The translations under genes and the position numbers were made by a program. This document shows, in pieces, positions 1 to 31,772 of a stretch of DNA of 31,772 nucleotides. The stretch is taken from positions 1-31,772 of the forward strand of contig JBKDJY010000081.1 of assembly GCA_046345275.1 (NCBI GenBank), written 5' to 3'. This stretch comes from Bacteroidota bacterium. Lineage in GTDB: Bacteria; Bacteroidota; Bacteroidia; B-17B0; Aurantibacillaceae. Positions within the stretch are counted from its first letter, which is position 1. Every line of letters starts with the position of its first letter. The notes below the pieces were generated by a model, which was given only the letters and a program-made list of their open reading frames with translations, had not been told where the DNA came from and made no database searches.

Positions 1-276
1 ATAGATGGTATAGAACTTATTACAGGCATTAGAAACAACATGAAAAATATCCTTATGGAAATGCAAGATAAAATCTTACTCCGAAAAAGATCAGTTATTG
101 AAACTGTAAACGACGAGTTGAAAAACATATGTCAAGTAGAACATTCTAGACATCGTTCGTTCAATAATTTTATCACAAATTTACTTGCTGCAATCGCCAA
201 TTATTTTTTCTTTCCTATAAAACCAACCATTAGGTTTAACAATGATAGCAGAAAAGAATTGGGACTTATTTATTAA
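1..276 (+). CDS. IS982-family transposase, C-terminal fragment (5' part lies outside the window)
   Basis: Frame 1 is open from base 1 (IDGIELITGIRNN precedes the listed Met at 40). The tail RSVIETVNDELKNICQVEHSRHRSFNNFITNLLAA resembles the conserved C-terminal EHSRHRS..NF block of IS982-type DDE transposases. Confidence 0.7.
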   Translation: MDGIELITGIRNNMKNILMEMQDKILLRKRSVIETVNDELKNICQVEHSRHRSFNNFITNLLAAIANYFFFPIKPTIRFNNDSRKELGLIY

Positions 277-747
277 TCGAACTCAGGTTATTACGTTTAG
301 AGAATCGTAAATAAGCATAGAGCCCATTACGGTGGTGGTTGGTGCTGTTTGAGATTTTGCACAATAGCAAAATATAAGCGAAATGGTAAGAAGATGGTTT
401 TTCATAAGTCGTTTTTTTTTGACGTTTAAGATTACTTTTTATTCGACGAAGATGATGCTTATTTTTGATTTTGTAAAAAATAATTCATTATTACTTAAAA
501 CGACTTGATTCTCAGTGATTTAAAATTTTCAACAAATAAGATAGAACTAAAAAAGATTTGTTACTAACTGTGAAAGTGAAATTTTCATCTGCTAGAATAT
601 TTTACTTAAATTGGTAAAAATAATTGAATGGGAAAAGTCTTTAAAGGATTAATTTTACTGAATTTCACGCATTCTTTTCAATATTCGGTTGCGGATTTAT
701 GGAGAAACAAAAAAATTGTTCTAATAATTTTTCATGCAAAGAAATAA

Positions 748-1566
748 TTAACGTTTGGCAATAAACCAATTGTTCAATAAATTTTCTCGGTTATAAATCA
801 TTGGCTCATGCGTTAAGTAGTCTATCAATGTACAATTAGATTCTTGCAAAATTGATTGTCCAGCAGCTGTATCCCACTCCATCGTTGGTCCAAAACGAGG
901 ATATTCATCTGCAACACCTTCAGCGACTAAACACATTTTAATGCTACTACCAGCATTGATAATTGTTACTACTTTATGATGCAATTTTAAATTTTCAATG
1001 TGGGTATATGTTTCGCTACTCATGTGAGATCGACTGGCAACCACTACATAATTTTTTCGTAAATTTTTTATGGGTAATTTTTTAGCTACTTCTAATATCG
1101 AATTGAAGCTTGTTTCTTTGATATGATTAATTAATAAACCAAAGGCTTCTCCATCGATTTTATAGGCTCCGTTATTTTTATATGAAAAATACATGTCCTT
1201 TGAAACGGGGCAATAAATAACGCCCAAACTTGGTGAATTGTTTTCAACAAGTGCAATGTTTACAGTAAATTCTCCATTTCTTTTGACAAATTCTTTTGTT
1301 CCATCAAGTGGATCTACAATCCATAAACTATTCCAGTTTTTTCGAATATGATAATCTTCGTGGTTTCCTTCTTCACTTAATATTTGTATATCAAAGGGCT
1401 TTAAATATTCAATAATTTTATCATTGGCATTTTTATCGGCCAAAGTAACGGGTGTTTTATCAGGTTTTGTTTCAACACTAAAATCAGTTTCGTATACTTT
1501 CAATATTTCTTCTCCAGCTAAAACAGATGCAATGATGGCTTGGTGCAAAAGCGAACGATAATTCAT
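748..1566 (-). CDS. cysQ: 3'(2'),5'-bisphosphate nucleotidase / inositol-monophosphatase family (CysQ-like)
   Basis: 272 aa. IMPase-fold metal-binding motifs are present: ILSEEG and WIVDPLDGTKEFV. The C-terminal WDTAAG motif is also present. Confidence 0.8.
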   Translation of the reverse strand: MNYRSLLHQAIIASVLAGEEILKVYETDFSVETKPDKTPVTLADKNANDKIIEYLKPFDIQILSEEGNHEDYHIRKNWNSLWIVDPLDGTKEFVKRNGEFTVNIALVENNSPSLGVIYCPVSKDMYFSYKNNGAYKIDGEAFGLLINHIKETSFNSILEVAKKLPIKNLRKNYVVVASRSHMSSETYTHIENLKLHHKVVTIINAGSSIKMCLVAEGVADEYPRFGPTMEWDTAAGQSILQESNCTLIDYLTHEPMIYNRENLLNNWFIAKR

Positions 1567-1598
1567 AAAAGAAGAATTTTAAATTAAAAATAGTGCTT

Positions 1599-3608
1599 TT
1601 ACTTCAATAAATGAAATATGATAAAAGAAGATCCGTAAGCCAAGATACTCATAAAAACAAGTTGGATAAAAGGCCACTTCCAATGCTTGGTTTCGCTGTA
1701 AGTGGTTGCTAAAGTACTCATGCATTGCATGGCAAAAGCATAAAATATCAACAAGGACCAACACACGGCATTGGTATAAATGGGTTTTTGAGTGATAAGA
1801 TCTTTTTGGGAAGATAATTTTTCTCGTAATGTTGTATTGCCGTTAGAGGTATTTGAACTATAAATAGTAGCCATAGTAGAAACAAATACTTCCCTTGCCG
1901 CAAATGAAGTGATCAGCGCAATACCAATTTTCCAATCAAATCCTATGGGTTGAATGAGCGGTTCAATTTTTTTTCCAAAAATTCCAGCATAAGAAGATTC
2001 TAATTTTTGCGCGTTCAATTCATTTTGGCTTGTTTTCAAAGCAGTCGGGTCATTTTTGAATTTTACGGGAAAATCAGTTGGGCCGTGGCTTACAAGAAAC
2101 CAAAGAACAATAGAAATGGCTAAAATAATTTTGCCAGCATTGAATAAGAATAATTTTACTTTCTTAAAAACTAGCATGAAAACTGTTTGCCACTGAGGCA
2201 TTCTGTAAACAGGAAGTTCCATCATAAAATAATTTTTTTCATTTGATTTAAGAATCAATTTTAAAATAAAAGCGGCTAAAAATGCCATCCCAAAGCCTAA
2301 CAAATACATGAGCATTAATACAATTCCTTTATAATTAAACCCGTAGAACATGTGCTCATCTTTAAACATGATGCTGATGATTAAGGTGTAAACAGGTAAA
2401 CGAGCCGAACAACTAATTAATGGCGTCACTAAAATTGTAATGATTCTTGTTTTCCAATTCGTGATGGTTCTGGTACTCATGATAGAAGGGATGGCGCATG
2501 CAACACTGCTTATTAATGGTATGACTGATTTCCCATTGAGTCCAAATTTTTGCATGATTTTATCTAAAATAAAGCTAGCTCTGGCCATATAGCCAGTATC
2601 TTCCAAAACGGTGATAAATAAAAATAACAAAGCAATTTGAGGTATAAAAACGACTATCCCACTAATTCCAGCTAAAACACCATTCACAATCAAATCATTT
2701 AACTCACCATTTGGTAAAACATTTGAAGTAACATTCATAAAATAAGCAAATGATTTTTCAATCCATGCCATTGGGAAATCCGCGATAAAAAACACAAACT
2801 GAAAAACTATAAAAAGAATAAAAAAGAAAAATATAAACCCAAAAAATTTATGCGTAAAAACAGCATCTAATTTTTGCGTTAAACTTTTATTGAGTTGTTC
2901 CGGTTTTTTTATACATTTCGCAATGATGTAATTTAACTTATGAAATCGACTGATATTATCTTCTTTTTCAAACTGTTTAATTTTTTTAGAGTCTTCGTCA
3001 GTACAATTAAATTGCAACTCTACCAGCTCTTTATAAGTTTTTAAATTAGGAAAAAGGTTTAACTGTTTTTCAAAATGATAGAAAATAGAATGAGAGTCTT
3101 TGGCATTTAAAATTTTACTTTTTAATTCTTCTAAGCCTGTTTTTTTTCTCGAATCAACAAACACAACATGAATTCCTAAAATATTTTCTAATTCAGTTTT
3201 ATAAATGGTAATGTTTTGTTTTTTAGCTTCATCAATCATATTTAAAGCTAACACGCATGGAATTTTTAAATCAATTAATTGTGTTGCTAAGAGTAAATGG
3301 CGTTTTAAATTTGTTGAGTCTGCTACAATAACAATTACATCAGGTTTATCAGGCGCGTGACTTAAAATTGTTTTACATGAAACTTCTTCATCTAATGACT
3401 TTGGAAACAAGCTATAAGTGCCTGGCAAATCAGTTACTGAAAAGCTGGTATGATTATAGTTGAATTTTCCTTCATGCTTTTCAACTGTCACACCAGCATA
3501 ATTGCCGGTTTTTTGAGTTAACCCAGTCAAAGAATTAAATAAAGTTGATTTTCCACTATTTGGATTCCCAACCAATGCAATTCTAATTGTATGTGATTTG
3601 GCAATCAA
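1599..3608 (-). CDS. feoB: Ferrous iron transporter FeoB
   Basis: 669 aa. The N-terminal G domain has GNPNSGKSTLFN and DLPGTYSL, followed by a polytopic membrane domain. The apparent TTG start overlaps the feoA stop by 4 nt. Confidence 0.93.
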   Translation of the reverse strand: MIAKSHTIRIALVGNPNSGKSTLFNSLTGLTQKTGNYAGVTVEKHEGKFNYNHTSFSVTDLPGTYSLFPKSLDEEVSCKTILSHAPDKPDVIVIVADSTNLKRHLLLATQLIDLKIPCVLALNMIDEAKKQNITIYKTELENILGIHVVFVDSRKKTGLEELKSKILNAKDSHSIFYHFEKQLNLFPNLKTYKELVELQFNCTDEDSKKIKQFEKEDNISRFHKLNYIIAKCIKKPEQLNKSLTQKLDAVFTHKFFGFIFFFFILFIVFQFVFFIADFPMAWIEKSFAYFMNVTSNVLPNGELNDLIVNGVLAGISGIVVFIPQIALLFLFITVLEDTGYMARASFILDKIMQKFGLNGKSVIPLISSVACAIPSIMSTRTITNWKTRIITILVTPLISCSARLPVYTLIISIMFKDEHMFYGFNYKGIVLMLMYLLGFGMAFLAAFILKLILKSNEKNYFMMELPVYRMPQWQTVFMLVFKKVKLFLFNAGKIILAISIVLWFLVSHGPTDFPVKFKNDPTALKTSQNELNAQKLESSYAGIFGKKIEPLIQPIGFDWKIGIALITSFAAREVFVSTMATIYSSNTSNGNTTLREKLSSQKDLITQKPIYTNAVCWSLLIFYAFAMQCMSTLATTYSETKHWKWPFIQLVFMSILAYGSSFIIFHLLK

Positions 3609-3853
3609 ATTGTTTTATTTAATATCACATCATTGAGTATTGTAACCACAACTGTTGATGCTTCTTGTTTTCTTAAACTGAGTACATATCCCGAAACTTC
3701 AATAGCAATAGGATCTCCCATGGGGGCAATATTTACAACCTTCACAATTTCGCCTGGCAGGCAACCCATTTCAATAAATTTAAGTGACAAAAAATCATCT
3801 GTAAATTCTTGTACAACGGCACTTTGCCCGATTTTTAATTGGTCGAGGGTCAT
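3605..3853 (-). CDS. feoA: FeoA family iron transport protein
   Basis: Small SH3-like FeoA sequence (LDQLKIGQSAVVQEF...EMGCLPGEIVKVV...GDPIAIEVSG..LSLRK). The first ATG, at 3853, was chosen over the longer ORF that starts at 3901. The gene lies directly upstream of feoB. Confidence 0.85.
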   Translation of the reverse strand: MTLDQLKIGQSAVVQEFTDDFLSLKFIEMGCLPGEIVKVVNIAPMGDPIAIEVSGYVLSLRKQEASTVVVTILNDVILNKTI

Positions 3854-3997
3854 AAATAAAATAGCCTTTAAAGTTACAATTTTAAAAATGATGTGACGCA
3901 TACCTCAAATGTGGTATATCCTTCATTTTTGCTTTAAAAGGGCAAATACCATAAGCTAGCAATTTTATTATCTTTACAGCCTTAAAATGAATATTGG

Positions 3998-5581
3998 ATG
4001 ACATTTCTTGAAGAATTAAATAGGCGTAAGACCTTTGCTATCATTGCCCATCCTGACGCTGGAAAAACTACATTAACCGAAAAATTATTGTTGTTTGGCG
4101 GAGCAATACAATCGGCTGGAGCGGTAAAATCAAATAAAATAAAGAAAGCAACAACATCCGATTTTATGGAAATAGAAAAACAACGTGGTATTTCTGTTTC
4201 TACTTCTGTGATGGCTTTTGATTATAGAAATTTTAAAGTCAATATCTTAGATACGCCTGGACACGAAGATTTTGCTGAAGATACCTATAGAACACTTTCG
4301 GCAGTTGATAGTGTTATTATGGTGATTGATTGCGTGAAAGGTGTTGAGCCTCAAACAAGAAAATTATTAGAAGTTTGCAGAATGCGAAATACACCCGTTA
4401 TTGTTTTTGTAAATAAATTGGATCGTGAAGGGCAAAACGCTTTTGATTTACTTGACGAAATTGAAAAAGAATTAAAAATTAGGGTACGTCCATTAACTTG
4501 GCCAATAGGCATTGGTAAATCTTTTAAGGGCGTTTATAATTTATATGAAAAAAAATTATCCTTATTTAAAGGAGATAGCAAAACAACTGTAGAGGAAAAT
4601 ATAGTTATTGAAAATATTCATGATTCGAAAATTGAAAAATTAATTACAGAAGATTTTGCTAAACAGTTGAGAGCAGATATAGAATTGATTGACGGCGTTT
4701 ACGATAATTTTGATAAAGAATCTTATTTAAAAGCTAAGATTAGTCCCGTGTTTTTTGGAAGTGCGGTAAACAATTTTGGCATCAAAGAATTATTGGATTG
4801 TTTTGTTGAAATAGCGCCAACACCTCAAGGAAGAGACACAGATGTGGCAGGAGAAATAAAATCTGACGCATCAAAATTCAGCGGATTTATCTTTAAAATT
4901 CATGCTAATTTAGATCCCAAGCACCGAGATAGAATTGCTTTTTTAAGAATTGTATCTGGGAAATTCGAAAGAAATAAATATTACTATAATGTGCGTGAAA
5001 ATAAAGACATGCGTTTTAGCAATCCAACCGCTTTTATGGCACAACAAAAATCCGTTATTGATGAGTCCTTTCCAGGTGATGTAATTGGACTTTATGATGC
5101 CGGTAATTTTAAAATTGGTGATACATTAACAGAAGGTGTAAAATTTAATTTTAGAGGAATCCCAAGTTTTTCTCCAGAGTTGTTTAAGTATGTTACCAAT
5201 CTCGATCCGATGAAAACTAAGCAATTGCAGAAGGGATTGGAACAATTAACAGATGAAGGCGTTGCGCAACTATTTACAAAAAAAGCGGATGGACGAAAAG
5301 TTGTTGGAACAGTTGGAGCTTTACAATTTGAAGTAATTCAACACCGTTTAAAAAGTGAATATAATGCCTCATGTGGGTATGATTCAATCAATTTATACAA
5401 AGCACTTTGGATTGAATGCAATGATAAAAAAAAGATGGATGAGTTTTTAATAGACAAAGCAAATCATATTGCTTACGATAAAGAAAATCGTTTGGTTTTT
5501 TTAGCTGAATCAGCTTGGCTTTTAGAAATGGCACAAACTAAATTTCCTGAAATTAAATTTCATTTGAAGAGTGAGTTTTAA
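3998..5581 (+). CDS. prfC: Peptide chain release factor 3 (translational GTPase)
   Basis: 527 aa. GTPase motifs [21 protein letters not shown] and NKLDR are present, and the length and architecture are typical of RF3. Confidence 0.93.
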
Positions 5582-5631
5582 TTAATATTTTAAAAAATTA
5601 GTTTGACTTCAAAAAATTAATAATAAACAAC

Positions 5632-6237
5632 ATGGCAAATATTTTCGAATTTAACGGCTATAAACCAGTCATTCATAAGTCATCTTTTGTACATCCAAAT
5701 GCAGCTGTTACTGGCAATGTCATCATCGGAAAAAACGTTTATATAGGTCCAGGCGCTGCAATTAGAGGTGATTGGGGAAAAATAATCATTGAAGATGGAT
5801 GCAATGTTCAAGAAAACTGCACCTTACACATGTTCCCCGGAACAACAGTGTTATTAAAAGAAGGTGCACATATTGGCCATGGTGCAATTATACATGGCGC
5901 AATAATTGGTAAAAATAGTTTAATTGGAATGAATGCGGTGGTGATGGACAATGTGCAAATTGGTGATCATTGCATTGTTGGAGCTTTATGTTTTGTGCCC
6001 GCAGAAATGTTTATTGAGCATCGAAAAGTAGTGGTAGGAAATCCAGCTAAAGTTGTAAAAGATGTAAGCGACGACATGATTGCTTGGAAAACAAAAGGAA
6101 CCGCATTGTATCAACAACTTCCAGCAGATTGCTTCGCTTCTCTGAAACCATGCGAACCACTTCGTAGAGCTCCAGCTTACCAAGCCATTCAACAAAACAA
6201 CTATAAAACTTGGAAGGTAGAAAAAAAGAAAAAATAA
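5632..6237 (+). CDS. Left-handed beta-helix (hexapeptide repeat) protein, gamma-carbonic-anhydrase-like / PaaY-CaiE type
   Basis: 201 aa. Repeated hexapeptide pattern (VTGNVIIGKNVYIGPGAAIRGD..., IGHGAIIHGAIIGKNSLIGMNAVV) with a C-terminal helical tail. Confidence 0.75.
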   Translation: MANIFEFNGYKPVIHKSSFVHPNAAVTGNVIIGKNVYIGPGAAIRGDWGKIIIEDGCNVQENCTLHMFPGTTVLLKEGAHIGHGAIIHGAIIGKNSLIGMNAVVMDNVQIGDHCIVGALCFVPAEMFIEHRKVVVGNPAKVVKDVSDDMIAWKTKGTALYQQLPADCFASLKPCEPLRRAPAYQAIQQNNYKTWKVEKKKK

Positions 6238-6244
6238 AGCGTTC

Positions 6245-7534
6245 TTAATAATTCATCAAAGATTCTATTTCATCCGCTTCTAATGGAATATTTTTCATTA
6301 AATCAATATTTCCATCTTTGGTAATAACGATGTTATTTTCTAAACGAATTCCCAAACCTTCTTCTGGAATGTAAATACCTGGTTCAACCGTAAAGGCATT
6401 TCCAATTTGCATGGGCTCATAAAACAAACCCACATCATGCACATCTAAACCAATGAAATGAGAAGTGCCATGCATAAAGTATTTTTTATATGCGGGCCAT
6501 TCTGGGTTTTGATTTTTAACATCTGTTGTTTTTAACAAACCCAATTGTAATAATTCTTCCGTCATTAAATCGCCCACGCTCTTATTATATTTTTCAAATG
6601 TATTGCCAGCTTTAAGCAAATTAGTTGCAGCTTTCATCACTTTTAAAACGGAATGATAAACCTCTTTTTGTCGTTTAGAAAACTTGCCATTAACGGGCAA
6701 ACACCTTGTTAAATCACTCGCGTAATTAGAATATTCCGCGGCTACATCTAATAAAATCACATCCCCATCTTTACAAATTTTGTTATTATCTACATAGTGT
6801 AAAACACAAGCACTAGGTCCACTGGCAATGATTGGCCCATAAGCAAATCCTCGACTTTTATTTCTTATAAATTCGTGTATGAGCTCGGCTTCAATTTCGT
6901 ATTCGGCAATGCCAACTTTAATAAACTTTAATAAACGACGAAATCCTTTCTCAGTAATATTGCAAGCCTGTTGCATTAATTCAATTTCAATGGGATGTTT
7001 AACAGAACGGATGCGGTGCAAGATTGGTGCAGAACGCTGCATGGTATGTAATGGAAATTGCAATTTAATGCGATTATTAAAACGCATTTCAGCAGTTTCC
7101 ATATCGATATAGCGGCGTGTATGTTCATTACTATTTAAGTAAATATTTTCTGCTTGAAAAATGAGCGACTTCAATATTTTATCAAATTCCGAAATCCAAT
7201 AAATATGATCAATACCGCTTACTTTTTTAGCTTCATCTTTATTTAATTTAGCACCTTCCCATACGGCAATTAAATCACTTGTTTCTTTTAAAAATAGAAC
7301 CTCTTTATGTTTGCCATCTTTCACGTCAGGAAACAAAAGCAAGATTGAATCTTCTTGATCGATGCCTGATAAATAAAATAAATCACTATTCTGAATAAAT
7401 CCAAATGAGCCATCACCATTGGTGGGTAATATATCATTGCTCACAAAAAGGGCTAAAGAGTTTGGCTTTAAATGCTTGATATAGTTAGCTCTATTGTCCT
7501 TAAATAAATTATTGTTTATTGTTTCGTATTTCAT
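6245..7534 (-). CDS. pepP: Xaa-Pro aminopeptidase (M24B family)
   Basis: 429 aa. An AMP_N-like N-terminus is followed by M24 metal-ligand blocks (DVAAEY..YASD, HGTSHFIGLDVHD, EPGIY, IRLEN). Confidence 0.88.
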   Translation of the reverse strand: MKYETINNNLFKDNRANYIKHLKPNSLALFVSNDILPTNGDGSFGFIQNSDLFYLSGIDQEDSILLLFPDVKDGKHKEVLFLKETSDLIAVWEGAKLNKDEAKKVSGIDHIYWISEFDKILKSLIFQAENIYLNSNEHTRRYIDMETAEMRFNNRIKLQFPLHTMQRSAPILHRIRSVKHPIEIELMQQACNITEKGFRRLLKFIKVGIAEYEIEAELIHEFIRNKSRGFAYGPIIASGPSACVLHYVDNNKICKDGDVILLDVAAEYSNYASDLTRCLPVNGKFSKRQKEVYHSVLKVMKAATNLLKAGNTFEKYNKSVGDLMTEELLQLGLLKTTDVKNQNPEWPAYKKYFMHGTSHFIGLDVHDVGLFYEPMQIGNAFTVEPGIYIPEEGLGIRLENNIVITKDGNIDLMKNIPLEADEIESLMNY

Positions 7535-7938
7535 ATGTCTGAATTATTTATTTTTTATGGTTACATGGTATATGCTTTTTAGTCAATGGGATGGTGCTTT
7601 AGGCAAACATGGGTATTTCATCGTGTTTTTTTTAAATGATGAGATTAATTAATGCCTTTGTTTTAAGGTAAATTTAGCTGAACAAAAATATAATTAACTG
7701 GCGAATAAACAATATGATGCAAGACCTTCATAAAAAAGAAATTTGATGATTATAAATTGTGATTAATGAAAATAAATATATTCAAATTAAAAAGATACAA
7801 TTGATGTTGCGATGAATCAAGAATCCTAATTAAAGCGCTAGGGCATTTTTTAATTCTTAATAATTTAAACAACTGTAAATTTTTGCTCCATTAAATTCAA
7901 ATATATTTCCGTACTTTGCTTATTTATTATTTGTAAGC

Positions 7939-9357
7939 TTGAAAAATATTAAAGAATACTTTAATGAACTGGCCTCCAAAAGGAAGAGACGAATAATTAC
8001 AAATTACTATTGGAAAGAAATTACAAATTATTGCAATTATTTTTCTCACCAAGACAACTCCGTTTTAGAAATTGGATGTGGAAGTGGTGATTTAATTGCA
8101 ACTATTTCCGGGAAAGAAAAAACAGGCATTGATTTTAGCAAAGGGCAAATTGCTTGGGCAAAAGAAAAACATGACGGTAAAAATGTAGAGTTTTTATTAA
8201 TGGATGCTGCCAATATCACTTTAACAAAAACATTTGATTATATCATCATCAGCAATTTAATTGGCTATTTGGATAACATACAAGTCGTTTTTGAGGAAGT
8301 AAAAAAAGTAAGTCATGCCAATACCAAAGTAATTGTTCAATACTATAATTCGCTGTGGGAACCTGTTTTAAAGTTTGCTGAGTTTCTTGGTTTAAAAACA
8401 AAAACGCCTACACAAAATTGGTTGAATTCTAAAGACGTCAATAACTTATTATTTATTTCTGGATTTGATGTTTATAGAAATAGTAAACGCTTTATTTTTC
8501 CTTTTTATGTTCCTTTAATTGCAGAAATATTTAATTTGGTTTTAGCCAAATTCCCTTTCTTTCGTTTTTTTAGTTTAAATAATTATTCGTTTGCAAAACC
8601 ATTACCTTTAAGTGATGAATCAGATTATCAAACTAAATACAGCACCACAGTTGTTATTCCAGCACGTAATGAAAGTGGTAATATAGAAAATGCCATCACG
8701 CGTTTACCAAAATTTGGAAAGCATGTTGAAATTATTTTTATTGAAGGAAACAGCACTGATGATACTTGGGATAAAATCAAGGAAGTACAAAAAAAATATG
8801 CTTCTACTCATGATATAAAAATAGGTCAACAAAAAGGAAAAGGAAAGGCAGACGCTGTGCGCGAAGGTTATAAAATTGCTACTGGAGATATATTAATGAT
8901 TTTAGATGCTGATTTGACGGTTCCACCAGAAGAGTTACCAAAATTTTACAATGCCATTGCTGGCAGCAAAGGTGATTTTATTAATGGCACCCGGTTGGTC
9001 TATCCAATGGAAAAAGAAGCCATGCGCTTGTTAAACTATTTAGGAAATCATTTTTTCAGTTGGGCATTTACCTGGTTGCTCGAACAGCGTTTTAAAGATA
9101 CACTTTGCGGAACGAAAGTTATGTTTAGAGAAGATTATATTAAGCTGACTAAAAATCGCAGCTACTTTGGCGAATTTGATCCTTTTGGAGATTTTGATTT
9201 ATTATTTGGCGCCTATAAATTAAATCTTAAAATTGTAGAAGTGCCCATTCGTTATAGGGAACGCACGTATGGCGAAACAAATATTTCTAGATTTAAGCAT
9301 GGCATCATTTTATTGCGCATGTGTGCGTTTGCAAGCAGAAAATGTAAATTTATTTAA
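7939..9357 (+). CDS. Bifunctional class I SAM-dependent methyltransferase / family 2 glycosyltransferase
   Basis: 472 aa. The N-terminal half has the SAM motif VLEIGCGSGD. The C-terminal half has GT2 motifs VVIPARNESGNIE and ILDADL. The start is TTG, and the next in-frame ATG is far downstream. Confidence 0.8.
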   Translation: MKNIKEYFNELASKRKRRIITNYYWKEITNYCNYFSHQDNSVLEIGCGSGDLIATISGKEKTGIDFSKGQIAWAKEKHDGKNVEFLLMDAANITLTKTFDYIIISNLIGYLDNIQVVFEEVKKVSHANTKVIVQYYNSLWEPVLKFAEFLGLKTKTPTQNWLNSKDVNNLLFISGFDVYRNSKRFIFPFYVPLIAEIFNLVLAKFPFFRFFSLNNYSFAKPLPLSDESDYQTKYSTTVVIPARNESGNIENAITRLPKFGKHVEIIFIEGNSTDDTWDKIKEVQKKYASTHDIKIGQQKGKGKADAVREGYKIATGDILMILDADLTVPPEELPKFYNAIAGSKGDFINGTRLVYPMEKEAMRLLNYLGNHFFSWAFTWLLEQRFKDTLCGTKVMFREDYIKLTKNRSYFGEFDPFGDFDLLFGAYKLNLKIVEVPIRYRERTYGETNISRFKHGIILLRMCAFASRKCKFI

Positions 9358-9365
9358 TTAAAAGA

Positions 9366-9854
9366 ATGATGCTAAAAGATATTGAAAACAGTAGAATTTG
9401 GATTTATACCTTAAGTAAAGAATTGTCGGAAGAAGAACTGACTACTTTCAAAAATAATTGTGAGGAGTTTGTAACCAATTGGAAAGCGCATGATATCAAA
9501 CTAGATGCTTCATGCGAAATATATAAAAATAGGATTTTGATTATTAAAGTAAATGAGGATTCTTACAATGCCAGTGGTTGCAGTATAGATGCGCAAATAA
9601 GATTTATAAAAAATCAAGAAAAAATATTTCAAGTCGAGCTTTTAAATAGAATGTTAGTAGCTTATGAAATAAATTCAGAGCTCATCATCACAACTCAAAG
9701 TAATATAAAAAAATTGCTACAACAAGGCACGATAAATAAAAACACATTGGTGTATAATAACACGCTAACAAATTCCATAGATTTAGAAAATAAATGGAAA
9801 GTAGAACTTAAAGATACATGGTTAGCAAACCTTGACAGACCAGAATTAAAATAA
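9366..9854 (+). CDS. Conserved hypothetical protein (a small Bacteroidota family often mislabelled 'ABC transporter ATPase')
   Basis: 162 aa. The block IWIYTLSKELSEEE...W.AH...L..S.EIYKNRILIIKVNEDSYNASGCSID matches my recollection of this family. No catalytic motif was recognised. Confidence 0.55.
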   Translation: MMLKDIENSRIWIYTLSKELSEEELTTFKNNCEEFVTNWKAHDIKLDASCEIYKNRILIIKVNEDSYNASGCSIDAQIRFIKNQEKIFQVELLNRMLVAYEINSELIITTQSNIKKLLQQGTINKNTLVYNNTLTNSIDLENKWKVELKDTWLANLDRPELK

Positions 9855-9857
9855 CAT

Positions 9858-10658
9858 ATGAGTTTAGTAAATGCATTTATCAATCAAATAGGAAGAGAAA
9901 TCGGACACGATGTTTATAGAAACTTACGAATACGTTCTTCAAAACACATCCCAACAATTTCTTACACAGACTTTAATGAGAACTTTAAAGCAGAAATTAA
10001 AAGCTTTGAATTAGCGGCTTATGATAAAGTAAGCGTGAGAAGTTTAATTAATCTCATCGAGAAATCTGAAAAAATCAATCCAAGATCATTTAACTGGCAA
10101 GACTGTTATATTGAACTCGATAATAAAATTGATTTTTGCAAAGAGCATCTTGACAAAGAACATTTGGATAAATTAGAGACATTAGATACAAAAAACGCAA
10201 TGAATTTTTCTGTTGCAAATGAGCAACACAAAAACCACATCGCTCAAACAATAGAGAAAATTAAAAAAGAAATAACAAAGTACGAAAGCCTTAACTTAGC
10301 TCTTGGTTTTTTACTTTCATTGATTGGAATGAATCCTATTTATTTTAAAATGAACTTTGGAAAAATATTTGGTCATTTGTTCGGAACAATTGTTGGTGCT
10401 ATTTGCTTCTATTACGGTTACGTTACATACATTGACCCGATAATGCATCACGGAAATTTACCAATAGAAAACGAAGCTCAAATAAAAATAGTTAAGAATG
10501 TTGGCATTGCTATCATTGTCATTGGGTCAATATTTTATTTTCCTGTTCTTATTACTTCTATTAAAAGAATAATGAATTTAAAAAAAATAAATAGTAATAA
10601 CCATGAGACATTATCTACACTAACCAAATATCTCGAAGAAGTAACCAAATCAAAATAA
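9858..10658 (+). CDS. Hypothetical membrane protein (soluble N-terminal half, about 3 C-terminal TM helices)
   Basis: 266 aa ORF that starts 3 nt after the previous stop. It contains an internal tandem EHLDKEHLDK and hydrophobic segments LALGFLLSLIG, FGTIVGAICFYYGYV and GIAIIVIGSIFYFPVLI. No family was recognised. Confidence 0.6.
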   Translation: MSLVNAFINQIGREIGHDVYRNLRIRSSKHIPTISYTDFNENFKAEIKSFELAAYDKVSVRSLINLIEKSEKINPRSFNWQDCYIELDNKIDFCKEHLDKEHLDKLETLDTKNAMNFSVANEQHKNHIAQTIEKIKKEITKYESLNLALGFLLSLIGMNPIYFKMNFGKIFGHLFGTIVGAICFYYGYVTYIDPIMHHGNLPIENEAQIKIVKNVGIAIIVIGSIFYFPVLITSIKRIMNLKKINSNNHETLSTLTKYLEEVTKSK

Positions 10659-10659
10659 C

Positions 10660-10854
10660 ATGAAAAACATAATTTTATTTATCTCAATTGTGACATTCTT
10701 TACCTTTTCTTCTTGCGAAAAGAAAAAGCAATGCGAACAAGTAAGAACAGGATGCGTTTGTAATGACAACACAACTTCAACAGCAACAGGTAGTGGCGCT
10801 TGTGCTGGACACGGTGGAGTAAAAGAATGGACTACAAAAGAAGTATGTAACTAA
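10660..10854 (+). CDS. Small Cys-rich lipoprotein, DUF3761-like
   Basis: 64 aa. Lipoprotein signal peptide with lipobox (FTFSSC). The mature part C.C.D.T.S...GSGAC.GHGGVKEW resembles the DUF3761 signature. The start is 1 nt after the upstream stop. Confidence 0.6.
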   Translation: MKNIILFISIVTFFTFSSCEKKKQCEQVRTGCVCNDNTTSTATGSGACAGHGGVKEWTTKEVCN

Positions 10855-10860
10855 TTTCAA

Positions 10861-11532
10861 ATGGAAAATATAGAAGAAAATAAAGAGAAATTAAATTTTT
10901 TAAATTTATTAATTATTATTCTTTCCTTTTATGTTTTAGGTTCTCTAGTTGTTGACACTTTCTTCAAACTTCCGCCTGAAATTGCTAAAGTATTAAATTA
11001 CGTTGACAATTTTATTTGCGGTGTTTTTTTGCTTGACTTTATTGTTAGATATAGACAAGCTGAAAATAAATTGCAATTTATGAAATGGGGCTGGATAGAT
11101 CTTATTGCAAGTGTTCCAACACTTGACTTTATGCGTGCAGGAAGACTTCTTAGACTAATCCGACTAATAAGAATTATTAGAGCTTTTCGCTCAACCAAAC
11201 ATATTGTTCAGCATGTCTTTAAAAATAAAGTTCAAGGCACTTTAACATCAGTTTCAATAATTGCGGTTTTAATGCTTCTGTTTTCTTCAATTGCAATTTT
11301 ACAATTTGAAACAGACCCAAATAGTAATATAAAAACCGCTGGCGATGCCATATGGTGGGCATATGTTACAATGACAACAGTTGGTTATGGAGACAAATAT
11401 CCTGTGACAACAGAAGGAAGAATTATTGCAGCAATATTAATGACAGTTGGCGTTGGACTTTTTGGGACATTTACAGCTTATGTTTCTTCGTGGTTCGTTA
11501 AAGACAACGCTAAGAGTGCAGAAGAAAAATAA
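10861..11532 (+). CDS. Voltage-gated-type (6TM) potassium channel
   Basis: 223 aa. S4-like arginine ladder RLLRLIRLIRIIRAFR. The K+ selectivity filter is TMTTVGYGD, flanked by S5 and S6 helices. There is no cytoplasmic regulatory domain. Confidence 0.88.
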   Translation: MENIEENKEKLNFLNLLIIILSFYVLGSLVVDTFFKLPPEIAKVLNYVDNFICGVFLLDFIVRYRQAENKLQFMKWGWIDLIASVPTLDFMRAGRLLRLIRLIRIIRAFRSTKHIVQHVFKNKVQGTLTSVSIIAVLMLLFSSIAILQFETDPNSNIKTAGDAIWWAYVTMTTVGYGDKYPVTTEGRIIAAILMTVGVGLFGTFTAYVSSWFVKDNAKSAEEK

Positions 11533-11721
11533 AGATTATCTGTTAACAGTTCTTAAAAAAATGTGTTTAGAAGTATAATTTGCCTACCGACGGCAGAATA
11601 ATTATTTTTAAGTAAGTAAAAAGAGAGACAGCATGAAGAAAATAATTAAGCTGAGTTGTAGTAGATACTTAATGTTTCAAAAGCCGCACTTCTTTTAGAT
11701 ACAAACCAACTAAATTAAATA

Positions 11722-12204
11722 ATGAAAAAATTAAACACAGTATTTTCAATTGTGGCATTTGGAATGATGTTTGTTTCCTGTAAAAATAATAAGTTTATGA
11801 TTCCGGAAATTAGCCTTACAGATAAACAATTGTTTGATAGTTGCAGCAATGCCGCAAATTTAATTTATTATAAAAATAATTCGTCAACGATATATTCTGG
11901 CGCCAATGGCCCCCATGGTCAGTTTAAATTAAAGTTTAATAAAATTGCATCATTGGCATTAACAGATAATGGAAAACTTCCTGTAGGCCAAACATTTCCA
12001 GACGGATCTCTTATTGTAAAAGAAATTCAGCCAGCTGGAATATTTGCTTTTATGTACAAATTTAAAAAGTCTTGGTTATGGGGTGAAGCTGAAGCAAATG
12101 GATCGACCATTTTTAGCATTGATAGCGACCCAACTAGCAAATGCATCAATTGCCATAGCCAATCAGGCGAAAGAGATTTAGTTGTGAGCTTTAACTTTTA
12201 TTGA
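11722..12204 (+). CDS. Lipoprotein with a C-terminal CXXCH haem-c motif, cytochrome P460-like
   Basis: 160 aa. Signal peptide and lipobox (MMFVSC). There is a single CINCH motif near the C-terminus, and the size and layout fit the P460 family. The family call is from memory only. Confidence 0.5.
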   Translation: MKKLNTVFSIVAFGMMFVSCKNNKFMIPEISLTDKQLFDSCSNAANLIYYKNNSSTIYSGANGPHGQFKLKFNKIASLALTDNGKLPVGQTFPDGSLIVKEIQPAGIFAFMYKFKKSWLWGEAEANGSTIFSIDSDPTSKCINCHSQSGERDLVVSFNFY

Positions 12205-13010
12205 GAAATCTTTTCAATTAATTCATTGCTGATGCCAGTAGAACTATAACCACCATCATGATATAGATTTTGCATGGTAACCATACGCGTTAAATCAGAA
12301 AATAAACTTACGGTGTAAGCAGCACAATCATCAGCACTGGCATTTCCAAGTGGAGATTGCAAATCAGCAAAAGTGTAAAAATCAGAGAATCCTTTTATTC
12401 CGCCACCAGCAGTTGTTTTGGTTGGTGATTGAGAAATTGTATTAATACGTACCTTTTTTTGCTTACCATAATGATAACCAAACGTACGCGCTATACTTTC
12501 TAGCATCGCTTTGATATCAGCCATATCAGTATAAAAAGGATAGCTGCGTTGTGCCGCTATGTATGATAATGCAACAACCGAAGCGTGTTCATTTAAAGCG
12601 TCTAATTTATGCGCAACTGCCAAAATTTTATGAAATGAAAAGGCTGAAACATCAATCCCTTTTTGATAGAAATCATAATTTAATTCCGTGTAAGGGATAT
12701 TTTTACGAATGTTTACACTCATGCCAATTGAATGCAAAACAAAATCAATTTTACCTCCCAATACATCCATCGATTCGGTATATAGCTTGGTAATATCTTC
12801 AATATTAGTTGCATCAGCTGGTATAATTTTTGCTCCAGTTTCTTCTGCCAATTTATTTATCTCTCCCATTCGCATGGCAATAGGCGCATTTGTTAAAGTA
12901 AAAGTTGCGCCTTCTTCATGGCATTTTTGTGCCACTTTCCATGCAATTGAATTTGCGTCTAAAGCCCCAGTAATAATTCCTCGTTTTCCTTTTAATAAAT
13001 TATACGCCAT
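12198..13010 (-). CDS. fabI: Enoyl-[acyl-carrier-protein] reductase (NADH), FabI
   Basis: 270 aa. SDR-type N-terminus LKGKRGIITG with a FabI-like Y..Y......K region (SYPFYTDMADIK). The 3' end overlaps the convergent upstream gene by 7 nt. Confidence 0.88.
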   Translation of the reverse strand: MAYNLLKGKRGIITGALDANSIAWKVAQKCHEEGATFTLTNAPIAMRMGEINKLAEETGAKIIPADATNIEDITKLYTESMDVLGGKIDFVLHSIGMSVNIRKNIPYTELNYDFYQKGIDVSAFSFHKILAVAHKLDALNEHASVVALSYIAAQRSYPFYTDMADIKAMLESIARTFGYHYGKQKKVRINTISQSPTKTTAGGGIKGFSDFYTFADLQSPLGNASADDCAAYTVSLFSDLTRMVTMQNLYHDGGYSSTGISNELIEKISQ

Positions 13011-13074
13011 GTGTCAGGTTTTAAAAAAATGTTTTCAAATATAATAAGAATTTAATATAAATCGATTGCTGGCC

Positions 13075-13779
13075 TTAAGCCTTTATTTCATTAATGATGC
13101 CTTCTTCTCCGCTATAAAAATGAGTTTCGGCTTCAGTTCTATGATTGAGATATTGTTGGTATTTATCTGAAAATTGTTTCCGTTGTGTGACAACATCATC
13201 GTAATTGCCATTTAAACCAATGAGCAATTCACAGGCTTCTCTCACTGCGAAATTGCCGCACTGAGATCCCGTAATATAATCAGCTAATTTATTTTTAATG
13301 ACATAAGCATTTAGCAATGGATTTGCCGTACGTGGAATAAATATTCTAACGCCACTAATTTCTGCCAGGCTCAAATCCAAGACATCATCAAAAATAAAAC
13401 ATATTTCATTCGGATTAATATGATGGCTTTCACACAAATGATTTGAAGCAATTAATTTATTTGCACATTTACCATACAGCGAATTCATTTTCTCGCGCGT
13501 GCACAAAATAGTAGCGGCTTTATTGTTTTCCCCTGAAATAATAGACGTTATAGGCAAATGGTTATGATTGATGTAATATGAAAACCTCAACAAGTTAGTT
13601 CCCATACTATCTACTTCATTAAATAAACTTTGCATACTTGCATCCTTTGAAGCATTTGTAAAAACACCATCCCAGTCGAAGACAAAAGCTTTGACGTGTT
13701 TTAATTTTTCAATCATGTCTACTTCAGAGCTTATAAACTGGCCTCCAATTCCATTAAATAAGTGAGTAAGATGTGACAT
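13075..13779 (-). CDS. HAD-superfamily phosphatase (KdsC-like subfamily IIIA)
   Basis: HAD motif I is FVFDWDGVFT, and motif IV-like is FIFDDVLDLS. The listed ORF starts at a TTG (13794), so I give the first ATG (13779). The true start could lie further in. Confidence 0.6.
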   Translation of the reverse strand: MSHLTHLFNGIGGQFISSEVDMIEKLKHVKAFVFDWDGVFTNASKDASMQSLFNEVDSMGTNLLRFSYYINHNHLPITSIISGENNKAATILCTREKMNSLYGKCANKLIASNHLCESHHINPNEICFIFDDVLDLSLAEISGVRIFIPRTANPLLNAYVIKNKLADYITGSQCGNFAVREACELLIGLNGNYDDVVTQRKQFSDKYQQYLNHRTEAETHFYSGEEGIINEIKA

Positions 13780-13892
13780 TGAGCAAATATACAAAAAAGT
13801 AGAATTAAATATATAAGAGAAATATCTGTCAAATTATTGAAGTGACTTAAACTTAAAAGTATTAACTTCACGCCTCAAAATAGCCCTAAAAT

Positions 13893-15341
13893 ATGACACG
13901 TACAAAGATAAAAGACATTTTAACGGAAGGATTGATTAATGAAACAATCAACGTAAAAGGTTGGGTAAGAACATTCAGAAATAATTCATTTATTGCGTTA
14001 AACGATGGCTCAAGTATAAATAACTTACAAGCCGTGGTAAATTTTGAAACGACTGATCATACCATTTTAAAAAGAATTACGCCAGGCGCCTGTGTTAGTA
14101 TAACTGGCTTATTGGTGGAATCTCAAGGCAAAGGGCAAACGGTTGAGGTCATCGTTAAAGATATTGAAATTTATGGAGATAGCGAGTCAGATGTTACGAA
14201 ACCAAATTCATATCCATTGCAGCCTAAAGCACATTCTTTAGAGTATTTAAGAGAAATTGCACATTTACGTTTCCGTACTAACACATTTGGCGCCATTTTT
14301 AGAGTACGTCACACACTGGCCTATGCCATCCATAAATTTTTTAATGATAAAGGATTTGTGTATTTACACACACCAATCATTACAAGTAGTGATGCAGAAG
14401 GTGCTGGAGAGATGTTTCGCGTTACAACATTGGATCAGAAAAATCCACCATTAACAGAAACCAATGAAGTTGATTTCAAACAAGATTTTTTTGGAAAAGC
14501 AACGAATCTTACTGTATCTGGACAATTGGAGGGTGAATTGGGAGCCATGGCTTTTAGTGATGTATACACATTTGGCCCAACTTTTAGAGCAGAAAACTCC
14601 AACACAACACGCCACTTAGCGGAGTTTTGGATGGTTGAACCAGAAATGGCATTTTATGATTTGAAAGATAACATGGCATTGGCTGAAGAAATGTTGAAAT
14701 ACTTGATTCATTATGCGTTGCAACATAATAAAGAAGATATTGAGTTTTTATCTAAAAGGTTATTGGATGAAGAAAAACAAAAACCTCAAGCTGAAAGGAG
14801 TGAGTTATCCTTAATTGAAAAATTAAATTTTTGTTTGGCAAACAATTTTGCGAAAATTACTTACACGGAGGCTATTGACATTTTAAGAGAAAGTAACCAC
14901 AATAAAAAGAAGAAGTTTCAATATGTTATTGAAGCTTGGGGTGCGGATTTACAAAGTGAACATGAACGATACTTAGTAGAAAAACATTTTAAAAAGCCTG
15001 TTATTTTAACGGATTATCCCAAAGACATTAAATCATTTTATATGCGACAAAATGATGATGGCAAAACGGTAGCCGCTATGGATATTTTATTTCCAGGCAT
15101 TGGAGAAATTATTGGTGGCTCACAACGGGAAGAGCGCTTAGAGAAATTAGAAAACCGAATGAATGAAATGAAAATTCCAACAAACGACTTGCAGTGGTAC
15201 TTGGATACAAGGCGTTTTGGAACATGTCCACATGCTGGGTTTGGCTTAGGTTTTGAGCGACTGGTATTATTTATTACAGGTATGACAAACATTCGAGATG
15301 TGATTGCTTTCCCACGAACGCCTCATAATTGTGAGTTTTAG
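13893..15341 (+). CDS. asnS: Asparagine--tRNA ligase
   Basis: 482 aa. N-terminal OB anticodon-binding domain. Class II motif 2 is [25 protein letters not shown], and motif 3 is [10 protein letters not shown]. Confidence 0.92.
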
Positions 15342-15825
15342 AAATAATCTTTTAATGATGACAACTTTTTAGGGTGTGATTAAAAAATTAATTGGTTAGA
15401 AAATTGGGTGTTATCCTCAAAAACATTTTATCATTTTTTTCTATTAAAAATTTTTCGATTTAATGCTATAAATTATTTAAAATGCTAGTTATAGCCAATT
15501 TTAGGAAACCCCTTCCAAAGACGACCGACCGACCAAAATTTAAACATTAAAAACAAAGACAAACCATTTTGACAGGTGACCAAAAACATACAGACCATAT
15601 TGCAACTGGACAGCGAGTAATCTATTCCGACACTCAAGCCGACCCGATGTTTTTTATTTTTTTTCCCATCGCACTTTTTTAAAAACAATTTTATCCAGCC
15701 GCACAAGTGGCAGATTTGGTTTTGCTCGACACACAAGCCAACGCTTCGCAAAATCAAAACCGCCACTTTTTAGCCAAGGCATCAACAATAAATCGTATTT
15801 TGCACTAAGGAATTTGAATGAATAA

Positions 15826-18432
15826 ATGATAGATAAAAAAACACTTTCTGAACGTGATATTTGCACCAAGTTTATTACTCCTGCGGTTGAAAAAGCGGGT
15901 TGGAATAGACTGACACAGCTATTGGAGGAAGTTTCGTTCACGGACGGAAAAATTTATGTTAGAGGTAAACTAACGGCAAGAAGCAATAAAAAACGCGCCG
16001 ACTACATCCTGTATTTTAAACCCAACATTCCTGTTGCAATTATTGAAGCGAAAGACAATAAACATTCGGTGAGAGCCGGTATTCAACAGGCTTTGGACTA
16101 TGCTCAAATACTCGACATTCCTTGTGTTTTCAGCAGCAACGGTGACGGCTTTTTATTTCACGACCGCACGGCAACAGACGGAAATATTGAAACCGAAATT
16201 GCTATTGACGACTTTCCTACTCCCGAACAACTTTGGGAGAAATACAAAAAATACAAAGGCATCACAACGCCAACGGCTGAAAAAATTGCTTCGCAAGATT
16301 ATTACTTTGATGGAACAAACCGCAAACCAAGATACTATCAACAAATTGCAGTAAACAGAACTGTTGAAGCCATTGCCAACGAACAGAACCGAATTATTCT
16401 AGTAATGGCAACAGGTACAGGTAAAACTTATACTGCTTTTCAAATTATTTACCGTTTATGGAAATCAAGAAGTAAAAAAAGAATTTTGTTTCTTGCAGAC
16501 AGAACAGCTTTAATTGACCAAACAAGAAAGGGCGATTTTAAGCACTTTAAAGATAAAATGACTATCATTAAAAAGAAAGTCGTTTCTAACAAAGATGGTA
16601 AAGACGAACTAGTTTCCAATAAAAAAAGGGGAATTGATACTGAAGATAAAGCCTACGAAGTATTTCTTGGTTTATACCAAGGCTTAACTAATAATGAACC
16701 AGGTATTGAGGATGCTTATAAAGATTTTTCGCCTGACTTTTTTGACTTGATTGTAATTGACGAGTGTCACAGAGGAAGTGCAAAAGAAGACAGCAGTTGG
16801 AGAGAAATTTTATCCTATTTCAAAAACGCTACGCATATTGGTTTAACTGCCACGCCAAAGGAAACCAAAGAAACAAGCAACACCGAATATTTTGGTGACC
16901 CTGTTTATACCTATTCATTGAAACAAGGTATTGATGATGGTTTCCTTGCTCCTTATCGTGTAGTAAGAATTGGTTTGAATATAGATGCAGAAGGCTGGCG
17001 ACCAGATCAAGGCAAGACCGACAAAGATGGAAATGAATTTGAAGACAGAGTTTATAATCGCAAAGACTTTGACCGCAGTTTGGTAATTGAAGAACGAACA
17101 GACTTAGTTGCAAAAAAACTTACCGAGTTTTTAAAAGGTTACGACCGTTTTGCAAAAACGATTGTGTTTTGTGTGGACATTGACCACGCTGAACGAATGA
17201 GAACATCATTAGCCAAACAAAATGCTGATTTAGTTTCCGAGAATTACAAATACGTTATGCAAATAACTGGCGACAATGATGAAGGCAAACGGGAATTAGG
17301 CAACTTCATAAATCCTGAAGAAAAATATCCTGTCATTGCGACTACTTCTGAATTAATGACTACTGGCGTTGATGCTCAAACTTGTAAAGTAATTGTGTTG
17401 GATGCCAACATCAATTCAATGACCAAGTTCAAACAAATTATTGGTAGAGGAACGCGTATCAATGAAGAATTCGGAAAACTCTATTTCACCATTCTTGATT
17501 TTAGAAACGCAACCGATTTGTTTGCCGACAAAGATTTTGATGGCGACCCAATTCGAGTAAAACCAGTTTCGCAAGACGAAGATTTATCATTGGTGGTTAT
17601 TGAAGAAGAAGAAAACACTGTAACAGTTTTAGATGAAGCTACAGGCGAAGAAATTGTATTTGAAAAAGCACAAATTCGTTATCCTGATGGTTCAAAATTA
17701 GGAGGCAATTGGGTTGCTAGAGAACCTGATGCAAGAAGAGAAAAAATTTATGTAAATGGTGTTGATGTTTCTGTTTTGGTGAGCCGTGAAATATATTTTG
17801 ACCAACACGGAAAACCAATTACTACAAGTTTAAAAGACCATACCAAAGAAATCATCAAAGAAAACTTTGCTTCGTTAGATGACTTTTTAAATAAATGGAA
17901 CACCACCGCCCGCAAAGAAGCCATCATTGCTGAATTGCAAGAACAAGGCGTAATGGTGGAAGCTTTGTATGATGCCGTAAACAAAGACCTGCCCGCCTTT
18001 AAAGAAGGGAAATTTTATACTTATGTAATTGAATGCAAAGACGGAACTTTTTACAAAGGACATACACAAGATTTAAAAAGAAGATTTGATGAACACAAAA
18101 ATGGATTAGGAGCTGAATGGACTAAAAATCATAAAGTGAGAGATTTAGTTCATTTTGAAGTTTTTAATACAAAGGTAGAAGCAATTAATAGAGAAGATTA
18201 TTTTAAATCTGGTCGAGGTAGAGAATGGTTAAAAGCTGAAAGAGAGAAAGGATTGTTGAACGGCAGGCAGGCGGGAGTGGATTTGTTCGACTTGATTTGT
18301 CACGTTGCATTTGACCAACCACCATTAACACGCCAGGAAAGAGCCAATAACGTAAAAAAGCGAAACTATTTTACCAAGTATGGGCGACCAAGCCAAAAAA
18401 GTATTAGAGGCCTTGTTAGACAAATACGCTGA
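15826..18432 (+). CDS. hsdR: Type I restriction enzyme R subunit (EcoEI-like), main reading frame; carries an internal GIY-YIG insert and ends prematurely after a frameshift
   Basis: N-terminal PD-(D/E)xK nuclease region (ADYILY...AIIEAKD). SF2 motor motifs are MATGTGKT, VIDECHRG and QIIGRGTR. The C-terminal domain begins EcoEI_R_C-like (DLFDLICHVAFDQPPLTRQERA). From about 18382 the frame reads unrelated residues (GRPSQKSIRGLVRQIR*). Confidence 0.9.
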   Translation: MIDKKTLSERDICTKFITPAVEKAGWNRLTQLLEEVSFTDGKIYVRGKLTARSNKKRADYILYFKPNIPVAIIEAKDNKHSVRAGIQQALDYAQILDIPCVFSSNGDGFLFHDRTATDGNIETEIAIDDFPTPEQLWEKYKKYKGITTPTAEKIASQDYYFDGTNRKPRYYQQIAVNRTVEAIANEQNRIILVMATGTGKTYTAFQIIYRLWKSRSKKRILFLADRTALIDQTRKGDFKHFKDKMTIIKKKVVSNKDGKDELVSNKKRGIDTEDKAYEVFLGLYQGLTNNEPGIEDAYKDFSPDFFDLIVIDECHRGSAKEDSSWREILSYFKNATHIGLTATPKETKETSNTEYFGDPVYTYSLKQGIDDGFLAPYRVVRIGLNIDAEGWRPDQGKTDKDGNEFEDRVYNRKDFDRSLVIEERTDLVAKKLTEFLKGYDRFAKTIVFCVDIDHAERMRTSLAKQNADLVSENYKYVMQITGDNDEGKRELGNFINPEEKYPVIATTSELMTTGVDAQTCKVIVLDANINSMTKFKQIIGRGTRINEEFGKLYFTILDFRNATDLFADKDFDGDPIRVKPVSQDEDLSLVVIEEEENTVTVLDEATGEEIVFEKAQIRYPDGSKLGGNWVAREPDARREKIYVNGVDVSVLVSREIYFDQHGKPITTSLKDHTKEIIKENFASLDDFLNKWNTTARKEAIIAELQEQGVMVEALYDAVNKDLPAFKEGKFYTYVIECKDGTFYKGHTQDLKRRFDEHKNGLGAEWTKNHKVRDLVHFEVFNTKVEAINREDYFKSGRGREWLKAEREKGLLNGRQAGVDLFDLICHVAFDQPPLTRQERANNVKKRNYFTKYGRPSQKSIRGLVRQIR
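17988..18277 (+). mobile_element. In-frame GIY-YIG nuclease module (about 96 codons) inserted in hsdR, bounded by GC-rich imperfect inverted repeats
   Basis: The translation KFYTYVIECKDGTFYKGHTQDLKRRFDEHKNGLGAEWTK...FNTKVEAINREDYFK has the GIY..YIG..R..E layout. The insert is visibly more AT-rich than the flanking hsdR. The termini cctgcccgcc (17988-17997) and ggcaggcagg (18262-18271) pair 9/10. Confidence 0.6.
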
Positions 18433-18592
18433 TGAAGGCATCACAAATATTGAAAGCATTGAAGTATTGAGAGTAAATCCATTTGATGAATTTGGAAGTC
18501 CTATGGAAATTTTCAGTGAGTTTGGAAGCAAAGAAAATTATTTGCAAGCCGTAAAAGAATTAGAAATTGAATTGTATAAAAATATAGGATAG
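18380..18592 (+). CDS. hsdR: C-terminal remainder of HsdR (rest of the EcoEI_R_C-type domain) in the next reading frame
   Basis: GDQAKKVLEALLDKYADEGITNIESIEVLRVNPFDEFGSPMEIFSEFGSKENYLQAVKELEIELY continues the domain begun in the upstream frame. Removing one G from GGG at 18382-18384 joins ...FTKYG to DQAKKV. Confidence 0.8.
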   Translation: MGDQAKKVLEALLDKYADEGITNIESIEVLRVNPFDEFGSPMEIFSEFGSKENYLQAVKELEIELYKNIG

Positions 18593-18600
18593 ATAAATTG

Positions 18601-18647
18601 GAATGGGTTGAAACCTATTCTGTAAAAAAAATAGGGTTTAGCCAAAA
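18601..18647. repeat. REP-like hairpins on the left flank of the RAYT gene
   Basis: Imperfect palindrome gaatgggtt-ga-aacctattc (18601-18620). The element atagggtttagccaaaa (18631-18647) matches the reverse complement of 19097-19113 at 16/17 positions. Confidence 0.7.
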
Positions 18648-18656
18648 AAAATAAAA

Positions 18657-19094
18657 ATGCCATTTGTTAAAGTATATATCCATTTTGTTTGGAGTACAAA
18701 AAATAGATATCCATTCTTAGATTCAAAAGAATTGAGACTTAAAACATGGAATCATATAAGAGAAAATGCCAAAGAGAAAGGAATTTTTATTGATTTCATA
18801 AATGGATATTCAGACCATTGCCATTGTTTAGTTTCATTAAGTATTGATCAGACTATTCAAAAAGTCATGCAATTGATTAAAGGTGAATCTTCCTATTGGA
18901 TAAACAAACACGGTTTGACAAAAGAAAAGTTTGAATGGCAAGATGAGTATTTTGCAGTTTCAGTTTCGGAATCTATAATTGACAAAGTCAGAGAATATAT
19001 TAAAAATCAAGAAGAGCATCATAGCAAAAAAACATTTCAGGAGGAATATGATGAATTTATTAGCAAATATGAATTTGAGAAATTTAAAGGATAA
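18657..19094 (+). CDS. IS200/IS605-like Y1 (HUH) transposase, REP-associated tyrosine transposase (RAYT) type
   Basis: 145 aa. N-terminus YIHFVWSTKNR. The HUH motif is in SDHCHCLVSL. KGESSYWIN is present, and the C-terminal helix EYIKNQEEHH carries the catalytic-Tyr signature (YI..Q). Inverted REP hairpins flank the gene. Confidence 0.85.
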   Translation: MPFVKVYIHFVWSTKNRYPFLDSKELRLKTWNHIRENAKEKGIFIDFINGYSDHCHCLVSLSIDQTIQKVMQLIKGESSYWINKHGLTKEKFEWQDEYFAVSVSESIIDKVREYIKNQEEHHSKKTFQEEYDEFISKYEFEKFKG

Positions 19095-19096
19095 TA

Positions 19097-19255
19097 TTTT
19101 GGCTAAAGCCTATGAAGGAATTGAATTTATTTGTCCTCCTGCTAAAGCAGGAGGCAATTCAAAAGCAGGAGGCAATTCAAATTTCATTTCCTTTAATAGG
19201 AATGTGGCTTTAGCCCATTCCATTAAAAACAAATAAGTAAAAATGGCTTTAGCCA
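19097..19255. repeat. REP/BIME-like hairpin cluster on the right flank of the RAYT gene
   Basis: Elements seen: ttttggctaaagcctat (19097-19113); hairpin cctcctgc-taaa-gcaggagg (19135-19154); an 18-nt tandem duplication agcaggaggcaattcaaa x2 (19146-19181); hairpin ggaatgtggc-ttta-gcccattcc (19199-19221); palindrome tggctttagcca (19244-19255). Confidence 0.75.
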
Positions 19256-19272
19256 AACAAAATAACTAACAA

Positions 19273-20709
19273 ATGAGCAACATATCAGGCATAATAAAAA
19301 GCATTCAAAACATCATGTGGCAAGACACAGGCTTGAATGGCGACGCACAGCGCATTGAGCAATTAGGCTGGATGCTTTTTCTAAAAATATTTTCAGATAA
19401 AGACAAAGAGCTAGAGTTGCTGGACGACAAATACACATCTCCAATTCCCGACAAATTTCATTGGGTAAAAGAAAAAGGAAATTGGGCGGGTGATGATGAA
19501 GGCATGACAGGCGATGAATTGTTGGAGTTTGTAGACAGACAATTGTTTCCAGCACTTCGCAATTTAGATTTAAGCACCGGCAACCAACGTGCAGTAATTG
19601 TGAGAGAAGTATTTGAAGGCAACAACAACTATATGAAAAGCGGCATCAACATTCGCAAAGTGTTGAACAAGCTCAACGAAATTGATTTTAACATAGCCAA
19701 AGACCGCCACGCTTTTGGTGAATTGTACGAAATCATTTTAAAGGAATTACAAAGTGCAGGTAAAAGCGGAGAGTTTTATACGCCCAGAGCCATCACACAA
19801 TTTATTACCGAAACAATCAATCCGCAACTGGGCGAAAAAGTGCTTGACCCTGCTTGCGGAACAGGTGGTTATTTGACTTGTGCCATTGAGCATTTAAAAA
19901 AACAAGCTAAAAATGTAAAAGAACGCAAAAGTATTGAAGACAACATTGCAGGTTGGGAATACAAACCATTACCGTATTTGTTGGCAACAACCAATCTCAT
20001 TTTACACGACATTGAAATACCAAACATCAAATTTGGCGATGCTTTAGACCAACCGTTAAGCAACTTTACCGAAAAGCACCGAGTAAATGTCATATTAGCA
20101 AATCCGCCATTTGGTGGTATTGTAGCCAACAACAACGAAACTAATTTTCCACAAACTTATCGTACAAAAGAAAGTGCCGACTTGTTTTTAATTTTAATGA
20201 TTCACTTATTAAAGCAAGATGGACGAGCAGGAATTGTTTTGCCCGATGGCAGTTTAACAGGCGATGGCGTAAAGCAACGCATCCGACAAAAGTTGTTGGA
20301 AGATTGTAACCTACATACGATTATTCGTTTGCCAAATTCCGTTTTTCAACCTTACGCAACGGTGGCTACCAATTTGTTGTTTTTTGATAAGGGCAAACCC
20401 ACTAAAGACATTTGGTATTACGAACACCGTATGCCCGAAGGGTATAAAGCATACAACAAAACACGACCAATTAAAGTTGAAGAATTTGAACCGATTAAAA
20501 AATGGTGGAACAAACGCAAAGAAAGTGATATTGCGTGGAAAGTAAACATTAAAACGATTATTGAACGTGGTTACGATTTGGATATTAAGAATCCTACCAA
20601 ACCCGAAGAAGAAAAAGAATACAATAGTGCAGAGCTGATGGAAATGCTAAATGCTTCTTTTGAGAAAAGCCATCAATTGTTGAACCAACTTAAAAAGGCG
20701 ATGAAATGA
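19273..20709 (+). CDS. hsdM: Type I restriction-modification N6-adenine DNA methyltransferase subunit M
   Basis: 478 aa. HsdM N-terminal domain. The SAM motif is LDPACGTGGYL and the catalytic motif is LANPPFGG. Confidence 0.93.
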   Translation: MSNISGIIKSIQNIMWQDTGLNGDAQRIEQLGWMLFLKIFSDKDKELELLDDKYTSPIPDKFHWVKEKGNWAGDDEGMTGDELLEFVDRQLFPALRNLDLSTGNQRAVIVREVFEGNNNYMKSGINIRKVLNKLNEIDFNIAKDRHAFGELYEIILKELQSAGKSGEFYTPRAITQFITETINPQLGEKVLDPACGTGGYLTCAIEHLKKQAKNVKERKSIEDNIAGWEYKPLPYLLATTNLILHDIEIPNIKFGDALDQPLSNFTEKHRVNVILANPPFGGIVANNNETNFPQTYRTKESADLFLILMIHLLKQDGRAGIVLPDGSLTGDGVKQRIRQKLLEDCNLHTIIRLPNSVFQPYATVATNLLFFDKGKPTKDIWYYEHRMPEGYKAYNKTRPIKVEEFEPIKKWWNKRKESDIAWKVNIKTIIERGYDLDIKNPTKPEEEKEYNSAELMEMLNASFEKSHQLLNQLKKAMK

Positions 20710-21590
20710 GTTCGTCGTTAAAAATATCCATTCGTTTTTTTAATGATCGCGAAGTACGTGCCGTTTGGGATGAGCAAGATGCCAAATGGTGGTTTTCTGT
20801 ATTGGATGTTGTGGGTATTCTGAACGAAGAAAACGACTACAACAAAGTAAGGAACTATTGGAAATACCTCAAAGCCAAGTTAAAGAAAGAGAATAACGAA
20901 CTGGTTAGTGCCACTACCCAGTTGAAATTTTTAGCACCCGATGGCAAAATGCGTTTAGCAGATATGCTTGACAGCGATGGGGTAACCGCATTAGCTAAAA
21001 ATTTCCCCAACAATAGGGCAATGAAATTTTTAGATTGGTTTTTATACAGCGACACTAGCATTGACGGGCAAAGTAAGAAAAAAGCCTACACCTTGTTTGA
21101 AAGCAATTTGATAAACGAATTTGAGGTAGGCACCACCAAAGGTTTACAACAAATACACGCTTATTTGTTTGGTGGCTTGTATGAATTTGCCGGGCAAATT
21201 AGAGAAAAAAGCATTTCGAAAGGGGGCTATCAGTTTGTGTATGCACAGCAATTAAAAAACACTTTGCGAAAAATTGATGCCATGCCACAAACTACTTTGG
21301 ATGAAATTATTTTGAAATACACTGAAATGAACAAGGCACACCCCTTTATGGAAGGCAATGGCAGAAGCACCAGAATATGGCTGGATATGATGCTAAAAAA
21401 ACAACTTAAAAAATGTGTAGACTGGAGCAAAATAAAAAAAGATCAGTATATGAATGCCATGATAATTAGTACCGTTGATTACACGGTGCTACTGCAACTC
21501 ATTACAAAGGCGCTGACCCCTAAAATTAAGGACCGAGAAATGTATATGAAAGGCATTGATTATTCTTATTATTATGAGGAAAACAATTAA
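20706..21590 (+). CDS. Bro-N-like DNA-binding domain fused to a Fic (AMPylase/filamentation) domain
   Basis: 294 aa. The N-terminus FNDREVRAVWDEQDAKWWFSVLDVVGIL...YWKYLKAKLKKE...QLKFLAPDGKMRLAD is Bro-N/DinD-like. The C-terminus has the canonical Fic active site HPFMEGNGRSTR. The ATG overlaps the hsdM stop (ATGA). Confidence 0.85.
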   Translation: MSSSLKISIRFFNDREVRAVWDEQDAKWWFSVLDVVGILNEENDYNKVRNYWKYLKAKLKKENNELVSATTQLKFLAPDGKMRLADMLDSDGVTALAKNFPNNRAMKFLDWFLYSDTSIDGQSKKKAYTLFESNLINEFEVGTTKGLQQIHAYLFGGLYEFAGQIREKSISKGGYQFVYAQQLKNTLRKIDAMPQTTLDEIILKYTEMNKAHPFMEGNGRSTRIWLDMMLKKQLKKCVDWSKIKKDQYMNAMIISTVDYTVLLQLITKALTPKIKDREMYMKGIDYSYYYEENN

Positions 21591-21602
21591 ACAGGTATTT
21601 AT

Positions 21603-23024
21603 ATGAGTTGGAAGAAAGTAAAGCTAAAGGAAATATTGAAACAATACCGAATAGAACTTTTGGTACAAAATGATATTGAATATAAACAAGTGACAATATC
21701 AAAATATGATGGTATCACTTTTAGAGGAACTAGAATAGGAAGAGAAATAGGGCGTAAAAGACAATTTCAAATTGACCTTAAAAGGTTTCCCAATACGTTA
21801 ATGTTCGTGAGGCAAGGTGTTCAAGATGGCTCAATAGGGATTGCACCGATCGAGGTTGAGGGTTGCATAGCAACTGAAAATATGCCAATGTTCTCCATTG
21901 AAGGAATAAATTTGGAATACCTAAAACTTCTTTTGAAGTCACCATATTTTAATGATGAATTAAATAAAATTCAAACAACTGGCTCAGCTCAAAAATCCAT
22001 TCATGAAAGAGAAATATTGGAAATTGAAATTCCATTTCCTGATTTTGAAGAGCAAGAAGATATTGTTCGCCAATTGTCAAGTAAAAAAAATAACTCATTA
22101 GAAATCTCAACTGAACTCAGCCACCAACTCACCTTAGTAAAAAAACTCCGACAGCAATTATTGCAGGATGCTGTGCAAGGCAAATTGGTGGCTCCCTCTC
22201 CTTTGGAGAGGGCGGGGGGAGAGGTCGAACCAGCAAGCGAATTGCTCAAAAAGATAAAGGAGGAACGCCTGAATAGGGTTGGGTTTCAACCCGACCCCAA
22301 AAAAGATATTGGGCTAAAGCCCAACAAATTTTCTAACCATAGCTCGGGGTTAAAACCCCGAGCTATTAAAGAACTACCACCCATCAAACCCGAAGATATT
22401 CCTTTTGAAATTCCTGAAAATTGGGTGTGGTGTAGGTTGGGGGAGATTGCAGAAATTGGAACAGGAGCAACTCCATTAACTTCAAATCCTGAATATTATG
22501 AGAATGGAGACATTCCTTGGATTACAAGTTCAGCTACTAATAATTTATTTATAATTGAACCAGAATTATATATTACCGAAAAGGCATTAAAAGAGACAAA
22601 TTGCAAGGTTTACCCCGCAGGAACTTTAGTTGTCGCTATGTATGGACAAGGTAAAACTAGGGGTCAAATCACCGAATTGAATTTCCCTGCTGCAACTAAT
22701 CAAGCTTGTGCCACAATTACTTTATTTTTTAATGAATTCACTTTGAGAAAATATGTGAAATTGTTTTTTCAAAAAATCTATAATGAAATTAGAGAATTGG
22801 CGCAAGGTGGAGCACAACCAAATTTGAATATGGGAAAGGTTAGAGATACTATAATTTCCCTTCCTCCACTTGCAGAACAAAACCGAATCGTTCAAAAATT
22901 AGACGAGCTAATGCAGTATTGCAATGAGTTAGAAACAAGCATCAAACAAAGTGAATCGCAAAATTCAACACTACTGCAACAGGTTTTGAAAGAAGCATTG
23001 AGGAAAGAACCTTTGGAGGTGTAA
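21603..23024 (+). CDS. hsdS: Type I restriction-modification specificity subunit S
   Basis: 473 aa. Two target-recognition domains are separated by a conserved helical spacer (LRQQLLQDAVQGKLV ... EPASELLKKIKEE ... IPFEIPENWVWCRLGEI). A second conserved helix lies at the C-terminus (LAEQNRIVQKLDELMQYCNELE). Confidence 0.9.
   Translation: MSWKKVKLKEILKQYRIELLVQNDIEYKQVTISKYDGITFRGTRIGREIGRKRQFQIDLKRFPNTLMFVRQGVQDGSIGIAPIEVEGCIATENMPMFSIEGINLEYLKLLLKSPYFNDELNKIQTTGSAQKSIHEREILEIEIPFPDFEEQEDIVRQLSSKKNNSLEISTELSHQLTLVKKLRQQLLQDAVQGKLVAPSPLERAGGEVEPASELLKKIKEERLNRVGFQPDPKKDIGLKPNKFSNHSSGLKPRAIKELPPIKPEDIPFEIPENWVWCRLGEIAEIGTGATPLTSNPEYYENGDIPWITSSATNNLFIIEPELYITEKALKETNCKVYPAGTLVVAMYGQGKTRGQITELNFPAATNQACATITLFFNEFTLRKYVKLFFQKIYNEIRELAQGGAQPNLNMGKVRDTIISLPPLAEQNRIVQKLDELMQYCNELETSIKQSESQNSTLLQQVLKEALRKEPLEV
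22193..22363. repeat. Four REP-like hairpins embedded in-frame in the hsdS central spacer
   Basis: Hairpins: ccctctcc-ttt-ggagaggg (22193-22211); gggttgggtt-tc-aacccgaccc (22275-22296, one G.T); ttgggc-taaa-gcccaa (22308-22323); agctcggggtt-aa-aaccccgagct (22340-22363, perfect 11 bp). The third shares the GGC-TAAA-GCC core of the RAYT-flanking REPs. Confidence 0.75.
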
Positions 23025-23305
23025 ATAAAATGAAAGATGATGCTTCGCATAAACATTTGTGCTGAAAATCGCCGCCTTCGCTAAGTCCGAAACCGCTAAG
23101 CCAAAACTTCATTCAAGCACTTTTTTGTTCGGATGCCAAAATGGTTTTGTCCTAATTTGGTTGTTGTTCAATTTCAAAGTGGTTCTGCAAAATTTGTTGA
23201 TTGTTGTGTAAAACTCCGTTTAACCTGAGATATAGAAAATTGTTGTTTGATTATGAATATCATATTTACCAAGAAGTTTTTAATCGCTTCATTGATAGCC
23301 AGTCC

Positions 23306-23818
23306 TTAAATTTTTTTTTTATCTTTTTCTTTTAACATTTTAATTAAAAAATAGGTCAATGGAATAAATATCAGTCCAAAAATTAAAGGTAAAAACCAAA
23401 CTCCAAGACCCATTGTTTTTACTTTTGCATACTCGCAAGTTTGAAATGCAATAATTCCAAATATGATAACAATAATAAATTTTAAATATCTAATCAGTCT
23501 AGTTGCATTTGTATATTGCCTGTAAGCGTTTTCTTCTGTGATGTAGGTTGGGTAATTAAAAACATGCGGAAATCTATTCAAAATGGTAAGTCCAATAAAT
23601 AGAACTGTAGCAATGAAAGGAAGTAAGAGTATATTTAGTTTTCGTCCATACCCGTCTGCATGCCCATCAGCACCAAAATGTATTGGAATGATGTCTGGTA
23701 ATTTTTCGTAGTTTGAAATCGTAAAAACACAAACCATTACCATTGAAATCCATCCAACAAATTCAAATATCTTGTCCGCTGTTGTAAGTTCCAATTTTAT
23801 TTTTGGCCTTGCTTGCAT
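23306..23818 (-). CDS. DUF1648 (SdpI-like) family membrane protein
   Basis: 170 aa with 4 TM helices. The signature IPIHFGADGHADGYGRK follows the first helix. Confidence 0.7.
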   Translation of the reverse strand: MQARPKIKLELTTADKIFEFVGWISMVMVCVFTISNYEKLPDIIPIHFGADGHADGYGRKLNILLLPFIATVLFIGLTILNRFPHVFNYPTYITEENAYRQYTNATRLIRYLKFIIVIIFGIIAFQTCEYAKVKTMGLGVWFLPLIFGLIFIPLTYFLIKMLKEKDKKKI

Positions 23819-24102
23819 ATGATCAATGTTTATTTTTTATTGTCTTATTTAAAAATAAATCTTTCTTTCGTTTCACAAAATCAAGTAATTGAACACAAAA
23901 TTAGTAAATTAAATATAGGCAATCATTGATGCTTTTTGAATTCAAAAAATAATTGGTTAAAGGGATAAATAATAGTAAAGAAAAAAAGCAAATGGCATCA
24001 TCTTATTGAAGTCATACAAAAAAATAACAATCAATTTTTGCAATTACATTCTGAAAACTTGCATCTATTTTTTTTATACAATCAAAGCCTTATCTTCGCT
24101 AA

Positions 24103-24807
24103 ATGTCAAGAGATTACAGAACTGGTGAATTGATATTAATTAACAAACCTTATACCTGGTCATCTTTTCAGGCAGTTAATAAATTAAAGCATGCGCTTAA
24201 AAAACATCCTTCCTTATTATTAGATGAAAAATTTGTTCATTTAAAAATAGGTCATGCTGGCACTTTAGATCCTTTAGCAACGGGCTTATTAATTATTTGT
24301 ACAGGTAAAAAAACCAAAGAAATTTCTCAATTTCAAGATTTACCAAAAGAATATACCGGAACATTTTTTATTGGTGCCACCACACCTTGTTATGACAAAG
24401 AAAAAGAAGTGAACGAAATATTTTCTACTGCGCATATCACCAAAGAAATGATTGAAGTAACTGCCAAATCTTTTATTGGTAAAAAAGAACAAGTCCCACC
24501 CATGTTTAGCGCTGTAAAAATAGATGGAAAACGTTTATATAAATTGGCTAGGCTTAGTAGGGAGATAGAATTAAAAGCACGTCCCATTGAAATTATAGAA
24601 TTTGAAATTACGAGTTGTGAATTGCCCTTAGTTAATTTTAGAATTGTTTGTACAAAAGGAACCTACATTAGAAGCATAGCAAGAGATTTTGGTGTAGCTC
24701 TAAATAGTGGTGCTTATTTAGATGCACTTTGCCGCACAAAAATTGGCAACTATTCCATTGAAGATTCAAAAACACCAGAAGAATTTATTTCTGAAAATCT
24801 TTATTAA
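24103..24807 (+). CDS. truB: tRNA pseudouridine(55) synthase
   Basis: 234 aa. The catalytic Asp motif is GHAGTLDPLATGLL. The blocks KEY.G and FSAVKIDGKRLY are also present. Confidence 0.92.
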   Translation: MSRDYRTGELILINKPYTWSSFQAVNKLKHALKKHPSLLLDEKFVHLKIGHAGTLDPLATGLLIICTGKKTKEISQFQDLPKEYTGTFFIGATTPCYDKEKEVNEIFSTAHITKEMIEVTAKSFIGKKEQVPPMFSAVKIDGKRLYKLARLSREIELKARPIEIIEFEITSCELPLVNFRIVCTKGTYIRSIARDFGVALNSGAYLDALCRTKIGNYSIEDSKTPEEFISENLY

Positions 24808-25061
24808 ACCAATTTATTCGTTATTGGTAATAGCCGCAAAGGATAATTCTCCGTAGACAAATTTTCGGCTGACTAAAAAATTTCAGTTCAAATGCAGAGA
24901 GACCTAGACTTACAAAATTTTTATGCCTTTTAGATCTCAACATTGCCCTAGAATTTGGAAATTAACCTTAAAATTGTAAAAATTAGCAAGAATTTAACTT
25001 TAAAATTTTCGATTATATCGTAAATTTGCATCTAAAGTTTAACATCTTAAATATTATTCAT

Positions 25062-25265
25062 ATGAAATCCTCAGACGACAAAAAAAAACAAACATTTGAG
25101 AATGATTATAATGAAATCATGAAAGATTTTCAAAATAAAAATACTCCACTTACTTCAAATCCACAATGGACAAATCCATCAGATTTCATAGTTAAATTTT
25201 CTTTGTATCAGGAAACGCCAAATAGTATTACATCAACTGGTACCCTTGTTAACCTTGGAATTTAA
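25062..25265 (+). CDS. Small hypothetical protein, upstream partner of the Clp-fold protease
   Basis: The listed ORF starts at TTG 25026, so I give the first ATG, at 25062 (67 aa). The protein is hydrophilic with no signal peptide. Its stop lies 3 nt before the protease start. No family was recognised. Confidence 0.45.
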   Translation: MKSSDDKKKQTFENDYNEIMKDFQNKNTPLTSNPQWTNPSDFIVKFSLYQETPNSITSTGTLVNLGI

Positions 25266-25268
25266 ATT

Positions 25269-26210
25269 ATGCCGAATTGGAAAGAAGTCTTAGATGAAGT
25301 ACAAGCCGAATCAAATAAAGGAGTTCCAAACCCTCTTGACCTAATACGAAGAAAATACCTTCTCGAAATTTATAAAAAAACTGGTAGGAATGTTATTGCT
25401 TATTATTCTGGATGGTTACAGCGCCCAAATGCTATTGATGTAATTGTAAACGATAAGGACAAAAATGCCTTTATGGTTAACATTCATAAATTGGACAGGA
25501 CTAAAGGACTCGACCTGATTTTACACACGCCAGGAGGAGATCTTGCCGCAACTGAAAGTATCGCAGATTATTTAAACCAAATGTTTGGTAATGATGTTCG
25601 TGCAATTATTCCACAGATTTCAATGAGTGCCGGAACAATGATGGCGTTATCTTGTAAAGAGATAATGATGGGCAAACAATCGAATTTAGGGCCAATTGAT
25701 CCTCAAATGGGCGGCGTTGCTTGTCAAGCTGTGTTAGATGAATTTCAAAAAGCAAAAGATGATATAAAAGCAAATCCTCAAGCAGCATCTTTATGGCAAG
25801 TTATAATTTCCAAATATCATCCTACGTTTTTAGGAGCGTGCCAAAACTCTATCGATTGGTCTGAAAAACTTGTTTTCGATTGGCTGAAAAGGAATATGTG
25901 TAATGGTGATGAAACTAAAACAAAAAAAATCTTAATTGAATTCAGTGACCACAAAACAAATAAATCGCATGCTCGTCACATATCAAAAGACAAGTGTAAA
26001 GAAATTGGTTTATCTATAGTTGACATGGAAACAGATAATGACCTACAAGATTTAATTCTAACTGTTCATCATTCTTTCATGCATACATTTGGCCATAGTA
26101 CAGCGACAAAAATTGTTGAAAATCACTTAGGTATCGCATATGTTGAAAGTTTACCTATCCAAGTTCCTATTCAAGCTCAACAACCAAGACAAGTCATTTT
26201 ACAAAGTTGA
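25269..26210 (+). CDS. SDH-family (serine dehydrogenase proteinase-like) Clp/crotonase-fold serine protease with a C-terminal extension
   Basis: 313 aa. The core LDLILHTPGGDLAATESIADYLNQMFGNDVRAIIPQISMSAGTMMALSCKEIMMGKQSNLGPIDPQ matches the SppA/ClpP-related SDH protease layout (TPGG, nucleophile Ser in SMSAGT, GPIDPQ). About 130 further residues were not recognised. Confidence 0.7.
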   Translation: MPNWKEVLDEVQAESNKGVPNPLDLIRRKYLLEIYKKTGRNVIAYYSGWLQRPNAIDVIVNDKDKNAFMVNIHKLDRTKGLDLILHTPGGDLAATESIADYLNQMFGNDVRAIIPQISMSAGTMMALSCKEIMMGKQSNLGPIDPQMGGVACQAVLDEFQKAKDDIKANPQAASLWQVIISKYHPTFLGACQNSIDWSEKLVFDWLKRNMCNGDETKTKKILIEFSDHKTNKSHARHISKDKCKEIGLSIVDMETDNDLQDLILTVHHSFMHTFGHSTATKIVENHLGIAYVESLPIQVPIQAQQPRQVILQS

Positions 26211-26414
26211 TACGTAAGTATTAATATAACTGTTTGGCACCAAAACCAACTAAAAGTGTCTAAGCGCAAGGTGGATGGACTGTTAGGTCTCAAAGCTAAT
26301 TTAAGGCCTGCTTCGAAAACAGTTATTTTCATTTGGCTTTGCTTATAAACATTTCAGTGAGTAGACAAAAGATGTTTAGTAAAAACCCTGCGCATAGCAG
26401 CAAACCGATTTAAC

Positions 26415-26909
26415 ATGGATATTGAAAAACATCATCAAAAAGCAAATACACTAAAAAAAGAAAACAAATTTTTTTTTGATAAACTCAAGCAATTAAATCC
26501 AAGAATATTGGATGATTATTTCCAAACAGAACACGACAAGGTTTTTGAAAACACAGATTGTTTGGCCTGTGCAAATTGCTGTAAAACGACCTCTCCTATT
26601 TTTTATAACAGAGATATTGAACGTTTAGCAAAATATTTTAAAATGAAGCCTGGGAAATTTATTGAACAGTATTTAAAAATTGATGAGGATAAAGATTATG
26701 TTTTAAAGCAAGCGCCTTGTCCGTTTTTAAATTCAGATCATTATTGTTCTGTATACGATTACCGACCAAATGCCTGCCGAGAATATCCTCATACCAATAG
26801 AAAGAAAATTGTTCAGTTGTTAGATTTAACTTATAGAAACACGTTTGTATGTCCAGCTGTTTTGAAAATAGTTGAAGGCTTGAAAAATATTTTGCCTAAC
26901 ATGAAGTAA
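26415..26909 (+). CDS. YkgJ-family cysteine-cluster (CxxCxxCC) protein
   Basis: 164 aa. CLACANCC is followed by a second Cys cluster (CPFL...YCSVYDYRPNACREYP). Confidence 0.75.
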   Translation: MDIEKHHQKANTLKKENKFFFDKLKQLNPRILDDYFQTEHDKVFENTDCLACANCCKTTSPIFYNRDIERLAKYFKMKPGKFIEQYLKIDEDKDYVLKQAPCPFLNSDHYCSVYDYRPNACREYPHTNRKKIVQLLDLTYRNTFVCPAVLKIVEGLKNILPNMK

Positions 26910-26916
26910 TCATTAT

Positions 26917-27936
26917 TTACTTCCCTAAACTATTTAAACTTTCAATGGCTGGTACATAGTTTGGTTTGAGTTGAAGGCACATGTTGTAATCTGCATAGGC
27001 ATTGTCTTTATCTTTCAATTCTTGATAACATACACCTCTTGCAAAATAGGCTTCTGCATATTTCGGCTCAGCGTTAATTGCTTTGGTAAAATAATTGATT
27101 GCTTTATTCAAATCTTTTTTAACGCCAAGCTCAATCGCTCCCATATTATAAAGAGAATTTTTATGAATGGGATTTATTTGAATAATTTCTGAGTAGATAG
27201 ACATGGCTTCATTTATCTTATTGACGTCTTGTAAAAATTTAGCTTTTGCATAAAGAGCTTCTACATTCTTAGCGTTGATGAGCAATGCATTATCATAGTA
27301 TTCCAAAGCTATTGGATTTTTTCTATTTGCATAAATTAGTCCCAAATCTATAAAAGCACCAAAGTTTTTATTGTCTTGTTCAATGGCCGTTTCCAAGCTT
27401 GAAACTGCCTTGGCTGTATCTCCAATTTCTTTATAGATGCTTCCTTTTAAATGGTAAGCTTTTGAAATATTTTGATCAATTTTTAAAGCCCCATTTATTT
27501 TTGAAAACGCTAGTTCATATTGTTTGACGAAAAAAAGTAGTTCTCCTAGTTTTAATAAAGCATCCGTATTGGTAGGAAACTTTAAAACTATTTTTTCTAG
27601 CACATCTTTCGCATTTCTAGTTTCATTCGCAGCAAAAAAGATGTCGGCTTGCAATAAGTAAGAGTTAACAATGGTACTGTCAATTCTCAATGAACGCTTC
27701 GCGTCATTCATTGCATCTTCAATTTGTTTATTGGCCAAATAAATAGTTGCTCTTTGATTATATAAAATAGGATCATCCGGATTTTCTAATATTTTTTTAT
27801 TTACCTCTTCGAGTTCAGGTAATCTGATGATATTTAATAAAGAGTCAGAATGATCAGTTTCTCTCTTTGCATCTTCTGTTTTGGAATGACAAGAAACAAG
27901 TAGAAGGGTAATAATTGAAAATAAATAATATTTCAT
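26917..27936 (-). CDS. Tetratricopeptide-repeat lipoprotein
   Basis: 339 aa. Signal peptide with lipobox (LLLVSC). Multiple 34-residue TPR units run throughout (e.g. AEAYFARGVCYQELKDKDNAYADYNMCLQLKPNY). Confidence 0.8.
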   Translation of the reverse strand: MKYYLFSIITLLLVSCHSKTEDAKRETDHSDSLLNIIRLPELEEVNKKILENPDDPILYNQRATIYLANKQIEDAMNDAKRSLRIDSTIVNSYLLQADIFFAANETRNAKDVLEKIVLKFPTNTDALLKLGELLFFVKQYELAFSKINGALKIDQNISKAYHLKGSIYKEIGDTAKAVSSLETAIEQDNKNFGAFIDLGLIYANRKNPIALEYYDNALLINAKNVEALYAKAKFLQDVNKINEAMSIYSEIIQINPIHKNSLYNMGAIELGVKKDLNKAINYFTKAINAEPKYAEAYFARGVCYQELKDKDNAYADYNMCLQLKPNYVPAIESLNSLGK

Positions 27937-27945
27937 TTTAATGGA

Positions 27946-28740
27946 TTATAAATCATTTGCATTTGCTATTAATTCTGCAACATCAAGCACTTTCGTTTTA
28001 TCTTCTTTGTTAAAATGCTTCACGCCATCGGTCATCATCGTATTACAAAATGGGCAACCAACAGCGATAACATCAGGATTAAGTGCCAGGGCTTCTTCTG
28101 CCCGTTCAACATTTACTTCCTTATTACCTTTTTCGGCTTCTTTAAACATTTGCGCTCCCCCTGCACCACAACAAAGTCCATTAGCTTTGCTTCTTTTCAT
28201 TTCTACTAATTCTACATCTAATTTTTGTATTACGCTGCGTGGTGCTTCGTAAACATTATTTGCTCTTCCTAAATAGCAAGGATCGTGAAACACAATTTTC
28301 TTTCCTTTAAATGTTCCGCCTTGTACTTTTAGTTTCCCCTCATTAATAAGTTGTTGAACCAATTCCGTGTGATGAATAACTTCATATTTTCCGCCTAGTT
28401 CAGGATATTCGTTTTTAAGGGTATTAAAACAATGCGGACAACCAGTTACAATTTTTTTTACTTCATAACCGTTTAAGATTGAAATATTTTGAAAGGCTTG
28501 CATTTGAAATAAAAATTCGTTTCCCGCTCTCTTTGCAGGATCTCCCGTGCAGCTTTCTTCAACTCCTAACACCGCAAAATTTGCTTGGACATGATTTAAT
28601 ATTCTAACAATTGCTTTTGTAATTTTTTTTGCCCTGTCATCAAAACTTCCGCTGCAACCAACCCAAAATAAAATATCAGGAGTTTCTCCTTTTGCAATTT
28701 TCTCTTGCATTGTTGGAACTATTATTGCCTTATCGCTCAT
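27946..28740 (-). CDS. (Fe-S)-binding CCG-domain protein (HdrD/GlpC-like oxidoreductase subunit)
   Basis: 264 aa with two cysteine-rich CCG-type domains (WVGCSGSFD...TGCPHC; DPCYLGR...GLCCGAGG...VGCPFC). Confidence 0.8.
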   Translation of the reverse strand: MSDKAIIVPTMQEKIAKGETPDILFWVGCSGSFDDRAKKITKAIVRILNHVQANFAVLGVEESCTGDPAKRAGNEFLFQMQAFQNISILNGYEVKKIVTGCPHCFNTLKNEYPELGGKYEVIHHTELVQQLINEGKLKVQGGTFKGKKIVFHDPCYLGRANNVYEAPRSVIQKLDVELVEMKRSKANGLCCGAGGAQMFKEAEKGNKEVNVERAEEALALNPDVIAVGCPFCNTMMTDGVKHFNKEDKTKVLDVAELIANANDL

Positions 28741-28751
28741 TTTATCAAATA

Positions 28752-30077
28752 TTATTTTTCGTTAACCCAATTTGCTCTATCACTTTGACTAAATTGCCAA
28801 GGCGCACCATTATTTTCTAAATTAGAAAAAATTGTGTTTAATTCCGTTGGAGCCAAACTTTGCTCTAACACCAACTGTTGTCTCATGCCAACAATAATTG
28901 CTAAGGGGTCAATATTTATAGGGCACTCCTGCACACAGGCATTGCAAGTATTGCAAGCCCAAATTTCTTCAGTGGTAATATAATTTCCTAATAATGATTT
29001 TCCGTCATCTACAAATGCGCCATGATTTGCATCCATATTTTTACCAACTTCAACCAATCTATCACGCGTATCCATCATGATTTTACGTGGAGATAATGCT
29101 TTTCCTGTTATATTTTGAGGACAAACAGATGTGCATCTACCACATTCGGTACAAGAATAAGCGTCCAACAAGTTTTTCCAAGATAAATCAGTAACGTCCT
29201 TTACGCCAAATTTGATGGTCGCATTGGGGTCTAACACCGACTGATAGGTTGGGTCAAAATTTGGTTTTACAACATCTGTTACCTCAAGCAAATTGGCAAA
29301 ACTTCCTTTTTGCTTTAAGTTACTAAAGTATGTATTTGGAAATGCAAGTAAAATATGCAAGTGTTTAGAAAATGGTAAATAATTTAAAAATGCAAACACC
29401 ATCCCTAAATGCCCCCACCAACCTATTCTTTCAATGACGATTAAGCCTTGGCTTGGCATGTTACCATACAATAATGGACCTAAATGTTTACTAATTAAAA
29501 ATGAAAATGAGCCGTCATTTAAATCAGCAGCATGTGAATTGCCTCTGGAATAAAGAACTTCATCGGCACCATTCATCATAAAAATGAAACAGATTAAAAC
29601 AATTTCGGCAATTAAAATAAAATTGGCATCTAACTTCGGCCAACCATTTAATTCACTTTTTACCAATCTTGGAATTTTTAAAAGATTCCTGCGCGCTAAA
29701 AAAGCGATGGTTCCAATAAATGCCAAAACAGATAATACTTCTATCAAACTAATCATGAATGTATAAAATGAACCCAATGCGGGACGAAATATCCTGTGAT
29801 GATTGGTAAGGCCATCCACTACAATTTCTATTAACTCTATCTGAGTAATCACAAACGCTACATACAAAAATAAATGCAAAATGGCAGGAATGGGACGGTT
29901 AAACATTTTTTTCTGCCCAAAAGCCACCAATAGCATGGTTTTAAAACGTTCACCTTTGTGATTGTTAATGACAATGCTTTTTCCCAATAATATATTGCGA
30001 CGAATTTTTTTTGCATTGATAACAAATAAACTACTTGCAATAATAAAAACGATACCAAAAATGATTGAAGAAATCAT
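28752..30077 (-). CDS. Membrane-anchored 4Fe-4S dicluster protein, partner of the CCG-domain subunit
   Basis: 441 aa. The N-terminal half is polytopic. The C-terminal part has two ferredoxin motifs, CTECGRCTSVCP and CNTCNACVQECP. Confidence 0.8.
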   Translation of the reverse strand: MISSIIFGIVFIIASSLFVINAKKIRRNILLGKSIVINNHKGERFKTMLLVAFGQKKMFNRPIPAILHLFLYVAFVITQIELIEIVVDGLTNHHRIFRPALGSFYTFMISLIEVLSVLAFIGTIAFLARRNLLKIPRLVKSELNGWPKLDANFILIAEIVLICFIFMMNGADEVLYSRGNSHAADLNDGSFSFLISKHLGPLLYGNMPSQGLIVIERIGWWGHLGMVFAFLNYLPFSKHLHILLAFPNTYFSNLKQKGSFANLLEVTDVVKPNFDPTYQSVLDPNATIKFGVKDVTDLSWKNLLDAYSCTECGRCTSVCPQNITGKALSPRKIMMDTRDRLVEVGKNMDANHGAFVDDGKSLLGNYITTEEIWACNTCNACVQECPINIDPLAIIVGMRQQLVLEQSLAPTELNTIFSNLENNGAPWQFSQSDRANWVNEK

Positions 30078-30086
30078 GAGTTAAAA

Positions 30087-31091
30087 TTAGGGCTTAATGT
30101 TGTTTTTAGTTGGTTCAGGAGATGGCTTATTTTTTTTGCCGAATACAGAAAAGTGAACATATCTACGAGGATTCGCTTTCACATCAATTAATAATTTATC
30201 CAAATCGGCACTTGATTGATTTAAATGATTGTACAATGAATCGTTTTTTAATAATTTTCCAATGGTTCCCTTTCCATTGTTTATTTGAGCCACCGTATTC
30301 CCCAATTCCTTTAACGTTTTATCAGCATTCGTAATTGCACTTTTCAATTCAGATTTTGCGATGCTATCAGATAAATTACTAAAGTTCGTAATGATATTGC
30401 TAATTTTATTTTTGTCGTTTTCCAAGGTTTCTGATAAGGAATTAAGATTTGATAAAATGGAAGATATTTTTTGTTTTTCTGAACCGACTAAATCATCCAG
30501 TTTGTAAGCCGTTTGTTCAAGACTCTCAATGGCTCGTTTTATACTTTCAAACGACTTATTTAAGTTGTCCCTCGTTCTATCATTTAATACAAATTGTACA
30601 ACCGTCATCACTGAATCGATGGAAGAAACTAAATCTTCTGCTTTATGCTGCAAAGGCGTAAGCTGCTTGCTAACTGCGGATTTCAATCCTTCTTCATTTT
30701 CCGCCAATAAAGTATCCCCAGATTTTACGAACTCAAGTTGATTACTATAAATAACTTCTACGGCCTTTGATCCTAATAAATCAGCACTAACAGATTTAGC
30801 GATGGAATGTATTGGTATATTGACTTCTTCATTGATTAAAAATTTTACCAGCACCGCGTATTTTCCGTCAATTTGTTTGATCAACGATATTTTATTTATT
30901 TGACCAACTTTATAGCCATTCACCAGCATTGGTGTTGCTTCAATTAATCCGTCGATTTTTGGATAAACGGCATATAATTCAAATCGGTCTGTAAATAAAT
31001 CCCTTCCCTTTAAGAAATTGAAACCCCAAATAGAGAGTCCAATAGATGCAGTAACAACAATGCCTATTTTAAATTCTCTGGTTATTTTCAT
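30087..31091 (-). CDS. MlaD/MCE-family lipid-transport protein
   Basis: 334 aa. The N-terminal TM anchor (IGIVVTASIGLSIWGF) is followed by an MCE barrel region (VNGYKVGQINKISL) and a long C-terminal helical region. Confidence 0.8.
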   Translation of the reverse strand: MKITREFKIGIVVTASIGLSIWGFNFLKGRDLFTDRFELYAVYPKIDGLIEATPMLVNGYKVGQINKISLIKQIDGKYAVLVKFLINEEVNIPIHSIAKSVSADLLGSKAVEVIYSNQLEFVKSGDTLLAENEEGLKSAVSKQLTPLQHKAEDLVSSIDSVMTVVQFVLNDRTRDNLNKSFESIKRAIESLEQTAYKLDDLVGSEKQKISSILSNLNSLSETLENDKNKISNIITNFSNLSDSIAKSELKSAITNADKTLKELGNTVAQINNGKGTIGKLLKNDSLYNHLNQSSADLDKLLIDVKANPRRYVHFSVFGKKNKPSPEPTKNNIKP

Positions 31092-31505
31092 ACGTTTAAA
31101 TTATTTTTTATTTGTTGCCATATGGAATATGTCTTTATCTACATTGTTGTTTGTTTTTAGCAAACTTTTTGTTACCAGCTGTTTTTATAATTCATTTTTC
31201 GATGGACTAATATAAAGAATAATATTTAATTAAATAATTGGAAAAACGAAGTTTACAATCGTCATTCTTAAAAAACAATCATGATTTTTAGCGACTTAAA
31301 AAGATTGATTATCGAATAATTTTTATACTTATGTTCCGCCAGTAATTGGATTCCTTTCATAGTCAATGGCATTTCTAGATGACAATGTGCTGTTTAGATC
31401 AAAATACAAATTATTAGAAGGGCAATTACCTTTCATTTCTTACCCAATTATCTTTTTATATGCCAAAGCAGCTAAAGTTTTGAGAAATTAAAGACAGATA
31501 TAATA

Positions 31506-31533
31506 CGGAGTTCGAATCTCTCCAGATCCACCA
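31506..31533 (+). other. Orphan tRNA-Ala/tmRNA-like 3' end (T-arm, 3' acceptor strand, ACCA) with no detectable 5' half
   Basis: The sequence cggag-TTCGAAT-ctctc-cagatcc-A-CCA has a canonical T-loop. The 7-nt acceptor strand has U at the position that would pair with G3, plus discriminator A and an encoded CCA. The required 5' strand GGGTCTG or GGATCTG is absent from the preceding ~400 nt. Confidence 0.4.
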
Positions 31534-31537
31534 ACTT

Positions 31538-31568
31538 AAAAAGCCCTTGCGTTACAAGGGCTTTTTTT
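31538..31568. terminator. Bidirectional intrinsic terminator
   Basis: aaaaagcccttg-cgtta-caagggcttttttt forms a 12-bp stem with an A-run on the left and a T-run on the right. It lies between the tRNA-like 3' end (+) and the convergent T9SS-tail gene (-). Confidence 0.85.
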
Positions 31569-31601
31569 ATATATAACTTCAACTTGTTTGTTAAAATCAT
31601 C

Positions 31602-31772
31602 CTACCTCCCAATCACAAATTTCTTAAGCGCTCGCTCGTTGCTATTAAATATTTTGATGAAATAAACAGCTTCGGCCAGGTTGCTCACATCAATTTTGAA
31701 GGCTTCGCCATTCTTTAAGTTCACGTTGTTGAGGGTAATTAAGGTTTGCCCTAAAACCGTATACACGCCAAT
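31602..31772 (-). CDS. C-terminal end of a secreted protein with a T9SS (Por) C-terminal sorting domain; the rest lies outside the window
   Basis: The reverse strand translates without a stop as IGVYTVLGQTLITLNNVNLKNGEAFKIDVSNLAEAVYFIKIFNSNERALKKFVIGR*. This is the typical type A T9SS sorting tail (Y..LG......L.....IDVS.L..GVYF.KI......K.V). Confidence 0.7.
   Translation of the reverse strand: MGVYTVLGQTLITLNNVNLKNGEAFKIDVSNLAEAVYFIKIFNSNERALKKFVIGR

Follow-up and report, generated by a model that had tools for sequence, protein, structure and literature searches.

The insert lies within the hsdR gene of a type I restriction-modification locus

The DNA analysed, hereafter the window, is a stretch of 31,772 nucleotides from a Bacteroidota bacterium; its features are listed in Table 1. 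The open reading frame at 15826-18432 on the forward strand encodes HsdR, with Pfam matches to HSDR_N, ResIII/SWI2_SNF2 and EcoEI_R_C. The last of these is interrupted by a GIY-YIG match at residues 729-795, which leaves it in two parts. With HSDR_N, an SF2 motor and EcoEI_R_C in the protein, and with hsdM and hsdS adjoining, the host gene has the make-up of a type I R subunit; the hsdM and hsdS homologues are Pfam-annotated in the syntenic locus L001. The portion of hsdR upstream of the insertion is 83-93% identical to HsdR homologues of ~800 aa. An earlier note, made from the sequence of the window alone, had described a type I HsdR carrying a GIY-YIG module in frame within its C-terminal domain, and both the split Pfam match and the empty alleles examined below agree with this description; what it had overlooked is a frameshift 3' of the insert. 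Three-frame translations showed one extra base at ~18382-18385 (tatGGGCgac, +1), after which the frame resumes at 18386 and runs to a stop codon at 18590-18592, with EcoEI_R_C positions 103-163 matching in the shifted frame. In L088, whose DNA is 98.5% identical to the window, hsdR is intact, indicating that the frameshift is strain-specific. Two hsdR carriers of the insert are broken (the window and the P0001 contig), while intact HsdR ORFs of 893-900 aa that include the insert are kept in several lineages.

Table 1. Features of the hsdR region, in coordinates of the window
Feature	Position	Strand	Basis or remark
hsdR upstream of insertion: HSDR_N, ResIII/SWI2-SNF2 motor, first part of EcoEI_R_C	15826..17987	+	Pfam
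Target dinucleotide GA, directly 5' of element	17986..17987	+	Also in empty allele, single copy
Inserted element, 288 nt, 96 codons, phase 2	17988..18275	+	Empty versus filled alleles
Left terminal repeat CCTGCCCGCC	17988..17997	+	Same in all diverged HsdR copies
GIY-YIG catalytic core	18010..18210	+	PF01541 match, insert residues 8-74
Tyr12, invariant	18022-18024	+	Alignment A1
Tyr22, invariant	18052-18054	+	Alignment A1
Arg32, invariant	18082-18084	+	Alignment A1
His36, invariant	18094-18096	+	Alignment A1
Arg68-Glu69, invariant	18190-18195	+	Alignment A1
Right terminal repeat GGCAGGCAGGCGGG	18262..18275	+	GGCAGGCGGG at the right junction conserved in 4/4 filled alleles
hsdR downstream of insertion, remaining EcoEI_R_C	18276..18592	+	Three-frame translations, Pfam
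IS200-like Y1 transposase (Y1_Tnp) gene, between hsdR and hsdM	18657-19094
hsdM ORF	19273-20709		Translation
hsdS ORF	21603-23024		Translation

The insertion is exact and leaves no target-site duplication

Comparison of empty alleles (L003 and L004) with filled alleles (the window, L001, L005 and L006) delimited an insertion of exactly 288 nt. The empty allele reads AAAGA/AGTGGAT and the filled allele AAAGA/CCTGCCCGCC...GGCAGGCGGG/AGTGGAT (slashes mark the junctions), and no target-site duplication is present at the hsdR junction. Of the boundaries proposed in the earlier note (17988-18277), the start was correct and the end moves to 18275. The insert forms an uninterrupted ORF of 96 codons (17989-18276) without a start codon or a stop codon of its own. 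It keeps the host frame, and the other five of its six frames are closed. The insert had also been called much more AT-rich than its surroundings; it is indeed richer in AT, but the difference is modest, with a GC content of 29% in the interior of the element compared to 37% in hsdR and 33% in the window, while the element ends reach 86-90%.

The insert encodes a predicted GIY-YIG nuclease domain

The 96 codons alone gave a clear match to the Pfam GIY-YIG profile PF01541 (E 8.9e-15; 55.2 bits, cut-off 22.6). Residues Y12, Y22, G24, R32, H36, R68 and E69 are invariant across 20 diverged copies (alignment A1), and in the modules of 110 host proteins C, Y, G, R, H and E never vary. A structural model of the isolated module (pLDDT 88) showed a beta-beta-alpha-alpha-beta-alpha-alpha fold, with strands at residues 9-16, 21-26 and 50-59 and helices at 29-37, 43-47, 62-73 and 75-86, that is, the three-stranded sheet with flanking helices by which the GIY-YIG superfamily is recognised. 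The same fold was obtained at pLDDT 85-90 within the full HsdR model, though the host was poorly modelled. The nearest structures by phmmer were 1ywl (1.9e-12) and 1zg2 (5.5e-11), both UPF0213, and Foldseek ranked 1zg2 and 1ywl first, followed by Slx1 (6seh and 7cq2). The module thus appears to be a complete UPF0213/Slx1-like GIY-YIG domain for which nuclease activity is predicted, as the self-contained UPF0213-like fold read from the letters had suggested. A conserved C-terminal Asn marks the UvrC/homing-enzyme branch (PMC1564403); no invariant Asn follows Glu69 in the columns of A1, an alignment of diverged copies of the module. The dN/dS ratio of the insert is ~0.07-0.25, and up to 0.45 against the most diverged copy (L006), which points to purifying selection on the nuclease ORF; such selection would equally be expected if the domain only needs to fold in order to spare the host protein.

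The element ends are conserved as DNA

The left repeat encodes the third base of an Asp codon followed by Leu-Pro-Ala, and the right repeat encodes Gly-Arg-Gln-Ala plus the first two bases of a Gly codon. In the predicted single-strand folds of both strands the two repeats pair with each other. As previously described, CCTGCCCGCC pairs with 18262-18271 at nine of ten positions; when set flush with the ends, against 18266-18275, it forms eight Watson-Crick pairs and one G-T pair. The 10-mer has two matches where 0.26 are expected, and two were reached in 3 of 100 shuffles, so that the end pairing of the window copy is by itself weak evidence. The terminal stem is short, at 10 nt including one mismatch, the ends make up the two arms of a single inverted repeat and not two complete hairpins, and the fold of the whole element was no better than that of shuffled sequence (z ~0, both strands). 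The significance of the pairing comes instead from the retention of the same ends in diverged copies and from the codons used there. The ends are conserved among HsdR copies that share 59-80% protein identity, and the right end was identical in the four filled alleles compared (the window, L001, L005 and L006). Moreover, codons seldom used in this AT-rich genome occur at the ends (joint probability 2.4e-7 given the codon usage of the window), indicating that the DNA itself is constrained. Neither a second copy of the element nor a solo repeat was found within the window.

The insert is polymorphic at one site among hsdR alleles

The insert was absent, at exactly the same junction, from ~114 of 121 close HsdR homologues (~95%), and the seven carriers are dispersed among the non-carriers, each being nearer to non-carriers (93% identity) than to other carriers (78-90%). 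By synonymous distance, the nearest relative of the window hsdR is an empty allele (dS 0.52); distances to other carriers are at least 0.74, except for the near-identical L088 at 0.087. Within hsdR, the divergence of the insert roughly follows that of the host gene, which also fits a single old insertion followed by losses or by recombination among alleles. No sign of co-conversion was detected, as flank identity among carriers was not raised within 150 nt of the junction.

The same element occurs in unrelated host genes of many phyla

A search of 1.84 billion cluster representatives yielded 6628 relatives at E<=1e-3, and in 139 of the 151 best occurrences the module is flanked on each side by at least 15 host residues. 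A single 8-residue pattern searched in species-representative genomes gave 121 confirmed loci; of 81 genome loci, from more than ten phyla, 78 lie within longer ORFs (132-1307 aa). HsdS makes up 75 of the 110 nearest hosts (Pfam), and the further Pfam-confirmed hosts include HsdM, SNF2 helicases, DUF1156 methylases, UvrB, DnaG, AlaRS, ArgRS, LeuRS, TrmD, MsrB, MGMT, RibD_C, SET and AMP-binding enzymes. In HsdR itself, the module occurs in three families and at no fewer than three different positions. The module is thus found in dozens of unrelated hosts, and these are strongly enriched for restriction-modification, DNA-handling and DNA-repair proteins, an enrichment that could mean function and not parasitism.

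Conserved inverted repeats of 16-18 bp, CCTGCCTGCGCCGCG...CGCGGCAGGCAGG at the very ends, are common to 61 elements whose lengths are multiples of three; CCTGCCCGCC of the window copy corresponds to CCTGCCTGCGCCGCG of this main family, and its right end GGCAGGCGGG to CGCGGCAGGCAGG. Family copies all lie in codon phase 2, usually after G-A or G-G: at 46 non-HsdS insertion sites, position -2 was G in 38 and position -1 was A in 29 and G in 12, while the right flank was unconserved. Other copies of the kind that the earlier note had proposed to look for, inside other ORFs and with conserved GC-rich termini, are therefore many. Repeat-only miniature palindromes of 18-39 nt adjoin full copies of relatives, one of them a 30-mer identical in two phyla, and an internally deleted copy lies next to a full copy in P0125. 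Near-identical copies in different genes of one genome were not found, and no movement was seen.

Discussion

We consider it probable that the insert at 17988-18275 belongs to a widespread family of tiny mobile DNA elements (~280-340 bp) that are translated within the host protein and moved via single-stranded DNA hairpins. Of the two readings offered in the earlier note, the first, a mobile GIY-YIG mini-element spreading as an in-frame insertion, is supported by the comparative data. That note had held that a segment shared by all close homologues, a missing GIY-YIG match or a lack of other copies would speak against its proposal; we found the opposite in each case, since most homologues lack the segment, the GIY-YIG profile matches and other copies exist.

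As we picture it, the element would consist of GC-rich imperfect terminal inverted repeats around one UPF0213/Slx1-like GIY-YIG ORF, with neither a promoter nor start and stop codons of its own, and would survive only after landing in a gene in sense orientation and codon phase 2. Once translated, it would form an additional domain that folds independently within a loop of the host protein, in this case in EcoEI_R_C of HsdR, and would be removed by splicing of neither RNA nor protein. The steps on single-stranded DNA are inferred by analogy with Ssn nucleases and IS200/IS605. On such DNA, be it the template of the lagging strand or DNA entering by transformation or conjugation, the terminal repeats may pair into a stem that draws the ends close to each other, and the nuclease, delivered within the host protein, may recognise this hairpin and nick at its base, as Ssn nucleases do. 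Host enzymes could then join the element, excised or copied, to another site 3' of a G-R dinucleotide. The process would resemble the 'peel and paste' mechanism of IS200/IS605, with a hydrolytic nuclease instead, and homologous recombination may add to the spread among hsdR alleles. However, GIY-YIG enzymes act on DNA by hydrolysis, and strand joining is not known for them, which speaks against the proposed mechanism at the integration step.

Several known systems share parts of this organisation. IS200/IS605 and REP/RAYT elements likewise have hairpin ends, no target duplication, a one-sided short target 5' of the insertion and non-autonomous hairpin-only derivatives. However, their transposase is of the HUH Y1 tyrosine type and forms covalent intermediates, and they express genes of their own, whereas the present element encodes a hydrolytic GIY-YIG nuclease only, with no HUH Y1 transposase and no expression signals; the shared hairpin and target features bear on its working mode and not on membership. 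The Rickettsia palindromic elements (RPE) of Ogata et al. 2000 reportedly encode no enzyme, unlike the present element, which brings a nuclease domain with it and is spread over many phyla; the solo palindromes of 18-39 nt would be the closer analogue of RPEs. Free-standing UPF0213 proteins (YhbQ/YazA; PDB 1ywl, 1zg2) and eukaryotic Slx1 are the nearest in sequence and fold and have the same catalytic residues, but UPF0213 proteins are encoded by independent genes, Slx1 is fused to a RING-type domain, and for neither are terminal inverted repeats or insertion within other proteins reported. The Ssn nucleases (cd10448; Chenal et al. 2025) are GIY-YIG proteins of ~94 aa whose own gene is flanked by GC-rich hairpin repeats (NTS/SRM); they cut single-stranded DNA beside the hairpin, split half-hairpins also work, and the authors called the architecture IS-like (PMC11893778). 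By description, and with the activity of the module predicted, the likeness lies in a single GIY-YIG domain of ~94-96 aa and perhaps in the GC-rich hairpin-forming repeats on both sides. In contrast, the ORF lies here inside one split hairpin, lacks start and stop, and is translated within host proteins; at 96 aa the module fits a free-standing Ssn in size, but it is internal to HsdR and not free-standing. Solo hairpins that are complete and have the same arms lie close to relatives, with none in the window. Inteins and the ShiLan element are, like this one, selfish in-frame insertions that are patchy among close homologues. Inteins, however, undergo protein splicing, for which the residues are absent here. 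ShiLan, which is also unspliced, has its HNH nuclease in another frame than the host (PMC11855218), while here the nuclease is in the host's frame.

ShiLan, with its hidden HNH nuclease (PMC11855218), is also an in-frame non-splicing precedent for another account of the locus, namely that a site-specific homing endonuclease gene stays in the protein, cuts the double-stranded empty allele at AAAGA/AGTGG and is copied when the break is repaired from the filled allele; the repeats would then be incidental linker-coding sequence and the copies in other genes separate homing lineages. The one-site presence or absence among hsdR alleles 78-93% identical, with carriers dispersed among non-carriers, and the GIY-YIG fold itself, a classical homing-endonuclease fold, favour this account, and the conserved regions of HsdS, the commonest nearest host, recur within and between genomes, which would suit homing. 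We nevertheless judge it unlikely. The 96-aa module has no DNA-binding extension, whereas GIY-YIG homing enzymes require added DNA-binding domains (PMC1564403); the flanks of junctions are not more alike among carriers; and the ends are kept as DNA inverted repeats, of which repeat-only palindromes exist. Dozens of unrelated targets share only the G-R dinucleotide in their flanks, which requires transposition to new sites and not homing.

The second proposal of the earlier note, that HsdR gained a second nuclease (or, one might add, a DNA-structure sensor) kept for better defence, is improbable because unrelated proteins harbour this module with the same DNA ends, among them MsrB, TrmD, tRNA synthetases, RibD_C and AMP-binding enzymes, in which a nuclease role is not obvious; for this one protein it is possible. 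The persistence of intact 893-900-aa ORFs in several lineages, the purifying selection on the insert and the enrichment of restriction-modification and DNA-repair hosts are all in its favour, but ~95% of close HsdR homologues work without the insert, it sits at different positions in the three HsdR families, and two carrier genes are broken. A comparable insert was judged by the authors who reported it in 2006 to be probably irrelevant to HsdR function (PMC1564403).

Slightly less probable still is that the element is a REP-like hairpin which the IS200-like Y1 transposase encoded nearby (18657-19094) mobilises in trans, with the GIY-YIG ORF as passive cargo in the loop. A Y1_Tnp gene does lie between hsdR and hsdM in the insert-bearing window, L001, L002, L007, L088 and the P0001 contig, IS200/IS605 and REP/RAYT insert 3' of a short motif in a similar manner, and in L057 a Y1 transposase is in frame in the host ORF of a GIY-YIG module. 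However, a Y1 transposase was found within 3 kb at only 2 of 80 genome loci, the insert-bearing L005 has no Y1 gene, the hairpins around the Y1 gene of the window (GGCTAAAGCC type) are unlike the element ends, and strong purifying selection with invariant catalytic residues is not expected of passive cargo. Finally, an intein or self-splicing intron whose removal restores HsdR, as the in-frame position in a conserved gene and the intein-like patchy distribution might suggest, can be set aside, in agreement with the earlier note, since no Hint or intein domain was found with Pfam, the insert has Leu at its start and Ala-Gly at its end, with Val as the next residue, and so lacks the nucleophilic Cys/Ser/Thr and His-Asn junction residues, 96 aa leave too little room for both a splicing domain and a nuclease, no Rfam match was obtained at E<=1 (17700-18600), and the ORF is continuous with no more structure than shuffled sequence.

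Our preferred reading thus remains that of a hairpin-ended mobile element expressed within its host proteins. The earlier note knew of no description of such behaviour, and we found none of the element family as a class; a single GIY-YIG-in-HsdR case was, however, reported in 2006 by Dunin-Horkawicz, Feder and Bujnicki, in MCA0838 of Methylococcus capsulatus (PMC1564403). That insert is absent from an 80%-identical homologue and was judged recent, probably unneeded for restriction and possibly parasitic (PMC1564403). Compared by description, both are Slx1/UPF0213-like GIY-YIG domains within a type I R subunit, but MCA0838 was presented as a unique case, at about residue 800, with no DNA ends, target, other hosts or mobility model (PMC1564403). 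We see about even chances that the family is an undescribed class, that is, an autonomous prokaryotic transposon of less than 350 bp, hairpin-ended and without expression signals, obligatorily expressed as an internal domain of the proteins it invades (including those of the essential uvrB, dnaG and tRNA synthetase genes), moving via single-stranded DNA by its own Ssn-like GIY-YIG nuclease and leaving miniature palindromes. Such a class would be the nuclease-encoding counterpart of the Rickettsia palindromic elements and a non-splicing parasite at the protein level.

Selfish DNA in genes is known to survive by splicing out, either from the RNA (introns) or from the protein (inteins). If the interpretation given here is true, there would be a third route, in which the selfish DNA stays part of the protein, as a compact domain that folds by itself, and draws its expression wholly from the host gene. 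This would explain many of the puzzling GIY-YIG 'fusions' in annotated restriction-modification subunits, helicases, repair proteins and tRNA synthetases, would caution against treating them as functional domain architectures, and would place the recently found hairpin-guided single-stranded-DNA nucleases, now under development as tools, in a context of mobility. The element family supplies coding sequences with palindromes that are short, GC-rich and in frame, and its members show where many proteins naturally tolerate the insertion of a domain. Concentrated as they are in type I restriction-modification genes, they may influence how these defences evolve and become inactivated.

Delimitation of the GIY-YIG insertion in hsdR

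The claim of the earlier note that a GIY-YIG module lies in frame inside HsdR was confirmed by profile searches: the 96 codons of the insert (17989-18276) alone match Pfam GIY-YIG with an E value of 8.9e-15, and in the whole window protein the EcoEI_R_C match falls into two stretches with the GIY-YIG match (residues 729-795) between them. The segment is absent, as that note had expected, at this exact junction from 114 of the 120 best HsdR homologues, which read ...AVNKE/VDLFDLICH... (a slash marks the junction here and below), while six intact proteins (893-900 aa) as well as fragments carry it as ...AVNK(D/H)/LPA...GRQAG/VDLFDLICH.... At the DNA level, the empty alleles (loci L003 and L004) read GTGAACAAAGA/AGTGGATTTG, and the filled alleles (the window and loci L001, L005 and L006) read AAAGA/CCTGCCCGCC...GGCAGGCGGG/AGTGGAT. 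Since the junction between empty and filled alleles is unambiguous, the element is exactly 288 nt; the left bound first proposed (17988) stands, and the right end moves from 18277 to 18275. The insertion point falls between the second and third bases of a codon, and no duplication of the target site is present. An assembly artefact was ruled out, as the identical junction occurs in independent assemblies (JGI, ENA and Logan).

The first and last ten bases are kept among copies with only 59-80% protein identity. The carriers do not form a single group. Each has its closest HsdR relatives among the proteins that lack the insert, with which identity reaches 93-94%, against 78-92% between carriers. 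For the window hsdR, the smallest dS (0.52) is to an empty allele, the other carriers lying at 0.74-2.7 with the exception of the near-identical metagenome contig L088. This distribution reflects either repeated invasion of the hsdR site, precise loss of the insert or recombination between alleles; tests for co-conversion near the junction in the hsdR carriers were negative or uninformative, and the divergence of the insert roughly tracks that of the host gene.

The reading frame of the window hsdR is shifted downstream of the element, and translation and Pfam place the last 69 residues of EcoEI_R_C in the next frame. The DNA of L088 is 98.5% identical to the window and its insert is 99% identical, and there hsdR is intact with the insert present, indicating that the frameshift is strain-specific or a sequencing error rather than a trait of insert-bearing genes. 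The hsdR of another carrier contig, P0001, is likewise fragmented.

Coordinates of hsdR, the element and neighboring features in the window
Feature	Position	Strand	Description
hsdR, type I restriction R subunit	ORF 15826-18432	+	Pfam HSDR_N, ResIII/SWI2_SNF2, C-terminal EcoEI_R_C
GIY-YIG element	17988-18275		in frame in hsdR
hsdR +1 frameshift	extra base ~18382-18385 (region 18376-18392)	+	tatGGGCgac; relatives read YFTKYG-DQAKKVL
Stop of the shifted hsdR frame	18590-18592		
IS200-like Y1 transposase gene	18657-19094		between hsdR and hsdM; Pfam Y1_Tnp, E 2e-28
Hairpins	~18634, 19100, 19207, 19246		
Tandem duplication	19137-19180		aaagcaggaggcaattc twice, complementary arm cctcctgct upstream; spacer between Y1 gene and hsdM
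Bro-N + Fic/DOC gene	20706-21590		inserted between hsdM and hsdS
hsdS	21603-23024		
Four palindromes in hsdS	22190-22366		small, in frame, GC-rich; central conserved region

The type I locus

The locus is ordered hsdR, Y1 transposase gene, hsdM, Fic/Bro-N gene and hsdS. The Y1 gene, which holds the same position in loci L001, L002, L007 and L088, is bordered by short GGCTAAAGCC/GGCTTTAGCC palindromes, and gene and palindromes together look like a REP/RAYT-type unit. At such positions in type I operons, other loci have GmrSD, RhuM, DUF1016 or SIR2 genes, so that the operon serves as a vehicle for a changing set of defence or toxin genes. The first hsdS palindrome, CCCTCTCC..GGAGAGGG, encodes the peptide APSPLERAGGEV directly upstream of EPAS, the spot occupied by the GIY-YIG element in other HsdS proteins. 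The second is GGGTTG..CAACCC; the third, GGGCTAAAGCCC, is a motif also found beside the Y1 transposase gene; and the fourth, ATAGCTCGGGGTT/AACCCCGAGCTAT, is perfect with 13-bp arms.

Spread across host proteins and genomes

Queried with just the insert, a word-indexed protein search gave only one relative, and exhaustive HMMER was needed: among 1.84 billion cluster representatives it recovered 6628 relatives, 348 of them at E<=1e-10. Within the 150 top-ranking proteins the module occurs 151 times, and in 139 of these it is flanked on both sides by 15 or more residues of other protein, with typical boundaries ...D/LPAP(R/Q)PG...G(R)xRQAG/.... HsdS specificity subunits make up 75 of the 110 nearest hosts, with the insert at ...QDPND/.../EPASVLLE...; HsdR, pseudouridine synthase, trigger factor, MsrB, TfoX and PD-(D/E)XK proteins are among the rest. 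Two diverged modules sit in one HsdS gene, one per conserved region, in L032 and P0122.

One genome per species was then scanned with the single 8-residue pattern KTGFGRKW, which samples only copies with that exact peptide. The scan yielded 121 confirmed loci, of which 80 were kept, from Desulfobacterota, Nitrospirota, Patescibacteria, Verrucomicrobiota, Planctomycetota, Bacteroidota, Acidobacteriota, Bipolaricaulota and others (one locus is labelled archaeal). The earlier note had proposed to look for copies with GC-rich termini inside other ORFs, and such copies exist: ORFs of 132-1307 aa enclose 78 of 81 modules, and 61 elements have common ends. Pfam-confirmed hosts are UvrB, DnaG, the alanyl-, arginyl- and leucyl-tRNA synthetases, TrmD, MsrB, O6-methylguanine methyltransferase, RibD_C, an AMP-binding enzyme, a SET-domain protein, DUF1156 methylases, SNF2 helicases and two further HsdR families (HindI-like and EcoR124-like), which were entered at different positions. 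A metagenome scan with the window's insert gave 7 loci, L088 and L089 with hsdR as host and L090-L094 at 42-51% identity. The viral-contig scan found no relative of the insert, and plasmid matches were only distant free-standing UPF0213 genes (<=49% identity).

A Bacteroidota/Acidobacteriota subfamily lacks the LPAP/RQAG ends and is bounded by ...PVCV(Q)RTGRK... and ...GRN(K/R)..., always downstream of the HSDR_N domain in HindI-like HsdR proteins (loci L028, L033, L044, L050, L055, L056, L067, L070, L074, L078, L079 and L082-L084); L056 comes from a strain in culture, Tangfeifania diversioriginum DSM 27063.

Terminal repeats, reading frame and target

The 61 elements begin with /CCTGCCTGCGCCGCG(R)CC and finish with GG(Y)CGCGGCAGGCAGG/. 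Together these ends make an inverted repeat of 16-18 bp that has a two-base bulge and is nearly invariant over its outer nine positions; the window subfamily has the variant ends /CCTGCCCGCC and GGCAGGCAGGCGGG/. Lengths range from 279 to 336 nt and are without exception multiples of three, and every copy is inserted in codon phase 2. What is conserved at the ends of the peptide, LPA... and ...RQAG, is simply the translated repeats. Their codons are rare in the AT-rich window genome (CTG, 4% of Leu; CAG, 15% of Gln; AGG, 11% of Arg), and because the joint probability of such codons at the ends is 2.4e-7, the DNA itself must be under constraint. Of the element's six frames one is open and five are closed, which accounts for the same phase and orientation in every surviving genic copy.

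Of 46 non-HsdS sites, 38 have G at position -2 of the left flank, and position -1 carries A at 29 and G at 12; the right flank shows no conservation, and flank similarity is otherwise absent. As GA is already present in the empty hsdR allele, it is part of the target and not of the element. Palindromes that consist of the repeats alone and share their arms (18-39 nt, in most cases a multiple of three) occur within 3 kb of full copies at ten or more loci. An identical 30-nt solo palindrome, CCTGCCTGCGCCGAGGCTTCGGCAGGCAGG, is found in a planctomycete (L057, ~2311-2340) and a bacteroidete (L070, ~1433-1462), and in P0125 an internally deleted copy adjoins a full one. The palindromes and the deleted copy look like non-autonomous derivatives or footprints.

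The encoded nuclease domain

Tyr12, Tyr22, Gly24, Arg32, His36, Arg68 and Glu69 are invariant across twenty diverged copies. Between hsdR copies the insert has a dN/dS of 0.07-0.25 (up to 0.45 against L006, the most diverged copy), similar to that of the host gene (0.06-0.11). The idea that the module folds on its own was upheld by a predicted compact beta-beta-alpha-alpha-beta-alpha-alpha fold (pLDDT 88), which keeps pLDDT 85-90 inside full-length HsdR; that whole model is poor (pLDDT 51) and locates the insert only between two predicted helices. Among solved structures, 1ywl and 1zg2, both UPF0213 proteins, come closest in sequence and fold, and the structure-specific nuclease Slx1 ranks next. 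The insert encodes a functional-looking nuclease.

Nature of the element and proposed movement

Overall, a discrete DNA piece with inverted-repeat ends has entered many genes; it is tolerated in one frame only, is transcribed and translated from the host gene, and keeps its nuclease intact. Of the two readings offered in the earlier note, the common ends, fixed frame and many unrelated hosts support a mobile mini-element that spreads as an in-frame protein insertion. Acquisition of the domain as a second nuclease for HsdR is disfavoured, because the same module occurs in other proteins, in most of which a nuclease role is not evident. That note's dismissal of an intein and of an intron holds: the Hint domain is absent by Pfam and the junction residues are Leu...Ala-Gly/Val rather than those of splicing, and there is no Rfam match, excess structure or break in the reading frame.

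For its movement we prefer hairpin-guided, single-strand transposition. The terminal repeats would pair on single-stranded DNA, the GIY-YIG domain would nick at the base of the stem, and host enzymes would finish excision and joining 3' of the G-R dinucleotide. Folding predictions for each strand pair the arms, with a short stem in the window copy. A weak point of the model is that GIY-YIG enzymes are not known to join strands. Its basis is analogy, both with IS200/IS605 and REP/RAYT, which likewise have hairpin ends, leave the target unduplicated and have a target motif on one side only, and with the Ssn nucleases. The Ssn paper (PMC11893778) describes ~94-aa GIY-YIG proteins, whose genes are bordered by GC-rich hairpin repeats in an 'IS-like' layout and whose cut in single-stranded DNA falls at a set distance from the hairpin, also when it is made of two halves; in-frame copies are not mentioned there. 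A further weak point of the transposition model is that homing by double-strand-break repair could lie behind the spread among hsdR and hsdS alleles. The Y1 transposase was rejected as a general driver, as Y1 lies within 3 kb at only 2 of 80 loci and its flanking hairpins differ.

In the Planctomycetota MAG locus L057 (2365-6285), one 1307-aa DUF1156 methylase ORF contains the GIY-YIG module and, further on in the same frame, a complete IS200-like Y1 transposase with repeated GFQP-type peptides around it; this Y1 domain is not reported by Pfam at E<=1e-5, and tblastn with the peptide also matches L026. This case suggests that enzymes of other hairpin elements may also live in frame.

A GIY-YIG domain inside HsdR is not in itself new, having been reported by Dunin-Horkawicz et al. 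(PMC1564403) as a unique, recent insertion, with the question whether such domains are perhaps molecular parasites. The pattern seen across the family, with terminal inverted repeats, a single reading frame, a dinucleotide target, miniature derivatives and entry into essential genes in different phyla, is undescribed in the full-text literature searched; most subscription journals lie outside it, and a prior description is possible. The closest concepts are Rickettsia palindromic elements, the ShiLan insert, inteins and IS200/IS605. Rickettsia palindromic elements are in frame but non-coding. The ShiLan insert is in frame and unspliced, with its HNH nuclease in another frame (PMC11855218). The pattern described here is strong, broad and directly testable, and there is a substantial chance that the element merits the status of a new class of selfish element.

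Follow-up and report, generated by a model that had tools for sequence, protein, structure and literature searches.

A 680-nt insert between hsdR and hsdM of a Bacteroidota type I restriction-modification (R-M) operon is probably a REPtron-like unit, in which a Y1 single-strand DNA transesterase of subclass 1.2 is paired with a cognate non-coding block. The insert lies in a window of 31,772 nucleotides, by which we mean the whole stretch of DNA that was analysed (contig JBKDJY010000081.1). The unit would consist here of a full block on the 3' side of the Y1 gene and a decayed half-block on its 5' side (Table 1). The reading is built on the anatomy of the locus, its conservation in relatives, empty sites in related operons, dispersal of the block in other genomes and purifying selection on the gene, each of which was observed directly.

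Table 1 Features of the hsd operon and of its insert, in positions of the window.
Feature	Position	Strand	Description and basis
hsdR, upstream neighbour	15826-18592	+	EcoAI/type IB family; Pfam, NCBIfam
Half-block 5' of the Y1 gene	18593-18656	+	degenerate and shortened; alignable with the H3-H1 modules found ahead of hsdM or hsdS here and in other cassettes
H3' of half-block	18600-18620		ggaatgggttgaaacctattc
H1' of half-block	18631-18647		GGG replaces GGC
Y1/HUH gene	18657-19094	+	145 aa, TnpA-Y1 subclass 1.2; Pfam, NCBIfam, motifs, fold
Complete hairpin block	19095-19268	+	REPIN-like doublet; same order in relatives and in gene-less copies
H1< of block	19098-19110		
H2< of block	19135-19154		8-bp hairpin CCTCCTGC-TAAA-GCAGGAGG; 3' arm and tail duplicated in tandem, 19144-19181
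H3> of block	19199-19221		
H1> of block	19245-19257		followed by an A-rich 15 nt up to the hsdM ATG
hsdM, downstream neighbour	19273-20709	+	start 15 nt past the block; Pfam N6_Mtase, HsdM_N
Insert in central hsdS	22262-22372	+	hairpin-rich, in frame, 35 aa; nhmmer block profile, E 0.025

The Y1 gene and its product

Judged by its sequence, the 145-aa ORF encodes an intact HUH/Y1 enzyme that belongs to TnpA-Y1 subclass 1.2 (Quentin et al. 2018). The protein matches the Pfam family Y1_Tnp with an E-value of 2.1e-28 and passes the NCBIfam IS200/IS605 model NF033573, with a score of 64.7 and a cut-off of 55. Its key residues are H54 and H56, which are part of a DHCH motif, the pair W94-Q95, and the catalytic Y114, which lies within the segment YIKNQEEHH. 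Seven residues, H54, H56, W94, Y114, Q118, H121 and H122, are invariant across 38 Y1 homologues. The nearest solved structures are the TnpA proteins of IS608 and ISDra2: phmmer aligned the sequence to ISHp608 TnpA with an E-value of 1.3e-7, and in a Foldseek search with the AF2 model (pLDDT 90.2) the best 29 matches were chains of ISDra2, IS608 and IS200 TnpA, with an E-value of 8.8e-9 for ISDra2. The structure 4ER8, which served as the RAYT comparison, came at rank 30 by fold, after these 29 IS200-type chains, and was not matched by the sequence search at E up to 1. The first-pass annotation had called the protein RAYT-type. A class 2 RAYT identity is ruled out, because the tyrosine motif is YIKNQEEHH and not Y---NP, because the NCBIfam RAYT model REP_Tyr_transpos (NF047646) reaches 30.6 bits and falls below its cut-off of 80, and because the IS200 model is passed.

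The Y1 gene has a single copy in the window's genome. Likewise, one copy of the close Y1 gene is found in each of 5 Cyclobacteriaceae genomes, together with 1-7 distant paralogues; in principle, the active partner of the blocks in these genomes could be one of the latter. One distant paralogue, Y1b, appears to have its own hairpin set. Among Y1 homologues dN/dS is about 0.06, with dS near saturation, and none of the 76 homologues compared has an internal stop in the first 141 codons; in one relative (L053), the gene has a stop near its 3' end. The Y1 gene is under strong purifying selection. Recent horizontal transfer, which was considered on account of the 77-95% protein identity across orders, is rejected. 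As dS is saturated for all homologues except that of L021, this identity is explained by strong constraint. The AsnS protein encoded in the window is closest to those of uncultured Bacteroidota and of Chitinophagaceae.

Anatomy and spread of the hairpin block

The block has a length of about 165 nt and contains hairpins in the order H1<, H2<, H3>, H1>, with inverted TTGGCTAAAGCC and GGCTTTAGCCAA as its bounds. When it is folded as single-stranded DNA, H1< pairs with H1>, with a dG of -34.7 kcal/mol and a z-score of -5.6; the fold of the upstream half-block is weak (z -2.2). A solitary intact Y1/HUH gene bracketed by inverted hairpins, as described at first pass, is seen, and the coordinates, the inverted pair, the 8-bp hairpin and the 18-nt tandem duplication given for it are all present. 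The inverted pair, 18631-18647 and 19097-19113, is 94% complementary (16/17), the tandem repeat has 2.1 copies with 100% matches, and further GGC-TWWA-GCC units are located at 19101-19110, 19206-19215 and 19245-19254. The inverted H1 ends belong to the block itself, and they are also found in gene-less copies. On the two sides of the Y1 gene H3-H1 stands in direct orientation here; most relatives lack the upstream copy. On either strand, no GTAG or GTGG was found at the feet of H1, H2 and H3, which are A/T-rich (TTTT, TTGT, AATA).

The hairpin block accompanies the Y1 gene in 61 of its 80 closest relatives. In these 61 loci TTGGCTAAAGCCAA lies at most 45 nt from the last Y1 codon, and a CCTCCNG...CNGGAGGCAATTCA hairpin follows about 25 nt after it. 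In the stem of this hairpin, H2, 5 of 8 pairs show compensatory changes and 97% of cells are paired; none of 500 shuffles was as good. Homologues with 48-66% identity, in unrelated contexts, retain GGCTTTAGCC upstream and GGCTAAAGCC downstream. Homologous genes in dozens of unrelated genomic contexts are accompanied by the same motifs, with order and orientation unchanged; the pattern is far beyond chance. At the cobT-cobS site in Flavobacterium the cassette takes permuted forms, which are Y1-block, block-Y1 and block-Y1-block. The cobT-cobS context and the sortilin context are each monophyletic for the Y1 gene, with the locus fixed across a genus or family.

The hairpins could also act as RNA, that is, as terminators, mRNA stabilisers or processing sites, with the Y1 neighbourhood being incidental, but we consider this very unlikely. 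REPs in E. coli influence mRNA stability, the compensatory changes of H2 suit RNA as well as DNA, and in the cassettes examined the blocks always span from a stop codon to the next start. Against a role as RNA, a search of the hairpins against Rfam, at E up to 1, and a prediction of intrinsic terminators over them were both negative, the motifs follow the gene into unrelated operons and are absent with other cargo at the same junction, and gene-less blocks occur between convergent and divergent genes alike. Furthermore, both orientations of H1 are conserved and its loop stays asymmetric (CTTTAG versus CTAAAG), which argues for strand-specific DNA recognition.

In the window's genome, searches with exact 10-mers, with the 17- and 27-nt units at up to 4 mismatches, and with H2, H3 and GGAGGCAATTCA found this locus only, and a census of the commonest 16-mers and of hairpins with 4-nt loops gave no dispersed copies, in a type of assembly (MAG) that may under-represent repeats. 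An nhmmer profile of 80 blocks found this locus and one weak match in hsdS. A genome-wide hairpin search had been named at first pass as one refuting test, and its outcome is that there are no repeats elsewhere in this genome. The hairpins are not dispersed in five other genomes either, and the hairpin system of the window's genome may be inert. In public genomes, the exact H3 hairpin is present in at least 120 stretches; of 78 such stretches of 8 kb that were examined, 58 lack a Y1 gene. In Algoriphagus and Cyclobacterium (5 Cyclobacteriaceae genomes) there are 11-23 block copies per genome, compared with 0 for the control; the gene-less copies are full or half blocks, 34 of 38 of them extragenic. 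The REP idea of the first-pass annotation holds at the level of the family and fails for this genome, where the hairpins are confined to the locus, except for a diverged in-frame cluster within hsdS. Even where the block is dispersed, its copy number is far below that of classical REP/REPIN populations. Counts of GGCTTTAGCC in 61 relatives range from 0 to 34 per genome, for a motif too short to be informative.

An ordinary autonomous insertion sequence (IS) of the IS200 group, with the H3-H1 modules on either side as its left and right subterminal hairpins, would account for the score of the IS200/IS605 model, for the nearest sequences and folds, for a unit of about 680 nt, a size typical of IS200, for H3-H1 in direct orientation on both sides, and for the insertion relative to empty sites. 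We regard this explanation as unlikely. The gene is single-copy in every genome checked, dS is saturated between homologues that have a dN/dS of 0.06, and at cobT-cobS and at the sortilin genes the locus is fixed across a genus or family. Moreover, the upstream hairpin is missing from most cassettes, and the non-coding block, whose ends are inverted and not distinct, exists and disperses without the gene.

In the REPtron-like unit that we favour, the block could fold back like a REPIN, with the inverted copies of TTGGCTAAAGCC as bounds. By analogy with IS608 TnpA and with E. coli TnpA-REP, what the Y1 enzyme recognises would be the folded single strand of a hairpin, and it would cut and rejoin DNA beside it. 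Blocks would be moved or copied in trans, which would give local tandem arrays and permuted forms; the outcome would be a dispersed extragenic population in Cyclobacteriaceae and no population beyond the operon in this genome. It is from these analogies that we infer an enzyme that acts on the hairpins and moves them.

The R-M operon as host of the unit

The type I R-M operon that carries the unit is of a widely distributed kind. In 23 related operons the hsdR-hsdM junction is empty, with 2-19 nt and the consensus TAA-GAAAGA-ATG. Relative to these junctions the Y1 unit is a real insertion, as had been proposed at first pass. In hsdM, relatives show 83-97% identity, whether they carry the insert or not. 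The junction is filled in 51 of 74 relatives, by 9 Y1-type inserts, 41 other long inserts and 1 short palindrome, and it is a general cargo slot. The other cargo, in 41 of the 74 operons, is mostly of defence type and includes Schlafen/AlbA_2, GmrSD, PD-(D/E)XK and Cap15-like genes, among others. In R-M junctions the hairpin motif occurs with the Y1 gene only (4 of 5), and it was found in none of the 41 junctions with other cargo and in none of the 23 empty ones. Integron-like recruitment, with hairpins flanking other slot cargo, was also considered and is rejected by the count of 0 in 41. In the window, the hsdR gene is broken by a +1 frameshift near 18381-18383, where it has one extra G compared with L021. 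It also contains a GIY-YIG domain insertion (17986-18276), a 97-aa insert that is absent from relatives.

The locus was first interpreted as a RAYT cassette whose insertion gave a second copy of the native hsdR-hsdM junction along with the leader of hsdM. This interpretation is now extremely improbable. A direct repeat of 27-32 nt does precede both the Y1 ATG and the hsdM ATG (32 nt, 18623-18654 versus 19234-19265, 81% identical). However, this repeat is the H1 end of the block, that is, the terminal H3-H1 module of the element. The leader is not a duplicated target, since the empty junctions are unlike the repeat and since the same module precedes hsdS, cobS or unrelated genes in other cassettes. 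Nor is there support for the proposal that hsdR and hsdM are uncoupled in transcription, as no intrinsic terminator is predicted and the Y1 ATG overlaps a stop codon as TAATG, with hsdR or hsdM, in 8 relatives.

The Y1 gene might instead be a domesticated accessory of defence operons, a nuclease for single-stranded DNA, with the hairpins as regulatory or expression signals. The TAATG overlaps would agree with this, as would the slot shared with defence-type genes, the strong purifying selection, and the positions of the closest homologues, about 25 of 80 of which are in type I R-M junctions and 3 between cas9 and cas1. We nevertheless find it improbable. The sample of 80 homologues is biased to relatives of an R-M-borne query, many homologues are in housekeeping contexts, such as cobT-cobS or between sortilin-like genes, and in Cyclobacteriaceae the blocks disperse on their own. 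The tree of 81 Y1 proteins is built on too few columns to tell how often the gene entered R-M operons independently, and its starred branches are compatible with one origin per junction.

Besides TTGGGCTAAAGCCCAA, which is of the H1 type, the in-frame insert in hsdS includes two further hairpins, and it may be a diverged second copy of the block. In the close HsdS of L109, a gap of 35 aa stands at this position. Canonical full blocks are present inside hsdS of three relatives (L151, L156 and L162), of which L162 alone has an uninterrupted reading frame. How far apart the two half-sites lie is set by the central region of hsdS. The blocks in frame in central hsdS, together with the cassettes placed in junctions with a stop/start overlap, are the grounds for a further suggestion, that the Y1 gene and its blocks are more than passengers, remodel type I R-M operons and could alter their specificity or expression. 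We hold this to be unlikely; if it is true, a single-strand DNA enzyme would drive R-M diversification along a new route.

Comparison with known systems

Members of subclass 1.2 are described as proteins of about 148 aa with the motifs DH[IV]H, WQ and YIKNQKEHH and a conserved C-terminal tail, which occur at low copy number in Bacteroidetes and Cyanobacteria only, are near to IS200 transposases without showing IS behaviour, and have no REPs and no terminal secondary structures (Quentin, Siguier, Chandler & Fichant 2018, BMC Genomics 19:475, PMC6006769). For comparison, IS of subclass 1.1 have on average 4.8 copies per genome, with 99% identity (PMC6006769). The Y1 gene of the window is like subclass 1.2 in length, in HuH, WQ and Y---Q--HH, in the C-terminal tail, in low copy number, in its Bacteroidota host and in standing near to IS200 transposases without IS behaviour. 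It differs in having DHCH and not DH[IV]H, with C in place of I/V, and, unlike subclass 1.2 as published, it has a conserved multi-hairpin partner block, which is dispersed in some lineages.

With the IS200 group of the IS200/IS605 family (Salmonella IS200; TnpA of IS608 and ISDra2), the unit shares the fold, the catalytic residues, its size and the adjoining hairpins, and the same single-strand cut-and-rejoin chemistry would be expected of its enzyme. Unlike that group, it is not multi-copy and appears to have no distinct left and right ends, its partner DNA exists without the gene, and its loci are ancient and vertically kept. Annotations as 'IS200/IS605 family transposase' in Bacteroidota are often not insertion sequences. 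A different parallel is the prr locus of E. coli, in which prrC is wedged between hsd genes. As in such operons, gene order is kept here while extra genes fill the junctions; unlike in these, a Y1 gene and a repeat that belongs to it make up the cargo, and the repeat is also found in hsdS, in frame. The R-M setting provides a clean comparative series of empty sites (23 of them), filled sites in two junctions, permuted forms and in-frame hsdS copies, from which ends, targets and consequences can be read. H1, H2 and H3 are defined substrates for biochemistry.

The REP/REPIN-RAYT system is the standard example of how one transposase gene, present in single copy, sustains a population of non-autonomous repeats. 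To our knowledge, such systems are known essentially from Proteobacteria and from class 2 enzymes; the REPtrons reportedly include yafM/TnpA-REP of E. coli and the RAYTs of Pseudomonas (Nunvar 2010; Bertels & Rainey 2011; Ton-Hoang 2012). The unit described here resembles them in several ways: its Y1 gene is present once and has cognate hairpins in inverted orientation on its two sides, its non-autonomous doublet forms a long hairpin when folded, as in REPINs, it shows extragenic dispersal in some hosts, with local clusters and arrays, and it has persisted for long under purifying selection. It differs from them in that the enzyme is of class 1 (Y---Q--HH) and not of class 2 (Y---NP), the hairpin foot has no GTAG-type tetranucleotide, copies number tens and not hundreds, with none outside the locus in this genome, and the unit is located inside an operon and not between operons. 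A branch of Y1 enzymes proximal to IS200, subclass 1.2, is here seen with a conserved multi-hairpin partner, which has dispersed in some Bacteroidota and lies dormant in others, and this suggests that the REPtron lifestyle may have arisen, or persisted, in a second branch of the Y1 enzymes.

The Y1 enzyme and its hairpin block

The layout of the Y1 region proposed by the first-pass annotation, with an ORF, hairpins, a tandem duplication and a likeness between two leaders, was borne out. A stretch of 32 nt ahead of the Y1 ATG shares 81% identity with the sequence that precedes the hsdM ATG. The hairpins of the ~165-nt block that accompanies the gene are hereafter referred to as H1, H2 and H3, with < and > marking orientation, and the gene together with its block as the cassette.

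Features of the Y1 locus and of the surrounding operon (window positions)
Feature	Position	Remark
hsdR, EcoAI family	15826-18592	
Inverted pair atagggtttagccaaaa / near-perfect inverse	18631-18647 / 19097-19113	16/17 matched
Y1 ORF	18657-19094	145 aa
8-bp hairpin CCTCCTGC-TAAA-GCAGGAGG	19135-19154	3' of Y1 ORF
18-nt tandem duplication	19144-19181	exact
Longer hairpin GGAATGTGGCTTTAGCCCATTCC	19199-19221	
Further GGCTTTAGCC	19245-19254	
hsdM	19273-20709	
Fic/Bro-N gene	20706-21590	
hsdS	21603-23024	

The Y1 protein is matched by Pfam Y1_Tnp (E 2.1e-28), which identifies it as a Y1/HUH enzyme. It passed the NCBI IS200/IS605 model (64.7, cut-off 55) and failed the NCBI model for REP-associated tyrosine transposases, RAYTs (30.6, cut-off 80). 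The protein has the motifs DHCH, WQ and YIKNQEEHH, and residues H54, H56, W94, Y114, Q118, H121 and H122 are invariant in 38 aligned homologues with identities down to 34%. The nearest solved structures by sequence are the TnpA proteins of ISHp608 (1.3e-7) and ISDra2; E. coli TnpA-REP was absent from this search at E values up to 1. When the AlphaFold model of the protein (pLDDT 90.2) was compared with known folds, 29 IS200-type chains (8.8e-9 to 5.9e-7) ranked ahead of the RAYT structure 4ER8 (6.1e-6). Proteins of TnpA-Y1 subclass 1.2, which occur at low copy in Bacteroidetes and Cyanobacteria, have about 148 aa and the motif YIKNQKEHH; the subclass is described as a relative of IS200 'without IS properties' and listed as 'REP: no' (Quentin et al. 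2018, PMC6006769). Judged by its sequence, the enzyme of the window belongs to this subclass. Since the gene carries subclass 1.2 features, it is no class 2 RAYT, and the initial description as 'RAYT-type' has to be withdrawn.

Homologues at 48-66% identity, from the same genus and class and in unrelated contexts, all have GGCTTTAGCC 10-25 nt 5' of the ATG, and most also have GGCTAAAGCC directly after the stop. Most have outer hairpins as well, which vary in the stem and keep a constant apex, CTTTAG or CTAAAG. A scan of species-representative genomes gave more than 540 relatives of the Y1 gene, of which the best 80 (77-95% identity) span Chitinophagales, Cytophagales, Saprospiraceae, Flavobacteriales, Bacteroidales and Sphingobacteriales. 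In 61 of these best 80, TTGGCTAAAGCCAA is found at most 45 nt from the last codon, with CCTCCNG-loop-CNGGAGG-CAATTCA ~25 nt further on. Alignment of 54 such regions shows that the H1 core GGC-TAAA-GCC is invariant and that pairing in the H2 stem reaches 97%, 5 of its 8 pairs showing compensatory changes, a result approached by 0 of 500 shuffles and 0 of 6 slid registers. The full order is H1<, H2<, H3> or inverted H2 (one to several copies), H1>, 13-30 nt and the next start codon. The 3' arm and tail of H2< are often in tandem, with up to more than 10 repeats, and in one relative (L091) the two block halves are exact inverses. Folded as single-stranded DNA, the block of the window pairs H1< with H1> (dG -34.7 kcal/mol, z -5.6). 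The anatomy of the block is thus similar to that of a REPIN, a REP doublet. No Rfam family, the motif Acido-Lenti-1 included, matches the block, and no terminator-like site was predicted.

Distribution of the hairpins and descent of the gene

The assembly searched (3.2 Mb, 31.8% G+C, 213 contigs) comes from an uncultured Bacteroidota lineage that AsnS places near Chitinophagales. The Y1 ORF is single-copy in this genome. GGCTTTAGCC or GGCTAAAGCC occurs 10 times genome-wide, including three times at the Y1 locus and once in hsdS, and no copy of the longer units, H2, H3 or the GGAGGCAATTCA tail was found in the genome beyond the locus. A profile of 80 blocks retrieved from the genome the Y1 locus and one weak match at 22267-22410, and nothing else; in censuses of 16-mers and hairpins, none of the abundant classes was related to the block. 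The 16-mer census also recorded an unrelated family of ~21 copies elsewhere in the genome, with core TTATACTTGCAGATAAAATGATATAATC. The longer hairpin units are therefore confined to the locus and show no REP-type repetition within this genome, an outcome that the first-pass annotation had named as one that would refute its reading. By itself this confinement would refute a REP reading, but the relatives alter the picture.

At least 120 public-genome stretches contain the exact H3 hairpin, and most of the matches listed are from Cyclobacteriaceae. A Y1 gene was missing from the 8-kb stretch around H3 in 58 of 78 cases examined. Three Algoriphagus and two Cyclobacterium genomes have 11-23 H3 copies each (up to 2 mismatches; reversed control, 0), spread over several contigs, and each has exactly one close Y1 gene (77-80% identity) along with 1-7 distant paralogues. 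Copies without the gene consist of either a complete block or an H3-H1 half-block, and 34 of 38 occupy extragenic positions, with all neighbour orientations represented. H3 was not found beyond the cassette in five other cassette-bearing genomes. As read from these genomes, gene and block form a REPtron-like partnership (a REPtron being a RAYT gene with its cognate REP hairpins) that appears active, now or formerly, in part of the lineages; in the rest, among them that of the window, it is confined.

Recent spread was considered as the cause of the high protein identity and is ruled out by dS and dN/dS: dN/dS against the window copy is ~0.06 and dS exceeds 1 for all relatives except L021 (0.47), so the identity reflects constraint. 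No internal stop was found over the first 141 codons of 76 Y1 copies; in one relative, L053, the gene contains a stop close to the 3' end. Copies between cobT and cobS in Flavobacterium are monophyletic in the tree, as are those between sortilin-like genes in Leadbetterellaceae/Spirosomataceae, and both contexts fit vertical descent at a fixed site. At cobT-cobS, gene and block are arranged as [Y1][block], as [block][Y1] or as [block][Y1][block]; copies of the first and second form group in separate sub-clades. In three of the best 80 loci, probably a Flavobacterium clade (L079, L093 and L098), the cassette follows cas9, with its RuvC_III and HNH_4 domains, and precedes cas1.

The hsdR-hsdM junction and the surrounding genes

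To avoid bias, operons were gathered with HsdM as query; the 80 closest, 83-97% identical, come from many orders, and the hsdR-hsdM junction could be measured in 74. The proposed insertion into this junction is upheld by 23 empty sites of 2-19 nt, typically ...ELYKTA* TAA GAAAGA ATG. A close Y1 gene occupies five junctions, and a distant paralogue, Y1b (33-36% identity, different hairpins), four. Another 41 hold other cargo, including Schlafen/AlbA_2 with HATPase_c_4, 23S-rRNA-IVP, GmrSD, PD-(D/E)XK, AAA/KAP ATPases, a Cap15-like domain, GIY-YIG, HNH and GNAT. The last (L154:2375-2500) consists of a single long near-perfect palindrome of 126 nt, unrelated to the Y1 hairpins. The junction of this operon family is a cargo slot. 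In five operons (L107, L108, L117, L144, L162) the cassette is located between hsdM and hsdS, or 3' of fic. Y1b, with the motif YINNQKQHH, lies between hsdR and hsdM with a TAATG overlap at L035:951-1560, L038:60-670, L107, L108, L155 and L165, followed by hairpins of its own (gaccctaaaagggtc, cgaccccttcggggtcg, caatcccttcaggattg); L035 and L038 have both Y1 types within one operon.

The leader repeat had been explained as an hsdM leader duplicated by the insertion. Empty junctions show no likeness to the 27-nt 'leader', and in alignment with the modules before hsdM (window, L026, L062) and before hsdS (L035), segment 18593-18656, before the Y1 ATG, reads as an H3-H1 half-block that is shorter and carries mutations; therefore the repeat belongs to the element. 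Target duplication is ruled out by these empty sites and by the H3-H1 modules of other cassettes. Within the junction, GGCTTTAGCC is present in 4 of 5 cases with a close Y1 gene, in 0 of 41 with other cargo and in no empty site. A true host duplication is found at L064:2940-3700 and L067:2940-3720, where the methyltransferase gene upstream has its final ~55 nt (...GEPxxFYGK*) repeated 3' of the cassette. This creates a mini-ORF that begins just after H1> and runs to the native stop, with which the ATG of the following gene overlaps; the arrangement looks like a way to keep translational coupling. At eight loci the Y1 ATG overlaps the hsdR or hsdM stop as TAATG.

The hsdS gene of the window has a hairpin-rich in-frame insert of 35 aa in its central region (22262-22372, including TTGGGCTAAAGCCCAA), missing from the 62%-identical HsdS of L109. 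In type I enzymes, the spacing between the half-sites is determined by the central region of HsdS. Complete canonical blocks (H1< H2< H3> H1>) are found in hsdS, 3' of the conserved QGKL, at L151:4517-4665, L156:4710-4858 and L162:5088-5302. The L162 block is read through as protein (frame checked); for L151, whose hsdS is fragmented, and L156, frames come from tblastn alone.

Other peculiarities were observed in the operon. The window's hsdR runs in two frames (15826-18432 and 18380-18592), split by one extra G in tatGGGcgacc (18379-18389) that neither L021 nor any other relative has. The gene is a pseudogene or the extra base an error of sequencing, and a real frameshift would leave the restriction subunit without the end of its EcoEI_R_C domain. 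A GIY-YIG nuclease domain of 97 aa is inserted in frame (17986-18276) between ...EALYDAVNK and VDLFDLICH, and was found in none of ~100 related HsdR genes examined. The gene between hsdM and hsdS encodes an NmFic-type Fic adenylyltransferase with an N-terminal Bro-N domain, and its start overlaps the hsdM stop; the same gene is found in the same place, at 86-88% identity, in L107, L113 and L115.

Putative chemistry and relation to known systems

For the TnpA proteins of IS608 and ISDra2 and for E. coli TnpA-REP, the substrate bound is a folded single-strand hairpin, next to which the tyrosine of the C-terminal helix makes the cut. By analogy, the Y1 enzyme would act on H1, H2 and H3 by IS608/TnpA-REP-type chemistry. 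Features that fit such hairpin-directed chemistry are the conserved catalytic residues, covarying stems, half-site arrays, gene-less copies and an asymmetric loop whose orientation is strictly maintained.

The feature is real and an informative example. The window supplies a series of empty and filled sites in a type I restriction-modification operon and an explanation of the 'leader', and adds the dispersal of an exact hairpin in Cyclobacteriaceae and block copies inside hsdS. In the papers searched, subclass 1.2 is nowhere described as having partner repeats. The enzyme shares sequence membership with this subclass, but the published subclass is without REP, whereas here there is a REP-like partner. 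Compared with REPtrons, the behaviour is alike; however, the enzyme is of class 1, the hairpins have no GTAG foot, copies number in the tens or are absent outside the locus, and the unit resides inside operons.

What the first reader, a model, noticed from the sequence alone, without database searches (positions are those of the whole stretch)
20706..21590. Bro-N/Fic fusion gene translationally coupled inside the type I R-M operon: a candidate R-M-guarded toxin
The ORF starts at an ATGA overlap with hsdM and ends 12 nt before hsdS, so it must be co-expressed with the modification and specificity genes. The C-terminal half has an intact Fic active site (HPFMEGNGRSTR). The N-terminal half is a Bro-N/DinD-like domain of the kind found in phage antirepressors. 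I could not find an obvious inhibitory (S/T)xxxE(G/N) helix in the protein or a small antitoxin ORF next to it. By analogy with the PrrC anticodon nuclease, which is held latent by the EcoprrI type I enzyme, this may be a second-line abortive-infection effector. It would be released when phage anti-restriction proteins attack the R-M complex. Fic genes in hsd operons appear in annotations, but as far as I know their mechanism is not established.
Basis: partly seen in the sequence, partly recalled or inferred. Interest (0 to 1): 0.62.

Follow-up and report, generated by a model that had tools for sequence, protein, structure and literature searches.

The report
Self-inhibited Fic toxin cassette in restriction operon
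The gene between hsdM and hsdS is real and encodes a Bro-N domain fused to a Neisseria-type (class III) Fic AMP-transferase. It does carry its own C-terminal inhibitory helix and belongs to a very common, horizontally mobile single-gene family that usually lives outside restriction operons, so it looks like a passenger and not a toxin guarded by the restriction enzyme.

Summary
Observation confirmed. ORF 20706-21590 (294 aa) overlaps the hsdM stop by ATGA, ends 12 nt before hsdS, and joins a Bro-N domain to an intact Fic core (HPFMEGNGRSTR).

Interpretation only partly supported.
- The C-terminal half is an NmFic-type class III Fic: it scores above the NCBIfam equivalog cut-off and is 57-60% identical to the solved NmFic.
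- It ends in ...GIDYSYYYEE, which aligns without gaps to the NmFic inhibitory helix S182-E186.
- The exact fusion is already PADLOC candidate PDC-S04 (E 2e-157).
- The family is very large and patchy in Bacteroidota. Only about 12% of the 80 closest loci, and 4 of 15 in an even phylum sample, touch type I R-M genes, in at least four different arrangements.
- Two relatives lost hsdM and hsdS but keep an intact gene.
- In this hsdM family the M|S junction is a slot that is usually empty, or filled by YhcG nuclease, a Y1 transposase or this Fic.

Most likely it is an autonomous, self-inhibited gyrase-AMPylating (inferred) growth-arrest or defence cassette riding in the operon.

Extra and unexplained: the gene is bracketed by locus-specific direct repeats in about a quarter of loci. 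The scan had already noted this same fusion in other genomes.

The parts
15826..18592 (+). hsdR (EcoEI-type). It carries an in-frame GIY-YIG insertion and a frameshift near 18380-18432, so it reads as two ORFs.
   Evidence: One search lists ORFs 15826..18432 and 18380..18592. One search finds ResIII, SWI2_SNF2, HSDR_N, GIY-YIG (residues 729-795), and EcoEI_R_C split across the two ORFs (profile positions 61-102 and 103-163).
18657..19094 (+). IS200-like Y1 transposase (RAYT-like) between hsdR and hsdM
   Evidence: Y1_Tnp E 2e-28. Relatives of this operon carry the same gene either between R and M or between M and S.
19273..20709 (+). hsdM, type I methyltransferase
   Evidence: N6_Mtase E 3e-73 and HsdM_N. 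80 relatives at 83-97% identity.
20706..21590 (+). Bro-N / class III Fic fusion gene (294 aa), PADLOC PDC-S04
   Evidence: PDLC04841 matches residues 5-293 at E 2.3e-157. NF046029 (NmFic equivalog) scores 247 bits against a cut-off of 230.
20751..21044 (+). Bro-N domain (residues 16-113)
   Evidence: Pfam PF02498: 28.2 bits against a cut-off of 25.6. The model gives a beta3-alpha2-beta2-alpha fold. Foldseek hits in the viral library are BRO/Bro-N proteins over about 105-125 columns, E 6e-4 to 5e-2. Mean identity across 66 relatives is 74%, with many invariant residues.
21054..21587 (+). NmFic-type Fic domain (residues 117-294)
   Evidence: phmmer against PDB: NmFic E 3e-60, aligned 117-291 without gaps. 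Foldseek: NmFic, E. faecalis, Mycoplasma mycoides and H. pylori class III Fic, 48-60% identity.
21339..21374 (+). FIC active-site motif HPFMEGNGRSTR (H212-R223)
   Evidence: This exact motif occurs in 168 of 199 family members.
21564..21581 (+). C-terminal inhibitory-helix motif S287-Y-Y-Y-E291-E292, equivalent to NmFic S182-Y183-Y184-Y185-E186-G187
   Evidence: Gap-free alignment to NmFic. Residue numbering comes from the PDB titles S182A/E186A, E186G and Y183F. GIDYSYYYEE is present in about 195 of 199 members.
20686..20712 (+). Left copy of the junction repeat: the hsdM 3' tail plus ATGAGTT
   Evidence: 18 of 26 positions match the right copy; 14 of 24 upstream positions match, a level reached by only 3 of 2000 random positions.
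21584..21609 (+). Right copy of the junction repeat: an eroded copy of the hsdM tail placed in front of the hsdS ATG. It accounts for the '12-nt spacer'.
   Evidence: Relatives show fresher copies: L114 30 of 34, L120 19 of 23, and the YhcG cassette of L133 27 of 28.
21603..23024 (+). hsdS, specificity subunit
   Evidence: Methylase_S, two stretches. In empty-site relatives its ATG overlaps the hsdM stop directly.

Best explanation
The ORF encodes a two-domain protein: an N-terminal Bro-N (DNA- or protein-binding) module and a C-terminal class III Fic AMP-transferase of the NmFic type.

**Self-inhibition (shown by homology).** Like NmFic, it carries its own C-terminal inhibitory helix (S287...E291). 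It therefore needs neither an antitoxin nor the R-M enzyme to stay latent.

**Activity (inferred from NmFic, 57-60% identical).** The helix glutamate blocks productive ATP binding. Relief of inhibition, in NmFic by monomerisation and auto-AMPylation of the helix tyrosine (here Y288), would let the enzyme AMPylate GyrB/ParE and arrest DNA replication and growth.

**Mobility (shown).** The gene is a horizontally mobile single-gene cassette, PADLOC candidate PDC-S04. In this lineage it landed in the ATGA stop-start junction between hsdM and hsdS, a slot that relatives leave empty or fill with other cargo. It is therefore co-expressed with M and S.

**Role (inferred).** It is most likely an independent second-layer growth-arrest or abortive-infection module, with Bro-N as the trigger-sensing or targeting part. 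It benefits from riding in a defence operon but is not controlled by the Hsd complex.
For: **Identity**
- NCBIfam NmFic equivalog above its cut-off.
- PDB phmmer E 3e-60 with a gap-free alignment through ...SYYYE.
- Foldseek top hits are all class III Fic.
- The Fic motif and the C-terminal GIDYSYYYEE are invariant.
- PADLOC PDLC04841 matches full length.

**Autonomy from R-M**
- 10-11 of the 80 closest genome loci, and 4 of 15 full-length hits in an even sample of 401 Bacteroidota genomes, lie next to type I R-M genes.
- Most of the rest stand alone, commonly with intergenic gaps of 100-500 nt and unrelated neighbours.
- R-M-embedded members occur as M-Fic-S, S-Fic-M, S-Fic-R and M-Fic, scattered over a tree that ignores taxonomy.
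- L002 and L003 keep the hsdM tail and an intact Fic gene but have lost hsdM and hsdS.

**Slot**
- Of 69 operons with hsdM at 83-97% identity, about 50 have hsdS overlapping the hsdM stop, 8 carry YhcG/DUF1016, 3 carry this Fic and 3-5 carry a Y1 transposase at the same junction.

**Host side, not phage**
- No full-length copy in 50,697 phage records or in IMG/VR.

**PDC origin by 'guilt by embedding':** bioRxiv 10.1101/2024.01.29.577857.
Against: - No biochemical or phage data exist for this fusion.
- The last position of the inhibitory motif is E, not G/N, and NmFic Y188 has no counterpart.
- One NmFic tetramer-interface residue (E156) is V261 here, so regulation may differ.
- The AF2 model has low confidence for the helix (pLDDT below 50 at 288-294) and the flap.
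- The GyrB target is extrapolated from a 57-60% identical homologue.
- A PDC-S04 hit deleted in E. coli NILS69 showed no defence. That hit was described as toxin-antitoxin-like, so it is probably another subfamily.
- The protein is unusually conserved (69-94% across orders), which is not typical of fast-evolving defence genes.
- The repeated, tightly coupled embedding in R-M operons could still reflect a functional link.
Confidence: 0.62

Rival explanations
1. PrrC-like guard. The Fic protein is held inactive by binding the HsdM/S(/R) complex. It is released as an abortive-infection toxin when phage anti-restriction proteins (Ocr/ArdA/Stp-like) attack the complex.
For: - ATGA coupling to hsdM and a 12-nt gap to hsdS.
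- Type I R-M genes are the most frequent neighbour family of the fusion: Methylase_S 5, N6_Mtase 4 and HSDR_N 3 of 148 flanking proteins, with no other family above 3.
- At least four independent, tightly packed embeddings.
- The same genome has a second type I operon with a RhuM-N/Doc-type Fido gene embedded.
- The PrrC precedent.
Against: - About 85-88% of close relatives have no R-M gene nearby. PrrC, by contrast, is described as almost exclusively embedded.
- An intrinsic inhibitory helix is present and invariant.
- L002 and L003 lost hsdM and hsdS but keep an intact gene.
- R-M-embedded and solitary proteins are not distinguishable on the tree.
- hsdR of this very operon is frameshifted.
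Confidence: 0.12
2. Selfish or housekeeping passenger with no defence role. The cassette is a mobile, self-restrained gyrase modulator (or an addiction-type element) that persists by horizontal transfer. It lands in R-M operons only because those junctions tolerate insertions and travel well.
For: - High conservation and a patchy, taxonomy-independent distribution.
- Bracketing by locus-specific direct repeats in 18 of 75 loci, against 2 of 114 control genes.
- The same slot also holds a Y1 transposase.
- One PDC-S04 deletion gave no defence phenotype.
Against: - Enrichment next to R-M genes and in PADLOC's embedded-gene survey.
- Single-gene Fic defence (SoFic) is established elsewhere (abstract of PMC12249575 and title of 10.1101/2022.05.11.491447).
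- Both domains are under strong purifying selection.
Confidence: 0.2
3. R-M regulator. The Fic domain AMPylates an Hsd subunit (or a topoisomerase acting with the translocating enzyme) to tune restriction, for example restriction alleviation.
For: Only the operon position and co-expression.
Against: Most family members have no R-M partner. The closest characterised homologue targets GyrB. Nothing in the sequence points to Hsd proteins.
Confidence: 0.04

Closest known systems
NmFic (Neisseria meningitidis class III Fic AMP-transferase; PDB 2G03, 3S6A, 3ZLM, 5CGL)
   Same: 57-60% identity over residues 117-291 without gaps. Same FIC motif and the same C-terminal ...SYYYE inhibitory helix, with the glutamate (E186 = E291) and the buried tyrosine (Y183 = Y288). 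Scores above the NCBIfam equivalog cut-off.
   Different: Has an extra 115-residue N-terminal Bro-N domain. G187 is replaced by E292. Y188 is absent because the protein ends 2 residues later. Interface residue E156 is V261. Activity and target are untested.
PADLOC phage defence candidate PDC-S04 (model PDLC04841)
   Same: Full-length match, residues 5-293 to profile positions 3-291 of 292, E 2.3e-157. PDCs were defined as genes embedded in BREX, DISARM or type I R-M systems.
   Different: It is a candidate only, with no validated function. Other PDC-S04 models cover Fic proteins without Bro-N.
PrrC anticodon nuclease in the EcoprrI type IC operon
   Same: An accessory toxin gene embedded in a type I R-M operon.
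   Different: Unrelated fold (ABC ATPase plus nuclease). PrrC is almost always embedded and is kept latent by the R-M enzyme. This Fic is mostly solitary and has its own inhibitory helix.
SoFic (Shewanella oneidensis single-gene Fic defence system)
   Same: A single-gene Fic-domain protein linked to anti-phage defence by AMPylation (abstract of PMC12249575).
   Different: Only a marginal match (PADLOC SoFic E 3.9e-4). Earlier scan notes describe SoFic as a class II Fic with a winged helix-turn-helix; I did not check this here.
YhcG/DUF1016 PDDEXK nuclease genes embedded in type I R-M operons
   Same: They occupy exactly the same ATGA junction after hsdM in 8 of 69 related operons, with the same duplicated hsdM tail.
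   Different: An unrelated protein family.
Bro-N proteins of phages and DinD-like proteins
   Same: The N-terminal domain matches Pfam Bro-N. It also matches the N-terminal part of PADLOC PDC-S13 (PDLC04920, E 1.9e-26, profile positions 5-107 of 286). Relatives' genomes hold 273-277 aa proteins with this N-domain (PDLC04841 N-terminal part, E 1e-13 to 6e-26) and a weakly DinD-like C-terminus.
   Different: In those proteins Bro-N is joined to antirepressor or DinD-like C-termini, not to an enzyme. The fusion itself was not found in phage collections.

Membership tests
Class III Fic AMP-transferase (NmFic type) | FIC active-site motif HxFx(D/E)GNGRxxR | tested here: met
   HPFMEGNGRSTR at residues 212-223. 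Conserved in the family.
Class III Fic AMP-transferase (NmFic type) | Inhibitory helix at the C-terminus carrying [S/T]xxxE[G/N] (definition: PMC5033356) | tested here: inconclusive
   S287-YYY-E291 aligns gap-free to NmFic S182-E186 and is invariant in about 195 of 199 members. The last position is E292, not G/N. The model's confidence is low there.
Class III Fic AMP-transferase (NmFic type) | Whole-domain similarity above the curated equivalog threshold | tested here: met
   NF046029: 247 bits against a cut-off of 230, covering profile positions 3-177 of 177.
Class III Fic AMP-transferase (NmFic type) | Tetramer-interface residues used for oligomeric control (NmFic E102, E156) | tested here: inconclusive
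   E102 corresponds to E207 (kept). E156 corresponds to V261 (not kept). Positions are derived from the alignment and the mutant names.
Class III Fic AMP-transferase (NmFic type) | AMPylation of GyrB Tyr109 and auto-AMPylation of the helix tyrosine | not testable with these tools
   Biochemistry is needed. Known for NmFic only.
Bro-N domain (PF02498) | Profile match above the gathering score, and the Bro-N fold | tested here: met
   28.2 bits against 25.6. Foldseek hits to BRO/Bro-N proteins are weak (E 6e-4 to 5e-2) but consistent.
PADLOC PDC-S04 | Full-length HMM match | tested here: met
   PDLC04841, E 2.3e-157, residues 5-293.
PrrC-type R-M-guarded effector | Gene embedded in a type I R-M operon | tested here: met
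   hsdM - fic - hsdS with an ATGA overlap and a 12-nt gap.
PrrC-type R-M-guarded effector | Family found almost exclusively embedded in type I R-M systems | tested here: not met
   10-11 of 80 closest loci and 4 of 15 in the phylum sample are next to R-M genes. Decayed operons keep an intact gene.
PrrC-type R-M-guarded effector | Latency through binding to the Hsd complex and activation by anti-restriction proteins | not testable with these tools
   Needs co-purification and phage or Ocr challenge.
Class I FicT/FicA toxin-antitoxin | Adjacent small antitoxin gene supplying the inhibitory helix | tested here: not met
   No small ORF lies between hsdM, fic and hsdS. The inhibitory motif is in cis.

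The most novel reading that the evidence does not exclude
The Bro-N/Fic gene is a new kind of autonomous one-gene mobile cassette. It inserts at gene junctions while duplicating 20-350 nt of the local target, so both neighbours keep their ends and their stop-start coupling. It serves as a self-inhibited sensor-effector: Bro-N senses a phage or DNA cue, and the Fic domain AMPylates gyrase. Type I R-M junctions would be just one favoured landing site.
Probability: 0.2. Interest if true: 0.6.

Novelty: new member of a known kind. Interest (0 to 1): 0.36.

Why it matters
The result corrects a recurring misreading. First-stage readers in several genomes flagged this fusion as a Fic toxin without an inhibitory element. 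It is in fact a class III, self-inhibited enzyme.

It also gives figures for one well-sampled R-M family on how accessory genes occupy the hsdM|hsdS junction. The slot is usually empty, is filled by alternative cargos, and keeps a duplicated coupling signal.

Finally, it shows that operon embedding alone is weak evidence for a PrrC-style functional dependence. If the fusion proves to be a defence gene, it would extend the NmFic gyrase-AMPylation mechanism to phage defence in Bacteroidota.

Tried and rejected
1. BLASTP of the protein against the three RhuM-type genes embedded in the genome's second R-M operon found no similarity.
2. A search of 1.84 billion representatives with the Bro-N half alone, looking for other domain partners, was not informative. 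The best 150 hits were fragments or frameshifted pieces of the same family.
3. I looked for an empty site for a solitary locus (L028) among 30 relatives, but they were too distant.
4. tRNA-targeted integration was rejected: only 2 of 60 loci have a tRNA gene directly upstream.
5. Explaining the flanking repeats as attC-like hairpin sites fails as a general account. Only 4 of 15 repeats fold better than shuffles (L049 z -9.1, L028 -4.5, L075 -3.1, L025 -2.9), and the others have z of -1.6 or weaker.
6. Phage origin was rejected: no full-length copy in phage records or IMG/VR.
7. A literature search for 'Bro-N' with 'Fic' found nothing on the fusion.
9. The sigma-70 promoter scan is not informative for Bacteroidota. 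I used only its terminator part.
Full report
**1. Observation**

- The window holds a co-directional type I R-M cluster:
  - hsdR at 15826-18592, read as two ORFs because of a frameshift, with a GIY-YIG domain inserted in its C-terminal domain;
  - a Y1 (IS200-like) transposase at 18657-19094;
  - hsdM at 19273-20709;
  - the ORF in question at 20706-21590;
  - hsdS at 21603-23024.
- The ORF's ATG overlaps the hsdM stop as ATGA, and 12 nt separate its TAA from the hsdS ATG.
- No + strand terminator-like site lies between the three genes.
- Pfam finds Bro-N (residues 16-113, 28.2 bits, cut-off 25.6) and Fic (144-230, 50.4 bits).

**2. What the protein is**

- The C-terminal 178 residues are not a generic Fic domain.
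  - They score 247 bits against the NCBIfam equivalog for the Neisseria meningitidis adenylyltransferase NmFic (cut-off 230), covering the whole profile.
  - They align without a gap to the solved NmFic chains at E 3e-60.
  - A model built on 67 sequences (mean pLDDT 73.9) finds only class III Fic proteins at the top of the PDB: NmFic, E. faecalis Fic, Mycoplasma mycoides Fic and H. pylori Fic, at 48-60% identity.
- Class III Fic proteins carry the inhibitory helix at their C-terminus. The motif is [S/T]xxxE[G/N], and its glutamate pairs with the second arginine of the FIC motif (PMC5033356).
- The query ends ...KGIDYSYYYEENN and NmFic ends ...KGIEQSYYYEG.... Using the mutant names in the PDB titles (S182A/E186A, E186G, Y183F), S287, Y288 and E291 correspond to S182, Y183 and E186.
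- GIDYSYYYEE is present in about 195 of 199 family members and the FIC motif is conserved, so the helix is a selected feature.
- Differences from NmFic: Y188 has no counterpart, and the interface residue E156 is V261.
- The N-terminal domain folds as beta3-alpha2-beta2-alpha. It weakly but consistently matches BRO/Bro-N proteins in the viral structure library.
- The N-terminal domain is as conserved as the enzyme half: 74% against 76% mean identity.

**3. Already catalogued**

- PADLOC model PDLC04841 (PDC-S04) matches residues 5-293 at E 2.3e-157.
- PDCs are untested candidates defined by being embedded in BREX, DISARM or type I R-M systems (bioRxiv 10.1101/2024.01.29.577857).
- One PDC-S04 hit deleted in E. 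coli NILS69 gave no defence phenotype. It was described as toxin-antitoxin-like, so it is probably a different subfamily.
- I found no paper on the Bro-N/Fic fusion itself.

**4. Distribution**

- The protein search saturated at 8000 clusters. The best 120 were 82-100% identical and about 294 aa long.
- In an even sample of 401 Bacteroidota genomes, 15 carry the full-length fusion; counting shorter Fic-only hits as well, 13 of 180 genera have a match.
- A quick tree mixes Bacteroidota orders with Chlorobiota and Ignavibacteriota, so transfer is frequent.
- The fusion is absent as a full-length gene from 50,697 phage records and from IMG/VR.

**5. How often it sits in R-M operons**

- Among the 80 closest loci, 10-11 have type I R-M genes in the fetched flanks by iterated profile search: L001, L002, L003, L010, L016, L023, L032, L034, L060 and L069.
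- Among the 15 hits in the phylum sample, 4 do, including this genome.
- Type I subunits are nevertheless the commonest neighbour family: Methylase_S 5, N6_Mtase 4 and HSDR_N 3 of 148 flanking proteins, with nothing else above 3. By a rough estimate (own inference, not a computed test) this is about ten-fold above the frequency of such genes in a genome.
- The embedded cases have different gene orders (M-Fic-S, S-Fic-M, S-Fic-R, M-Fic). They fall in at least four places on the tree, among solitary members.
- Most of the other loci are solitary, commonly with intergenic gaps of 100-500 nt and unrelated neighbours.
- In the window's own clade, L002 has an HsdR-N/HsdM-C fusion stub and no hsdS. 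L003 keeps only the last 60 nt or so of hsdM. Both keep an intact gene of 293-294 codons.
- This pattern fits an autonomous, self-restrained passenger. It does not fit a toxin that depends on the Hsd complex to stay latent.

**6. The slot**

- I fetched 80 operons whose hsdM is 83-97% identical to this one. hsdS could be seen downstream in 69 of them:
  - about 50 have hsdS overlapping the hsdM stop by 4 or 1 nt (empty site);
  - 8 carry a YhcG/DUF1016 PDDEXK nuclease starting at the same ATGA;
  - 3 carry this Fic (L114, L120, L122);
  - 3-5 carry a Y1 transposase.
- In filled sites the last 23-34 nt of hsdM, including ATGA, are repeated in front of the next gene:
  - 27 of 28 for the L133 YhcG cassette;
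  - 30 of 34 for L114;
  - 19 of 23 for L120;
  - 18 of 26 (eroded) in the window.

**7. Unexplained extra**

- The same feature appears far from R-M genes. In 18 of 75 loci the Fic ORF is bracketed by direct repeats scoring at least 40 bits (13 score at least 80). Shuffled controls reached at most about 24 bits.
- Control genes in the same loci show far fewer such repeats: 2 of 114 genes two or three positions away, and 4 of 71 immediate neighbours.
- The repeats are 23-350 nt long and 83-100% identical. They are unrelated between loci.
- One is the 5' end of a DprA-like gene. There the upstream copy is a 45-codon stub whose TGA overlaps the Fic ATG, and the downstream copy starts the full gene on the Fic stop.
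- Some repeats are dispersed palindromic elements (L049, L028, L075), but most are unstructured.
- tRNA targeting is rare.
- One case is an isolate genome and the copies have diverged, so this is not an assembly artefact.
- I cannot name the mechanism.
- An earlier scan note reported a fic gene bracketed by about 50-bp repeats in another genome. I did not check that locus.

**8. Mechanism**

*Shown*
- Domain identity.
- An intact catalytic motif.
- A conserved cis inhibitory motif.
- Operon coupling.
- Mobility.
- Independence of the family from R-M genes.

*Inferred from NmFic*
- The helix glutamate blocks productive ATP binding.
- Auto-AMPylation of the helix tyrosine and loss of oligomerisation relieve inhibition.
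- The active enzyme AMPylates GyrB (and probably ParE) and stops replication.

*Inferred from context*
- A defence or growth-arrest role, with Bro-N as the sensing or targeting module.
- The same Bro-N type is joined to other C-termini in PADLOC PDC-S13 and in 273-277 aa, weakly DinD-like proteins.

**9. Verdict**

- This is an ordinary member of a known but uncharacterised candidate family.
- The 'no inhibitory helix' statement is wrong.
- The PrrC analogy is not supported by comparative data, although it has not been excluded experimentally.
- The scan has met this same fusion before in several other genomes.

Noticed in passing
L001-L080 (e.g. L050 5550-5899 / 6971-7319; L007 5860-5984 / 6869-6993; L049 5760-5891 / 7050-7181; L028 5815-5954 / 6891-7031): The Bro-N/Fic gene is bracketed by locus-specific direct repeats of 23-350 nt (83-100% identical) in 18 of 75 loci, against 2 of 114 control genes in the same loci. 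The repeats are unrelated between loci and only some are palindromic. The mechanism is unknown.
   Followed up: partly
Same genome, contig C86 = L081 3085-11012 (minus strand): A second EcoEI-type type I operon in the same genome carries three embedded genes, all tightly packed. The order is hsdM, two RhuM-family genes (PADLOC PDC-S05), hsdS, a RhuM-N fusion to a Doc-type Fido domain (HSFSDGNKR; PDC-S23), and hsdR.
   Followed up: partly
L108-L187 (relatives of hsdM); window 20706 junction: The hsdM|hsdS ATGA junction of this R-M family is a recurrent cargo slot. It holds YhcG/DUF1016 nuclease in 8 of 69 operons, a Y1 transposase in 3-5 and Fic in 3. Each cargo comes with a duplicated copy of the last 23-34 nt of hsdM, so the next gene keeps the stop-start overlap.
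   Followed up: yes
L007 6876-7337; L037, L017, L015, L018 (DprA-like gene): A 150-aa DprA/SLOG-like gene (MIKESIGNTDLLK...), or remnants of its 5' end, flanks the Fic gene in at least 8 of 80 loci. This is a second recurrent landing context besides type I R-M.
   Followed up: partly
window 15826-18592: hsdR of this operon is split by a frameshift near 18380-18432 and carries an in-frame GIY-YIG domain. The restriction arm may therefore be inactive while M and S are intact. Other notes of this scan already cover this.
   Followed up: partly
L002 1101-1652 and L003 2900-2958: Decayed versions of this operon. L002 has an in-frame HsdR(1-126)/HsdM(417-478) fusion stub and no hsdS. L003 keeps only the hsdM tail. 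Both are followed by an intact Fic gene.
   Followed up: yes
L194 515-1348, L195 514-1347, L196 989-1810: These are 273-277 aa proteins in relatives' genomes. Their N-terminal Bro-N domain is similar to the one here, and their C-terminal region is weakly DinD-like (far below the NCBIfam cut-off). They may correspond to PADLOC PDC-S13, which I did not test.
   Followed up: partly

Follow-up and report, generated by a model that had tools for sequence, protein, structure and literature searches.

Palindromic repeat elements inserted in frame in the linker of a type I R-M specificity subunit gene of Bacteroidota

The hsdS gene of a type I R-M operon from a Bacteroidota bacterium contains four G+C-rich hairpins that span positions 22194-22366 of the 31,772-nucleotide stretch of DNA that was analysed (termed the window; all features described are on the forward strand). 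The hairpins are read through in frame and lie in the linker between the first coiled-coil helix of the specificity subunit and TRD2. In-frame insertion of REP elements in hsdS, as put forward in the original prediction, is supported; the effect on half-site spacing and specificity that was attached to it is not. The favoured reading, with a probability of about 0.78, is that the linker has been colonised by palindromic elements, the array at one of two insertion sites being derived from an element associated with a Y1 transposase gene, and that the added sequence is carried as a tolerated loop with specificity unchanged.

The hsdS gene and the surrounding operon

The hsdS gene (21603..23024) encodes a protein of 473 amino acids that displays Pfam Methylase_S matches in two stretches and has 7857 homologues in a protein search. 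It has the features of the class, two TRDs that are each followed by a long helix, with hsdM and hsdR alongside. The layout is TRD1, the CR1 helix (amino acids 148-191), the decorated linker (amino acids 192-266), TRD2 and the CR2 helix (amino acids 423-466). The AF2 model has a pLDDT of 88, and the best PDB matches found with Foldseek are 1YF2, 3OKG and 5YBB (E = 1e-19 to 1e-22). An assembly artefact or chimera was ruled out as the source of the hairpins because three independent assemblies encode the identical 473-amino-acid protein.

The methyltransferase subunit gene, hsdM, is at 19273..20709 (Pfam N6_Mtase, HsdM_N). A Fic/Bro-N gene (20706..21590; Pfam) is inserted between hsdM and hsdS; it is also present in the related loci L011 and L012 and is missing from L004, L009 and L021. 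The hsdR gene (15826..18592) consists of two overlapping open reading frames (15826-18432 and 18380-18592). It carries a GIY-YIG domain inserted in frame at ∼17986-18276 and a +1 frameshift at 18381-18383. With hsdR out of frame in this assembly, restriction may be absent altogether. The frameshift is in a G-run with single-assembly coverage and could be an error.

Hairpins in the hsdS linker

All four predicted hairpins are found at their predicted positions. H1 (22194-22212) has 8 bp arms, CCCTCTCC (22194-22201) and GGAGAGGG (22205-22212), and a third arm, GGAGAGG, at 22218-22224. H2 (22276-22297) has the form GGGTTGGG-TTTCAA-CCCGACCC with 9-10 pairs, one of them G.T; it is preceded by an AATAGG lead-in and followed by an A-run, and the unit as a whole is at 22272..22305. 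H3, TTGGGCTAAAGCCCAA (22309-22324), is TTGGGC-TAAA-GCCCAA with a stem of 6-7 bp. H4, ATAGCTCGGGGTTAAAACCCCGAGCTAT (22339-22366), is ATAGCTCGGGGTT-AA-AACCCCGAGCTAT, a perfect stem of 12-13 bp. The translation confirms that the segment is read without a stop, as predicted.

The palindromes stand out as G+C-rich, as had been noted. Local G+C in the hairpin region is up to 0.45-0.62 in a window that is 33% G+C, and a search of the entire window for G+C-rich perfect hairpins with stems of 6 bp or more gives six, compared with 1.6 ± 1.0 in shuffled sequences. Four of the six are in the hsdS linker, one is beside the Y1 gene and one, at 31538, is terminator-like. The segment 22180-22375 folds with −76.9 kcal/mol vs −54.6 ± 4.5 for shuffles (z = −5.0), and none of 200 shuffles is as stable. 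No Rfam family matches the region 18400-23300. An internal terminator in hsdS was considered and rejected: H3 alone has a terminator-like score, weak and on both strands, and there is no T-run after H1, H2 or H4.

Insertion boundaries and the linker in relatives

The linker was surveyed in 120 of the ∼7900 HsdS homologues and could be delimited in 94. It comprises 44 amino acids in 64 of these 94 and 71 amino acids here (protein alignment). The hairpins are therefore inserted in frame relative to homologues, as claimed, and the added residues are not those of repeat-free proteins. Alignment of the DNA with relatives shows sharp insertion boundaries at two sites. At site 1 (22191..22226), 12 codons that include H1, APSPLERAGGEV, replace the usual six (EQNPKD), a net gain of 18 nt and 6 amino acids in both DNA and protein alignments. 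A retained host segment, EPASELLKKIKEE (22227..22265), follows; it is conserved in all homologues in the alignment and starts a 17-residue linker helix. At site 2 (22266..22367), the 13 codons usually present (KEKLIAEKKLKKE) have given way to 34, RLNRVGFQPDPKKDIGLKPNKFSNHSSGLKPRAI, in which three REP-type hairpins are arrayed; the net gain is 63 nt and 21 amino acids. Both inserts are multiples of three without an in-frame stop, and both are replacements in which host codons were lost, not clean insertions. The site-1 insert has no stop in any of the six frames. The site-2 array has one open frame among six, and this is the frame of the host gene.

Relatives display a range of linker states. 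The hsdS DNA of L009 has an uninterrupted linker. L004 carries one unit, AATAGGGATGCGGCTTTAGCCCGTCCCAAAAAG, at the same nucleotide position and with the same architecture as H2 and a compensatory A-T to T-A change. L011 shares the array of the window and has a further partial unit in addition. The operon order in L021 is hsdR-Y1-hsdM-hsdS, with a Y1 protein 88% identical to that of the window in the same operon position; here site 1 of hsdS holds, in frame, the whole composite element of ∼165 nt that is otherwise adjacent to Y1. This insert is 81% identical to the composite element of the window over 144 nt, with compensatory stem changes. A recent origin of the L021 hsdS copy from its own Y1-adjacent copy is unsupported, as all three copies are ∼79% identical pairwise. 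L006, L007 and L012 have other inserts at the same two linker sites, and different hairpins or a DUF559 nuclease domain are found in the linker of homologues other than L004, L011 and L021.

A sister strain with an uninterrupted spacer was looked for. L142, a sister strain (98.4% identical to the window downstream of hsdS), instead has the same H1-H4 linker in an intact open reading frame, with both TRDs replaced. The same decorated linker is found with three different TRD pairs, and an unbroken hsdS frame is retained by three or more alleles and by more than five assemblies.

The Y1 transposase gene and its repeats

Between hsdR and hsdM there is a gene (18657..19094) encoding an IS200-like Y1 (HUH) transposase of 145 amino acids (Pfam Y1_Tnp, 99 bits). 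The protein scores 64.7 bits with the NCBIfam IS200/IS605 model, over the cut-off of 55. Membership in the RAYT clade is not indicated by NCBIfam NF047646 REP_Tyr_transpos (30.6 bits, under the cut-off of 80). By length and motifs (DHCH, WQ and YIKNQEEHH) it fits TnpA_Y1 subclass 1.2, whose members are ∼148 amino acids long with DH[IV]H, WQ and YIKNQKEHH (Y---Q--HH) motifs and are present in low copy in Cyanobacteria and Bacteroidetes (Quentin et al. 2018, PMC6006769). It differs in the middle residue of the HUH motif, which is C and not I or V.

Upstream of the Y1 gene are hairpins at 18600..18650, namely GGAATGGGTTGAAACCTATTC (18600-18620), which is inverted relative to H2, and AATAGGGTTTAGCC (18630-18643). 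Downstream is a composite REP element of about 160-165 nt (19099..19258) made up of TTGGCTAAAGCC, CCTCCTGCTAAAGCAGGAGG followed by a repeated arm GCAGGAGGCAATTCA, AATAGGAATGTGGCTTTAGCCCATTCC and TGGCTTTAGCCAAAC. The repeats flank the gene in inverted orientation, as they also do in L021 and L146. The Y1 orthologue of L146 is 69% identical, and the hairpins flanking it, GGGTTAAAACCC, GGGGTTTTAACCCC, GGGTTGAAACCC and GGGGCTTCAGCCCC, include the H2 core as reverse complement, the H4 core and one H3-like hairpin. The window's Y1 gene is a candidate trans-acting mobiliser of the REP units. Subclass 1.2 is listed without an associated repeat or secondary structure (PMC6006769). Contrary to that description, the Y1 genes of the window, L021 and L146 are flanked by hairpins that are repeated elsewhere, which suggests that subclass 1.2 transposases have cognate hairpin elements.

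Relationship of the hairpins to the repeat family

Related cores are found beside the Y1 gene as well as in hsdS; the palindromes are not confined to one gene. The motif GGCTWWAGCC occurs four times in the window vs 0.02 expected, three times beside the Y1 gene and once in H3; the proposal that H3 shares the core of the Y1-flanking REPs is borne out. GGKTTNAAMCC occurs three times vs 0.16 expected, once beside the Y1 gene and in H2 and H4. H2 corresponds to the hairpin termed type 2 in the composite repeat associated with Y1, and its AATAGG lead-in, noted earlier as shared with a Y1-flank REP, is also at 19195-19231. As its reverse complement, the H2 core, GGGTTTCAACCC, recurs next to the Y1 gene, at 18605 in the window and also in L146. 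H3 corresponds to the terminal hairpin of the composite, termed type 3. The 20-nt core of H4 is directly upstream of the L146 Y1 gene, and in other contigs it follows the stop codon of IS200-type tnpA genes at a distance of 4-6 nt and also occurs close to the 3′ end of TnpB. Within the 31.7-kb window, there are no further copies beyond the Y1 flanks and hsdS.

Outside the window the family is multi-copy. A 22-mer common to window positions 19195-19216 and the L004 hsdS insert is found in at least 120 stretches of Bacteroidota genomes, often clustered, with Cyclobacteriaceae, Crocinitomicaceae, Chitinophagales, Flavobacteriaceae and Spirosomataceae among the hosts of the matches listed. Type-2 repeats reach densities of up to 6 per 8 kb in other Bacteroidota genomes. 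A 0.87-Mb (867 kb) sample of Bacteroidota loci, rich in Cytophagales and fetched with the type-2 REP pattern, contains 502 GGCT(TT/AA)AGCC hairpins. Only three of these are within a long open reading frame at a depth of 100 codons or more, and all three are in the L021 hsdS linker. Judged from these sequences, hairpins of the H3 family appear to be otherwise extragenic. The exact stem variants of H2 and H4 have 0 to 1 site each in the same sample, and the family link is therefore made via L146, L004, the Y1 flanks of the window and the shared architecture. The H2 lead-in plus core has no match in IMG/VR.

Sequence comparison thus supports membership of H2-H4 in a repeat family that flanks the Y1 gene 3 kb upstream and is multi-copy across Bacteroidota. 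The original prediction treated the four hairpins together as REP-like; H1 belongs to a different, three-armed family from that of H2-H4. The three-arm form of H1 is found in 25 of the IMG/VR hits and is multi-copy in several contigs, with a near-identical copy in L212. A GTAG or CGTC tetranucleotide is absent from the palindrome ends; the lead-in is AATAGG or CATAG, that is, an ATAG.

Linker structure and alternative explanations

The original prediction placed the inserts in the central region that sets half-site spacing and saw REP remodelling as a new route to specificity change. The AF2 models speak against both points. The D1 helix (amino acids 148-191) and D2, of 44 residues each, have the same lengths in the decorated HsdS and in the uninterrupted P0006, and the 17-residue linker helix is kept, at amino acids 211-227 here and 205-221 in P0006. 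The inserts begin past D1, in a linker that is absent from solved HsdS structures. An alteration of TRD-TRD geometry by the inserted peptides, with a changed half-site gap or lost specificity and hence REP-driven specificity variation, is quite improbable. It is suggested by the dependence of type I gap length on conserved helix length (EcoR124I/II; PMC3874165), by the 27 residues added between D1 and TRD2, and by the location of site 1 only five residues past the helix end in a fairly confidently modelled segment (pLDDT 83-89). As in EcoR124I and EcoR124II, the conserved centre of hsdS has changed in length; their gap-length switch, however, is a TAEL repeat that adds one turn within the D1 helix, whereas in the present protein this helix is unaltered and the additional residues are in the linker that follows. 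In addition, split and circularly permuted HsdS proteins are active and keep their specificity (PMC3874165), and the decorated linker is shared by the three TRD pairs. The long insert is also predicted to be disordered, with a pLDDT <50 for amino acids 233-252, compared with >90 for the domains. As the helices that set half-site spacing are untouched, the recognition sequence and gap should be dictated by the TRDs. The alternative offered in the original prediction, an insert tolerated as a loop, fits best: the model predicts that the insert lies in a loop region with the fold intact, and neutrality and unchanged specificity are predicted from the models and from the literature on other type I families.

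The hairpins might instead have a role as DNA, by creating hot spots of recombination or replication pausing that favour TRD exchange, with the Y1 enzyme supplying nicking. The decorated centre is common to alleles with entirely different TRD1 and TRD2, the operons of the window and of L021 contain a Y1 gene, as does that of L012 with a different Y1, and in the 0.87-Mb sample no intragenic site of the repeat family other than the HsdS linker was found. TRD shuffling across the conserved centre is, however, universal in hsdS genes without REPs (PMC3874165), most homologues here are undecorated, and inverted or duplicated hsdS cassettes are not seen nearby in the window; a DNA-level role is considered unlikely. 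It is equally doubtful that the linker is a preferred landing site for Y1-mobilised hairpins of Bacteroidota type I R-M operons and that hairpins and the Y1 nickase raise TRD exchange or modulate the system. Decay of an operon loaded with selfish elements, with hsdS nearing a pseudogene and its open frame a transient accident, would account for the GIY-YIG insert and frameshift in hsdR and for the Y1 and Fic genes between the subunit genes. It is improbable in view of the intact hsdS frames in several alleles and assemblies and the confidently modelled TRDs and helices, the hsdR frameshift being possibly an error; the single open frame of six in the site-2 array also indicates selection for the frame. 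Least probable, and very much so, is an RNA-level role in the hsdS message, such as internal attenuation, a pause in translation between the two halves or stabilisation of the mRNA. The strong fold (z = −5) and the weak terminator-like site at H3 are compatible with it, and REPs elsewhere act as RNA elements (PMC3733652). Most homologues nevertheless are without hairpins, an Rfam match and T-runs past H1, H2 and H4 are missing, and the unrelated elements at the same place in relatives fit permissiveness better than a specific RNA function.

Colonisation of a permissive linker thus remains the preferred explanation, and the REP inserts most likely represent a harmless extra loop rather than a new specificity mechanism. 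Palindromic mobile elements of a non-autonomous kind would have settled in the ∼45-residue linker from the first coiled-coil helix to TRD2. Site 2 would represent part of the composite REP-type element, of which a full copy is beside the Y1 gene of the operon, plus a further unit, H4, and site 1 a unit of the unrelated three-armed hairpin family. Mobilisation of the units, in the form of single-stranded hairpins, is presumably due to the Y1 transposase or to a paralogue. Surviving insertions would be those that keep the frame and are without a stop codon, and survival may be helped by the permissive linker and by a dispensable covalent link between the HsdS halves. The encoded peptides would be carried as an extra, mostly disordered loop, and the decorated linker would be inherited as part of the conserved hsdS centre while the flanking TRDs are exchanged.

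Comparison with known systems

REPIN/RAYT systems were reportedly described by Bertels and Rainey in 2011 and by Nunvar in 2010. As in these systems, inverted hairpins flank a Y1 gene, dispersed copies are numerous in other Bacteroidota genomes and stems display compensatory changes between lineages. Unlike them, the transposase here is IS200-like and fails the curated RAYT model, the host belongs to the Bacteroidota, and the element is a composite of three or four different hairpins and not a REP doublet.

Rickettsia RPEs are in-frame palindromic insertions in protein-coding genes, as summarised in PMC3733652. According to that summary they too are short palindromes in open reading frames that are read through; orthologues lack them, they seem not to preclude function, and some host proteins have arrays or double insertions, as here. 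The present case differs in the phylum and in the repeat sequences, which are unrelated. It also has a candidate mobilising Y1 transposase and a parent element in the same operon, and a single linker that has been struck repeatedly by several element families. REP-decorated proteins, in which single or grouped GTAG/CGTC REP units encode 20-80 extra residues in known proteins, as they do here with an (A/C)ATAG lead-in instead, are described in the same source as biased to DNA-metabolism genes, and the proteins listed include an N-6 DNA methylase from O. terrae (Di Nocera et al. 2013, PMC3733652). No HsdS was found among the REP-decorated proteins in the supplementary text of that paper, and full-text literature searches gave no previous description of such repeats within hsdS.

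Significance

The hsdS linker represents a well-bounded case of in-frame palindromic-repeat insertion outside the Proteobacteria. Relatives provide an allelic series: an uninterrupted linker, one unit, a three-hairpin array, an array with an extra partial unit, and, at the other site, the composite element in full. In one HsdS clade, the long linker has taken up five or more kinds of selfish insert. If the linker were a preferred landing site and TRD exchange were raised, the transposase-repeat pair would represent a built-in diversifier of restriction specificity. The findings argue against calling such inserts specificity switches without a methylome, and they are useful for annotating and engineering type I systems and for reading odd peptides in Bacteroidota proteomes.

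Hairpin insertions in the hsdS linker

Four hairpins (H1-H4) with the stem lengths originally predicted lie in hsdS at 22194-22212, 22276-22297, 22309-22324 and 22339-22366, and the reading frame continues through the region without a stop, as had been proposed. The 196-nt segment that holds them folds at -76.9 kcal/mol vs -54.6 ± 4.5 for shuffled sequences (z = -5.0), a value matched by none of 200 shuffles. Across the whole window, six perfect G + C-rich hairpins of at least 6 bp were detected, with 1.6 ± 1.0 expected: the four in hsdS, one adjoining the Y1 transposase gene and one terminator-like hairpin at 31538.

The window HsdS was aligned with its 60 best homologues, and the linker, delimited from where the first conserved helix ends (...LRQQLLQDAVQGKL) to the start of the second target recognition domain, TRD2 (IPFEIPENWVW), was measured in 94 of the 120 listed homologues. 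It comprises 44 residues in 64 of the 94 (V-EQNPKD-EPASELLKKIKAE-KEKLIAEKKLKKE-KELPPIKPEEI) but 71 in the window protein, which bears out the proposal that the hairpins are inserted. At site 1 (22191-22226, H1), APSPLERAGGEV takes the place of EQNPKD, a net gain of 18 nt; at site 2 (22266-22367, the H2-H4 array), RLNRVGFQPDPKKDIGLKPNKFSNHSSGLKPRAI takes the place of KEKLIAEKKLKKE, a net gain of 63 nt. The boundaries are sharp in a DNA alignment with an uninterrupted relative (locus L009). At neither site is the insertion clean: each replaces sequence of the host gene, some codons of which are lost. A frame constraint is evident at site 2, where one of six frames is stop-free; all six are open in H1.

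Operon and Y1 transposase

The window, a contig of 33% G + C, is evidently part of a Bacteroidota MAG. Its type I R-M operon spans 15826-23024. It consists of hsdR with an EcoEI_R_C tail, a Y1_Tnp gene (18657-19094, 145 aa), hsdM (19273-20709), a Fic/Bro-N gene (20706-21590) that overlaps the hsdM stop and precedes hsdS, and hsdS itself (21603-23024, 473 aa, with a Methylase_S match in two stretches). The identical HsdS protein is encoded by three independent assemblies; NCBI assembly GCA_046345195.1 has the same hsdS, with a Por_Secre_tail gene on that contig. In relatives the hsd genes abut or overlap directly (hsdR 800-803 aa, hsdM 478 aa, hsdS 444-446 aa), and the window operon has therefore gained several extra pieces. 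The Fic/Bro-N gene is present in relatives L011 and L012 and absent from L004, L009 and L021.

The EcoEI_R_C tail of HsdR is interrupted in frame by a GIY-YIG nuclease domain of ∼97 codons (17986-18276), bounded by inverted repeats CCTGCCCGCC (17988-17997) and GGCAGGCAGGCGGG (18262-18275); this domain is missing from the HsdR of L012 (90% identical) and of L004. One extra G in a GGG run (18381-18383), after ...FTKYG, shifts the hsdR frame and leaves the last ∼66 residues on a separate overlapping ORF (18380-18592). The position is covered by a single assembly, and hsdR is a pseudogene here unless the extra G is a sequencing error.

Of the NCBIfam models, the Y1 protein satisfies that for IS200 but not that for RAYT, and in length and motifs it agrees with subclass 1.2 of Quentin et al. 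(PMC6006769). That subclass is described as low-copy, found only in Cyanobacteria and Bacteroidetes, and lacking associated secondary structures (PMC6006769). In contrast, the Y1 genes of the window, L021 and metagenomic locus L146 are flanked by hairpins, which modestly extends the description. A Y1 gene occupies the hsdR-hsdM gap in three lineages, the window, L021 (4260-4697, minus strand) and L012 (7129-7527), that of L012 being unrelated, 132 aa in length and with different hairpins (CCCGACCCTAAAAGGGTC, CGACCCCTTCAGGGTCG). At the same position L006 has a 23S_rRNA_IVP-like gene.

Repeat families

The REP interpretation of the hairpins was right: H2-H4 have cores in common with the Y1 flanks, and related units are dispersed in Bacteroidota. 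The motif GGCTWWAGCC is present four times in the window vs 0.02 expected, three copies adjoining the Y1 gene and the fourth being H3; GGKTTNAAMCC is present three times vs 0.16 expected, one copy adjoining the Y1 gene and the others being H2 and H4. Site 2 of the HsdS homologue of L004 (P0003) holds one unit, CTGAATAGGGATGCGGCTTTAGCCCGTCCCAAAAAG, which starts at the same nucleotide as the window array and matches, with compensatory stem changes, a hairpin 3′ of the window Y1 gene (AATAGGAATGTGGCTTTAGCCCATTCC, 19195-19221). A scan of 185,579 species genomes located the 22-mer common to both (AATAGGRATGNGGCTTTAGCCC) in at least 120 stretches, vs ∼1 by chance (21 specified bases, 596 Gb). The matches listed are nearly all from Bacteroidota, often several per 8 kb, and include Algoriphagus, Cyclobacterium, Aquiflexum, Cognataquiflexum, Crocinitomicaceae, Chitinophagales, Flavobacteriaceae and Spirosomataceae.

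The flanks of the 22-mer define a composite element, [..GCAGGAGGCAATTCA] ... AATAGGAATGYGGCTTTAGCCCATTCC ... 20-25 nt ... GGCTTTAGCCAA. Window positions 19099-19258 have exactly this architecture, and H2 and H3 together have that of its 3′ half. These repeats carry the lead-in ATAG, whereas GTAG/CGTC REPs carry GTAG or CGTC. In one frame (18979-19236, ..CPPAKAGGNSKAGGNSNFISFNRNVALAHSIKNK), the window's composite repeat is itself open and encodes the same peptide as is read inside the HsdS of L021; in the output of gene callers, such repeats may appear as small hypothetical proteins.

The 20-nt core of H4 (CTCGGGGTTAAAACCCCGAG) was detected in 40 stretches of JGI metagenomes (L134-L173). In L142 and L151 it lies in a further hsdS gene that has the same array. 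In seven others (L140, L155, L157, L158, L162, L167, L168) the core lies 4-6 nt past the stop of an IS200-type tnpA, which in L158 is a Pfam Y1_Tnp, and it is also found close to the 3′ ends of TnpB-like genes. In L146 it is directly upstream of a Y1 gene 69% identical to that of the window, whose flanks (CCATGGGTTAAAACCCATGG, CTCGGGGTTTTAACCCCGAG, CCCATGGGTTGAAACCCATG, TTGGGGCTTCAGCCCCGAG) include the core of H4 and, in reverse complement, that of H2; TTGGGGCTTCAGCCCCGAG resembles H3. This identical hairpin is found at tnpA and TnpB ends on contigs of 27% to 65% G + C, and has thus been put to use again in lineages very far apart. The H4 palindrome of L152, complete at 28 nt, lies between A- and T-runs, like a bidirectional terminator.

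H1 is of a different family. Its pattern CCCTCTCCNNNGGAGAGGG is found in at least 120 stretches of IMG/VR, and 25 of the matches listed share its three arms (arm, loop, arm, 2-4 nt, GGGGGAGAGG). There are 2-5 copies on several contigs, and L212 is almost identical to H1. In L012 (10526-11170), site 1 of hsdS (P0054) is occupied in frame by an entire endonuclease domain, DUF559 (Vsr-like). Hairpins CACCCCTCCTTTAAAGGAGGGGTG and GCTCCCCTAAAAGGGGAGC delimit it, and the former is followed by a direct repeat of 27 nt. H1 resembles the 5′ hairpin of this insert and may thus be the solo end of a DUF559-type cassette.

Recurrent insertion in relatives

The linker of L142 and L151 has H1-H4 identical to those of the window, with TRD1 and TRD2 completely different. 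L011 has the site-2 array plus an extra partial unit, site 1 being uninterrupted. In L006, hairpin CCTGCCTGCCGGCAAGGCAGG forms an 8-codon insert, NLPAGKAG, at site 2 (about 8670-8700); its arm equals the inverted repeat around the GIY-YIG cassette of the window hsdR, of which the insert might represent a solo end. L007 has other repeat-like inserts at both sites of hsdS (P0008, 326-1729), namely SELGEEGFKDDRTKTQILQSNNPKNPNPDN (site 1) and TLRQAQGD (site 2); ALRQAQGT is also present in P0027 and P0031. These peptides look repeat-derived, from other families.

The strongest case, reached from an unbiased direction, is L021. Among 167 type-2 and 502 GGCT(TT/AA)AGCC hairpins in 120 listed genome loci (867 kb), retrieved solely by pattern, only those of L021 are embedded in a long ORF to a depth of at least 80-100 codons, and the ORF is another HsdS. 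Its site 1 holds the entire composite element of ∼165 nt, read in frame (AKANFKNESISPPDKSGGNSKSGGNSNENDDLNRNVALAHSIKNELHIGFSQ) and 81% identical to window 19119-19258 over 144 nt, with triple compensatory changes in the first hairpin of the element (TGC/GCA to AGA/TCT). The operon has the window's layout, hsdR-Y1-hsdM-hsdS, and the Y1, 88% identical, has its own composite element 3′ of the gene. As a recurrent sink, one HsdS linker has taken up selfish inserts of at least five kinds.

Consequences for the protein

An AlphaFold2 model of the window HsdS, from a 94-sequence alignment, is confident (pLDDT 88). The conserved helices D1 (aa 148-191) and D2 (aa 423-466) have 44 residues each, and the linker contains a 17-residue helix (aa 211-227). 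Site 1 is a loop (pLDDT 83-89). At site 2, the linker helix ends in ERLNRVG, from the first codons of the REP, in place of EKEKLIS; the remainder loops out, residues 233-252 having pLDDT below 50. The uninterrupted homologue P0006 is modelled with D1 at 148-191, a 17-residue linker helix at 205-221 and D2 at 394-437. These equal lengths suggest that the helices that space the TRDs are unchanged by the inserts.

The original prediction saw in the hairpins a possible new route to specificity variation. The predicted anatomy does not support this: D1 and D2 appear unaltered, and the TAEL repeat of EcoR124I/II, the precedent, is placed inside D1 (Loenen et al., PMC3874165). In solved HsdS structures (1YF2, 3OKG/5YBB, 7BST) D1 leads almost directly to TRD2, with no such linker. 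S subunits that are truncated, co-expressed or circularly permuted are active with the same specificity (PMC3874165), so that a covalent D1-TRD2 connection is dispensable. L142, a sister strain by its 98.4% identity to the window over 1.6 kb downstream of hsdS, does not have an uninterrupted spacer but the same decorated linker, with both TRDs exchanged. Retention of the linker through this exchange argues for a still working, diversifying hsdS. The inserts are probably neutral, with the recognition sequence unaffected.

Possible origin and significance

Non-autonomous hairpin elements might be mobilized as single strands, the IS200-like Y1 transposase being the putative mobilizer, and inserted into the A-rich, Lys/Glu-coding HsdS linker. 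Only in-frame, stop-free outcomes would be retained, with the REP-encoded peptides carried as a loop. The sink may reflect simple permissiveness of the linker or a preference for it as a target.

Palindromic repeats read in frame within genes are already well known, for example from Rickettsia RPEs and GTAG/CGTC 'REP-decorated proteins', many of which are encoded by DNA-metabolism genes (PMC3733652). An N-6 DNA methylase is among the examples listed there; no HsdS with in-frame palindromic repeats was found in the accessible supplementary text or by full-text literature search. The finding is real and of a kind already known. Its most interesting aspect is the recurrent sink in the linker, within operons that themselves harbour a transposase.
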